A stretch of DNA of 63,527 nt, the filler included, from Olpidium bornovanus S191 (Eukaryota > Fungi > Olpidiomycota), in NCBI GenBank assembly GCA_017911155.1. It is 34 parts of 34 records of this genome, joined end to end, with 100 filler letters (N's around TTAATTAATTAA, not from the genome) between each part and the next. Parts side by side here need not be neighbours in the genome. Positions count along the whole stretch, not along the records: positions 22,413 to 24,473 come from JAEFCI010003381.1; 33 more parts are not named here. One strand, given 5' to 3'. The translations under genes were made by a program, and so were the position numbers. The notes beneath the pieces were generated by a model, which was given only the letters and a program-made list of their open reading frames with translations, did not search any database and had not been told where the DNA came from. Shown piece after piece: positions 1-63,527 of the stretch (positions within the stretch are counted from its first letter, which is position 1; each line of letters starts with the position of its first letter).

Positions 1-88
1 TATTTGATTTGGAACCGAGTCCCAGGGCTACGATCGCTCACAGTGGCCGGCCTGTCAACCAGCTTTGACTGGCGACCTTATCTGCCCG

Positions 89-1181
89 ATGCTGTTCCCT
101 GCAAGACTGCGTAAGGGCATGACCGTCGCCGTGGCATTGTCGGCCATATTACTCGGATACGGGCTCGGCCGTCTCTGGGAAAAGCGAGCTCGGCGAGACG
201 GAAAGGGGGTGCGCGATGTAAAGAGTGGCGGCGCATCGTCCGGATCGCCGGACGCCGCAAGGGAAAACAAACCGGACGGGAGGGGAAGCGACCGAGATTC
301 CGATGAACGTTCAAGAGCGGGAGATGCTCAGGAGCAAGGTTCTCCTGTCACTGCTCCTCTCGAGCTCGGTGACGGCAACAAAACGGCGTTGGAGCTCGCG
401 GCTACACCCGCCGGGAATCCTCCGAGCGAACCGCAAACCGCCTCGGATGTGTTTGGCCCAAAAATCTGGAAGCAGAAGACGTTTGGCGGCGTCGCGATAG
501 CATCGTGGAGCAGGCAATGGAGCGAAGCTGTGGCTCCAAAGGAATTGGCATTTGCATTCTCATCGTCGACCGCCGTCCAAGTGGCCGAGCTGCTGAAATT
601 CCCCCAGCGCTACCGAGAATCGGAACCGTCGTCAACGCCGGTGCCGCCAATAATCCGGCGGCAAGTGGCGAAGTACGCCGAAGGCAAGTTCGGGAATATT
701 GCCGAGCCTGTAAGTTGTGTTCCCAACAGCAATCTGCGACCGCGCTCGGTAAAATGTACCCAATTTTTTTCGTTTGTTTGTTCCTGAACTCGCTTTCGCC
801 AAATATCCGCAGAATGCAAACAAATTTCAGGAGAAACGGAGTGGAGCGCCACCACTGGGTCCGGATTCAAAATCAGCCGTAGTTGGCGGAGCATCCGCAG
901 AGGACCCGAGCGGAAGACTCGAAGCTTCGGCCGGGAAGAGCGCGAAGAAGGAGGAGGAGATCAAAAGAAGCAGCCTTGCATACAGGTCGTTCGACAACAT
1001 GCGCGACGCGTTGTCCTTCAGCCTGACGGCAACCCCGGTGACAGCAAGTCCGGTGCTCAGCCCGCGGACAGAATGCGGCCGCGCCAGCCCCGCGTTTGAC
1101 GCGGAGATGGAGGACCTGATTTCCAGATTGCAGAATCTGGACTTGAATAATGAGCAAACCGAGGAAGAACCTGCCGGCTGA
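89..1181 (+). CDS. Uncharacterised protein with N-terminal hydrophobic anchor, 2 exons
   Basis: ORFs 65-787 and 774-1181 join in frame across a GTAAGT...CCGCAG intron (710-812, phase 0). Hydrophobic stretch VAVALSAILLGYGLGRLW; the rest is S/P/E-rich; no family recognised. Confidence 0.5.
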
Positions 1182-1678
1182 ACAAAAAACGCGACATGCG
1201 CCCTCAAATTGGGGATGGTTGCCCCGAAGCCGTATTTCCTTCGAGGCGCGCACGTTGGAACGTTGCGACAAGTATCCGGAGTTGAGGGCGTGCGCCGCGC
1301 AGGTCTGGCAAAGACTCCGCTTTGGGTGATGGTATTTTATTGTCCGAATAATTGAGATGTGTTTTTTTTATCGGGCGGGAGTTGTGTTTGGGGTGTCCAG
1401 TTTCCCGTCGCAGTGTGTAGCGGTACGCGGACGTGCTGTGTGCTTTCATAATCCTGGTTTTTGACAATGGTCACAGCCAAAATAACGAATTCGGCGGCGC
1501 TGGGCCCTCCTGCTTCGCCGAGGTTCTTGACTAGGGTGGAAACCCAAACCAGGTCGGCCCCAGAAAGGTCCCCCGTGGAGGTCTTTACGTAGCAGTCGCA
1601 AAACGCAGGCGGGCAATTGTGCCCTTCTCAGGCGCTTCGACGCCTTGCTTCTGGGACGTGTCAGATTCGAACACATGA

Positions 1679-1778
1679 NNNNNNNNNNNNNNNNNNNNNN
1701 NNNNNNNNNNNNNNNNNNNNNNTTAATTAATTAANNNNNNNNNNNNNNNNNNNNNNNNNNNNNNNNNNNNNNNNNNNN
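1679..1778. other. Artificial contig spacer (44 N + TTAATTAATTAA + 44 N); first of 33 identical 100-nt spacers, last at 61884-61983
   Basis: Same 100-nt layout at every gap; the 12-mer gives stops in all six frames, a standard pseudomolecule linker. Confidence 0.99.
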
Positions 1779-2728
1779 CATGAAAAAGCAAGAAGGGCGA
1801 ATCGGGGGAAGGGAGCGCAAAAGACGAGGGTGTCGGGGCTGGCGTACAGGCGTCTCCGTATTCTGACCCAAAACAAAATGTGTCAAAACTTAATTCAATC
1901 CATCCGGCTGGAAACTTCTTGAGCTTTTTTCGCTTTTTCCAAAACAGAGGATACCGTCTGTCCAAACTGTTCGGATGTGCGCGCCCTGGCGATTCGAAGC
2001 TGACTTCCTCCACGGTTGGCACAGGACACTCTGGTGTTTATGACAAACCACGCACAAACGAAGCGCGCACCGTCGGTTTTTTTAGGCGGGTCGAAGGGAC
2101 TATCTGGCCGATTCAGAACAGACATCATATTCCGCAGTACTCCCGACCGGCAGAAGGGCGGACCGGGAGCTTCCGCGACGGCGCGTGAGGAGTCACCAAC
2201 GCCGGCAGTCGCGCGTCCGTTCATGAGAATTCTCGAATATTTGAGCAGGCCATCAAACGAAGGATCCCGCCCCGTCGCATCAAGCACGGTGCTTCGCCGT
2301 CCTCCTTCCCGGACGGAGTCCTCACCGCCTGCGGAGCGTGAAGTATTTACCCACGACGGCAGTCGCGCTTCCGGTCTCGGGGAGGGTCGAACTCCCGAAG
2401 CGACGACTGGACCACGCAGGCGCCGTCGTGCCGCTGCTGCCGCAGAGAGAACAACCATCGGGCAAAAACGAATCAAGGGCTAAACCAGCCCCATCGCGAG
2501 GGAAACGGTACTCTACCGTTTTTCTGCCCAGAAGGAGTCCAAGCGGGTGAAGAGGCCTGAGCTACTACGAAACCTCGTCTGATGTGCGCCGCGACGAGTC
2601 GTATGGTAACGCCAGAAAAATGCAAACAAAACAAAAAAAGTCTAAAAAAGGTCGTAGCAAATCCTCTAGGCTTCCGCGGTCGTGCAGAAATGGGAATTCT
2701 CGCTAAAACTTGGCGGAGCACCCGGGCC

Positions 2729-3210
2729 TCATCCGCACCGCGAAGTCACGTCTTGGTTGAACAACCTCCTGTCTATGTGACCCTTGATCCTGTCGTCTTT
2801 TATAATGCTGATGCGTGAGAAAGTGACATAAGCGTGAACGGAGGTGAAGTTGTTAATAACGAACAAACTGCCCGGGGAGCGGCAGTGCCCATAGCACGCC
2901 CAAAGGGTCGAAGAAAGAAAAAAAATCCCTCTAACTTGGCGGTGTCGGAGTAGAAGTGGACGCGAAGATCAAAACACAAACCCCCCCACGCACCGCGCGT
3001 CCTTTCTCGCGTCTTCGCCTTCCACGCCTATGCCGAGCTGAGGCGTCTTCGCCTCGATGACGTACTGGTTGTCACAGTGTGGGCAGTATTCGTCCGAGTC
3101 GTCGAGTTCCTCGCTGAGGCAAATTTCGGCCGGGTCGGCGCAAAAAAAAAATTTAACCGACGTCCCCGTCGCGCGTGTGGAGTCCCTGTCAGGACGCGGA
3201 CCGGAGAAAG

Positions 3211-3267
<57 letters not shown>

Positions 3268-3465
3268 ACACTCTCTCTCTTTCTCTTTCCAGACCAGCCG
3301 AGCCGAAAACGCTCACCTCGTGTCTTTCCGGAAAACCTTCTTGCACTTCTTGCATGCCAGCACCAGCTCAGTGCTTTTCCGCAGCGGGTGGTTCGCCGTT
3401 TCGGCATGGCACTGCGGACAGTCGAACCATTTCTTGCAGCACGGGGCACGAATGGACGCCTGCGC
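2729..3465 (-). CDS. Fungal CHY zinc-finger protein (5' partial, 3 exons seen)
   Basis: Spliced translation AQASIRAPCCKKWFDCPQCHAETANHPLRKSTELVLACKKCKKVFRKDTS-EELDDSDEYCPHCDNQYVIEAKTPQLGIGVEGEDARKDAR-IIKDDRIK...RCG*; GT-AG junctions in consistent phase. Confidence 0.85.
3215..3262 (+). repeat. (CT)n microsatellite in a CHY-gene intron
   Basis: About 24 perfect CT units. Similar SSRs at ~20828-20862 (GA), ~48231-48258 (GT), ~59522-59571 (CA, GCAC). Confidence 0.95.
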
Positions 3466-3670
3466 CTACAAAAAAAGGGGGGGAGGGGGGGGGAAGAAAG
3501 CGGGAGAAAAAAGTTCAGCCGCCGTTTGATCAAAGCAAATCTTTGCGGGTGTTTCCGTCACCTGCGGGGCNNNNNNNNNNNNNNNNNNNNNNNNNNNNNN
3601 NNNNNNNNNNNNNNTTAATTAATTAANNNNNNNNNNNNNNNNNNNNNNNNNNNNNNNNNNNNNNNNNNNN

Positions 3671-5090
3671 CATGCGCAGCTCCGCATCAATCCTCTTCAC
3701 GGCACCGGGACGGCAGACGATTTCCACGGTCTGCGACTCCTGTGGCCTGATGAAAAACGCGGTGGCCGTGGCGGAGCATTTGAAGTCGTCGCTCTCCCGT
3801 TGCGCCCAATCCAGCCGCACTTTTGCCGGAATTATCCCGTCGTTTCGGAGCAGAATGGCCGAAGTCTGCGATGTCCCGACGAGGAGCCGCTTAAATTTTA
3901 GAATTGGGACGCCTTGTTTCGTCTTGACCGTTGGCTTTTCCACGAAAACCCGCGGAAGCGTTCCTTCGCCGCGCAGCTCGAAAGAAAGGGAACGGTTGTT
4001 TTTTGGATCGGCATTCTCGACCATGGCCTCGAAGAGGCCGCTGTACGACTGCATTGAGGTCGGGTGGAAGGACGCCGTTACATATCGATGCTCGTGGCTC
4101 GGTATCGACAATCTTTTCGGCTCCACGTCAAACGCCAGGTCGCTGGTGTCCCCTTTTGCCGTCTTGTTGCGTGTCTTGACCGACAGCGTCACGTCGCACG
4201 GAACTTTGTACGGATTCGAGATCTTGAAGCGAACTTGAGACTGCTGGCCGGCTAACAGCGGTCCGAAATAAAACACCCTGTCCTCCTCTGCGTAAACATT
4301 TCCTTGGATGGTGAACAGCTCCAGCCGTTTAACGACCGTGTGCTCTTCAAATATGGAAGGGAAGTCGGTTGTGTTGACCCCCGGAATGCAGCTTTCGCCG
4401 AGGAGACGGTATTCCGTGGCATCCGAGGCATCGTTCAGGGAACGCTCGGATATGTCCAAAGCGAACGCTTCTTCGAAGCTCCCCGGAGCCTCGGCGTGGA
4501 ATTCTACGGTTATCTGCTGCTTCCCGCCAGGGTTAATCACACCGTTGATCGGGAAAACGGCAAACGGACCGAAGCTGGCGGCATCCGCTTTGCCTAGCGC
4601 TTCCTTTCGGTTGACCGTCTTGGGCGTTTCCGTTTCGGCCCCGACTTTCGCGCCCTTTGATATCCGCACGCCGGCCCGAAGCTTTGCGGCGGCGACCTTG
4701 CTGTCCGTCCCCTGCAGCAGTTTCGACATCCCGAATCTGAACTCGAATTCTCCCAAGTTCTCGATCACGAACTGCCTCGTGGCCTTGTTTCCGTGAACCA
4801 GCGCGCCGAAGTTGAGGTCTCGGGCAGGCATAACCGAGAATTTGCTGAAAACTGCACGGGCGATCAAGCGAATGTCCTGCTGGTTGATGACTTCCCCGGT
4901 CGACGGCTCAAAGGTCACACAGCGAAGTCCGGCGGGCGAGTTGATGCCAAGCTCCCGGGTCGCCCTGAACATGATCTGTACCGGAAACGGTTTGTCCGAC
5001 GGTTGAATGACTCCGTGTTGGGGCGATATGGTGAATAGGTCTGAAAGATCCTTTGTATCCAGGGCAAACTTGTAACCGACCTCGTACTTC
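3671..5090 (-). CDS. HYDIN: HYDIN axonemal central-pair protein, internal fragment
   Basis: One open frame across the whole contig; repeated Ig-like (ASH-type) modules such as LNFGALVHG..FVIENLGEFEFRF, FYFGPLLAGQ..FKISNPYKVPCDV, FDVEPKRLSIPSHEHRYVTASFHP, LSFELRGEGTLP, LRNDGIIPAKV. Confidence 0.85.
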
Positions 5091-5233
5091 NNNNNNNNNN
5101 NNNNNNNNNNNNNNNNNNNNNNNNNNNNNNNNNNTTAATTAATTAANNNNNNNNNNNNNNNNNNNNNNNNNNNNNNNNNNNNNNNNNNNNAACGGCGGAG
5201 GGGGGGGGGGGGCGGGGGGGGGGGGGGGGGGGG

Positions 5234-5271
<38 letters not shown>

Positions 5272-6045
5272 CGGTTGGGAGCGAAAGCCAAAAAAAAAAA
5301 TACAAAACGACAACCGCGACGACGACAAACCGACGACGGCGAGAGTAAAAGCGAGTTTGCTGTTACTCCCTGGTGCGTGGCTCGGTTGCTCCGTCCCCGG
5401 CTTTTAGGCCCTTTCTCGAGCGCAAAATGCCGGCGACACGCCACGCGCGCCCGTGAACCGCCTGGCGTCGGGAACCGAGGTAGGTAGACGTTTAATTCAT
5501 TTTAGTTTTTTGTTATTTTTTTTTTCTTTTTTTACTCAAGCGTCGTTGCCCGAGGCGTCCTCCGGCCGACCCGCCGGCGTTTGCCCGCCGGACGGCTACT
5601 AACGTCGCACACCCACGCGGGCGTTAGACAGAGTGCGTCCGAACCATCGACACGCTTGCAGAAATGGGCAGGCGGAAATTGACCTGCGCCGCGGTGTTTT
5701 TCCCGCCGTTTCTGCGTCGACCGCGCAGAACGCCTTGGCAGCGAGGAGCGAAACGAAACCTTTCCAAACGGAAGGAAGGAAGCAAAGGAAGGGTGTGTCG
5801 GATACGTTTCGCGGAAAGAACATGCCGAAGGCCCGCCAAAGAGCACGGTCGATAAGCCGCATGGCATCCGACAGGCCGTCTGGTAACGCATCCGGCAGCA
5901 AATTTGCACGTCGGCAACTCATTACTAACAATTTCTCAAAATGTTTTTGAACTCGTCTCCGCCATCTATCGTTGACTCCATCAATCAAGCGGTAGAGTCT
6001 CGCCGTTCGTGGCCTTTGCGAACGCGCGATTTACTAGGTTGTAAG

Positions 6046-7156
6046 ATGGCCGAGCTCCATCTGCTCGCCGCTCTACCGCTTTCCCGACTGCGTCCACCGC
6101 CGACTTCGCAATCGGATCCCCCATTAGTGCCAACCCCCGACGCGAAAACATTGGAAGGCCAACGAGATCGCCCGCTACCTGACGACGAATCGCATTGCAA
6201 GCCACGGGACGCATGCTCTGGCAAGCTTTTTTTGCCGATGCTCGCATCGCCGCAACCTGCCAGCAGCTTTCGAGACAGGACCGCCGATTCGGCGACGCAA
6301 AACTCCCCGCAGCAGTCGTCGCCGGTCAGCCTTGCACGTCCCGGGCGCTGCCGAAATCACGCGCGCTCGTTTGGGACGGACGCCCGCCGCGGCACGAGTC
6401 TTCAAGGAGCTTTTCGGTGGCTAACCTGCGGCGCCCACGACCAACGGCAGGGCTCCGGAACGCGAGGCGAATCCAGCGCCCGGCAGCCCGCGAGGCGAAC
6501 CGACTCGCCTCGGCCCGGGGTGGCCCAAGGAGGTGCGCAACGCGCAACGGAGCGTCAAAACAACGCGGGCCTGCCGCTGGACGAACGTCGCGACCCTGCC
6601 GAGGCCTGCCCGTTGGGCTCGACGGAGTCCGCGCCTCCGCGGATCGTGCGGATTGTGAGGGATTACTCGAGAGACTTAGTCGTGGAGTTTCTGGCGGTCT
6701 TCCCTTCGCAGTTGGAGGGACGGGTGAGTGCTTGGATATTGGAACAGGGCATGGCATTTTTTTGTATGTTTCGCTGCGTTTCAGCGGCCGAAACGGAGGT
6801 TGGGGCCGTTGCCGCACCATGCATTGCTTTTCTCGCTTAAATTTGTCAAAAATTATTCGGGGATGATTGGTGCTTTCAATTTGAGATCTTGGCGTCTTCC
6901 GGTTTGCCGTCTTCGCTCCTTTCAATTAAAGGTCTTTGCCAATCCTAAACCAAAGTCTTCGACGCAATTCAGTCTTGCCCGTTGGCTTATTGAAACCTGC
7001 CTTTGCGATCCAGCTCCTCTTACCATAACCATCCCCCATGGATCATCGTTGCTAGCCGCTGCACGAAAATGATCTGATACGCTGAAGCCAAAAAGGGGTC
7101 TTTTCCCAATTTACTTTTCGCTTTTCTTGAAACAGATTTCGCAACAGCGTTTTAAA
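6046..7156 (+). CDS. ERF4: Erf4/golgin-A7-family palmitoyltransferase accessory subunit (3' partial)
   Basis: Disordered N-terminus, then IVRIVRDYSRDLVVEFLAVFPSQLEGR, GTGAGT donor at 6723, and a next exon ISQQRFK at 7136-7156, matching the ERF4 pattern RDYS..F...FP..LEGRI....F. Confidence 0.6.
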
Positions 7157-8976
7157 NNNNNNNNNNNNNNNNNNNNNNNNNNNNNNNNNNNNNNNNNNNN
7201 TTAATTAATTAANNNNNNNNNNNNNNNNNNNNNNNNNNNNNNNNNNNNNNNNNNNNCCGGAGGTTTCTGATGAGACTGCTTTTTCACGCATTTTTGCCTC
7301 TCGCACTCTGCTTTCGTCTGTTTGCTGTCCTATTTGCGTCCTTCGCGACATTTGCCCTTCGGTCGCCTTCAGTCATGCCGAGGGTGTTGTAATTGTGGCA
7401 GTAGTACCCGCTCCCGCACCGGGGATACGAAATAGTATACCGCGCGCAAAACTACAAAAAAAATTAAGGCGTGCAATGGCGATCTCATTCGGGGCAGTTC
7501 AAAAAACAAAACAAACGGGGTCTGTTAGCAGAACGCGTTACGCAAGGGCCGCGTGCGCGTGCGAGCACAATCGCGTGTGCGGGGCAGGTCGCGTGACGGC
7601 ACGTGGTTCGCTATGCCTGGGCGCGTGTCGGGAGACGCCCCCGCCACGGCCACAGGAGTAGCGGCGAGAACGAGAGAAAAGAGAGTGAAGAGAGAGAGAA
7701 AAGATCCCCAGGCCACCAGGCCGCCCGCTTGCGCGCGTCGATTCCCCCGGAAGCCTTTCCGCCTTGCGCAGAAAACCCGGGCGATGTACGGTGCGTGTGT
7801 CCTCTCCGCCTTCTCGCAAACTCGGCCCCCATTCGCCCACCCCCCCTTTGCTCCCCGGGGTGGGACAGAAAACGGCGCCGGCCGCTTTCTCTCAGCGCTT
7901 GCCCGCGCGCCGGCCTTCTTCCCTGCGCACTCTTCAACCTACCCCCCCCCCTCCTCCTCCCCCACCCCGGCGCCTTCCGGTCTGGGGCCTGCGTCTTTCT
8001 GACCCAGACCGAACCTTTCTCCCCCCGCCCCCGTGCGCGCGCGCTCTCGTTTCCTCAGGTCGCCCAACGACGGCGTTGACGGCCGGCCGGCCCTCGACCA
8101 GCAAGCCCACTGAGTCGCGTGAGTTTGCGCGGCAGCGGGGGGGGCGTGAAGGGTGGAGGGGTGCCGAACGGCGGGAAAATAAAAAAAAAATGGCGGCCCC
8201 GCCCGCCCTGGCCGGTCTTCCCTGTGCCAACGATTTTTCGATCTTGCCTCATCTTTTAAAAACAAAAAAAAAATGTCCGCGCGCGCGACCTTTGCGCGTT
8301 TGACGACAAAAAGCATGGGGAGCGCGCCCGCCGCCCACGGCCACGAGGACTGGTGAGAGTGCCCTTTCTTCCCCCCCCCTTTTTTTCTTCGCGCCCTCCT
8401 TTTTTGGTTTCCTTTTATTTTATCTTATTTTTTGTCCTTTTTGGCCGGCGACGCGCGGTTGCTCCCACCCCCCCTCACCCACACACGCGTGCGCAAGCCC
8501 AAAAATCGCGAGAAAATTCGTTCTTACATTTTTCCCCACGCCCTCTGCCCGCCTCCCCTCGAACTCAGGCGCGGCTGTGGTTGTACGTTCCCAGTGCCGC
8601 ATCTTTCATCCCCTCCCCCGTTGGCGCGTTGGAGAGGGCTCGTCTCCCGTCAAGCACCGAGTTGTGGGGGATGGGTGACTTACGCAGGTGCCCTGCGCAC
8701 ACCCTAGCCGCCAACGGCCAGGCTTGCGACCACGCGCCCTACTACTGCCATGCGNNNNNNNNNNNNNNNNNNNNNNNNNNNNNNNNNNNNNNNNNNNNTT
8801 AATTAATTAANNNNNNNNNNNNNNNNNNNNNNNNNNNNNNNNNNNNNNNNNNNNAACCTCGAGACAGAACTTCAAAACTGGTTAACGGTTGCAAGACACA
8901 GGAACGTTTCGCGAAGCCTTCCCCCCCTTGCGGGGCCCGTCCAGACAATTGGTCGCAGACCAATGAGCAAAATGCC

Positions 8977-10035
<1,059 letters not shown>

Positions 10036-10079
10036 GATTCCGTTGGACGCGAGCGGGATGGAGAGCGAGGAGGGAGCGG

Positions 10080-10116
<37 letters not shown>

Positions 10117-10216
10117 NNNNNNNNNNNNNNNNNNNNNNNNNNNNNNNNNNNNNNNNNNNNTTAATTAATTAANNNNNNNNNNNNNNNNNNNNNNNNNNNN
10201 NNNNNNNNNNNNNNNN

Positions 10217-10668
10217 ACATGTCCAGCTTGATGAATTCGATGAGCCTTGTGCTCGAGGAGTTTTACAATAATTTGCGGGTACGAATGCCGAACCACCAAG
10301 TTGTGTTATCGTATGAGTGTGCGCGCAGCCCCTTATTCTTTGCGGAAAACCCTGGTGGTTCCCTGTTTTCTGCCTGCAGGTTGTCGGCGTGTCGGCAGTG
10401 ACGGGCGCGGGAATGGACGAATTTTTTTGCGCTGTGGCCGAAGCGGTGGAGGAGTACGAGAGCGAGTACAAGCCGGAGCTGGAGCGGCTCATTAGCGAGA
10501 AAGTAAGGCCTGGTTTGGGTATGAGGGCGATTTTTGTTTCCCATGTCAAAGCCTGACCTCGTTTGCGGCATTTTTTTGTCACTTCAGCGAAAACGCGAGG
10601 AGGCTATAAAACAGGACAGCATCAACAGGCTGTTGCGTGACATGGACGTGAATCGGGAAACTCCCTAG
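10217..10668 (+). CDS. GPN1: GPN-loop GTPase 1 (Npa3/XAB1), C-terminal 3 exons
   Basis: [80 protein letters not shown]; introns 10279-10379 and 10503-10587. Confidence 0.87.
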
Positions 10669-10686
10669 ACTGGTGCGCTCGGTGCG

Positions 10687-10739
<53 letters not shown>

Positions 10740-11726
10740 ACCCCCCCCCCCCTGCCCCCGCCCCCCCCGGCACCCAACCCCCCCCCAACTCCCTTCCTCT
10801 CCCTCCATCCCCTCACCCTTCCCCACAGGCTTGCGTGCATATCCGATTAATTCCCTGTGCCGCGTTGTAAAAATGAAAATCCAGATAGCAGAACCGCTCT
10901 CTGTCACGTCCTTTTTCTCCATTTGTTCAACATTTGTGCGCCCTCCCCCCCCCTTTCCTCCCCTCCGTCCTTCTTTTCTTTTTCTTCCTCCGGACAAAAA
11001 AAAACCGAAAATAACAGGGGGAATAAATAAACGAACGCGCGGCGGGCGGCGTGTGAAAGCGCGCGCGAATGCGCGAGCGCGCGATTGCGTGAATCTGTTG
11101 GGCGCCTTTCTCCCGCACGCGTGATTTAGGGGAAGAGAAAGAAAGAGAGGGGCAGAGAGCCGCTGCGGCGGCGGCGGCGGGTGCCGTCCGCGGGAGAGGG
11201 GGAAAAAGTAGTGTTTTAGGCGGGCATGGCCCTCGGGCGGTCGCGGTTCGTCGCGAGAGGCGGCGGCGGCGGCGGCGGCGGCGCGGCGTTTGCCTCGTGG
11301 GCACTCGTTAATTTCCGGCTGGCGTGCGAGGGAACGACTTGCGGAGGGAGAAGGGGGGGGAGGGGGGAGGGGAGGGGAAGGGAAGGTTCGGTCCCGGGGC
11401 GGAATTAGGTCAAGCCCAACCCCTGCGCACAACCCGGCCCCTCCCCCGACCTTACCGTCTTCCTTGTTGATGTTGCTGTCGTTGTTGCTGTGATTGTTGA
11501 GACCGCCGGAATCGGCGTGAAGACTCTCTGGCGAATGCGGAGGCGGGAAAAAACAACAACAAAGAAAAACCGCATTTTTCCCCAGTTCGGTGGAAAAAAA
11601 AAAATTGAGTGCCGAAACCCCCGCCCNNNNNNNNNNNNNNNNNNNNNNNNNNNNNNNNNNNNNNNNNNNNTTAATTAATTAANNNNNNNNNNNNNNNNNN
11701 NNNNNNNNNNNNNNNNNNNNNNNNNN

Positions 11727-11761
<35 letters not shown>

Positions 11762-11788
11762 AGAAAGTTTCTCTTAAGTGGCCCCCGA

Positions 11789-12785
11789 ATGAGTGAGCTC
11801 GCCGCGCCCGGCGGTCTTGAGCCCGCCGCCGCGGACGCGTCCCGCCGCGAGGACGGCGCGCTCGCCGCGCCGGAGCGCCTGGAGCCGTACACCCGCCACC
11901 GGCCGCGCAGGCAGGCGTTCGCCGCGGTGGACCCGGCAGCGAACCCGCCCGTCAGGCTGTACTACGAGCTGTACGGGACGGGGGAGACGAAAGTACTTTT
12001 CGTCATGGGTGGGCGCCGCCGAATGTGGCGAAGCAGGGGGAGAGGGGGGGGGCGTGCCGCTGCGCGTTCTTCCGACATCAAGGAGATGCAGGCCAGGGCC
12101 CTAATCCCTGGCGTTTTTCTTGGCCGTCCGCCGTCGGCGCGCCGAATATCGGCAACAGGCTTTCAGACTACCGCCATGGCCTGGGAGGAGCAGGTCGAGT
12201 TCTTTTCGGGGCTGCCTGCGTACCAGCTCTGCATTTTTGGTACGAGCGCCACTCCGTCCTGGCGAAATCTCTGCCCCTCCACAAGCAGCAGGCGCGGTTT
12301 TTCAGCCCCGCCGGCACGTTGTTCTCCTGAACCTGGGAATAAAGTTGTTCTCTGATAGGGCGTGCCGCCTTTCCCGCTTATGAAGACAACCGTGGGATCG
12401 GCCGCTCCGATGCCCCCCGTGGTCTGTACAGCACAAGCCAAATGGCAAACGACACCCTCAAGCTCTTGGATATCATCGGCTGGAAGCCCGAAAACGTCCA
12501 CGTCGTGGGCGTGTCTCTCGGAGGTGCGAAATTCTGTTTCCCTTTTGGATACGGCACTGGTGCCCGGGCCTGCGATGACAAAACGCCAACTCTGAACCCA
12601 ATATTTGCTCGCGCAGAAATCAAATGACTTTTAACTGAATCTCTCGCTGCGGTTTTTTTAAAGGCATGATCTCGCAGGAGATTGGGCTGCTTTCTCCCGG
12701 CGGTCTCAAGTCCCTCTGCCTCACCAGCACTCACTCGGGAAGGGCATTTATGTCCCCAACGACCGCCGCACTTATGTTGTCGACC
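11789..12785 (+). CDS. Alpha/beta-hydrolase fold protein (3' partial)
   Basis: [27 protein letters not shown], nucleophile elbow [15 protein letters not shown] (GxSxG); several GT-AG introns. Confidence 0.87.
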
Positions 12786-13483
12786 NNNNNNNNNNNNNNN
12801 NNNNNNNNNNNNNNNNNNNNNNNNNNNNNTTAATTAATTAANNNNNNNNNNNNNNNNNNNNNNNNNNNNNNNNNNNNNNNNNNNNATTCCACGCACGTTG
12901 ATGTCGTCATTAGTACCCTGCATCACAACGTCAGAGGTCCCTCAGAACCGGACCTTTTAGCAGAGTCAGAACCGGCTCTCCTCGTCAGCCGTGAAATCGA
13001 ACCATGACGCTCCAGTCGGAATCGGCTATCCTAGATGACAACGTCTCTTACTATCAACAACTTATCAGGCGCATCCTCGTTCATTTGAGAATCATAATGC
13101 GAGCCAAATGTTTGCAACCGGCGCACTTCCTCGACGCATTCCTGAGCCACAGGTCCTTCGGTTTTTTATCCCCGCCCTGCGAGGTCATTGCATTCATCCC
13201 ATTGATCTCCCTTAGACTTCCCGAGCGGAAGCACCACTTTCGCGAAACCCCCTCGGCGTGTCGTCGCCGAGTAATTCCCGGTCTGCCCGCGCGTCCAAAC
13301 GAGGCCGGCAAAAAAAGTAATCTTCGCGACGGAAGGCGGGAAGCAGGGAATAAGCAGGAGGAGGGCGACGCGAGCTTTGGGATTGGCGCCGACAATGTGT
13401 GGTGGAACTTTCTTTCTCCCGTGGGTTCTTGCCAGATGCCAATCCCACACCTGATGGGGAGAGAGTGGTCGAAGGGACCAGCA

Positions 13484-13495
13484 GGTCACGTGACC
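13484..13495. promoter_or_regulatory. Palindromic E-box GGTCACGTGACC (Cbf1/USF/CLEAR-type)
   Basis: 12-bp palindrome about 90 nt upstream of the U2SURP ATG (13584). Confidence 0.55.
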
Positions 13496-13583
13496 GCTGT
13501 TTTTCTCCTTTTCTTCTTTTTTTTTTGTTCACTTTTTACCCGCAGCCTATTTTGCCAGAACCATTCCTGAGCAAAGCGAAACG

Positions 13584-15054
13584 ATGAGCGACGTCGAGGA
13601 CGACGACGCGCAGCTGCAGGGGAGGGTGAAGCTTGCCTGGGGCCAGCAGGTTGACGTGGCTAGGGCGAAACAGAAGGAGATACCGAAGACAAAGCTGCAG
13701 GCTTTTGCCGCTCCTGTGAGGCTGCTGAGCGGGGTGGAGTGCACATTTTGGGCCGCGGGGCGGCCGGTACTTGGGAGCAAACCACGGGGAGAACGTTTTT
13801 GACGGCACCGCCCCCCGCGGCGAACGGATCTTTTGTTTTTTTTCGTGCACGCAACTCCTGTCGCACTGACCCTGCCCACGCGTCTGCCCGCACGCTTGCC
13901 GGGCGTTACTTCTCCCTCCCGGGTGTTGTGCAGCTTCTGAAGAAGGTGAGCCGGCCGGTCCGCCTGTTTGCTCCTGCATCGCGTCGCTCGCAAGGCGTTA
14001 GCCACCTCACCGCGCCTTTGCCGGTATTTTTGTACTTCGGATTTTCCGCAGACGGCGTTCCAAAAGCAGAAGGAAGAGGCTGAAGCGCGGAAGAAGGTGC
14101 GGGAAACTACGCTGTTTGTTCCGTCGCGGGCCTTCAGAGTCGGCCGCGGGGGGACAGTTGCTCACCGACGCCGGTGTCCGCCGTTTCTTGGCGCCCGCTG
14201 TTTCTTGGCGCTCGCTGTGCTCTCTGCGACAACGGGATGTCGTTCCGAAGAAAGAAAATGAGGAAGCCGCGCGGGTTTACGAGGAATTCGTGGCGTCATT
14301 CGACGACGACGGCAGCGCTCCCAAGGCGTTTGTCAGAGCGGGCACTATGAATCCTAAAAGTACGCGAGCCGGGCCTTCAATTCTCGCAGGGCTTCAGGCT
14401 TTGCTTTTGCCGGTTGTTGCTTAGCATCTGGTCGGCGAACACCTGGTCCTATTAGGCATCTACGACGCGGAGGAGGCGGCGGGAAGCAAAAACACTGCCG
14501 GCAGAGGGTCCATCTATGTTCCAATGACGTTCGTCAAAGCCGGTGCGCCAAAAGCGCCCGCCCCGGAGAAGAAACGAGACGAAGAGTCGCGACCGGTAAG
14601 CCCCACCGGTGCTTTTCGCGCTCTGCCGCCAACCTCGCACAGCCGTGACCGTTTTTTGCGCGGGCGCAGGAGCCTAAGGAGGATAAAACGAAGAAGAAGC
14701 GGAACATGGACGCTTTTTTGGAAGAGCTGATGAGGTATTTGCCAGCTCGACTGGACCGCGCGTCAAAACTCATTCACCTGCTTGCGGGCCCCTCTGGAAC
14801 TCTAACGTGTATTTTCTTTTGATCCCAGGGAGCAAGAACAGCGGGAAGACCGATTGCGAAGAAAAATGCCCCGCACAGGTGCGAGACTTGCCGATCATTG
14901 TTCACGGAAAGGGGGTGGGGGGAGAGGGGAAGGCATGTCATTTTTTTCTGATCCTGCAACTAAACAGACGGCGATGGTGAACCGGCGCGGTCTTGTATGT
15001 GGAACTGCCTTGTAACCGCGATCCCCGCAGTTGTTTTTGCCACCGTCCCGTTGC
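13584..15054 (+). CDS. U2SURP: U2 snRNP-associated SURP-motif protein (SR140), N-terminal part
   Basis: KLQAFAAP-LLKK-TAFQKQKEEAEARKK-KENEEAARVYEEFVASF...KAFVRAGTMNP...KKKRNMDAFLEELM; includes a 12-nt exon at 13934-13945. Confidence 0.8.
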
Positions 15055-15574
15055 NNNNNNNNNNNNNNNNNNNNNNNNNNNNNNNNNNNNNNNNNNNNTT
15101 AATTAATTAANNNNNNNNNNNNNNNNNNNNNNNNNNNNNNNNNNNNNNNNNNNNAGTGCCATGATATGTAGTAAGGGAAGGAGTACGTCTATTTTTGTCA
15201 CTCCATCGTTTGTAGAGAACATTTTTACTATTGACTATTGATCTGTCTATAGGAGAAAATTTGAGTATTTTGGTATTCAATTTTTAGCTAAAATTTAATA
15301 TATATCAAGATTTGGCAGAAAAAAATGGCATCAAAAAAGTGTCAGGAGGGGAAAAAACCAAAAAGGGAAAAAAAATAGGCAGCCCAAATGACCAAATTTG
15401 AAGCGCAATTTAAAGGCATTAAAGACACATTTAGGAGCATTTTGATGCATTTGCTGGAAGTTGTGAATTATGACGTAATATGATGTAACATTGGCGGGGT
15501 AAGGAATATCTAGGTTACATTATTGCATTGACCCTCGGGTTGAGGAATATCCAAGGTTGAATTTAAACCCCCAC

Positions 15575-15630
15575 TGTTATAGTCCAACCTGGATATGGCA
15601 AATTCACCATATCCAGGTTGGACTATAACA
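15575..15630. repeat. Perfect 24-bp inverted repeat with 8-nt loop
   Basis: TGTTATAGTCCAACCTGGATATGG (15575-15598), loop CAAATTCA, CCATATCCAGGTTGGACTATAACA (15607-15630). Confidence 0.95.
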
Positions 15631-16213
15631 CCCACCGCCCAACCAGCAGTCAGTTTCCTTATTGCCGCCGCCATTGCCACCGCAAGCTGGTTCTGTTCCC
15701 TCAAAACCCGAACAAATAACCGACTGCGACAGTTACGGGAAATTCAATGTCCCCTTGCAGAGGGAACAGATGATTTTGCCCAACCTCAAAATCGTGCTAG
15801 GACATTGATGCATCATCTTCTCATCCGTACTATTGTTGTTTGGCAGGCGGGGAGCCAAAGGCCCGGTGACATCGCGCAGCAAGTGAACCATCCCAGGAAT
15901 AGTTTGCAGACGCTTCACTGCGCGAACACACGCAAAACAGACACCGCAAGCATCACACGACCGTATAAGAGAAGTTGTGCGCCGCGCGCTCGACATCGTT
16001 GGAAAATTGAAATTTTTAAATTTCGCCTCCAAATTGGACGTCAATGCCGCTCGCCGCGCCGACAAAAACGAGGGCAGTGCCGCCCTGAATTTGCTCCTCC
16101 CACACTTCTCATTCTTCTTACAAAAACAAAAGCTAATTATGATGATTCACGACCTCTCTCGGTTGCAGCAGAATGCGCCGAGGGTTTCCTTGCTAGATTT
16201 CCCGTTTGATGCG

Positions 16214-17186
16214 TCAGTTGTACTGACGGAATTGGTTCTGGCAAGCCCGGAGGTTGTTCAAGTACCACTGCACAAAAATTGGAAGCTTATTTTAATGCAC
16301 GTCCAAGCAGAAACACAACGCCCTCACTTGAACCGAGAAGGCAACGGAAATGTCAGCACCAACCCTTGGCTACCAGAAACTCACCTCGCACATGGTCATA
16401 TCGTTGTTGTACTTCTCAAGGCACGAGGTGAAGGCGCGCGCGTCAGTGTCGCAGCTGCTGAGGTCAGCAGACTGATTCCACTGCTGTTGCGGCTGCGCCG
16501 GGGCCTGCTCTTGCTGCTGCTGCGCGGCGGTTTCCGAAGAGGAACCGTTCCCGCCGAACAAGCCAGATATTCCTGCACCGATAGTGTGTCCTGAAAACGA
16601 CATTCAGTTAGTGCGGTATGCTCATGGGAAGATGGCTTCCCTGGCACCCGTTTCCTGCTGCGCGGCTGGCGCGCTGAACTTACCGACTGCGGAGCCAACA
16701 GCAACACCCTATAAGGGAGGGGGGGACCGGAAAAGGGAGAAAACGAAAAAAGAACGGCAGATATTCAGCACTGCTGCTTAGCGCCAGCTTTGAGGGTCGA
16801 GAGAAAACAACCTGTCGCTGCCAGCCCGCGAATTGCGCTCCAAAAAGAAACGCGTCAACGAATAAAAACAGCGGAGCGCGGCAGCTTCCAGCAATATAAC
16901 CCTTGCCAAGGTCGTCGACCGAGCGAAACGGCCTCAACGGGCAGAGACTACAAGCGCCGGCGCAAAAACGGGCGGCGCCAAGTCTTCGGGTGACACTTAC
17001 CGCAGCGGTGGAGGCCATCTGCGCGAAAAGGCCCGGCTGCTGCGGCTGAGGGGCGGGGGCGACGGCGGGCGGCGGGCGCGCAGCCGGCGGGTGGGCCGGC
17101 ACCGAAGTCTTCGCCGCAGGGCGGGAAGCAGCCGCGGTCGGGCGGCGGGAGGCTGACGACGAGCGGGAGCGTCCGCTGCGGGCCAT
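16214..17186 (-). CDS. MIX17: Mitochondrial CHCHD2/CHCHD10-family protein Mix17, complete, 4 exons
   Basis: MARSGRSR...[35 protein letters not shown]...CDTDARAFTSCLEKYNNDMTMCE-WYLNNLRACQNQFRQYN* (twin CX9C). Confidence 0.92.
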
Positions 17187-17367
17187 GGCTTCTTCCTTCG
17201 GCGGGGTTCTCGCGGGTTCTCTGGACGGGAATCGGCGGCTGCCTGTCGACGCAACAGGGGCGGTGTTTGTGGGGGAGGAAAGGGAAGAGAGGTGGAAAGA
17301 AAGAAGGGCGGAAGGCACCCCTGCGAGGGAGAGGGCGGGCTGGGGCTTTTAAACAGAGGTGGAAACG

Positions 17368-17379
17368 GGTCACGTGACC
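17368..17379. promoter_or_regulatory. Palindromic E-box GGTCACGTGACC
   Basis: Identical to the 13484 motif; about 180 nt upstream of the MIX17 ATG. Confidence 0.55.
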
Positions 17380-17590
17380 GTAACCCTCCTGCGTGCCCCA
17401 GGAGATTGATCGGGGGGCGGGTGGTTGGCTCGTGCGCGCGAAAAAATTTTTTTTCTTTCTTCTTTTTTCTTCGTTCTTCGAATCGCCAGTTTGCATTTGC
17501 GCGGATCGGCCTCACCCGCACCCCCCGGAGCTCTCCGACGGCGACAAAAACAAGGAAAAAAAAAAAAAAAAAAAAAAAGAAAAAGAAAAG

Positions 17591-17714
17591 GGCCATGGTC
17601 GTCATCATCACAAACACCTTCATTGGATACTTCCAAGAGTACCGTGCCGAGAAGACGATGGAATCCCTTCGGAATCTTACGTGTCCTACGGCTTTGGTTG
17701 TTCGTGAAGGTGCC
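17591..17714 (+). CDS. P-type II cation ATPase (ENA Na+/K+-type likely), TM2/actuator fragment
   Basis: MVVIITNTFIGYFQEYRAEKTMESLRNLTCPTALVVREG fits the N..IGF.QEY.AEKTM.SLR.L..P.A.V.R.G motif. Confidence 0.75.
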
Positions 17715-19681
17715 NNNNNNNNNNNNNNNNNNNNNNNNNNNNNNNNNNNNNNNNNNNNTTAATTAATTAANNNNNNNNNNNNNNNNNNNNNNNNNNNNNN
17801 NNNNNNNNNNNNNNCACCTCCACCTCACCACGGCGGAAATACACAATAGCAACACAAAAGGTTAAACGGAATGGAGTCCACTATTTTTTTTTCCGACAGT
17901 CCCGCCATTCAGGACGTGTTGGACAATACGGACTCTCTTGAGGGGCTTTGCGCGCCGGCCTTGGTGGCGTCACCGCACGTTCTCCTTCCAGGTTGGGGGG
18001 TGAAGAAGGAGGCTTTGCCTTCCTCCGGCGTGCCCCCGAGTCCACCAGGCATGGCCGTTGGGCCAAATCACGGTTGCCGCGGCCACGTCGGTCATTCCTT
18101 CTCTTCTCCTCTCCCGGTTCTGCGGAGTCGCGGTTTGCGCTCATGGTTCCTTTTCTCGCGCGGACACCGACGGACGGCGGAAGGCGTGGGCGCGGGGTTT
18201 TCGCGCAGTTGCCGACGCGGGCTGTTGCACACAGTGCGTCCACGGCTCAGCCCCCTCTTTTACTTCTGCACGGAGCGCCCTTGTCCGACCCCCTCCCTAT
18301 CCCGGACTCCCTTTAAAAACGGGAGCGGGGGGAACCCCGTCGCGCCCTGTCCACACGAAAACGCGCGCGCAAATTTTTCGCCCCTTTACCTCCCCTTTCC
18401 TCCTTTCAACCGTCTCACCCTCTCTCACCCTTCCCTTCCCCTTCCTCGCCCCCTTCGTTCCCCGCCCTTCCCCGCCCGGTCACGGTTCCCCGCCGCTCCC
18501 TCCCTCCCTCACGTCGCCGCACCAACCCCACGGAACCCCCGCCGCCTTCCCACTCTCTGGGTTTCCGTCCGCGTGTGGTCGTGGGCGGTACCCGCCCCTT
18601 TCGCCTCAGATGCTTTCTCGCCCGTGTATGATAGGTATGCTAAAATTAAATTTTCTTTTTTACCTGTCAGCCGTGTTGGCGGGGGGTTTCGCCGCTGGTC
18701 AAGAAACTTGCGCGACGCCAACCCAAGACAGAGCAGGGTGCGGCGGCGAAACACCTATTTCCTCCCTCCCACACTGCCCCCTCAATAGCTCGGTCCCCGC
18801 CGCCGTGCCGACCTCTTATCGGCCGTCCCGTTGGACGGCGACGTCGACAAGGTGGCGGCATTTTGTCTGAACTCCTCTCCAGGAGCGGCTGAATGCCCTT
18901 GCGGGATAAGGACGGGTTGGAAAACAGGCGCCCTCCTCCGGTCGAAAACCCGCGGTTTTTCGGCGACGTGGGTCCGGCTTTGGAAAGCAAGGGACCCGAT
19001 CTGCCTCTATCGCGTCGGAGGTGTCCCCGAGCCGGAGCGCTATCCGCGGCGGATCCCGAAACGTTTGCGTGCGACAGACGTTCCTGGGATGTGCCGGCTG
19101 TTTTCAGCTGGTACGGGCGCACGAAAACGGCAAACACTTCGAGCAACGGCGCGAACGGACTTCGAGGACATCCAGCTGCCTCCGCAAATCTCCGGACTTG
19201 CGTCGGGCGAAGGCCTCTTGGCGAACAAAAAAGTCCCATCCCGAAAAAAAAGTCCACCTGATGGAGATTGACTCCCCCGTCGTTGCCCACGTTGCAATTC
19301 TGTCTACGTGAACGCCAGTAGACGGATTTGCCTTGCGAAAAACTGCGATGTCTCGAAGGGTTATGCGGCAGATGAAAACTGCAACTAAACACAAATGGGG
19401 CCCGAGAGTGATGAAAAATGGGCCTCCGAACTTGGTTTAAAAAAAAATAAAAGCCTGGTCAGGTTTTGCGCTGGCCCTTAGAGTAGAGCCCTCAGAGAAG
19501 CGGGTTTTCTGATCGCCTACTTCAGTCACAACGTTATAGTGGACGGCCCGTCGTGGACCGTACGCCGCGAGGCATAAGTCTCCTAAAATTCTGATGGCAC
19601 TCGCCAAAAAACCGACGGCTCCACTCAAAATTGGATGTTACCCCCACCCCCCTTTCCCCCATGCTAATAATTTTTTCTACC

Positions 19682-19873
19682 TCACCGCCCAGACATGCTG
19701 AAATCATAGTCGATGGTGGGTAAGACCGAGCTCATAAACTTGAGGAACAGGACCAGGTATTGGTCGACGCGAAGCGGCTCCCCTCCTTCGCGTTCCGCGT
19801 ACCGCTCGACGATTCGCTTCATGACGCTGGCGTGGCGGCACGGGTGCACCGACGCCATCGCCAGGTCCAGGTG
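19682..19873 (-). CDS. ATG3: Autophagy E2-like enzyme Atg3, last exon
   Basis: [23 protein letters not shown]...[30 protein letters not shown]; catalytic HPC motif. Not in the supplied ORF track. Confidence 0.93.
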
Positions 19874-20563
19874 NNNNNNNNNNNNNNNNNNNNNNNNNNN
19901 NNNNNNNNNNNNNNNNNTTAATTAATTAANNNNNNNNNNNNNNNNNNNNNNNNNNNNNNNNNNNNNNNNNNNNCCCTTCCGCCGTTTCCGCTCCTGCGCT
20001 AGAATACAAATTTGGGCAGCGTCGTCCCCGAACCAAAGAAAACAACAAAAATTGATCCCGTTTTCGAAAAGAATGCTGGGCTCTACGTGCGATTTTTTTT
20101 TGTTCTTGCTGGCGTACGGCTCCCCGCGAGGGAGGGAGGGAGGGAGGAGGAGGAAGAGGGGGGTTTTGATATTTATTGGGGGATTTTTTTTTTTCTTCCG
20201 CAAGCCGGCGGCAGCAACCACAAATCACACCCCGCCCCTGTCGAAGAACAAAAGAAAAAGGAGGTGCTGGATTCCTGCCTCATGGTCAATAAGCACTGCT
20301 CCGAAAGGACATCCAGATGGCAACATCATTCAGGGAGCCAGCCCATGTCAGTTCCCTTGCCCTTATCGGCAACGGTAGGAAGGGGTTTTTTGTTGAATGT
20401 CTTCGCTCAGAAATGCGTTTCGAGCTGGGACTCCCGCCGGCGACTTGAAACAAAAAAAAAAAAAACCACCTATTTTCCGTATTTGTGCATACAAGACATT
20501 GCATGCACTTCGATTCCACCAAAAGTAGCCATCGTAGTTGAGCAAAGAATAAATGGTCATACC

Positions 20564-20641
20564 TTTTCCGTGTGGCGCAACTGGTTAGCGCGTCCGGCAG
20601 TGTTAACCGGGAGGTTGGCAGTTCAATCCTGCCCGGGAGTG
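20564..20641 (+). pseudogene. tRNA-Asn(GTT)-like gene with two 2-nt insertions (probable tRNA pseudogene)
   Basis: A box TGGCGCAACTGG, D stem GCGC/GCGC, anticodon stem TCCGG/CCGGG with 9-nt loop CAGTGTTAA, perfect T arm GGCAG-TTCAATC-CTGCC, weak acceptor TTTTCCG/CGGGAGT, T5 run at about 20648. Confidence 0.75.
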
Positions 20642-20821
20642 ATGTAATTTTTGCACCTGCGTGTTTTGTTTTCGACCGTGCAAAAGTGACCGTGCAGAAG
20701 CCGGAGGCCCTTCTACAGGCGGAAACCCGCCTCCTCCCTTTTTTTTTTTTTTCCTAACCGGGGGGGTTTTTTTTTTCATTTATTGTTTTATTTATTTTAT
20801 TCTGGGGTTTCGGGCGGGGAG

Positions 20822-20867
<46 letters not shown>

Positions 20868-20906
20868 CAACCAAAAACAAAACCGCCCCGTCTCTTCCTT
20901 GCCCCG

Positions 20907-20961
<55 letters not shown>

Positions 20962-21250
20962 CCCCCGCCCCCCCCGNNNNNNNNNNNNNNNNNNNNNNNN
21001 NNNNNNNNNNNNNNNNNNNNTTAATTAATTAANNNNNNNNNNNNNNNNNNNNNNNNNNNNNNNNNNNNNNNNNNNNCATGTCGACGTACTGTCAGCAATG
21101 GCACATCTTTGGAGGCTTGCGTTGGCTGGCAGAGGCTGCGCTTTGACAACGGTCAAACGAGGTTCATCAGTGAAACGCGCCAAGGAGCATTGTCCAGCAA
21201 GGGGGAGGGGGAGATGAAAACAACTAGGGCGTGGGGAGGAAGGGGCCCTG

Positions 21251-22051
21251 CCATCAGCGAAGCACGTGTGACGTGATGATTGAGTTAAGGAGTGGTCAAG
21301 GCGATATACCCAAATTTGTGCAATAACAGGAATGCGACGTAGCTCAAAATGGGGGAACGCGGGGGGGGGGGGGGGGGGGGGGGGAGGAAGGCCCGGCCGC
21401 AGGTCCCTGCATCCGGACCGCTTGGGCGCAGCTTTCCTATCCGGCGAAACATTCGTTAAAAAGTTACCGGCGCTATGTATGAGACACTGGGGGTGTGGGG
21501 CTCGGCCGTTTGGGCAAGAAGAAGCGGCGATTTGCACACGCAGAAGTCCGAAGAGTGTTTTGGGTGCTTTCCCGGCACCGCAATACGTTGCGCCATTTGC
21601 GCGATTGGGGCTCTCACGGTTTAAGATGGGCGCGCAGATCAAGAAAACTTTTGCACACATGCCGGCCGAAAATGAAGGTACCTGCAAACTCTGCCCCGCT
21701 GTCGTTCTTCAACACGACACATGGATTCCTGAACAGATTCCGTGAGGGGTGATGGGGGTTTTGGGGGGGGGGGGGGGGAGGGGGGGGGTAGAGGGGAAAG
21801 GCAGTGTGATATAGTCGCATCAACTCCATAAGCGCAGCCGAACAGAGGGGCCCCGGGTTCGGGCAGGACAAAAACAAGTGATGCGAAAATGAACTGTCGG
21901 AAATAACAGACGTGGGGGGGAGAGGGGGGTAAGAGGAGACGTACCATCAGCGAAGAACGCGTGAGTTGATGATTAAGTTAAGGAGAGATCAAGGTGATGC
22001 GCCAAATTTGTGCAATAACAGGAGATGGAAGAGACCCAAAATGGAAAAACG
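21251..22051. repeat. Diverged direct repeat, cores 21251-21359 and 21944-22051
   Basis: About 12 differences over the first ~81 nt (hand count); identical 22-mer CCAAATTTGTGCAATAACAGGA; weaker similarity continues in the flanks. Confidence 0.85.
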
Positions 22052-22412
22052 GTAAAAAAAAAATCCATCCGCTGGTCATTCGTCCAGACCACTTGGTGGG
22101 AGGAGAGGGAAGGGGGGGTGGGGTATGGCGAGCAAATTTCGGGCCCAGTTTCTTTTTTTGCCGTTTGGTAATAAGCGAGTCACTCCTCGACCATGCAGAT
22201 GTCAATGGCGCAGGTATCCGCGGGTTGCACAGGCCTTGCGGCCAATTTGGCCAAAAACGCCGCGAATTTCTGGATAGCCGCCGACGCGGACTTGCCAAAG
22301 AACGGCTGGAAANNNNNNNNNNNNNNNNNNNNNNNNNNNNNNNNNNNNNNNNNNNNTTAATTAATTAANNNNNNNNNNNNNNNNNNNNNNNNNNNNNNNN
22401 NNNNNNNNNNNN

Positions 22413-23865
22413 ATCTGCTCATCGATAATTTTGTGACGTTCGTCCTCCAACTTCTTCCGGTAACGGAATTCACGCGTATTCACACGAACGCCTTGAGAAT
22501 TGTATACGGGCTCTGGTGACGGAGATCTGCATGTTGAGAAGTAAACCGAAGACGTTAAGAATAAATAGATCAGTGTGCTTTCGATGTGATCTTGTGGGCA
22601 AACTCACCGTTTGCCGTCCGGAGGTACGACGTCTCCCGTTCGCAATTTTTTTCCAATTTCTTCAAGCCTGATATGCGCTAGAAAGTCAAAGACAATCAGA
22701 ATGAGAAATAGTTATATTTTTTTAGCAAAAAAAAAAGTGTGGTGTCGTCGCTCCTACCTAAGTACGAGTCCAATTGTTCCTTGGACATTCCAGTGGGTAG
22801 AGCAGTGGGCATTCCAGGGATAACGACCTTTTCGGTTTCTCCACCCCAGCGGCTGCGCTTTTTACGTTTGCCTCCATCATCCGCTGTTCAATAAGGTTGA
22901 GAACCAGTGAGATAGAAAAATTCCAAAATAAACAACGTGGGTCAGAGAGATAAAGTTAGCAATTTTCGCGTTCCCGTTAGTAGTTAAAGCGTCTCCAGGG
23001 CGATGGGTAGATCCAAGTGATACGGGCACCAAAAAATCCGAATGGTTGCCGTCCGGGTTAGTCACCAAAACCGCCCCCTCGCCCGCCGAGGTTGCTTATC
23101 AGCGGTTTGTTAGCCTCTGAACAGCAACGCAGGCTTAAACGTTCACATTGCCCTGCAGACAAAGCGGGACCGCTGTGGACCCTCGCGGACGAGGGTTCGG
23201 GCGGTGACGAGCTCCACGGTGCACGTTGCACGCGGCTACGCGACTGGTGCAAGCCAGCCCGTTGGCCCGTTTCCAGCGCGCAGCTTCCACAATCCCAGAT
23301 GCCAATGATAAAATGGCCGGCCGAGAGCGCCAGGAGAGGGGAAGAGGCCGAGTTTGTGCAGCCGACGAAGGGGAAAAGTCGAGTCGTGCCGCAAAAGCGA
23401 GGGAGAGCACGTAAGACAGCACACGGCGGAGCGGTGGAAAGCGGTTACCACATTACCTGGCTGCTCCTTCTTCGCGTCAGGAGAGCGCGAGCGGCCACGG
23501 CTTCCGCCGTACTGGCCAGCATCCGAATTTCCCAAATGCGCGGAGTATCCGCCGTAGCCGCCGGGGCCGGTGAGAGCCTGGTGATTGTTCATAGCGACGC
23601 CGACCTTGTATCCCCCGTATCCACCGGCGGCCCCGTAAAGCTCGCCGGCGCCGTTGCCACCGTAGTCATTTCCGCCGTAGGCTTCCCCTCCTTCCCGGCC
23701 AGCGCCAGCGTCCTGGTCGTAGTTCTGGCCGAAGCGCCTCTTGTTCCCGAGAGGCGCGGTATTCGCTCCGGTAACGGCTTCGGCGGTGCGGCACGAGCCC
23801 ATGCCTCCCATACCCCACGGCGCCGGAACTGCGCGCCTGTCTGCTTCGCCCCTGCGTTCTTGCAT
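22413..23865 (-). CDS. MSL5: Branchpoint-bridging protein / splicing factor 1 (3' partial)
   Basis: Fungal N-terminus [16 protein letters not shown], Gly/Tyr-rich exon to 23457, intron 23456-22884, then [14 protein letters not shown] (ULM)...[74 protein letters not shown]. Start ATG could be 23865, 23811 or 23802. Confidence 0.93.
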
Positions 23866-24573
23866 CTGGACTACCCCTAAGCTCCGGATTGAGGAAGGAT
23901 ACTGAGGCACGCAGGTCGTGGAGACGCGCGATGTGCCGGGGAAAGGGAGCTCTTTTTTGGGGAGGAAAAGCAAGGGGGGTGCCTCGGCGGAGGAGGGGGT
24001 TGGAGGAAATTTGTGCTGCGGAGCGAGTGGGAAAGTCACGTGCCCTCCTCGCCTGCACCGTCGCCAGCAGTCCCAATATAGAGCGAAGAGGAAACTTGAA
24101 CAGGCAATCGAGGCACTTTTTCCTTTTCCGGGGAAAGCGCCGCGTGTTGACTCCGAAGTCTCCGCTCGGGGGTGATCAGCGCTCCAGGAGGCATTACAGT
24201 AATATGCGACCACACAATTCTCGGTGGAAAAAAAAAAAGAAAAAGAAAAAGTGCACTGCCACTTCGCACCTTCTACAAGGACACCAGAAATACTTACAGC
24301 TCCTAGTGCAAGACTTCTACTGGGGAAGCGCAAAAAAACAACTTCTATTGCGCTTTCTCTCACTGGTTTGCACTGAATTGCCAGATGGGCGCCTTCAACG
24401 GCTGAATATGAAATTGGTCTTGGCGGTGGGAAAATGGACATAACCACGCAAACCGCGAGCAATCAAAGGCATGNNNNNNNNNNNNNNNNNNNNNNNNNNN
24501 NNNNNNNNNNNNNNNNNTTAATTAATTAANNNNNNNNNNNNNNNNNNNNNNNNNNNNNNNNNNNNNNNNNNNN

Positions 24574-24948
24574 CAAGTGCTCGTTATCGTCAATGAGAAC
24601 GGATGCAACGCGACAAGTAAAACCAGCCGCGGAAAAGCGGGCCGCGAAATGGCCGTAAGCAGAGAAGAATTCGACGAATTTGTCCGTCGACATGCCTCGC
24701 TGCTCCGAGATGGAATAATGGTCCCGGAGCCGAACGACCTCATGATGAATTCTTATCTGATATTGGATGAGAAACTCCGGTTTTTGAACTGCCAGGAGGG
24801 CAGCAAGCGGCCGGGACCTTCGATCCTGAAGGTTGGCGCCCGCCGCGCCCTCGCTGACGCCGGATGGGATGAAAAGTCGTTTTACGAACGGGGAGGGGAA
24901 TACGATTGGGCTAATGCGCTCCTTCCGGAAACCAATATGGATTGGTAA
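24574..24948 (+). CDS. RSAD2: Viperin (RSAD2) radical-SAM antiviral enzyme, C-terminal 124 aa
   Basis: QVLVIVNEN...VSREEFDEFVRRH...VPEPNDLMMNSYLILDEKLRFLNC..GSKRPGPSILKVG...AGWDEKSFYERGGEYDW...MDW* aligns with the viperin C-terminus (SYLILDEYMRFLNC..GRKDPSKSILDVG...FDEKMFLKRGGKY.W...LDW). Confidence 0.93.
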   Translation, partial: QVLVIVNENGCNATSKTSRGKAGREMAVSREEFDEFVRRHASLLRDGIMVPEPNDLMMNSYLILDEKLRFLNCQEGSKRPGPSILKVGARRALADAGWDEKSFYERGGEYDWANALLPETNMDW

Positions 24949-25349
24949 ATAGCAGAACGCAAAGATGTTTTTTCCTTTCACTCACGCGAAAATACAAAGG
25001 AGGGGTCTCTTGTCATCCGCGGTTTGACGGCTTGGCTGGGGAAATGGAAGGGGCGGCGTCTTTTGATTTCACGCGGGGAACGCGAGAAATTTTCATTTTG
25101 TTACGGCGGAGAGCCGGAAAAGGCAGACCCGGATCGCGATTTGCTGCACAACCTCTTTCTCGCCCGCCGCGAGGCGCCGCAAGACGCGGCACGTTCCTTG
25201 GCGCGGTTCGTCCCTCCCTTTCCCTCTTCCCCCTCCCTCTTCCCCTTCCCTCGTCCGCAGAGCGACTGTTCTCGGGCAGGACCACCAAAAAGCAGCGGCG
25301 AGAGTTTTCCGGAAGATCTGAAAACAGAAAGTGATACCTTCCGGAAAAA

Positions 25350-25423
25350 TGATCTCTACCAGATTCGAACTGGTGACCGTCTGTGTGTTAAACAGACGTG
25401 ATAACCAACTACACCAAGAGATC
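25350..25423 (-). tRNA. tRNA-Val(AAC)
   Basis: GATCTCT TG GTGT AGTTGGTTA TCAC G TCTGT TTAACAC ACAGA CGGTC ACCAG TTCGAAT CTGGT AGAGATC A: full 74-nt cloverleaf, perfect acceptor, anticodon and T stems, followed directly by TTTTT. Confidence 0.95.
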
Positions 25424-25731
25424 GTTACAGACGGCGACTGCAAAAGCACTTTTGACACCTAAACAGCTTTATGAGTTCGCAAAAATAATACGCTTCCCAT
25501 TTATTTGCGACTTGCGCTTTCTGAATACTTTTCTAAAACGTGTCGCGCAAGTGGACGCACTTCGGAAAGCGGGCGCGGGGGCAAACGCGACGACCGGGGG
25601 ACGACGACAGCGGACCGGAAAAGCAAACGGGGACGTGGTTTATTATTTTTGCGCTCCTGGTGTTGGGCGGGGAATGGGGGCGGACGGCCGGGGCTGGCGT
25701 ACGCAGCGCGGCCCTTCCCCGGACATGGGTG

Positions 25732-25741
25732 GTCACGTGAC
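25732..25741. promoter_or_regulatory. E-box GTCACGTGAC
   Basis: Exact 10-bp palindrome, with variant GTCACATGAC near 25888; target gene not identified. Confidence 0.4.
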
Positions 25742-26441
25742 TGCGCTCCCGGTGGACAAAACCGCGAATTGTGATCCGATCATGCAAACAAATCATCGGG
25801 GAGCACACAAGCGCATTATCCGGCTCTCGGTAGGCGGCGCCAGGACCAGGCGTGCCTGGACGCGATTGGTCCGTGCGGGCCGCCGGAGTCACATGACCAG
25901 CGCCTCGGGCCAGGTCCGCGCGCGTTTTGCCGCAAACCATCGCCGCCAATTACAAGTCGTTAATTGATGAAACCCGCAAGCGTTCAGAGAAAACGAGAAA
26001 TTATCTGAATCTCAATCCACGTTTGTCCGGCCAGAAGCCCCCGGGAGTCCCGGGGTCGCCGCGGAATGAGGAGACACTGCGCAAAGGGTGACCGCGACGC
26101 ACTCCCTCCCCGCGCTGTGCCACTCCCGCGCGCGGAAGGCCTGCGTTACCCGCGGAACGCCCAGACGATAAACCGAGGCAATAGGATCCTAATTCTTTCT
26201 TTGACACCTAGTGTGGTTTCCACGGGCGCGCGACGCGTCCCGTGGGCTTTGGATGAGTGCGGCCGGGCAGGTTGTGCCGCAAGCGACGAGATCAGCGCGG
26301 GCGACCGGCGCGGCTCCCGGCGGATATTCTGTTCCACTGAAACCGCGGGGGGGGGGGGGGGAAAAAAAAAAAAAAAAAAAGGGAAGCGGGCGGGGGGGGG
26401 GGGGGGGGGGTACGCTGGCTTAATCTTTTGTGAGGCCGCAC

Positions 26442-26894
26442 CTTTTGCACGCAGGCCAATACCGAGCGTCCGGGCAGGGCGTCCAACAGCTCGGACCAAC
26501 CCGGGCCGCCTTCGCTTTCGGAGAAGCAGGCGACGAGCGTCTGAATCTCCGCTTCCGTCCATTTTACTTTTCCGCCTTTCTCATTCGCGCGCTCCCCGGC
26601 GTTTGGTACGGGAAACGGTAAAACGTCCTGCGACATTTGGAGATTTCGAAACTAAAACCGCAGACGTCGGGTGTCAATGGTGTCATTTCCAAGCGCCGGC
26701 GGCGATGACAATGGCCGCACCTTCCACTGGCAGGCGCGTGGAGTACGCCCCATCACCCCACTGACGTATGCCCAGTCGGCTTGCAAGGTCAGCCTCCTTG
26801 ACGATTTCAGCAGCGCAATATCATCGGCGCTCCATCTGCTGCAATGCCTCCTCGGCAGAGGATCAGAGTATCGAATACATTTGAGCCGTTCATG
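26442..26894 (-). CDS. Myb/SANT-repeat protein, internal exons
   Basis: RWSADDIALLKSS...ADWAYVSGVMGRTPRACQWK and KVKWTEAEIQTLVACF...GWSELLDALPGRSVLACVQK: two Myb-like W-x-W-R.C repeats, each ending at a GTGCGG donor. Confidence 0.7.
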
Positions 26895-27190
26895 NNNNNN
26901 NNNNNNNNNNNNNNNNNNNNNNNNNNNNNNNNNNNNNNTTAATTAATTAANNNNNNNNNNNNNNNNNNNNNNNNNNNNNNNNNNNNNNNNNNNNGGGGGC
27001 GTCGTATTCTTGCAAACACTCTTGTGGGCGGAGAGAGCGAGTGGAACGGAAAAGAACACAAAGGGGCCCCGCGCGGCGGGGGAACGGGAGACAGAGCGAG
27101 CCGTCCGACTTTGCCCCCAACCCCCCCCCCCCCCCCCGTCCCTCACCCCCGTTTACCCCCCAGCCTCGCAGGGAGGGCCGGAGAGAGCCA

Positions 27191-28562
27191 ATGCCGACTT
27201 CGCCAGCCGCTCGTGGCCGCGCTCCGTCGCAGGCCGTTTTCGGAGACTTGCGGCAAGCCGCCAGCCTAAACGGAAGCTCCGCCGCCACGGGGACTGCCGG
27301 CCACCACGTCCAACTGCTCGGGGACGGCGGGAGCACCGACCCCGCTGCGGCGGCGGCGGCGGCTGCGGCGGCTGCGGCGGACCTACCTGCACTGCTGCGG
27401 GCGTCGCCCGCGCCGGCTGCGACCGACGCCGCCGCCGCCCCCGCCGCCGGAACCGCCGCGTCGCCGCTGCCCGCGGACCGAAACGGGGCGTCTTTTTCGC
27501 AGGCCTCGTCGCGTCCGGAGGCGTTTTCGGACGGCATCACGGTCATCGTGAAGACCATGGACACCCGAAACCACGCCGTCTTCTGCTCGGCGGACGCCAC
27601 CGTCCTTGAGCTGAAGCAGGCCGTCTATCTCGGCGTGAACGTGGAACCCGGGCGGCAGCGCCTTATTCACCTGGGAAGGGCTCTCAAGCCGGACCACGAA
27701 AAAATCTCTCAATTCGGTAAGCTGTGGTTCCGAACACCGTGGGGGGTGTGGGTTGGGGATGGTCGGCTTTTTGCAAAAAAAGGCGCAGGCGTTAGTTTTC
27801 TGCGCGATGTCTGACTTTCTGCCGTTGCTCCCCACGTTCGCCTTCAAAAACACGTTTTGGCGTGCAAAGGCGTGACCGACGGGAAGGTAAGCTTTCCGCT
27901 GGCATATTACGGCAGATTTCCCCTGCGCTATTTCTAACCTGCACATCTTTCTTTTATTAACTCGTTTGCAGGCAATCCATCTCGTAGTTCGCGAAGAGGC
28001 TGATGGCGACCTCTCAGAAGGTTTGAGCTACCGCCGGTCCTTCTTGTTCGCTGGTGCACGCTCGAGGAACGTGGCCTGGTATGCTGACGCATCCCGCTTT
28101 TTGTTCAAGGACGCGCGTCTTCGGAACATCCGTCGGCCGGTTTGGCACACAGCTCCGGCCAGGAAGCGTCGACCAGGTCTCTCTTCAACGCGCCTTTGCA
28201 TATCGGCACGGTACGATGTGACGGTTAATTTTCCCAGCAGTGGACCACGCGCGTTCGACTGAGCGGCTGTGTTTTTCCTTGATCTGTAGGATTTGAGCGA
28301 CGTGTTCCGCTCCATGTCGGCGGGCCCGGCGGTCGTCTCGTCCTTGCCGTCCTCTGCGGCGGGAGGCCTCGCCACCTCCGCGTCAGGGCGCATGCCGACC
28401 AGGCCGCATGATCACTCGACCCTCTATGTTACTGGGAACGGCATGTCCTCGTGTACGCTGCTGCCCAGGAGTCGCGGCAATCAGTTTTTTACCAGAGCGG
28501 TCCCGCTGGCGAGGCTGCACGGCCCGACGACGGAGACGGTGAATGACGAACTTTTGTGCAAC
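27191..28562 (+). CDS. Ubiquitin-like-domain protein (BAG6/Scythe-like), partial
   Basis: ITVIVKTMDTRNHAVFCSADATVLELKQAVYLGVNVEPGRQRLIHLGRALKPDHEKISQF-GVTDGK-AIHLVVRE forms a complete UBL fold over three exons. Confidence 0.75.
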
Positions 28563-28662
28563 NNNNNNNNNNNNNNNNNNNNNNNNNNNNNNNNNNNNNN
28601 NNNNNNTTAATTAATTAANNNNNNNNNNNNNNNNNNNNNNNNNNNNNNNNNNNNNNNNNNNN

Positions 28663-29976
<1,314 letters not shown>

Positions 29977-30076
29977 NNNNNNNNNNNNNNNNNNNNNNNN
30001 NNNNNNNNNNNNNNNNNNNNTTAATTAATTAANNNNNNNNNNNNNNNNNNNNNNNNNNNNNNNNNNNNNNNNNNNN

Positions 30077-31025
30077 CATGTCAATAACCTGAACAAAAGT
30101 TTGTCAGTGACGACTCCTGTTTGCGAAGGGCATATGCGCTCGAAAGCCGACGGCACCTGCTCTGGGAGGCGCAGGTACTTGACCGAACTACCGCGGATGT
30201 AAACCTCCGCGAGTTTCCAGAATGTATCTCCGCCCTTAAGAACGCATAGTTATACATTATGGTTTCGCCATATTAGCAACGACTTGTGGAGTGGTGGATG
30301 AGTGCCACGTAGAAGCGTCGCAAACTGCGCAACCTCCCCCTTCCCCCTCTCGAAAAAAAGCCCTTTCAGAACGACAAAAAGGGGCCGATCTGCACTAACC
30401 GCAGAAGTGTAAATAACCCCGCGGAGCGTAAGATTCATGAAGCTATCGCAGTCAACGAGATGTCCTGTTCGACGTCGCGGGGAATTGGTAATTGCCCTTT
30501 GGGCTTGACAGTTCGCAATAGAGGGAAGGATTCAGGGCAATTTTGCAACCCGCACCGTTGTACGTCTCGCCGTTCTTCAGCTCCACAAGCTGCCGATGGC
30601 AAAAAAAAAGGGAGGCCACGCAGTTCTGGTTTCAGCTTTTCGCGAAATGACAATAATTACCGAAAACGCCCTTTCGCTTCTCGCTTTTATGCACTCACCA
30701 TTGGCTGGCTTTGAGCCGTGTTCAGGATCGCTGACGGCAGCTGTGGACATTCGGCGACAAAGGGCGGCGCGCGAACGAACGCGGACGGGTGAGCGAGGAC
30801 GCTTTAGAGGCGTGCGGCGGTTTGGCCTCCGAAGCCCCGGCCGCCGGTGCAACAGCGGCCTCGTCCGCAAGGGAAGTCCCCCAAACTCGCGCGAGCCGGG
30901 GAGATCCGGAACCCACGCGGGGGCCGGGGGGGTGGCGGAGATTGCTATGGCGGCGGGAAGTGTTCCCACCAGCAGGGAAGTGGGGAGGGGGAGAGCAAAC
31001 CGCGGGCGCGGCAGCTTACCACCAT
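30077..31025 (-). CDS. LSM4: U6 snRNA-associated Sm-like protein LSm4 (3' partial, 6 exons seen)
   Basis: [78 protein letters not shown]. Missed by the ORF track. Confidence 0.94.
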
Positions 31026-31829
31026 GGCTCCGTCGTTCTTCGTCCGTTAAACCTCTGCGCGGGCCCGCCTCCGCCCGCCCCGTGCTCCCTGCTCCGTGCT
31101 GCGTGCTCCGGGTGCGCGCGAGCCGGAGGGGGAAAGGCGGTCCGCGCCTTCACACGGATTTTTTTTTTATTATTGAAAAGCGCATAATGCGCACAACACC
31201 CTCCTCAGTGACGGAGTGAGGCAAACGCGGCGAAATCCGCACGCGAAACCGCCTTCCAAATCTCCGGGGCAATCTGCCGCCAACCTGCTTTGGCACCAGG
31301 CTTCAGCGTCTCGGCGCCGGCTGCGGCTCCGGCTCCGGCTCCGCAGATCGTGAATCCGCAAAAAAGTTCTGCGAAACAGAATCTGCTGCCTCAGGCTCCG
31401 GCTCCGGGGTGTGAGCTCAACGTTACACATGGCACGCAAAAGGCCGACGCTGGCGCCGCCGTTAGCGCCGTCGTTAGCGCCGTCGTTGCGAAACCTGCAA
31501 ATCTGAAAATCTCTGCGAATCCGCGTATCCCGCAAAATCTGCGATCCTGCTGATCTGCGGTCGCCGAAACCGCAGGATGTAGGAGTCGGCGCAACAAAAG
31601 CGGCTCGACACGGATTGGCGCCAACTGCGCGCAGCACGACGAAGGGGAAGGAAAGAAGGGGAACGGCAAAGCAGCACAGGAAGGTCGTCACGAGTGCAGC
31701 ACGACGGAAAAGAGGGAGAGCACGAAATGCCGTTGCGCCCGCTGCAGGGCGAAGAGAAACCAGTGCGGGGAGCTTGTTTTCTCGGTTGAACAGCAAAAAC
31801 GGCCACCCGGGTTCTCTCCCAAAACCCGG

Positions 31830-32190
31830 CTGACGGTCGGGGATTGGCGTCTCCTCGAGGCGGATGATTACAACTTTTTAATGCGGGGAACTGATATCGC
31901 AGTGCGTCGGCCAGCTCGGGCTCGTTGAGAATGTTCCCGTTGAGTGTCCTCGAGAAGACGGCGGTGTAAGGCTGGATTGGGGCCAGAGCCAATCTGCATT
32001 CCTCGGGGTTCGGCGCGGGAAGCATGCGGTGCCGCCTCGAGCCCTTAACCTTCCAGACGGACCGGGACAGAAACAGGCAGCCTGCGGAGCGCCGGGATGC
32101 GTGCCAGGATGTGGTTGGTAAAGAGCCGGACGTTTAATCCGCTCATTTCTTTTGCCTTCGATAGCATCGTGCGTGAGGGAAGCGGGAAAT
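31830..32190 (-). CDS. Possible coding exons of an unidentified protein
   Basis: Protein-like frames TMLSKAKEMSGLNVRLFTNHILARIPALRRLP and LNGNILNEPELADALRYQFPALKSCN, faintly LRR-cap-like; splice structure unresolved. Confidence 0.25.
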
Positions 32191-32901
32191 CTCCCAGAGA
32201 CCCTAGATGCATGCACCACAATGAGGGAACCAGTATAAGCTTAGAGGCCACCTTCGGCCCTTCGGGCCGGCCGTGCGTTAGTAGAGTGTTTAGCTGTCTA
32301 GCTAACACATACGCCTACAATGGCGTCGGANNNNNNNNNNNNNNNNNNNNNNNNNNNNNNNNNNNNNNNNNNNNTTAATTAATTAANNNNNNNNNNNNNN
32401 NNNNNNNNNNNNNNNNNNNNNNNNNNNNNNAAGGGCGTTCTTATGATCCAAAACACGGAAGGCCGGCGTCGCATTTGTAGCAGGTAGTTCTGACCGGTTT
32501 CCGACAAGCCCAGGGTGTGCTTCCTTGCCCCCAACCATCTCTGCTGCCATGGAGTTCCAACGGTCCGCGTCTCCCCATCGTCGTCGTCGTTGTCGCCGTC
32601 CTCCCCCTCCTCCTCCTCGCGGCGCGGTTACGACGCCCCTTGCCGCACGCACCCCGCCTCAGTACGTTGATAACGTCCACATTGACAACCGTGATTGTCT
32701 GATCAGCCAAACTCCATTCTGAATACCTAGCATAAGTTGATCACATCATGCGCTCTTCCCCCCCGCGCCCTCCCCCCTTCCCCCCCCTCCCCCCCGAATA
32801 GGAACCTCGAAAAGACTTAAGTTATTATCAAATTGTCGCGAACACGGCAGACGACGACACCGCAAAAAAAAAATCCCTCTTCGCCCTTTGGGAATTTGCG
32901 C

Positions 32902-33628
32902 CTACGACACGGAGCCCGCAACCGAGTTTTTTGACGTGTCGTCCGGCAGGCTCTCCCTGGGCACCCCGTGTTTCCGCACCGGCGGCGGCCACCGGTTCTT
33001 GCCCCCACCCGGCACCCCCGTTGCCTCCGCACCGCTGGCCAGCTGGTTGGGAATGCTGCCTGAAGTTCTCGGCGACAGCGTCCTGTCGCGTGACGTCTTC
33101 TCCTGCGCGCATGCGGCGAGGGAACGGAGGGAAGGAAGGAGGAAAAAAACAAAATTAGTTTTTCTGGCCTCGGCGGGACAATAAGGGGTGTAGGAGGGGA
33201 AAAGAGGGAGGGAGGGAGGGGCAGCGGAAGGGAGATGGGGAGAGAAGGGACCACCCGACGGTGGTGTTTTCTTACGGACGACCGGCAATAACTGTGTCCG
33301 TGCTCTTATTCTCCCATTCCCCCCCCCTCCCCATCCCCCTCCCCCGTCTTCACACACACACACGCACACACGCGTGCACACACATATCCCGAACGACAAC
33401 GGCAACAATAGCGACAACTTTCGAACACGGTACCATGACGAGGCCGTAGATCGAAGAATTGCTGCCTCTCGTTTGTAGCCCCTTCGAGCTGATGCACGCG
33501 GGTTTCGGTGGGATCTTGAGCTCGCCGAGCGGGTAGTAGTCCAGGGTGTGGAACACGACGTTGGGATTGACGAAGCCTTTCGACTTGAGCGGACGGCGGT
33601 GGTGTTGGACGTCGAGCGTGAAGAATTT
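32902..33628 (-). CDS. Unidentified protein, last two exons
   Basis: Exon from acceptor at 33629 has strongly G/C-ending codons (KFFTLDVQHHRRPLKSKGFVNPNVVFHTLDYYPLGELKIPPKP...GLVM, GTACCG donor), followed by a terminal exon EKTSRDR...GSVS*. Confidence 0.45.
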
Positions 33629-33668
33629 CTGCCGGAAGGCGGAGAAGGGGGGAAAAAGGGAGAAGAGG

Positions 33669-33711
<43 letters not shown>

Positions 33712-33811
33712 NNNNNNNNNNNNNNNNNNNNNNNNNNNNNNNNNNNNNNNNNNNNTTAATTAATTAANNNNNNNNNNNNNNNNNNNNNNNNNNNNNNNNN
33801 NNNNNNNNNNN

Positions 33812-34927
33812 CATGTTGCTTCCCCACGGCTACGACGGCCAAGGGCCGGAACACTCGAGCGCTCGCACGGAGCGTTACCTGCAGCTGTGCGACGAGCACC
33901 CGTATGTTTTCCCGTCGAAGGAAAAGCTTGAACGTCAGCACCAGGACTGCAATATGCAAGTTGTTTGCCCGTCAACCCCCGCAAACTACTTCCACGCGCT
34001 CCGACGCCAGGTTCATCGTGATTTTAGGAAACCGGTAGGGGAGCTGTCGGCTCAGGAGCGTTTCGGTTGGGTACATTTCGGGGTGTGTTTGGAGTTTTCA
34101 CTGATCCTCGCTTATTTCCGCCGCGTTGTCGCCGTGCCACCCAGATGGTGGTCATGACGTCGAAGGCGCTACTCCGCCATCCGCTCGCGCGGTCGACCAT
34201 GGCGGAGATGGAGCCCGGCACGTATTTCCAACGGTATATTTCGGAGAGCCACCCCACGTCGACGGACGAGAAGGCGTACGCTTTGGCGCTGCGTGACCAT
34301 TCGGACATTCGCACGCACATCCTCTGCTCCGGGCAGGTGTACTACGCGCTGGCGCGAGCGCGGTTCGCCAACCGGCTCGACTCCGTGGCCATCTCCCGCA
34401 TCGAGCAGCTTAGCCCGTTTCCGTTCGACCTCGTCGCACAGCACGCGGATCGCTACCCGAACGCCGAGGTCGTGTGGGCTCAGGAGGAGCCGCTGAACAT
34501 GGGCGGATGGACGTACGTCCAGCCGCGCATCGAGACCACTCTCGAGCAAACGCAGCACCACAAAGGTGAGGGGTGCGCGCGCAGGAGTGGGTGGAGGGGA
34601 TTGGGGTTTTTTGGAAAAGCGGTTTTTTTTGGTGTGCCTCGGGGTTTACGCGGGCGGGTGAGGGAACAGGGGCGGGGATGCTGCGGACGTTTTCAGCCAC
34701 GTTTCCGGGAGGGCGTAAGCCGGAAACTCACGGGTGCGTTTTGCGGCTCGTTTTGGGGCCGGCCAGGCAAGCGCGTCAGGTACGCCGGACGCGACCCGTC
34801 GTGCGCAGTCGCCACCGGTAACAAGAAGAAACACCTCGCCGAAGAATACGCATTGATCGGCACGGCGCTCCTCGGCACGCAAGAAGCGCCGTCGAAAGTC
34901 GAGAACGGAACCCCGATATGGAACTGA
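33812..34927 (+). CDS. KGD1: 2-oxoglutarate dehydrogenase E1, C-terminal part
   Basis: [91 protein letters not shown]. Confidence 0.97.
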
Positions 34928-35823
34928 AGCGAGACGATGGAAGGGGCCTTACCCCGTGGACAGCCGTTTCTCGGGAGCACCTCGGGATAAAAGGGGAATT
35001 TTTTGGAGGGGATTTTTTCTTTTATTTTCTTTTTTTTTTCCTGCGGAAAAGCAAGGAGAGGGGGGTTTTTTTTTTGTTGCGGGTAGGATTTCGTCGTTTT
35101 TTTTTTCAGTTCTCTCCTTTCTTTTTTCTCCTTTAGTTTCACACGCGACCTTTAGTTTCACACGCGCCATTGCCAATCTCACCTTCGTTTCGTGTGCCAT
35201 TTAATCTCCGCCGGCTCTCTTTGCCGCCCCGTCGTCCTTCCCACCCCCACTTCCCCTTTCCCACTCCCCCACACCCTGATCCCTGTGTCACGCCCGGCAA
35301 GCAGGCAAGCACGTTTGCAAAAAAAAAAAAGTTCCTGCCCGTTCACGTTCAGCCGCACAAAAAAACAAAAAACTAAAAGCAAAACAAAAATAAAAAAAAT
35401 AAAAACGGAGAAAGATTAAATAAAACAAGAGCGAAATCGCAAAAATAAAAAAAGTTTGGCAGTTCGTACACAAAAAGTCGCCGGCTCCCCCGGCCCACCC
35501 CACCCCCTGTTGTTAGCGGTCGAAAGAGCGCGTTCTTTATTTCCGGGGGGAAGGGGTGCAGGAATCTGCATACTTACAACACTCCCCCTCGCTCGAGGGT
35601 GCCATGACAACGGGAAACTACTTCGGAGAAATGCCGGAACCCCGAGAAATAGAGCTGATCTACACGAGAAACGTGGGTAAAAGCCTGGCAAACTGAACTG
35701 CAACGGGAAGGGGTGCAACGGTANNNNNNNNNNNNNNNNNNNNNNNNNNNNNNNNNNNNNNNNNNNNTTAATTAATTAANNNNNNNNNNNNNNNNNNNNN
35801 NNNNNNNNNNNNNNNNNNNNNNN

Positions 35824-37615
35824 GAGCCGTACGACGTGGTCCAGCGGTTGCCAACCCTCTATCCGCTCCACGACAGTCATCTTCGCTGGTCCCCCACCGC
35901 CAAGACCAAAGGACGAAGGCTGCTGATAAACGATCAGACCCATGAACGGATATGTGGTCGCTGAGAGTGTGGAGCTGACTGCAAACGTGGTGTCAGCATG
36001 TACCAAGCATGTGCTTATCGTGGTTTTCGGCCCTTTATGAAACGAGAATTCAGAGAGAGAAAAAAAGGGATGACCTGTACCTTGCAGCGCTTCGGGCTCC
36101 TTGATATCTGCTGCCCACACCAGGAAGTCATGCTTGTTGCAGAACGCAACGAATTCCGACGATGAAAAAATGGTCCTGCACGCCAAAACACTCAATGAAC
36201 AGAAATTGTGCGTTGTAACCAGATGGGTCGCGAACCAGAGGCAAACCTGTTAAAGGTTTCCGTATCATCATGCTCAGACGATTGCAAGACAACAAGCAAG
36301 AACTTGAGTTCCTGCTTTGCATAGTTGAGCGTCTTCCTCAAAGCAACCGAGAGATAGACCGTCGTTTTGTCAAAAAAAAGCCAACGTATTTTTTGCATTG
36401 GAATCGGCGTTTCCTATCTGGTTTCCCACACCTGTGTGTACCCATCCTCATGAAAGATCGGGTGCGTCGTGCCGTATGTCGACTCGAAATCTCTCCGAAA
36501 CACCTCGGTTGCCTTCAATTCGCGCGGACGCGGCGCGATCTGGCGGCCCTCCCTCCGACCAGATGTCACGCGCAATAGGTACGTCTCGAAGAACGGCACG
36601 AATGACACTGCGATGGTTGATTGTAAATATTCTCCGTGCCTTAGTGCCATCCGCGTTTCCACGACTGCGAGTCGCGCGCAACGCTTACCTGCGAAAAAGA
36701 CTAACCTCCACGCTGTTCGCCAGAGAAAACCGATGGGCCAAATGAAAGAAGAGATAATAGACGGCCGAACCTGCTACAGTCCGCGGACAGGGTGCACCCG
36801 TCAGCGACGCAGGCACAATTTAGCACGGCCGACGGCACAATAGTGTTTCCTCAAGACTGTACTGCATACCACTGGCCTAAGAGATTGGAACGGAGTTAGC
36901 GTTCGGAATGCAACGTTAACCAGATCAATACGATAAGACCCCGCTATCCAAGACATAAGCCTGAAACGAATTTTCCATGCGTGGTGGCAGCTTCATGCAA
37001 AGGCCACAGTGACCAACGCAAGCTCCCTAAGCACCGCAGCAGTTACTCACACGTTGCGATCTGCCACAGCCCGCGACCTCCCGGCATTTGCAGAAAGCTG
37101 CCCAGCAGCTCTCTGAGTTGATGGTCGACCGCTGCGGCGACGGACGTCGTCTTCGGACCCAAAACCCACACCGGACGCCCACGAGGAAGCGCCTCTCGCC
37201 ACAGCACTGTACGACGCGGAGGATGTCGGGCCGCGCCGAGGACCTTGCGGGTGGTCCAGCGCGTCCGCCACGGCGGCCTCCACGCTCCAGGACGCCGCCT
37301 CGAGGAACTGCAGCGCAAGGTCCTCGTCGGCAATCTGTGTCACCGCCTAAGAACCCAGAAAAAAAGGGTAGCCAGGGGGGAAACGGGGACGTCACGAAAG
37401 AGGCGGCGACAGCATTAGCAGGCGCGCAGGACGTGGAGTTGACGGGCCCTTCACACTCTCGTTGCGTTGGCAGCGTCGGCCGTCACCATGAACGTCTCCA
37501 GCGCGTGCTCAGTGTGTCCGTTGTCTCCAGAATCGTCCGGAGCGCCAAGGCCGGCCAAGCCCCCCCCCTCGCCGTCCGTTCCGCCAGCCACGGGCGTGCG
37601 CTCGGTTGACACCAT
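35824..37615 (-). CDS. UBA-UAS-(UBX) protein, FAF2/Ubx2-like (3' partial)
   Basis: UBA-like ALETFM-AVTQIADEDLALQFLEAASWSVEAAV; UAS motifs TLNYAKQELKFLLVVLQSSEHDDTETF, FLVWAADIKEPEALQ, TLSATTYPFMGLI, MTVVERIEG. Confidence 0.8.
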
Positions 37616-38755
37616 TGAGAGGGGCGGGGACGGTTATGCTCCGAGGGGGGTTTTTTTTTTCTTTTCATTCCTCACTTGTGGAGAACTCCCATTTCTCTCT
37701 CCCGCCGAACGCCGAACGCCGCCCGCAATTTCCACCGAAAGCCCAGATGACGAAGTGCCCGACTTCGGCGGCGTCCATGCCTGCCGGTCCTCACCAGCAG
37801 CGGCCGCCGGGGGGCCGGCGTCGGCAGTCTCCGCCTTTGTTAGACAACGAGCGGGGAACCTGGGGAAAACAAAGAAAAAGTTAACATTGGATGAANNNNN
37901 NNNNNNNNNNNNNNNNNNNNNNNNNNNNNNNNNNNNNNNTTAATTAATTAANNNNNNNNNNNNNNNNNNNNNNNNNNNNNNNNNNNNNNNNNNNNCATGC
38001 TTCGCTGATGTCCGACGGTCGAGGCCCTTCTGACATCCAAAAACAGCGGCCGGCTTGAGCCCGTGGCCCTCTCCAATTGCCCGGGTTCTGTGTTTGCTTC
38101 GCGTTTGTTCCCTAGCATCTCCCTGTGTGCAACCTTATCGCTGCATTGGTTGCCTTGTCCACAATATTAATGTGATTTTTATTAGGTTGCGCTGTCTAGT
38201 CTAATTTATTATGGAAGCAATTCTCAGATGGGCGCCTTTTTAACCATATGGTAACTTGTAATTTGTGATGATAAAGTATTCTGTTCCTTAAGTAGCGCTT
38301 GCCATCACCTGCTAGCCTACCATCACTTAATCCGTGGTTTGCCATCACCGTGCGCTCTCAAGCTTTCTCTACGCCCTATTAAGAGAAGTGTGATCGGCCG
38401 CATGCGCTTTATGGAATATCCAGCCAATTCAAAATCTGACCTGCCAGTTTTCACCAGTTCATTTTGGCCAATATGTGCACGCCGCGGGACTTCCTGAATT
38501 CTTGTGCGTGCGATCACACTAGGAGCACAGCGCACTTCTCTCGTTTTGCAGTGGCATCGTGCAAATTACATATTTTACGTTATGCAAAAATATGTTGTAA
38601 AAGACATCACCGCCTTCCGTTTGCCGTACGCTTATACACGACTGCTGTTCTAATCTGCTCTGATCTGCTGCTCTAATTTAGTGCATTTATGGATGGTAAC
38701 AGCTGTGATGGATAATGGCGGGCAGCGTTGGAGTGTGGCGAACGGGAAAAAAACG

Positions 38756-38848
38756 GACGGAAACTCGAGACGGACGTCAAGTACTGTGGAATGTGACGAA
38801 ATGGAGAAAAAATGACGGAAACTCGGGGCGGTCGTCAAGTGCTGTGGA
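38756..38848 (+). repeat. 35-bp imperfect direct repeat, 2 copies, period 58
   Basis: GACGGAAACTCGAGACGGACGTCAAGTACTGTGGA (38756-38790) vs GACGGAAACTCGGGGCGGTCGTCAAGTGCTGTGGA (38814-38848), 4 mismatches. Confidence 0.8.
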
Positions 38849-39462
38849 GTCAAGTTTTTCGCCTCTTTTTATCATATTTCCGGCATGTAGTCGACGCCGC
38901 CAAGAGCTAGCTTTTTAGGTAAGATTCATTTCTCGGGATTAGGGCAACTAATAAAGAGGTAGAAGGCGGAGGGCAAAGTCGGCGAAGAGGCGAAGAGGCA
39001 AGCGAGTTTTCTGAACGAGCGGGAAAAAGGGGGCTTTGACGGCAAAACAGCGTGCGCGCCGCTTCCGGGGGGAAATGTCTGGCTCTGGGGTGGAGAACAA
39101 GGGGAAGAGCCCGAGTCACGTGATCCGGGGTGGCACGGGAGGTAATGACGGAGGGGGAAAGAGGGGGAAAGGGGAAGTTAGGAAGGCTGAGGCAGGTGAG
39201 GAATAAAAAAAAGGCACAAAGTCGTCTTCCTCCTCCTCCCTCCATGTCAGCCGAAGCTCGTTCTTTTCCATTTTTCTTTTTTCTTTTCTTTTTGCCGGTC
39301 TAAAAGGGCCCCCCATCCCGCCGTCGCCACCCCGCTTCCTCCCTACAGAGGGAAAGAGAGAGNNNNNNNNNNNNNNNNNNNNNNNNNNNNNNNNNNNNNN
39401 NNNNNNTTAATTAATTAANNNNNNNNNNNNNNNNNNNNNNNNNNNNNNNNNNNNNNNNNNNN

Positions 39463-40971
39463 CATGGTCAGCGGGAGGTGGGCTCCGTACACCGCACCAA
39501 CCAAAGAACCAGCTCCCCGGCTCAGATTGGGAACGTACGTCGCGACCGACGACGAACTCAAGCGCGGCTTCGATTTACCGGAAGCCGTCGAAGCCGCGGA
39601 GGCCGTCGAGCTCCTGCGGGAATCAACCTGTATCGTTCTCGGTGTTTCCGGATAGGTGGGCTGCACGGGGATGAACACCCGCTCCGGTGGTCGGAAGAAG
39701 CGCCCGACGCCCATGAACACAAGCACCGAAAGCAACAGAACCAACTGAACCAGACCGAGCTTTTTCTCAAACGCCACCTCCTCCGCAAGCAATTCCAACT
39801 TTGAGTCGAGAGCCCTGAGCTCCTTTTTGTGCTTCTTCTTATGGTTTTCTAGCTCTTCCCAATACTGCTTGAACTTACGGTTCTGTCACGCAACAACGAA
39901 CGACTGTGGATTTCGGAAACCAGGTTCGCAGAACAGTTCCCTGCAAATCCAGAGCAGTTTGTCCCACCCACCATGTTCTCGGCATTCCACACCGCCGTCC
40001 TGTTTACTTGGGCAATGACCGCTGACAACTGAGTCCGCTGGGCTTTCTCGAGCATCTGCAACGCGCCGCTGAACGACTTCGACTGCTCCTGTAGGTGGAT
40101 GTGTGCGACCGTAGCGTTGTGCTCGACGGCGGCCAGCCGTTTCATTATCGTCTTAAATATGCTCTCCTGTGCAACGGTGCTGGCGGTGCCAGCGTAAGGT
40201 CGCGGAGAAGTAGCACCACCGCCGCCTTGCCCGGAAACAGGGAGCGTATCCGGATGCTCGGGCGTGGAAAGGGGAGTTCCGGCTGCAATCGCCGAAATGC
40301 GAGCCTCCTCGGTGGAGGCAGCGGAGGGCGACTCCCTTGCCATTTGCGTGACGTCGAAGCAGATCCCGTATTCCTCTGAATTGCTGTCATCGCGCTCCGA
40401 CTGCCCTGGGACTCCAGTGCTTTCTGCCGGGGATCCAACTGGTTGGGTGGCAAACGGATCCAGGTTGCTGGGACACATTCCCTCACCGGTGGGCGTTTCC
40501 ATATCGGAAAAGTCGGGGAAAAATCTGTCCATATTGAGCGGGGGAATGCCCATCTCCACGACGAATTTACTCGGGTCGACCATATACGTTAGGGGAGTCT
40601 CGAGGACAGGGCTGGGCATAGCACGCACGTCAGGCATGCGGATCGTCTTATCCCCGGAGGACGCCACGTGAATATCCTCCGAACGGTGGTCCTCGACCTC
40701 CTTCTTGTACTGTTCCATCATCGTCGTTCCGTGAACTCGGACCAAACTCACGGGGCAGTAGTACTCGTTACCATAATGCGAATTAAAGTCAATTCTGATG
40801 TAGCGTGCAAAGATCGTTGGATGCTCGATAGTAAATAGCTAATGCCGCCGCGAGAAGTTGGGAAAGAGTGAGTGGTTGAGAGAAACCGTCAGGAAACACA
40901 GTCCTAGACAATCTGATTCCAAACGCCTGAATTCATCCTGACCTGGAGGTCTCTGGAATTCTTGGCGCGAA
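39463..40971 (-). CDS. SLP1: Mid-SUN-domain protein Slp1/SUCO, partial
   Basis: RAKNSRDLQ-LFTIEHPTIFARYIRIDFNSHYGNEYYCPVSLVRVHGTTMMEQYK; QESIFKTIMKRLAAVEHNAT; LAEEVAFEKKLGLVQLVLLL (TM). Confidence 0.92.
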
Positions 40972-41071
40972 NNNNNNNNNNNNNNNNNNNNNNNNNNNNN
41001 NNNNNNNNNNNNNNNTTAATTAATTAANNNNNNNNNNNNNNNNNNNNNNNNNNNNNNNNNNNNNNNNNNNN

Positions 41072-42470
41072 CATGCTGGAGTGCATCACGAATCTGAAAA
41101 ACAATAAAGTCAGAGTCTCTAATGTGGCCGGCGGCACTACCTCCGAAGCATCAGCGAAGATGAGGAAATTTCTCTCGGGAATGGACCGGAAACGTCAATG
41201 TATCTATTGTCGCTTTTGTTTTTTCTACCTGTGCGTGCTGTTTCTCGGTGAGTTCTTACACTTAGCTCTCTACGTGTCCCGTACAGCTCTGGCGGCTGGC
41301 GCCCTCCGCGTATCACTGTCGGACATTCATTCCGTCGAAACCAAGGGCAAGTGGTGGCTCGTTGGCGCGTCCTGGGCCGGCAGGGACGACGAGACGCGCG
41401 AGAAGGAGATGGCTGAAAGAAAAGCTTGGGAGGCGGCCGAGAAAGCGGCGGCGAAGGCGAACGAAGATCTCCTGAGGCTTGCGCGCGCCCAGAGGATGAA
41501 TACGGATGTTCGGAGGGCCGTGTTCGTCGCGATCATGTCAGCAGAGGATTATGCGGACGCGCTGGAGAAACTTGGCAAGCTCGGACTCTCGGATGTCCAG
41601 GAGCGGGAGATTGTCCGAGTGCTCCTGCACTGCTGCGGGGCGGTGAGCGAGGGGAGACAGGAGACTCTTGCGTTGTTGATTTTTTTTTTTTTTTTTTACG
41701 TCTGCCTTTGCCGCTGGTTGTTGATTTTCTACGTCTGTGGTTGCCGCACCTGTCTGACTGTGCGGCCCGCGATTTGGACATGCAGGAGAAAACCCGCAAC
41801 CCTTACTACACCTACCTGGCGTCCCGACTCTGCCGCATGAAACATTCTCATCGCGTGACTTTCCAGTACTCCCTGTGGGATTTCATGCGGCAGTTGGGGG
41901 AACAGGATGTGGGGGCCCTGGAATCGGCGTTGAACGGGACGTCAGCGAGTACGGAGCCGGTGCCTTTGAGGAGGAGCCTTAATCTGGCACGACTTTACGC
42001 CGCATTAGTCGCGGAAGGAGACCTTGGTCTCGTCGTTCTAAAGGTGCGCAAATGGCCCTGACCTCTCTCACATTGGACCCCACCCTCATCCTCCCTTATT
42101 GTCGCCTGCTATAATCGCGTTTTTTTAGACTCTCCCCTTTGAGCGCCTGGGCACGCCTGCGCGCCTGTTCCTGCAATGCTTCTTCGCGACGCTATTTGCC
42201 GCGTGCGGCGAGATCTCGCCGGAAGGCAGCGCCGCAAACTCTGTATCAAAACGACATCGCGACCCCGCCGAGGCCGCCGTCGCGTCCGTGTTCTCCCGGT
42301 GCGCCGCTGCCCACGCGATAACCGCCCAGGGGTGCCTGCTGTTCCTCCACATGCACGTGCGATCGGGAAATGAGTTCCTGAAAACCGACGAGGAGTGCAA
42401 GAGGGCTAAGAGGCTGGTCGCCGTAGCCAAGGAGGCGGTCAAGCGAGCCGAGGCCGAGACGCACGGCGCG
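41072..42470 (+). CDS. SGD1: Nucleolar MIF4G/MA3 protein Sgd1/NOM1, C-terminal part
   Basis: MLECITNLKNNK, SVETKGKWWLVGASW, LARAQRMNTDVRRAVFVAIMSAEDY, QEREIVRVLLHCCGA-EKTRNPYY. Confidence 0.93.
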
Positions 42471-43463
42471 NNNNNNNNNNNNNNNNNNNNNNNNNNNNNN
42501 NNNNNNNNNNNNNNTTAATTAATTAANNNNNNNNNNNNNNNNNNNNNNNNNNNNNNNNNNNNNNNNNNNNCACAGTTTCCATCGACTACGCGAAGTGCTC
42601 GAAGTTTTTTTACGTCAATCAGCTGTGGGAGCTGTGCACTTAAACACTCCGCGCTGGGGTCCCGGCCAGTTCCGAGTGAGTTTCGCGCATGAAGACGGGC
42701 AAAGTTTACTGCCAAGCCAACTGATATCCCGCTTATTTGGCGGAAGCTGGGCGCGGTGCGACAGCCGGCGGAAACCAAAGCGAACCGGCGCTGGAAGTTT
42801 AGTCATGCGGAAACGCATGTCGTGCCGGTCTTTCGCACTGCGAAACGTCTTTTCAGGCGTCCCATGCCGTAACTTGAGCCTGACCCCTCGCTGGTCCGCA
42901 GATGGAGGATTTGCGCGGATGTTGTCCTTAACGGGGCCTGCGGAAGCATACCGTGTAGACAATCGGGTCTACTTTTTGCGGACGGGCATTAAAATGGATG
43001 AAAATCGTATTGTCGCCTGTCACGGCTTCGGCCGCTCGAGGGAGGCGAAACGCGGCGAGGTGCGCCGCGGGCCGTTGGCACCCGCGCAGCGAGAAGATGG
43101 GAGAAGGCAGTTCAGCGGCGCTGGAAGGAGCGGCGCGCAAGAAGGCCAAGCCAGTGTAGGAATGATGGACGCTGCAGACTTCGGACGTTTGAAAGGATTG
43201 AAATTAGACGCTGCCGCCCGGCGTCGTTCGACCGTCCTGCCAAGAGGCCCACACCCCCGGGCGCCACCGCCGCACAGGTGCGCCGAACTCCAGCGCGGTG
43301 TGTTAGCGACGAACCACTTCGTCTCACCGTCCTTCGGAAGCGGAAAGCAGGGACGCGAACGATCCGAAATCTGCGAGCTGCAGGAAACGTTTATATTACA
43401 TTTTTGTCGCGCAGATACTCGTGCGCCCCATTGACCACCCTGCCGGTAAAGCCTCCGTATAAC

Positions 43464-44839
<1,376 letters not shown>

Positions 44840-45133
44840 GNNNNNNNNNNNNNNNNNNNNNNNNNNNNNNNNNNNNNNNNNNNNTTAATTAATTAANNNN
44901 NNNNNNNNNNNNNNNNNNNNNNNNNNNNNNNNNNNNNNNNGGGGGGGCCCCCCCCCGGCCCCCCCCCCCCCTCCCGGCCTCCCGGCCTCCCGCTGCCACC
45001 TTTACCGCCCCCTGCGGCCGCAGTTGCAGCGGAGCGCGGGGGCTTACAGGCGGGCATAATGGGCCGTCCGCCGACACTTGTACCCCCACCGCGTCCTCTT
45101 GCGTTTTGCCCCGCCCCGCTCACCTCGCCCCAG

Positions 45134-47040
45134 AACGAGCGGAGCGCGAGTACCAGGAATGCCTCGCGTACCTCGAACAGATCAAGGTGTCGCACGAGGA
45201 CCACCACAGGCAGACGTGGGAACTGCACCAGAGGGCGAAGGACGTGTCGGACCTGCAGAGCGCGCTCTCGGAAGCCAACACGAGGTTGCTTGCGGAGCGC
45301 CGGCAGCTGCTGGACGTTTTGAGGGAGAACGACGAGCTAAAAGGTAAGCGAGCCCGGGGGCCGCTCGCTTCGCGGGAGTGGCCGGACGCGTGGGCTTGCG
45401 CGGCTTGCACGGAGCCCCCGTTGTTTTTTCTTCTTTTTTTATTCTCCTCTGATTTGTTTGTTCCCGCCCTCCGGCTCGACCGGTAACGCGCACGCCGGTC
45501 TGCAACCGCCGCGGATCTGTGCCCAGTGAAGGAGCTCAACGACCGCCGAAAGATCAGGTACCTTCTCACCCAGGTGAAGCCGCCGGACGACGAGACGACG
45601 TACTTCAAGGAGAGGCTGCACAAGCGGTTCGTGAAGACCGCGGAGCAGGAAGAGCGTGCGCCTGATATCTACACCGTCGTTCTGGACGGGGCCTCGGTCG
45701 GCAGAGACGCGAAGAGACGGAGAGTCGGGGACCCCGGAGGAGAGCTCGGTCGCCGGGACCCTGCCGCGGAAGCGCCGGGCGCGCAGACGGTTGACGAGGA
45801 AACGCTTGTGCCGCCGGGACCCTCTTCAGGAGCCGCGCCGGCGGGCGGACACGGCGCCGGGGGTCCCGAAGGCGGGAGCCGGTCCGGCATACCGAGAACG
45901 CAGCGACAGGTGCGCGTTTCGCGGATGACGCAAAAATCCGGCGCCGGAAGTTCCGGGTCGCCGTTACCCGCCTCCGTGCGCGCCGCGCAGCCCGGGGGCG
46001 GCGGGGCCCGTGCCGGAAGCTCCGGTTCGCAGTTACCCGCCTTCGCGCGCGCCTCGCACCCGGGGGGCGGCGGGGCCCCGCCGTTTCCGTCGCATAGGGC
46101 CGCGACGTCGTCGCGACCGGCGTCGGCTCCGTCACCGACGCGGGGTTCGAAGACCGCCCCGGCAAACGCCCACCGCCCGGCCGCCCGCTCCGTCGCGGAC
46201 GACGATGAAGACGAATACGCGAGCGAGGGTTCTGACCTGTACGACGCGCGGGAGGAGATAGATCATCTCAAACTCACAGTCAAGGCCCTGAGGGCTCAGC
46301 TGGCGGAACAGGTATCCGTCGGCGCCGAACGCCCGGCAGCGCTGCGGCTGTCACGGTCGAGTCTTGCCTCCTAAGGTCGAATTTCGCTTCCCTCGCCTGC
46401 CGCGCTATGGCTCCGCCAGAAAACCCTTCTCGAAGACACCGTCAACGCGTACGCTCAGGACCGGCAGGCCCGACAGGAAGAGGAAGCCGCACGGAAAAGG
46501 AACGACGCCGCCAAAATCGAGGAGCACATCGAGAAAGTCGCGAAACTGCGGACTTTTTGCCGCGATAACACGCGAGGTGGGGGCTTTTTCGCCGTCTTTT
46601 TACGTTTCCCCTGTGTCCCGGGAGAGGGGAGGTGGGGGAGAGCTTCGCGGCTCGTTGGAGGGGAGGATGTGATACGGCCGTTCATTGAACACGGGGCGCC
46701 CGTCACACTTTATATTTTCCAGAGCTCGTGCGAACCAAGCACGCCCTGCAAGCGGCCGAGCGAAAGTATCGGGAAGAAAAGGCGAAGCTGACCGAGGAGG
46801 TCGCGGAGCTTTCCAGGAAACTCACGGAGGAGAGGGGACGGAACGACACCGTCGAGACCGTACGTCACGGCGGATTGGTGTGTCGGTGCGCTTCGGCGAC
46901 TCCTCTCAGCCGTCGTGTCCGTCCGCGTCTCCGATCACCAGGCCGTCGAGGTCCGCGTGAGCAAAAAGTCTGAGAATCTCGTGGCGGAGCTGCGCTACCA
47001 GCTGGGGAAGAGCGAGGAGGACATGATTATTTTTTCGTGG
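45134..47040 (+). CDS. CCDC77: Coiled-coil domain-containing protein 77 (centriolar), partial
   Basis: IKVSHEDHHRQTWELHQRAKDVSDLQSALSEANTRLLAERRQLLDVLRENDELK-VKELNDRRKIRYLL...ETTYFKE and LTVKALRAQLAEQ parallel the CCDC77 pattern WELQQR..I..LQ.ALS....L..ER..L....END.L.I.ELED.KKI..LL. Confidence 0.75.
45943..46080 (+). repeat. 69-bp in-frame tandem duplication inside a CCDC77 exon
   Basis: AGSSGSPLPASVRAAQPGGGGAR / AGSSGSQLPAFARASHPGGGGAP, copies start at 45943 and 46012. Confidence 0.85.
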
Positions 47041-47242
47041 TCAGAACCTTCGTCGCAAAATCGCACCCGGCGAGCGCCTCAAGCTGGTTGCTTCCCCGGT
47101 AGTGGAAGCCGCGAGGGTCGTGGATGTTCTCGAGTCCAACGANNNNNNNNNNNNNNNNNNNNNNNNNNNNNNNNNNNNNNNNNNNNTTAATTAATTAANN
47201 NNNNNNNNNNNNNNNNNNNNNNNNNNNNNNNNNNNNNNNNNN

Positions 47243-48077
47243 GTCTGAAGAACGAGGGCCGTATACGACGTGATGTTGGGCGCGCAACGATTCAAAACTA
47301 AAACCTCCATCAGAATGCCGTTAACATCTTTTATTCCCCCTCCTTCCCCCCTCTCAACCATGCGTTTGAAATCAACAAACCAACCGGAGACGCTCGATAT
47401 CGCGGGCATGCACGCCCGCCGCTGGAGCTGGTCCTTCAGGTCCGGCGGGTTACTGGACGCCGTGACGCCGTACTGGCAGACGACGTTTCCGTCCCTGAAA
47501 TCTTTGTCCGGACAGGCCGCCACGCACACCCGCAGGGAGTCCGACGCTCCGGGCTCGAAGTAATAGAGGTATGGCAGGTTGGTTGCGTCGACCCCGTCGT
47601 TCGGCGACCCGCACAGGTTTCCGTAACTGTCTGTGCCGTAGCGCAATCTGAGAATTTTTTTTTTTTTTTGCGGGGAACAGGGGGAAGAGAACGCCAGGAC
47701 AATCGTTAAATTCCTCCATTTCCCGTAAATTTTTTTTTGTTGTTTGTTGGGGGGTCGGGGAGCGGAAGAGTGAGGGGACGGAAAGGAGGAGGAAAGCACC
47801 ACATGGAGAAATGAGCGGGCAAGGGCGAGCCGGTGGGGGCGGGGACGGGGCAGGGCACGGGCGGCGCACACCTGTTGACGTCACCGCCGCGAATGGCGAA
47901 TCCGGCGATGACCAGCATGCCGACCCAGAAGAGGGCGAACAGGATCAGCCAGAAGACGTCCTGGCACTTGCGCCGGTCTTGGGGCCCGGGCTCCTCTTTG
48001 TAATCGGGCGTCCCGTCCCATTTCTGCTTCGCCGCCTGGCTTTCGACCTCGGGGTCGACCTGGCTGCTGCGCACCAT
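47243..48077 (-). CDS. Choline transporter-like (CTL/SLC44) protein, N-terminal exons
   Basis: DRRKCQDVFWLILFALFWVGMLVIAGFAIRGGDVNR-LRYGTDSYGNLCG...YLYYF...RVCVAACP. Confidence 0.88.
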
Positions 48078-48225
48078 CTGCTTTTTTTTTTTTTTTTTTT
48101 TTTTCTTTTTCGGCGCAAAACGCTGCGCCCCGAAACCTTTTTACCGCCCTTCCTCAGCCGTTTTGAGGGGGAAAAGTCGCAAATGCGGCGGGATTTTCAG
48201 GGGGCGATGCGTGCGTCCGTGCGTG

Positions 48226-48258
<33 letters not shown>

Positions 48259-48371
48259 TCGCGCGCGCGTACCTGCGATGCGTTCGTGCCGTGCGTGCGG
48301 GTGTGGAAAGAAGGGGGGTTGGCGCGTTCAAATTGCGCACCGGGAAAGAGGGGGGGGGGGGGTTGGGGGGG

Positions 48372-48413
<42 letters not shown>

Positions 48414-48897
48414 CGGTTAAAANNNNNNNNNNNNNNNNNNNNNNNNNNNNNNNNNNNNNNNNNNNNTTAATTAATTAANNNNNNNNNNNNNNNNNNNNNN
48501 NNNNNNNNNNNNNNNNNNNNNNAATTGCTGGTATTCTTTTTTTTTCATTTTTGTGGCCGGAGGTTTTTGTTGCCCGACATATCCTAAAATGTCAGCGTCC
48601 AGCGTGGCGTCTACTTGCTGTGATGTGTAAATGCTTTCCATGATTGCGATATCCCGTTATACCCATCGTTCTACGCCCTGCTCTCAACCGTATGCCCGCA
48701 CCCAACCAACACTCTTACAACGAAACAATGATGTTCACGGAACAGCGGCAATCGTTACAACGGCGGTGCTGGCGATGGCAGAAGAGGTATTGCCGCACGC
48801 AAAATTTGCCGAGGACATGGCCAAACGGCCGCAGCTTGGTTATTGCCGTGATATCCCGTATAACCGTTTTCTTGTCGAATTACCGACCTCCCGCGGA

Positions 48898-50883
48898 CTA
48901 TTCTCCCTTCGCCTTCTTCGCGTCAGGTTGTTTCTCGGCATCAGCCTCCACCTTTCGCTTGCCGTTACTGACGGCGCCCTCTACAGCGGTATTCACGGAA
49001 TCATCCGCATTTGCATCCGTCAATGCAGGAACATTATCAACCGCCTCGGCCTCGTTCCTTCTGCCACACCCCCGGCCCCTGCCCCTCTTCGGGCCATGGC
49101 CGCGTCCTCCCCTTTTGCCACTTTGGCCTCTCTTGGCGGTCAGGTTGCGCTTCTTGTACCAGAGGTCCTCAAAGCCCTCCTCTAAGCAGCACCATCGGTC
49201 GTGGCAGAATTCAACGTGAGAACTCAGGCGACGCTTGCATAAGCCAAAAGGTCATTCGATTGAAACTCACCAAATTCCGTAAATTCGACCTTTTCGCTTT
49301 CGATGGTGGCGCCTGAATCTTTGAACTGCTCCAAGAGCTTGTTGACCTCCGGGCTCTGCAGCTGGCACACGCCAGTCGTTTCAGAACCCTCGTCGAAGGA
49401 AATGAATCGGACCTGGTAGCCATCTCTGCGGAGCGCGCTCTTGATAGCGGACCACGTGACGCCAGCACCCGCCGGGCATGTAAAACGAACAAGGCACCCG
49501 GGGACATAAGACGGGGTCGGTGCGGCATCCGGCTTCCTGCTCTTCTGCTTCCTGCCATTGCCGCCCTTTCCGGCATCCAGCTCTCGCTGGCGCAATAGTC
49601 GAAAGGCATTGAATGGCCTATTGAAATTTCCCGCATTCCGGTTCTCCTTCGTTATCCCCTTCTCCTTCATCTTCATGTTGCAATAGTCCTCTCTGACGAG
49701 CAACAAATGAACAAACACAAGAAAGCGTGAGCGCAGCCATTGAAGCAGGAGGTAGCAGTAAAAGTGGTACGAACTTGGCCATTACGGTCAGTTTGTGACC
49801 GTTGAATTCCAGATCCTTTTGGTTGAGCAGCATTGTCATGCCATCCATGGTGCTGAACTCAACGAAGACGGATCCCTGCAGGAGAAGGTTGCACCTTAGC
49901 CATCTACCTCTTTGTATCACCTCACTTGCCCCGCGGCGCACCTGAGAACGGCGAGCAAACGTAAGCACAAACCTTAAACACCTTCCCTTCGGTACGTCGA
50001 AACCGCACTTCGTTGACTTCGCCGAACTTGGGAAAGAAGTCGTCGAGCTCGTCCTGAAGGCTTTCCGTCTCCTCCGGGAATCATTTCTGCAAAGGCGTGA
50101 GAAAATGACCGCAGTATAAATACGAACCTATGGTTTATCCAAATGCACGCCATACGCAGGCGACTCTTCATCAGATTCCGCCCACTCGCTTTAAACACTC
50201 ACGACATAGACGGACCGCTCCATGCCGCCGAAGGTCTGAACAAGAGGGGTCTTCCTGCGGACTTTGGAGTTATCCTCGTTGACCTCAAGAAGGCTGGGAC
50301 TCTCGCGCAAAGCTTCAACAATCTCGGCGCGTTCTGTCCAGCGGCGCATGCGTTTGAAAGTGCAAATTAAGTCGATTGGGATCCAGTGCTCCGGGTCGGC
50401 TTCATACTGGTTAAAAAGGAATTCGTCCTTGGCTAGGTTGACGCCAAGGTAGAACTCAACCTGGCGCAGGATCATTCTCTTCCGCTTGGCCGGGTCCGCA
50501 GGGACTGTCGACGGTCCGGGCACTACCGGGCCAGGGGGCCCCTTATATTTCTCGGACTGGACTGCAGGGATGGACTCGACTTTCGGAATCTCTTCACCAC
50601 CGGCGGACTTCTTGCCCTGATTCAACTCAGCAGGGGAATTTCCCTCCCTCCCGTCGACGCTCTTCACCTCTCCTCCTGACGCGTCGTTCTCGCTGCCTGG
50701 GCCTTTCTCGACCTGATCCGTCTCACCGGGGGTCTTTCCATTCCCTTCGTCTGCCTTCTGGGCCTCTCCTCCTGACATATCCATCAAATCGGCGGCGGTT
50801 TCAATAACCTCTCCCGGCTGGGCTTTGCCAGCGAGTGCCTGGTCGGCGATGACCGCCTCCTGCGGGATATCTTCAGCTAGCAT
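48898..50883 (-). CDS. LHP1: La protein (La motif + RRM1 + RRM2 + basic/RGG tail)
   Basis: ILRQVEFYLGVNLAKDEFL..WIPIDLICTFKRMR..LLEVNEDNSKVRRKTP (LAM); ERSVYV-KGFP..FK-GSVFVEF (RRM1); GCLVRF..VRFISFDEGSETTG (RRM2); KRK..AKKAK NLS-like end. Start at 50883 is tentative. Confidence 0.87.
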
Positions 50884-51825
50884 TGACGCAGAAAGCTCTA
50901 TGTGTCTTGCAACTTGAACAAAAGGATTACAATGACGCTGGTAAACAAAAATCGAAAGAAGAAACGAGCCAGGGTGTGAGTTGAAGTCGTCTTGGGCCGC
51001 AGATACAAAAAAGAAGGCCTCTATGGGAGAGGGGCGTACGACCGCGCCCAGCACGTCGCAAAGGGAAACCGAAGGATGGGGGGATGCAAAAAACCCACCT
51101 TAGGAGAGTGGCGCGAGGCTTGAGATGCGCGGACCGACACGAAACGGAAGAAGTCCGCAGCGAGTCTAAATCTGCAGCAGCGGAGTCGGCGGGCCGGAGG
51201 AGGGCGGGGCGGCTGACTCGGGACGGAGGGCGGGAAGAGGTCGCACCGTCGTTTCCTGGATTTTTTTTTTTTTCTGGTGTTTGTTTTTCTTTTATGCCAC
51301 CCGAACTTCCCCCCTTCCCCTTTCTGGGGAGCGTCCCCTTCACCGCTCGCGCCCCCTGCCCCCCTTTCTCCCCCCTAAGCCCCTCACCCCCGATTACCGT
51401 CAACCGCGAGGCCGACACACGCAGGGCGCCCGAAACGCACTTGTCAGATTCTCCAGATACACCAGGTAATTTGCAAACTCACTGCGTCCGTAGCTCTTCA
51501 GTTCTGAATGGATTCACGTCTGAACATCAGTCAAGAGGCTTCAAATTTTTCGAGTGCCGGGAGGAAGGTGTAACCGAGGGAGATGTTCATTCAGGAGTGG
51601 CTCTCATGGGTTTGCAGTCGTTTTGGAGTTTGTTTGGAGTTGTGAAGGGGGCGAAAGTGCTTTCTCGTGAGAGTGCTTTCCAGTGGGCTGGCCGTTATAG
51701 GTGTGCGACTGATGTGTGAGCCCCGNNNNNNNNNNNNNNNNNNNNNNNNNNNNNNNNNNNNNNNNNNNNTTAATTAATTAANNNNNNNNNNNNNNNNNNN
51801 NNNNNNNNNNNNNNNNNNNNNNNNN

Positions 51826-52624
51826 CATGAGATATGCGCGTGAATGGACCTTCCCTGGGGCACTAGTCGCGCGGCTAAATTGTGTTAAAAACCGCAATCA
51901 GGTGTTTTGCGGCTTTGGGCGATGTAGCCAAAGCGAAGTACATTTCGGACCTCAACGATCTGGCAGAAAGCATTGCGGAAGAAAGGATGGTATGACACCT
52001 TTTTCGACCCCAGGTGGTGTTTTGTGTTCGAGAGCCGGCGATAATGCGGCTTACTTTCGTTGAACTTTGAATCTACTTGCAGGGCAACCCAATGGATCAT
52101 TATCTTATCCGCGCAAAGCTCGCTGCTCTCGACAAGCAATTTAAGGTGGCCGAAAACATTTACCTGGAGCAGGTGCGTATCGGCGGTTTTGGCCCTTTCC
52201 TGGGACGAGGAAGGGGCATAACGGCTCGCTGCCCAACTTTTCTTTTGCAGGGAAAAGTGGAAGAAGCTATGAAAATGTACCAGGAGATGCACAAGTGGGA
52301 CCTGTCCATCCGAGTTGCGGAACTGAAGTCGCACCCTGAACTTGAAACGCTCCGGCGCAACTACTACCAATGGTTGCTGGACTCTGGCCAGGAAGAGAAA
52401 GCAGGTGTGCCCCGGAGTTGTGCCCGTTTCTTTAAGCGGTTCAGCGTTTTGGTAAACATAATTTCTGTTCTGCAACGCATCCTAGGCGAACTGAAAGAGC
52501 AGGAGGGCGACATAATATCGGCAATAAACCTCTACCTGAAGGGGGGTAGGTCAACGTTGAAAAGTAAAGCTATTGTCGAAGGCTATGAATCGTAAAGATC
52601 ACCCATAACCCCTTCCCCAACCAC

Positions 52625-52658
<34 letters not shown>

Positions 52659-52697
52659 CCCCCCCCCCCCCCCCCCCCCCCCCCGCCCGCCCCCCCC

Positions 52698-52743
<46 letters not shown>

Positions 52744-52917
52744 GGAATGCCGGCGCGTTCCGCCACCCTGTTAAACCAGCATGGGCTCTCGTCGAACATG
52801 GAGCTAACAGAACGAATTGCGGGGGCGCTATTTAAAGCTGGACTGTTTGAGAAAGCCGGCGAGTTCTTCGAACGCCTCGGGAACCTCCCGCGAGCCTTGG
52901 AGGCGTACAAGAAAGGA
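51826..52917 (+). CDS. IFT172: Intraflagellar transport protein 172, internal fragment
   Basis: [111 protein letters not shown]...[10 protein letters not shown]. Confidence 0.94.
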
Positions 52918-54000
52918 NNNNNNNNNNNNNNNNNNNNNNNNNNNNNNNNNNNNNNNNNNNNTTAATTAATTAANNNNNNNNNNNNNNNNNNNNNNNNNNN
53001 NNNNNNNNNNNNNNNNNACGTCACCGGCCGCCGGGGCCCGCGGAGCGCCGCCCTCGCCCTTCCCGAAGACCCGGCTGCTCTTCAGCGTGCCGTGTACAGC
53101 CCATTCCAGAAAGCCGCCATTGCGAGGTCAGGACATGCTTGCCTACGCCGCCTGCAGGCAAAAACGAAAAGTACCCCTTCCACCGGTCCACACCCTTTCA
53201 ACCCGAGACACCCACCATCCCCCAACGAAACCGTGTTTGCATACTTGCGGTCCAGATCTCCTACGAAATAAGACCATAAAAGAAGCTGCGTTATCAGCCA
53301 CGCTTTCTAGAATTTATGTTGCTCTTTCAAAGCACTCGGACAACTACCTCGTAGAATTGCCGATTGTCGCCGTCCGCGGCCGCCGGCTCTCTCCGTGTGC
53401 GGCCATGGGCCCTCTCGACCGTCTGCTTTCTTTTTATAAAAACCCAACACGGGAGGGGGGGGGGGGGGACGTTGGAAAATACCGCGGAAGCGGGGTTGCG
53501 GACGCGCTGGGCGCTCTAGCCGTCAACAGCGGGGCGTGGCGAGTGCGGGGAAGGGGGTGTGGAGAAGGAGGGGGTGTGCCGCCAGTCGCGCCCAAAAACA
53601 AAACCGGCGCCAACGGCGGGTGACGCGCCGCGCCACGCAACCTCCCCCCGCCCACTCCCCCACGGACCCGGGCGCGCGCCCGCCGCTGTCAAGCACCGGC
53701 CCCAAGGACGTTCCTCTTGACGGCCCGCAACACGCGCCTGCTGGAGGTCAGCGCCGCAGTTGACGGACTGCCGAGGAGACAGCCGTTGCGGACGGTGCGC
53801 GGGACGGCCCGCAGAGAAGGCGCGCGGGAGCTTCCAGGCGTGGGGTTTTGCCGCGTCACGATGCCGGGATCGGCGCGTTCTCCTTCGGCGGTACGCGCGG
53901 AGATCCTCCGCATTGCGCGCTCTGGGCTTTCGCGACAAGCCGCCTAAACGCGTTTCTCTGAGACGCGCCCCCACCTTTTTCCTGGCGCTTTCGCACCTAG

Positions 54001-54705
54001 ACGCCACAGGTTTCTTCGGGATCGCATGAACATCGCAATTCGGAGAAACCCGACGCCGAGTCGGACCTCCTGGACGAGTTACTGGACATTGAGGCAGACT
54101 ACCAGACTACGCTGACCGCCCTACTGGAGCGAGTGTTGCCGGTCTTGGAAGCGTCTAACATGCTGACTGCGGGCAGGAAGCAGATCCTCTTCTCCAACCT
54201 GAAGGAGCTCCAGTCATTCAGTTCTCAATTTCTCGAGGTTATTTTTGCCTCGTTTTGCGTACGCCGCCCGTCGCCCAGGCGAGCTTCACGATGTCACTCT
54301 TACCCCGCATGCATCACGTTCCTTTTTTCTGCATGTCCTTCGGAACGCCTGCCGTTGCCGCGGGGTTTCAGGATCTGTCGCGAGTACAGCTTCCCGAGCA
54401 CCGCCAAAGGTTTGCTCTTATAATCCAAGACGCCCTGGAGCGGAGCGCGGCCGCTTACGATTTGTACTGTCGACGCTATGCTCTGACTGCTGACATCGTA
54501 TGTCAACTGACTGGCGAACAGCAGACGTCGGCGCTGCTCAAGGTGAGACCGGATGCGGCGACTGATCTGAAACTCCGTCTGGGTATAGTTTGCGGCTGAC
54601 GCGAATATTCAGAGGTTGTTCTCCGCCGACAAACGCATCTGGCCGCTGAGTGCCGCTTTTGGGAAGCCGTTACAAATCTCCTTCAATTACAAGTTGCTGA
54701 TCTTC
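54001..54705 (+). CDS. Dbl-homology RhoGEF domain protein, partial
   Basis: LLDELLDIEADYQTTLTALL..QILFSNLKELQSFSSQFLE-DL..AYDLYCRRY..-PLSAAFGKPLQISFNYKLLI follows DH CR1/CR3 motifs, somewhat degenerate. Confidence 0.7.
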
Positions 54706-55276
54706 GTGAGGCATCCGCATCACCTTTGAGTCGAGACATACTGATCGTGTGTTGTTAATGCCGGCATCTCTCTCCTTGTAGAAATTTGTGGATTTGACAA
54801 GCAGTGACGCTTCCCTTTCAAACCAACTCAGCGCAATAAACGGCTTACTGGACAAATTCTTGAAAATGGTATACAGTGCACGCCAAGCTACCTTGGACTG
54901 GGAAGCCATGNNNNNNNNNNNNNNNNNNNNNNNNNNNNNNNNNNNNNNNNNNNNTTAATTAATTAANNNNNNNNNNNNNNNNNNNNNNNNNNNNNNNNNN
55001 NNNNNNNNNNCGCAGAGGACGGTACCAATTTCAAATTGACGGGGGTGCCGCCACGGTGGACGGAATTGCCGTAGGCATATTTATATGTGCGTCTGGAATG
55101 GGCGCCCATACACGGGGCTATGCGTTCCATGCGCCGGCAAGTAAGAATGGGCGTTTCTGGCGGGGAAAAGGGGGCGGGGGGGCGGGGGTGGGGGGGAAAG
55201 GGGGGCACCGCGCGACGCGAGGAGAGAATGGAGTTGGGGGGGGGGGAAGAGATGCGGAGTGCCAAGCGACAATGAC

Positions 55277-55400
55277 AGTAATGCGCATAGCAACACGCAC
55301 AGTGGTAACGCGCACAGCGCAGCAATGCGCACGTTGGCAATGCGCGCGGTGGCAATGCAGCCGGTAGCAATGCGCACGGGAAAGGCACGGTAATGCGCGC
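55277..55400 (+). repeat. Degenerate ~15-bp minisatellite, core RG(C/T)AATGCGCAC, about 8 copies
   Basis: AGTAATGCGCAT, AGCAACACGCAC, GGTAACGCGCAC, AGCAATGCGCAC, GGCAATGCGCGC, GGCAATGCAGCC, AGCAATGCGCAC, GGTAATGCGCGC. Confidence 0.75.
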
Positions 55401-55834
55401 TGGCCCGACTGTCGTCGATCGTAATCCCCGCTCCACGTGACTTTTGATGGGTCGTCGGCTTCCCCCCCTCCCCTGAGGCCGCAGCACCCGCAGCACCCAC
55501 ACCGCCTCCTAACCCACCATCCCCTTCCCCTTCCGCTCTAAACCACCGTCCCCTTCCGCTCTTCCTTCCGCCGCGGCCTTCGGCACCGCTCCGACCGCCT
55601 CCCCCGACCCCGCCACGACCGCCGCCTCCGCAGCTGCCACGCCCGCCGCCGCGTTCTCTGGAGGCGGCCTGTGTTTGTGTGGTAGGTCTAGGCGCCCTCA
55701 TTTTCGCCCTCTTCCCTCCTCCCCTCCTCCCTCTCCCCTGCGTCCCGCCGCGGCCCCGCACACGCTACCGGCGAAGCCAGCCGCTTACACCGTGCGCATT
55801 CTTGCCGCGCTGCCTCCTTACCAGTCCCTCAACA

Positions 55835-56233
55835 GGTATCGTGCACGTCGAAGTCGCGGACGCCCTCCTTGCCGCCGTACGGAAACTGCTTAAAGTGGGT
55901 GCGTACGGTATTTTCGACTGTTCCTTACTTTTCCTTACTAAGTAATACGTATTGCCAAAGACGGCTAACGTTGTGACAGAACCCCGTCAACGCTGTCATA
56001 CATACCCTCGTTACCGCGTCCGCTACAAAAAAATTATCAAAATGAACATGAGTAAAACGTGTCTGCTTTACATTGATATCCCTCCTTATAGCGAGGTGAG
56101 AGCAGCGCTCGTGTTCTTTCTGGCGTCGGCAACAATTATATGTCCCATCCCTGGTATTTCTAATGCTTCAGTTATCACACCAAGGCACCACGCGGCGCTG
56201 CGGGAATACCTTTGCGTCGAAAGCGTCATCATG
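55835..56233 (+). CDS. Possible multi-exon gene fragment, unidentified
   Basis: Short splice-site-bounded segments GIVHVEVADALLAAVRKLLKV and ITPRHHAALREYLCVESVIM; no family recognised. Confidence 0.3.
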
Positions 56234-58360
56234 GTGCCAAAAAATGTTGGTTTTCCTTCAATCACCGCAAGTTTGCGGCATCAATGAAACCTCGGAGGCC
56301 AAATTGCGTAGATAATTTGAGTCTGACGGTCTGTTTTTTGTGCTCCGTCANNNNNNNNNNNNNNNNNNNNNNNNNNNNNNNNNNNNNNNNNNNNTTAATT
56401 AATTAANNNNNNNNNNNNNNNNNNNNNNNNNNNNNNNNNNNNNNNNNNNNCAGGCCGAATTCTTACTTGCCCTGCACTGGGTCAGCTAGCTAAAGGTATC
56501 GAAATGGTGCACGGACTCCGAAAGTTCAAATTGGATACGGTGAAAAAAAAAAATAATAATTCTAGCCCATGTGTCGGCCGGTTTTTCCTCGATACAAAAT
56601 GATCCCTCATTTCCAGTCCAAAGCACGCTCAAAATCCAAACAAAATGATGGTCGATGAACAAACAAACGACAAAAAGGTTTGGATGCGCGGCAGATTCGC
56701 AATTCCAATCGAAGTCCCAACCCCTTGTCGTGAAAGAGCAAGCGATAAACTTAGAAGCGTTCCAAAATTTCGACTGGCAGAAGAGAACTCTTCCCCCCAA
56801 AAAAAAAAAAAAAATAATTATAATAAAAATCCTTACCTCTTGTTCAACCAAACATGTAACCTCCTTCGTCCTAGCTGTTTTCAGTCCGTGCCGTGCTTCA
56901 CGGCCTCCCGGGTATTTCCCCCCCGCAGCGGCGGCCATAAGACATCGAAGTGTCGTAATCCCTTGGTAAACCAGGCTTTCAAAGAAACGCGTGTTCCTAT
57001 ATGAGCAGCTCGTCTCGCCGTACGTGTCAGCATGGCGAAGCGGCAATGATAATCACCTACCCTTCTATTCTCACAAAAAGGGCTCGCCCGCCTAGCCTGT
57101 CCCGTCGCTCCTTCGTCGTCGCTGTCGAGAATCTCTATCACATCCTGCGATCGCTGTGCCTGCAACGTGCGCTGACACTGTGGAGTTAGGCCGGAGACAA
57201 CACGACAGCAGAAACGGAACGAAAATCAGAAAGTAAAAGCAACGAAGGGAGGAGGCAGCTCTGCTGGAAAAAAAAATGAAATGAATATAAAGGAGTGACT
57301 TGTTTAAATTGTGCCTGACGTATCCGTGGGAACCGGCACTTCCTGTGTTTACACCTGCGTGAAGCAATATCCGAGGGATGTGTGTGTGGGGGGGGGGGGG
57401 GGGCGGGAGGAAGAATGTGGCTCTCACATTATCCTGGCGCCTGCATTCCGCGCTCTGCGCCAACGTAAAACCAGTCTGACACCGTAGCGCCTGGAACAAT
57501 ACCGGACGGCCACTTCGGACGACCTGGTCCAATTGACCTCTCCGGGAAAACGCGGCGAGCGATGCGCGGAAACGATTCGCTTTCTCTTTCGCGGTAAGCC
57601 GCTCACGTCTGGTACCGTTCGCCGACGCGGAGGGAAGGAAGAGACATTCTGTGGACTGACGCTCCACCGCCGCGTCGGTCGACCTCGACGAAAAGAACGG
57701 CAGTAATGCCCCAACTTGCGATTCTTGATCACGAGCATTTCTGAGCGACGTTGTGGCCGTCCCGGTTCCGGGCGGCTCACCGGCAAGCGGAGGCATGNNN
57801 NNNNNNNNNNNNNNNNNNNNNNNNNNNNNNNNNNNNNNNNNTTAATTAATTAANNNNNNNNNNNNNNNNNNNNNNNNNNNNNNNNNNNNNNNNNNNNCAT
57901 GTTATTTAGCAGTTTTTCCTGTTATTTAAAAAAATTACCACTTTCTCCCGGTAAATAACATTACTAACGATTATTAACATTTTCAACGATTTTTACGTCG
58001 TGGTTCGCCGGTTTCTTTGAATATTTACTGCTGGAATTCTCTGACATCCCACTTACATTTTATTATCACATCCACCACAATCCAAACGGTTATGCGAATT
58101 CACCACCAAGAGTTTGGAAAGGGAGTAATTGAATGAAGCAGTCGGATGAGACGGGAAACGCCGATTGGGAAGTTGTTGCGGAGCCAATGCCGGCCGAGTT
58201 AACGGGTAAATAAAATGATGAAAGAGGCAAAGACGATGCCGGCGGAGGGGATGATGATCGCGTTGGGGGGGCGATCGAAGAAGGGCGCTGGGCCGTCGAG
58301 GATCGGGTTGACGTAAAGAAGGGCGTCATTGCAAGGATGTGCGCATCCCACGAGCCAGCC

Positions 58361-58419
58361 AATGGCGGCATCGACGAGGCAAAGAAATTTTTAATGGCGG
58401 CATCAACGAGGCAAAGAAA
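58361..58419 (+). repeat. 27-bp direct repeat, 2 copies, 5-nt spacer
   Basis: AATGGCGGCATC(G/A)ACGAGGCAAAGAAA at 58361-58387 and 58393-58419, one mismatch. Confidence 0.85.
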
Positions 58420-59416
58420 AGAGGTTGCGCGGTCAGATCCATCGATGGAGTTGCGTATCTTTCAGCGATTGTAGTTACATATAGTTGTGGCCCGTCCCGA
58501 GTAGTAGAAATCAACCCGTGGACGAACCGAAAACGAAAGAGGGCGAACGAACACGCGCGCACGCAAAAAAAAAACCTCTGAAGCAAGCGTGTCGCCGCAA
58601 GTCGAATGGGTATCACCTCATCGTCGCCTACTAAGGGGTCGTCGCCGGTTGGAGTCTCAGTCGGCTCCGATGACGTGGTCGAAAACTCGGGTAGACTTAG
58701 CATACGGTGAGGCGAGGGCGACAGCGCGAAGTGAAGTGCCGACAACGTGCGGTTCGACAAACGGTCTGTGGAATGAGCTTAAATCGATACCGCGCATTAA
58801 CGGGAGCCGAAAAGTTGCCCCCGGTTGGCCGATTCTCACTGCTCCGCTTCACATCTATGGAGACGGCCTTTGCCGGAGGCCTCCACATCGTACTGCAGAA
58901 ATAACTAATCTTAAGCTTTTGTGTCCGGCTTCGAACATTTCTGAAGAAACTCGTTTTGTTTGTGACATCTGTAAAACGTGATTCTGCGATGCTGAATGCA
59001 CACCTAGATATGTCGTTCAAATCTTTCTGCTTGCGGAAAGACGAACTTTCTGCAAAAATTACATTGTGCTCTTTTTGTAACCAGTATTACTGGAAATTGT
59101 CAGCTGACTTCGGACGGCCGCCGCCAGGTGCCATCTTGATTTGACTCCTTGTCTACAACGCTTAAAAAACACGAACGGAACAAATCATGCTGAGACAACC
59201 AATGCCCTCAAAATGTCTGTCAATGTTCAATCCGGGGATGTTATGTTTCTCCGGGTTCACCCGTAATAAATTTTTCACCTTCCGCCTTCCCAAGATCGAC
59301 CTTTCTGTAACAAAAGCACGCAGCCCGCCGGGCCGGCTTTTCTCCTTTCTTCCTCCAGGCGGAGGGGGAAAAGGGAGGGGAAAAAGGGAGTGGCGCGTTT
59401 TTTTTTTTTTTTTTTT

Positions 59417-59458
<42 letters not shown>

Positions 59459-60015
59459 TGCGGGGAAGGAGGCGGGCGCCCGCCCCGGCCCGCTTCCGCT
59501 GTCCTCCCCGCCGCCCTCCCCGCACACACACACACACACACGCGGGGAAAGCACGCACGCACGCACGCACGCAAGCACTCTCCCGCCCCCCGCGCACCGC
59601 AGCGCACGCACGAACGCAAAACACGACCGTCCCGCACCCGTACATTCTCCTCTCTCTGCCTCTTTCTCTCTCCATCTCTCTCTTTCTCTCCCCCTCTCTC
59701 GGCTCTCTCTCTCTCTCTCTATTTTCCTCTCTTTCTGTGCGCGCACGCTGGCACGTGCGCTTGCAGAAAGGAAAGACGGAAACACCCCCCCCTTTGGGGA
59801 AAGCGTGTGCCGAAGAAAAAAAAAAAAAAGGAAGCGGCCGGCAGGAGTGTGCGTGTGCGTGCGTGCAACGCGGTTGCCAGTTGCCGCGTAGTCCCAGCAG
59901 ATTGTTCGCATTCCCCGCGGGACCCACCCCGCGGAGAGTCGCAGGCTGGGTTTGAGGGGCGTCGTGGTCGTGTCCGCGCGCGGGGTTGAGAGATAATAAA
60001 AGACACCCTGCAGAC

Positions 60016-61578
60016 ATGAACGACCTGAGGAAATTCTCGCGGCGGGCCGAGGGCGTTCTGGACAGACTTGGGTCGCCGCTGAAGCCCTACATACCTGCAA
60101 TTGCGCGGTTCCTGCTCGTCGTCACCTTCCTTGAGGACTCGCTGCGCATATTTACGCAGTGGGGGGACCAGGTTTACTACCTCACGGTGCACAGGGGGAT
60201 GTGGGGGACCGTCGCGCAGATATTCCTTTTCGGAAACGTTGTGGTGGGTTTAAGGAAAAGAACGTTGGAAAAAAGGCTCTCTCCCGGCCTCGCCCTGGCT
60301 TACGAGAAGAACGTAACTGCTTCCCTTTCTGCGTTTGCTTTTTCCCCCGCAGACGATGGTCTTCTGCTCCACGCTCGCCATCGCGCGCAAGTGGACCGAG
60401 TACGCTGTGGCAGGCCTCTTTGGCGTTGTCGTCTCCCAGTCGTTGGGATACGGCCTCATCTTCGACACGAACTTCTTTTTGCGCAACCTGAGCGTTCTCG
60501 GCGGCCTGCTCATGCTCCTCAGCGAGTCCCTCAGCAAAAAAAAGAAGTCTTTTTTTGCGGGCCTCCCCCACATCTCCGACACCAACAAGTCGACGTACTT
60601 CCAGCTCACGGGAAGGATTCTGCTCGTCTTTCTTTTCCTCAGCTTCATCTTTGCCGGAGACATGACTCTCGGGCGCATCGTCGTCAGCATCGTCGGCTTC
60701 GTCGCGTGCGTGATGGTGGTCATCGGCTTGCAGACCAAGTTGTCCGCCATGTTTCTCGTCCTGTTTCTATCAGGTGGGTCACGCGGCCGTTCGTTAGGTC
60801 TTTCGCTTGTTCGGACGGTTATCTGCGTTCCTCCCTGTATCGCATCACACGATCGTGCCGAGTACGCGGAGGACGAGACTCAAAGATCCTGCTTGGACTT
60901 GCTCTCTACTGATTTTGTAATTGTCTTTCTTTGCCGCAACCGTCTCAAGTATCAAACGTCCTTATCAACAATTGGTGGTCTGTCCACCATAATGTGCCCC
61001 GTACGTCTTATCCGTGTGGCGGGAGGTACGCTATTTTGTTAATGAACGCAGTTTGCAGACGCTGCTTGTTTACGCTTCGGATCTCCCATGCGCGCACCGA
61101 AATTCCTGATTTGACTCTTCTGTGCCGCGCCCATCCCGAAACGCCCGGAGCAGAACGAGATTTCATGAAATACGGTATTGCTTTTGTTGGGGAAATGTGC
61201 TCTGCGTGTCTGTTTTTGCGCCGTTTTCTCTGTTGTTAATTGATCGTGTCTTGTTTGGATACTTTGCCATCCCCTGTTGCGATTGGTCGCATCCCTCATC
61301 TCCGCTTCCCACGCAGACTTCTTCCAATGCCTGTCTATTGCTGGAGGCCTGCTCCTACTTTTCAACATGGGTCCCGGAGGCTTCTCGGTAGACGGTGAGT
61401 ATGGTACTCCTCTGTTTTTCAGTCCGTTTTTCGGTAAAGAGCAAACAAGCGTACTTATTAATTGGTATTACCCGTCCTCCACCGCCCTCTTCCCACCACT
61501 TCGCTGCCGTTTCTGCATGTGCGCACGTTTTCTCCTTTTCCCCGCCTCGAACAAACAGAACGAAAAAAAGAATACTAG
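60016..61578 (+). CDS. ERV29: ER cargo receptor Erv29/SURF4, essentially complete
   Basis: [108 protein letters not shown] (KKxx ER-retrieval signal). Confidence 0.96.
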
Positions 61579-62079
61579 CCGTCACAAAGCACTTTCGACG
61601 TGACCACGTGTCCGTGCGATCGTTAATTCCGTTTGCTGGATCGGTCGGTCCTGGTTAGCATGTCCCAATAAGAAAATCGAGATCGCGCCTCCAAAGTCCT
61701 TTTGCATTTCCGCTCAGACGTTTTGACAAAGAGAAGCTCCACATTTGTACTATCACGTCCGGAACAGCAGCAGGTAGAATCAGGGATATTGGGCGGAAGT
61801 GATATAACAACTTCTCCCGTTTGTTGTGAGGGAGGTGGGGGGCGGGGAGGGGGGAAATGCTAGAATCATTGTGCCCATGCCGCNNNNNNNNNNNNNNNNN
61901 NNNNNNNNNNNNNNNNNNNNNNNNNNNTTAATTAATTAANNNNNNNNNNNNNNNNNNNNNNNNNNNNNNNNNNNNNNNNNNNNGCATGTGTGTGAGACGA
62001 GGGCAAGGGGGGAGGGGGGAAAAGAGACAAGAAGTTGCTTTAATAGTCTTTTTTTGGGCCGCACGTTAGCTCGCCAGAC

Positions 62080-63527
62080 GTGAAACCTATGCACGAGCTC
62101 GAGGAAAAGTTCGAGGAATACTGGACCAACGGCTTCGTAGGGAAAGGCGGGAAGAGACGATGCCGAGTGAACCCTCTCTTGGCCGTCGCCGAACTCGGCC
62201 AGGGCTTCCGGCTCCACTACGGCAGCCACCCGTACAAGGCCTACTTCTGGCCCGCAGCTGGCGTTATTCGGAAGCCGAGGTGGACGGCCGCCGACTTGCT
62301 GCCTTACGTGCGGCACCAGTTTGCCGAATGGCTGACAGTATTTTGGCGCCGCGCCGCGAATTCCGAAATTCGCCTCCGCCTGTTCCACGGCGAAGCGCTC
62401 TGCTTCGCGGCCGCGCTGGGGGACTACGCTCGCCGGCTGTCGGCTTGCACACGGTCGTTCCACTACCAAAGCCGGTCGTCGTCCCTCGCGCCATTGATTT
62501 TGGAATCGACCGAGTACGCGGATGTTCCCGGCGGCGCGCCCCGCCGTTTCGACGTGATCGACACGTCCAACCTAGGAGACCACCTGGGCTTGCTGAACGT
62601 CCTGACGGCAACGACGCCGCTGCTGCGCGACTCGGAGGGCGCCACGATCTCGACGGACCTCATGATCGCCAGCCGCGGCAAGATCACCGCTGATAACCTG
62701 CTCGTTGATCCGGCGTTCTTTTCCTGCCTGACCGGCCTTGTCCGTTTCGACGAGATGTACGGTTGGTCGTCCGAGAACACGGTCCGCCTGGGGTGGTTTG
62801 GCTATGGGCCAAAGCTGTCGCGGATCGAGTGGAGACGCGTCGCCGAGCTCGACCCCGCCGCTTGTTCCTTCAAGAACGTGGAGCTGCGCATGGACAACGG
62901 CCATTTTGCAGCGGCAATGTGTTCGTTGTTTAGAAGAATGTTTTCACACCTGGTCGGTACCCTTTTTTATTTGCGCTCCGGTTACGCCCTGCTGGGAGAT
63001 ATCGTGTTTTTTTCGGGGTTTTGTTTTCCGTCGCTTTTTAGGGCCTAAGACGACTTGTTTTTGCCCAGAACCTAGGGCAAGCATGCGGCGTTATTCTCAA
63101 TATTGCCCAGTATACAGTCCAGTTTTTTGTTCGCAGCATTGGATACCTTTCTCAACACCTCAATCTCGAAAACCCGCGGGCGTGTTTCGACGCAGTGCTG
63201 GAGGGACTTTACCAGTGCGAAAACATGCCGGTCTTCCACCTGCACCATGAACTCTGCATGTGGCTTCACGAATACGGCCTCCGCTCCAACGAGCCATTTG
63301 AGATGACGGTGTACAAAGCCTGCAAGATTGTTCGCGCCGTCTGCACCGTAACTGAGCCAATTTCTCCTATGATCGCAGAGCTGGTTGACCCGATTGTGAG
63401 GATGGTCATGCTCGTCCCCCGTGCTGTCGTCGATAAGATGTTTGTGCTCTCCCGAAACGACGCCGACAACACGAACAAGGTCCTGCCGACGGGGGGAATG
63501 GTCGTCTTGTTGACCACCCCAGAATCC
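62080..63527 (+). CDS. Fungal DUF4470 / MYND-finger-associated protein, internal fragment
   Basis: GFRLHYGSHP..F, QFAEW...F, LFHGEALCF, APRRFDVIDTSNLGDHLGLLNVLTATTPLL; after an intron at about 62953-63068 the frame stays open to the window end (HELCMWLH..GL, VRMVMLVPR). Confidence 0.62.

What the first reader, a model, noticed from the sequence alone, without database searches (positions are those of the whole stretch)
22884..23456. Branch-point motif cluster and PTC-creating alternative 3' splice sites in the BBP/SF1 gene's own intron: candidate autoregulatory splicing switch
Seen: this 573-nt intron is several times longer than the ~80-100-nt introns next to it. On the sense strand it holds four CTAAC branch-point motifs in about 160 nt: GGCTAAC (23115-23109), GACTAAC (23063-23057), perfect TACTAAC (22982-22976) and TGCTAAC (22961-22955), plus TTAAC (22987-22983) and CTGAC (22945-22941). 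Two upstream AG acceptors exist: TGTCTGCAG at 23153, and GATAAG at 23095, about 13 nt after GGCTAAC. With the phase-1 donor at 23456 they reach stops at 23058-23060 and 22877-22879, before the RKKRSRW ULM. The acceptor at 22884 keeps the frame. Established: BBP/Msl5/SF1 binds UACUAAC through its KH-QUA2 domain, and many splicing factors self-limit by unproductive splicing and NMD. Inference: excess BBP binds these sites and shifts splicing to the poison acceptors or to intron retention. I know of no description of this in zoosporic fungi.
Basis: partly seen in the sequence, partly recalled or inferred. Interest (0 to 1): 0.8.

Follow-up and report, generated by a model that had tools for sequence, protein, structure and literature searches.

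The report
Retained branch-site-rich intron in SF1
The gene for the protein that recognises intron branch sites has a cluster of perfect branch-site motifs in its own long first intron; that intron stays unspliced in most of the gene's RNA, and the same arrangement recurs in distant fungi, which points to a self-limiting feedback loop I could not find described.

Summary
The minus strand encodes the N-terminus of SF1/BBP. Its 573-nt phase-1 intron (23456-22884) has four CTAAC motifs at the stated places, against 0.7 expected, none antisense and none in the other 1489 nt of the piece.

New evidence changes the picture. In RNA assemblies of this organism the two 80-nt introns are spliced but the long intron is retained. 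In run X2 it accounts for about 63% of k-mer depth. In run X1 the retained form is the only one assembled.

The closest relative's cDNA contig also retains the homologous 474-nt intron, which has eight CTAAC. The same intron is 311-410 nt with 3-4 CTAAC in Spizellomyces, Rhizophagus, Gonapodya and a Glomeromycota-like contig. 39 other SF1 introns together hold three. Batrachochytrium, Podila and Mucor lack the cluster. Aspergillus has one in a different long intron.

Best reading: a conserved, mostly retained regulatory intron whose branch-site cluster couples SF1 output to SF1 availability. The unproductive product is intron retention, not poison acceptors. SF1 binding, the direction of feedback and the fate of the retained RNA are inferred, not shown. 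I found no published description.

The parts
23866..23985 (-). 5' UTR, as far as RNA contigs reach
   Evidence: The X2 contig ends at 23985 and the X1 match ends at 23956. Depth is zero at 24000-24275. There is no upstream ATG.
23457..23865 (-). Exon 1 coding part: 136 codons plus 1 nt. It has the conserved N-terminal motif TGANTAPLG followed by a Gly/Tyr-rich stretch.
   Evidence: Translation. The motif aligns with TG(A/T/S)N..PLG at the N-termini of fungal SF1 proteins. There is no Pfam match.
22884..23456 (-). Long phase-1 intron (573 nt, GT..AG), retained in most transcripts
   Evidence: Spliced junction 22883|23457 at depth 81.3 against the retained path at depth 138.8 in X2. The X1 contig runs unbroken from 22758 to 23956 with both small introns removed. 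All of the intron's sampled words are held in eight likely-RNA runs plus one run of unknown type.
23236..23238 (-). First in-frame stop of the retained-intron transcript (73 codons into the intron); seven more follow
   Evidence: Translation of exon 1 + intron + exon 2
23109..23115 (-). GGCTAAC, branch-site motif 1; branch A is 226 nt from the 3' splice site and the first downstream AG is 15 nt away
23057..23063 (-). GACTAAC, branch-site motif 2; A is 174 nt from the 3' splice site
22976..22982 (-). TACTAAC, perfect yeast-type branch site; A is 93 nt from the 3' splice site, inside the AG-free zone
22955..22961 (-). TGCTAAC, branch-site motif 4; A is 72 nt from the 3' splice site, inside the AG-free zone
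22941..22945 (-). CTGAC, weaker branch-site-like motif about 58 nt from the 3' splice site
22886..22992 (-). AG-exclusion zone (107 nt, pyrimidine-rich, 36% G+C at its 3' end). Any branch formed at the two proximal CTAAC or at CTGAC would use the authentic acceptor.
   Evidence: AG list. AGEZ is 107 nt against a shuffle median of 29 (P = 0.056 here; 88-149 nt and P <= 0.03 in the five other cluster-bearing orthologues).
23153..23154 (-).
23095..23096 (-). Upstream AG 15 nt after the branch A of GGCTAAC; sterically possible, not seen in use
22758..22883 (-). Exon 2, with the U2AF-binding [11 protein letters not shown] (22869-22846)
   Evidence: Translation; Pfam SF1-HH positions 1-37, E = 1.6e-4; 297 library hits
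22678..22757 (-). Intron 2 (80 nt), fully spliced, no CTAAC
   Evidence: Joint 22677|22758 in X1 and X2, depth 0 inside
22608..22677 (-). Exon 3
22527..22607 (-). Intron 3 (81 nt), spliced in the X1 and X2 contigs, no CTAAC
   Evidence: Joint 22526|22608 in X1 and X2
22413..22526 (-). Exon 4 (SPSP / helix-hairpin part of SF1), cut by the edge of the piece
   Evidence: Pfam SF1-HH 58.9 bits

Best explanation
The 573-nt intron is a conserved regulatory intron of the SF1/BBP gene. It is left in most of the gene's transcripts, and with the intron in place the reading frame stops 73 codons into it, before the U2AF-binding motif and the KH domain. Only the spliced minority can therefore make SF1. 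The 3' half of the intron carries several copies of CTAAC, the core of the optimal SF1/BBP binding site. These sit far upstream (72-226 nt) of an acceptor preceded by a long AG-free pyrimidine-rich spacer; close to the acceptor there are only weak branch-like sequences. I propose that SF1 protein occupies this cluster and so sets the splicing rate of its own pre-mRNA. When SF1 is abundant, the distal sites are filled. The transcript is then held as an unspliced, probably nuclear, complex, because SF1 must be evicted before U2 snRNP can bind and because bound BBP retains pre-mRNA in the nucleus. When SF1 falls, U2 gains access and the stored or new pre-mRNA is spliced. Shown: the motifs and their excess, the retention, the premature stop, and recurrence of the long, motif-rich intron in other fungal lineages. 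Inferred: SF1 binding, negative direction of the loop, nuclear detention.
For: (1) Retention. In run X2 the retained path has depth 138.8 and the spliced junction 81.3; together they equal the exon 1 depth of 217.7, so about 63% of transcripts retain the intron. In run X1 a 3879-nt contig has both small introns removed and the long intron present. Intergenic depth is zero, so this is not DNA. All of the intron's sampled words are held in eight likely-RNA runs from two studies plus one run of unknown type.
(2) The retained form has a premature stop.
(3) Motif excess here: 4 against 0.7 expected, with none antisense.
(4) The closest relative's cDNA contig L004 (79% identity over exons 2-4) also retains the homologous phase-1 intron (474 nt) while everything downstream is spliced. 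That intron has 8 CTAAC. The two introns cannot be aligned, so motif content is kept rather than sequence.
(5) The same phase-1 intron just upstream of the ULM exon is 410 nt with 3 CTAAC in Spizellomyces, 384 nt with 3 in Rhizophagus, 311 nt with 4 in Gonapodya and 342 nt with 4 in L002. The other introns of those genes are about 59-150 nt with none.
(6) Pooled over nine introns: 30 sense CTAAC against 4.6 expected (Poisson 3e-15; 6e-12 leaving out this window) and 1 antisense. 39 other SF1 introns give 0.95 per kb and 53 kb of flanking DNA gives 0.57 per kb per strand, against 7-17 per kb in the cluster introns.
(7) Between two Rhizophagus-like sequences the 5' part of the intron is 60% identical, while the 3' 215 nt holding all three CTAAC is 88% identical.
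(8) Established background. BBP/SF1 binds UACUAAC. Loss of BBP lets pre-mRNA leak to the cytoplasm (PMC2377449, citing Rutz and Seraphin 2000). SF1 is evicted when U2 snRNP joins (PMC13004596). Tandem UACUAAC in Gomafu RNA binds SF1 more tightly than mammalian branch sites and slows splicing in vitro (PMC3116199).
Against: No binding or perturbation data exist. The direction of the loop is a guess: a cluster of strong sites could equally help the intron capture scarce SF1. Batrachochytrium salamandrivorans keeps a 567-nt intron at this place with no CTAAC, and Podila and Mucor have neither the length nor the cluster, so the cluster is not universal. CTAAC is also the U2 snRNA pairing site, so the sensed quantity could be U2 snRNP. 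Retention was measured from assembled contigs in two runs, not from reads; the two raw-read runs I tried laid no reads. I could not compare with other long introns of this genome.
Confidence: 0.55

Rival explanations
1. This is a long intron that simply splices slowly. The extra CTAAC copies are redundant branch sites or splicing enhancers that long introns need in short-intron fungi. Retention is a by-product with no feedback.
For: The intron is 7 times longer than its neighbours, and its best branch motifs are 72 nt or more from the acceptor. In L002, Spizellomyces and Rhizophagus all CTAAC lie in the AG-free zone, so each could act as a real branch site for the authentic acceptor.
Against: The equally long Batrachochytrium orthologue has no CTAAC, so length alone does not require them. 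In Aspergillus three of the four copies lie 12-30 nt from the 5' splice site, 218-233 nt from the acceptor, where they cannot serve as ordinary branch sites. That the exceptional intron recurs in the SF1 gene itself across phyla, while its sequence turns over, is hard to explain by neutrality. This rival does not explain why selection keeps a costly intron that is about 60% retained in an essential gene.
Confidence: 0.2
2. The intron senses general spliceosome capacity (U2 snRNP or overall splicing load, for example under stress or in dormant spores) rather than SF1 itself. The CTAAC copies act through U2 snRNA pairing.
For: CTAAC is complementary to the U2 branch-recognition sequence (established knowledge). 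Stress-induced intron retention is documented in a zoosporic fungus (PMC2773782, seen). A core U2 gene, SF3B1, keeps about 50% of its transcripts as a nuclear intron-retaining form in erythroblasts (PMC6097662).
Against: The cluster was found in the SF1 gene in seven fungi and was absent from 39 other introns of those genes. SF1 is the factor that reads this motif first. I did not examine any U2 snRNP protein gene.
Confidence: 0.15
3. One reading: the main unproductive route is a shift to upstream poison acceptors (23153, 23095) followed by nonsense-mediated decay.
For: Both acceptors give premature stops. The AG at 23095 lies 15 nt after a CTAAC branch A. Decay could hide such products from steady-state assemblies.
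Against: No contig carries either junction, while the retained form dominates. 23153 has no CTRAY motif upstream. Three orthologues have no AG after any CTAAC.
Confidence: 0.07
4. Chance clustering with no function.
For: For this intron alone P is only about 0.003-0.006, and eight other 5-mers also occur four times in it.
Against: There are independent recurrences in six other sequences: Poisson 6e-12 without this window, strand bias 30:1, and local conservation in Rhizophagus.
Confidence: 0.03

Closest known systems
Fungal srp2 (SRSF5 orthologue) retained intron coupled to NMD (Lareau and Brenner 2015, PMC4379411)
   Same: A splicing-factor gene in fungi keeps one unusually long intron at a conserved position. 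That intron is retained, contains in-frame stops, and yields an unproductive mRNA. The intron sequence itself is poorly conserved.
   Different: That case is an SR protein; this one is a core early spliceosome factor. Here the intron carries a countable cluster of the factor's own core recognition motif. NMD sensitivity is shown for Neurospora srp2 and is not tested here.
Intron 4 retention in SF3B1 through decoy splice sites (Parra et al. 2018, PMC6097662)
   Same: A core branch-site-recognition gene expresses about half of its transcripts as an intron-retaining isoform. Internal splice-signal copies are proposed to engage the machinery non-productively.
   Different: That case is a mammalian intron longer than 1 kb with cryptic exons bound by U2AF, and it is developmental rather than shown to be autoregulatory. 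Here there are only branch-site copies in a 0.3-0.6-kb fungal intron. I did not establish a decoy exon.
Gomafu/MIAT lncRNA tandem UACUAAC repeats (Tsuiji et al. 2011, PMC3116199)
   Same: Clustered yeast-type branch-site motifs in one RNA. Those repeats bind SF1 with higher affinity than ordinary branch sites and slow splicing in vitro. The RNA is nuclear.
   Different: Gomafu carries the repeats in an exon of a non-coding RNA and acts in trans as a sponge. The repeat was not needed for its nuclear localisation. Here the cluster lies in an intron of the SF1 mRNA precursor itself, which would close a loop in cis.
BBP/Msl5-dependent nuclear retention of unspliced pre-mRNA in budding yeast (Rutz and Seraphin 2000, as cited in PMC2377449)
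   Same: It provides the step by which SF1 bound to a branch site could keep an unspliced transcript in the nucleus and away from translation and NMD.
   Different: That is a general quality-control role. Yeast MSL5 is not known to me to have an intron or such a loop (from memory, not checked here).
SF1-Quaking competition for ACUAA branch sites (PMC13004596)
   Same: It shows that occupancy of ACUAA-type branch sites by a STAR/KH protein decides whether splicing proceeds, and that SF1 must be replaced by SF3B/U2.
   Different: That is competition between two proteins on other genes' introns in mammals. The text hits I read there do not mention autoregulation of SF1.

Membership tests
Autoregulatory unproductive splicing of splicing-factor genes | The gene encodes a splicing factor | tested here: met
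   Pfam SF1-HH at 58.9 bits on exon 4. 79% identity over exons 2-4 to a full-length SF1 with SF1-HH, KH and zinc-knuckle domains.
Autoregulatory unproductive splicing of splicing-factor genes | An alternative isoform carries a premature stop and cannot make the protein | tested here: met
   The retained-intron RNA is present. The stop at 23238-23236 lies before the ULM and KH domain.
Autoregulatory unproductive splicing of splicing-factor genes | The factor's own binding motif lies in the regulated region | tested here: met
   Four CTAAC including one TACTAAC, 6-fold over expectation. This shows motif presence only; binding was not tested.
Autoregulatory unproductive splicing of splicing-factor genes | The isoform ratio responds to the level of the factor | not testable with these tools
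   Needs over-expression or depletion experiments.
Autoregulatory unproductive splicing of splicing-factor genes | The unproductive isoform is degraded by NMD | not testable with these tools
   Its high steady-state share (about 63%) argues for nuclear detention or NMD insensitivity rather than rapid decay, but this is inference.
Detained introns (post-transcriptionally spliced nuclear introns) | One intron stays in otherwise fully spliced transcripts | tested here: met
   The X1 contig has introns 2 and 3 removed and intron 1 present. L004 likewise has every downstream intron removed.
Detained introns (post-transcriptionally spliced nuclear introns) | The transcripts are polyadenylated, nuclear and later spliced | not testable with these tools
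   No fractionation or time-course data. The library type of X1 and X2 is not on record.
Decoy-exon-mediated intron retention | A cryptic exon with both 3' and 5' splice sites lies inside the retained intron | not tested
   Branch-motif copies and some downstream AGs exist. I did not search systematically for paired donor sites, and no contig shows a cryptic exon.
   No junction to 23152 or 23094 in the contigs of X1 or X2. Contigs drop rare forms, so low use is not excluded.
Gomafu-type SF1 sponge RNA | Tandem UACUAAC repeats in an exon of a stable non-coding RNA acting in trans | tested here: not met
   The motifs are intronic in a coding gene, are dispersed over 160 nt, and only one is a full TACTAAC. 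A side effect in trans of the abundant retained RNA is not excluded.

The most novel reading that the evidence does not exclude
An ancient feedback circuit in fungi in which the branch-site binding protein measures its own concentration on a cluster of optimal branch sites in a detained intron of its own pre-mRNA. The circuit would be kept by selection on motif number while the sequence turns over. It would have been lost in some lineages (Batrachochytrium, Mortierellomycotina, Mucor) and re-created in a different intron in Aspergillus. This would be autoregulation of a core spliceosome factor through a core splice signal, rather than through an auxiliary enhancer or silencer.
Probability: 0.45. 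Interest if true: 0.85.

Novelty: new variant of a known kind. Interest (0 to 1): 0.72.

Why it matters
SF1/BBP starts branch-site recognition on every intron, yet how its level is set is not known, and I found no paper describing autoregulation. If the circuit is real, a core splice signal doubles as a concentration sensor. That would explain why short-intron fungi keep one long, wasteful intron in this essential gene. It would also give a simple, mutable cis-element (3-8 pentamers) for testing how SF1 occupancy, U2 entry and nuclear retention of pre-mRNA are linked. Two of the species that carry the cluster, Spizellomyces punctatus and Aspergillus, can be genetically manipulated (from my own knowledge), so the idea is directly testable. 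It also bears on annotation: gene models of SF1 in these fungi are likely to miss exon 1 or mis-place splice sites around the retained intron.

Tried and rejected
- Rfam scan of the piece: nothing in the intron, only a chance sRNA hit at E = 0.37 elsewhere. An embedded snoRNA or known RNA is therefore unlikely.
- Folding of the intron: z = -1.74 and 4 of 100 shuffles fold as well. There is no case for a structured element.
- Raw-read runs X21 and X24, which carry the same species label: no reads laid, so no test. That single read-laying run was the only one allowed.
- Search for the organism's own protein: exon 1 as query found nothing, and the exact read-through ORF is not on record. The organism is therefore not identified. 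By exons 2-4 the nearest sequence is an unnamed transcript at 79%, then Glomeromycotina at 70-77% and chytrids at about 64-66%.
- Aligning this intron with that of the closest relative gave no meaningful alignment.
- k-mer search for a second shared motif in the seven cluster introns: only CTAAC-containing words and T-rich words recur.
- Metagenome scan (27 loci): most were spliced transcripts or lineages without the intron. It was useful only for two Rhizophagus-like copies and two Mortierella-like copies without the cluster.
- The idea that the retained RNA codes for a shorter SF1 was rejected. There are eight in-frame stops in the intron, the last two codons before exon 2, and the first downstream in-frame ATG lies after the ULM.
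- The idea that the intron signal is genomic DNA or an independent overlapping transcript was rejected. Intergenic depth is zero, a single contig joins the intron to spliced downstream exons, and the depths add up.

Full report
WHAT IS THERE. The piece 22413-24473 carries the 5' end of an SF1/BBP gene on the minus strand. Exon 1 runs from the ATG at 23865 to 23457. It encodes the conserved N-terminal TGANTAPLG motif and a Gly/Tyr-rich stretch. A 573-nt GT..AG intron in phase 1 follows (23456-22884). Exon 2 (22883-22758) encodes the [11 protein letters not shown]. Two short introns of 80 and 81 nt separate exons 2, 3 and 4. Exon 4 matches Pfam SF1-HH at 58.9 bits, and exons 2-4 are 79% identical to a full-length SF1 with KH and zinc-knuckle domains.

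THE OBSERVATION. Four CTAAC motifs lie at 23113, 23061, 22980 and 22959. Dinucleotide shuffles of the intron predict 0.70, so P is 0.003-0.006. There are none on the antisense strand and none on either strand in the remaining 1489 nt. The copies have different flanks and are not a recent duplication. The last 107 nt before the acceptor are free of AG, and the two proximal CTAAC and a CTGAC lie inside that zone. The two upstream AGs do give premature stops at the stated places.

RNA EVIDENCE. I laid four runs on the piece. The two raw-read runs gave no reads and are no test. The two assembled RNA runs, from different studies, are informative.
- In X1 a 3879-nt contig has introns 2 and 3 removed but runs unbroken from 22758 to 23956, so it retains the long intron.
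- In X2 the assembly splits at the intron. The retained path (22857-23486) has depth 138.8, the spliced junction 22883|23457 has 81.3, and exon 1 has 217.7, the sum of the two. About 63% of transcripts therefore retain the intron.
- Depth is zero in intron 2 and in the intergenic stretch 24000-24275. This is RNA, and the retention is specific to this intron.
- No contig uses the acceptors at 23153 or 23095.

A second index query with the intron alone found all of its sampled words in eight likely-RNA runs from two studies plus one run of unknown type. With the intron retained, the frame stops at 23238-23236 and meets seven more stops before exon 2. The retained form therefore cannot make SF1.

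RELATIVES. A profile-free search with exon 2 and two word-index searches gave SF1 sequences whose DNA I fetched. I threaded each protein exactly onto its locus to obtain gene models.

The closest relative, L004, is a cDNA-derived contig. Its 523-codon SF1 frame is uninterrupted downstream, but it retains the homologous phase-1 intron (306-779, 474 nt). That intron holds eight CTAAC. It cannot be aligned with the intron here.

The same intron, always in phase 1 and 5-12 codons before the basic ULM, looks like this elsewhere:

| Sequence | Length (nt) | CTAAC |
|---|---|---|
| L002, Glomeromycota-like contig | 342 | 4 |
| Spizellomyces punctatus | 410 | 3 |
| Rhizophagus irregularis | 384 | 3 |
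| Gonapodya sp. | 311 | 4 |

All other introns of those genes are about 59-150 nt and hold none.

The cluster is not universal. Batrachochytrium salamandrivorans keeps a 567-nt intron there with no CTAAC. Podila has 116 nt and none. Mucor has no intron at that place. Aspergillus awamori has a 58-nt intron there, but it has a 251-nt intron in the KH domain, against 51-59 nt for its others. That intron has four CTAAC, three of them 12-30 nt from the 5' splice site.

Pooled over nine introns there are 30 sense CTAAC against 4.6 expected (Poisson 3e-15; 6e-12 without this window) and one antisense copy. 39 other SF1 introns hold three in 3145 nt. 53 kb of flanking DNA has 0.57 per kb per strand, against 7-17 per kb in the cluster introns. 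AG-free zones of 88-149 nt precede the acceptor in all six cluster-bearing first introns. Between Rhizophagus irregularis and a related metagenome contig, the 5' part of the intron is 60% identical, while the 3' 215 nt with all three CTAAC is 88% identical.

HOW IT MOST LIKELY WORKS. Three things are shown. The intron is mostly retained. The retained form is unproductive. A cluster of the optimal SF1/BBP recognition core is maintained in this gene's exceptional intron in several fungal phyla while the surrounding sequence turns over.

From established knowledge:
- BBP/SF1 binds UACUAAC.
- Loss of BBP lets pre-mRNA leak from the nucleus (PMC2377449).
- SF1 has to be evicted for U2 snRNP to bind (PMC13004596).
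- Tandem UACUAAC binds SF1 tightly and slows splicing in vitro (PMC3116199).

I infer that SF1 occupies the cluster and sets the splicing rate of its own pre-mRNA. High SF1 would favour a stalled, nuclear, unspliced complex, and low SF1 would allow U2 entry and splicing. The high steady-state share of a stop-containing RNA fits nuclear detention better than cytoplasmic decay. Binding, the direction of the loop and localisation are all untested.

The main rivals are listed with their tests.

COMPARISON WITH WHAT IS KNOWN. The kind is known. Splicing-factor genes limit themselves by unproductive splicing. In fungi the SRSF5 orthologue srp2 keeps an unusually long, retained, stop-containing intron at a conserved place (PMC4379411). 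Human SF3B1 keeps about half its transcripts as a nuclear intron-retaining form through decoy splice sites (PMC6097662).

Two things are different here. The factor is a core early spliceosome protein. The cis-element is several copies of the core branch-site signal that the protein itself reads.

Eight full-text searches and the papers I read turned up no description of SF1/BBP autoregulation or of this intron. The library is not exhaustive.

VERDICT. I rate it a new variant of a known kind, of high interest because it is conserved, simple and testable.

Noticed in passing
L010:2716-2981 (Aspergillus awamori SF1 gene): The deposited gene model uses an acceptor 15 nt too far downstream (annotated intron end 2981), so the annotated protein lacks IGLLI of the KH GXXG loop (EINF|RPRGNTL). 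The AG at 2965-2966 restores EINF-IGLLIGPRGNTL. This 251-nt intron is the one that carries four CTAAC, three of them right after the 5' splice site.
   Followed up: partly
L003 (Batrachochytrium salamandrivorans P0142), around residues 180-190: In the alignment the annotated protein lacks the 13 residues DFPEINFIGLLIG that B. dendrobatidis and all other fungi have. This is probably a mis-placed splice site next to the 179-nt intron 5282-5460, at the same KH position as the long Aspergillus intron.
   Followed up: no
window 23956 and upstream: The X1 RNA contig matches the window only up to 23956 and then continues for about 1 kb with A+T-rich sequence that is not in the window (loose end reading CCAGAATTCAAATTAATTTTATAAAGAAAA on the plus strand). 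The X2 contig follows the window to 23985. There is no AG at the break. It may be a chimeric assembly through the A-run, or another 5' end.
   Followed up: no
window 23457-23865: The N-terminal motif TG(A/T/S)N..PLG is shared by SF1 proteins of chytrids, Glomeromycotina, Gonapodya and metagenome relatives. It is always encoded in the exon upstream of the long intron. The Gly/Tyr-rich spacer after it is peculiar to this organism and has no Pfam or database match.
   Followed up: partly
window 24223-24258 and 24320-24473: A long T/A homopolymer-rich tract lies in the untranscribed gap upstream of the gene. A separate transcript (contigs of 384 and 1758 nt) starts or ends at about 24320-24380 and runs off the piece.
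   Followed up: no
window 22884-23456 and L004:306-779: Both retained introns are exact multiples of three (573 and 474 nt), yet both are closed by in-frame stops. The 5' half of the intron here is 59-68% G+C, like the exon, and the last 73 nt are 36% G+C.
   Followed up: no
L004:450-622: In the closest relative, part of the eight-copy cluster seems to have grown by local duplication: a weak 27-nt direct repeat ending in GCTAACA, and the repeated CTAAC..AAGTCGGAA.
   Followed up: partly
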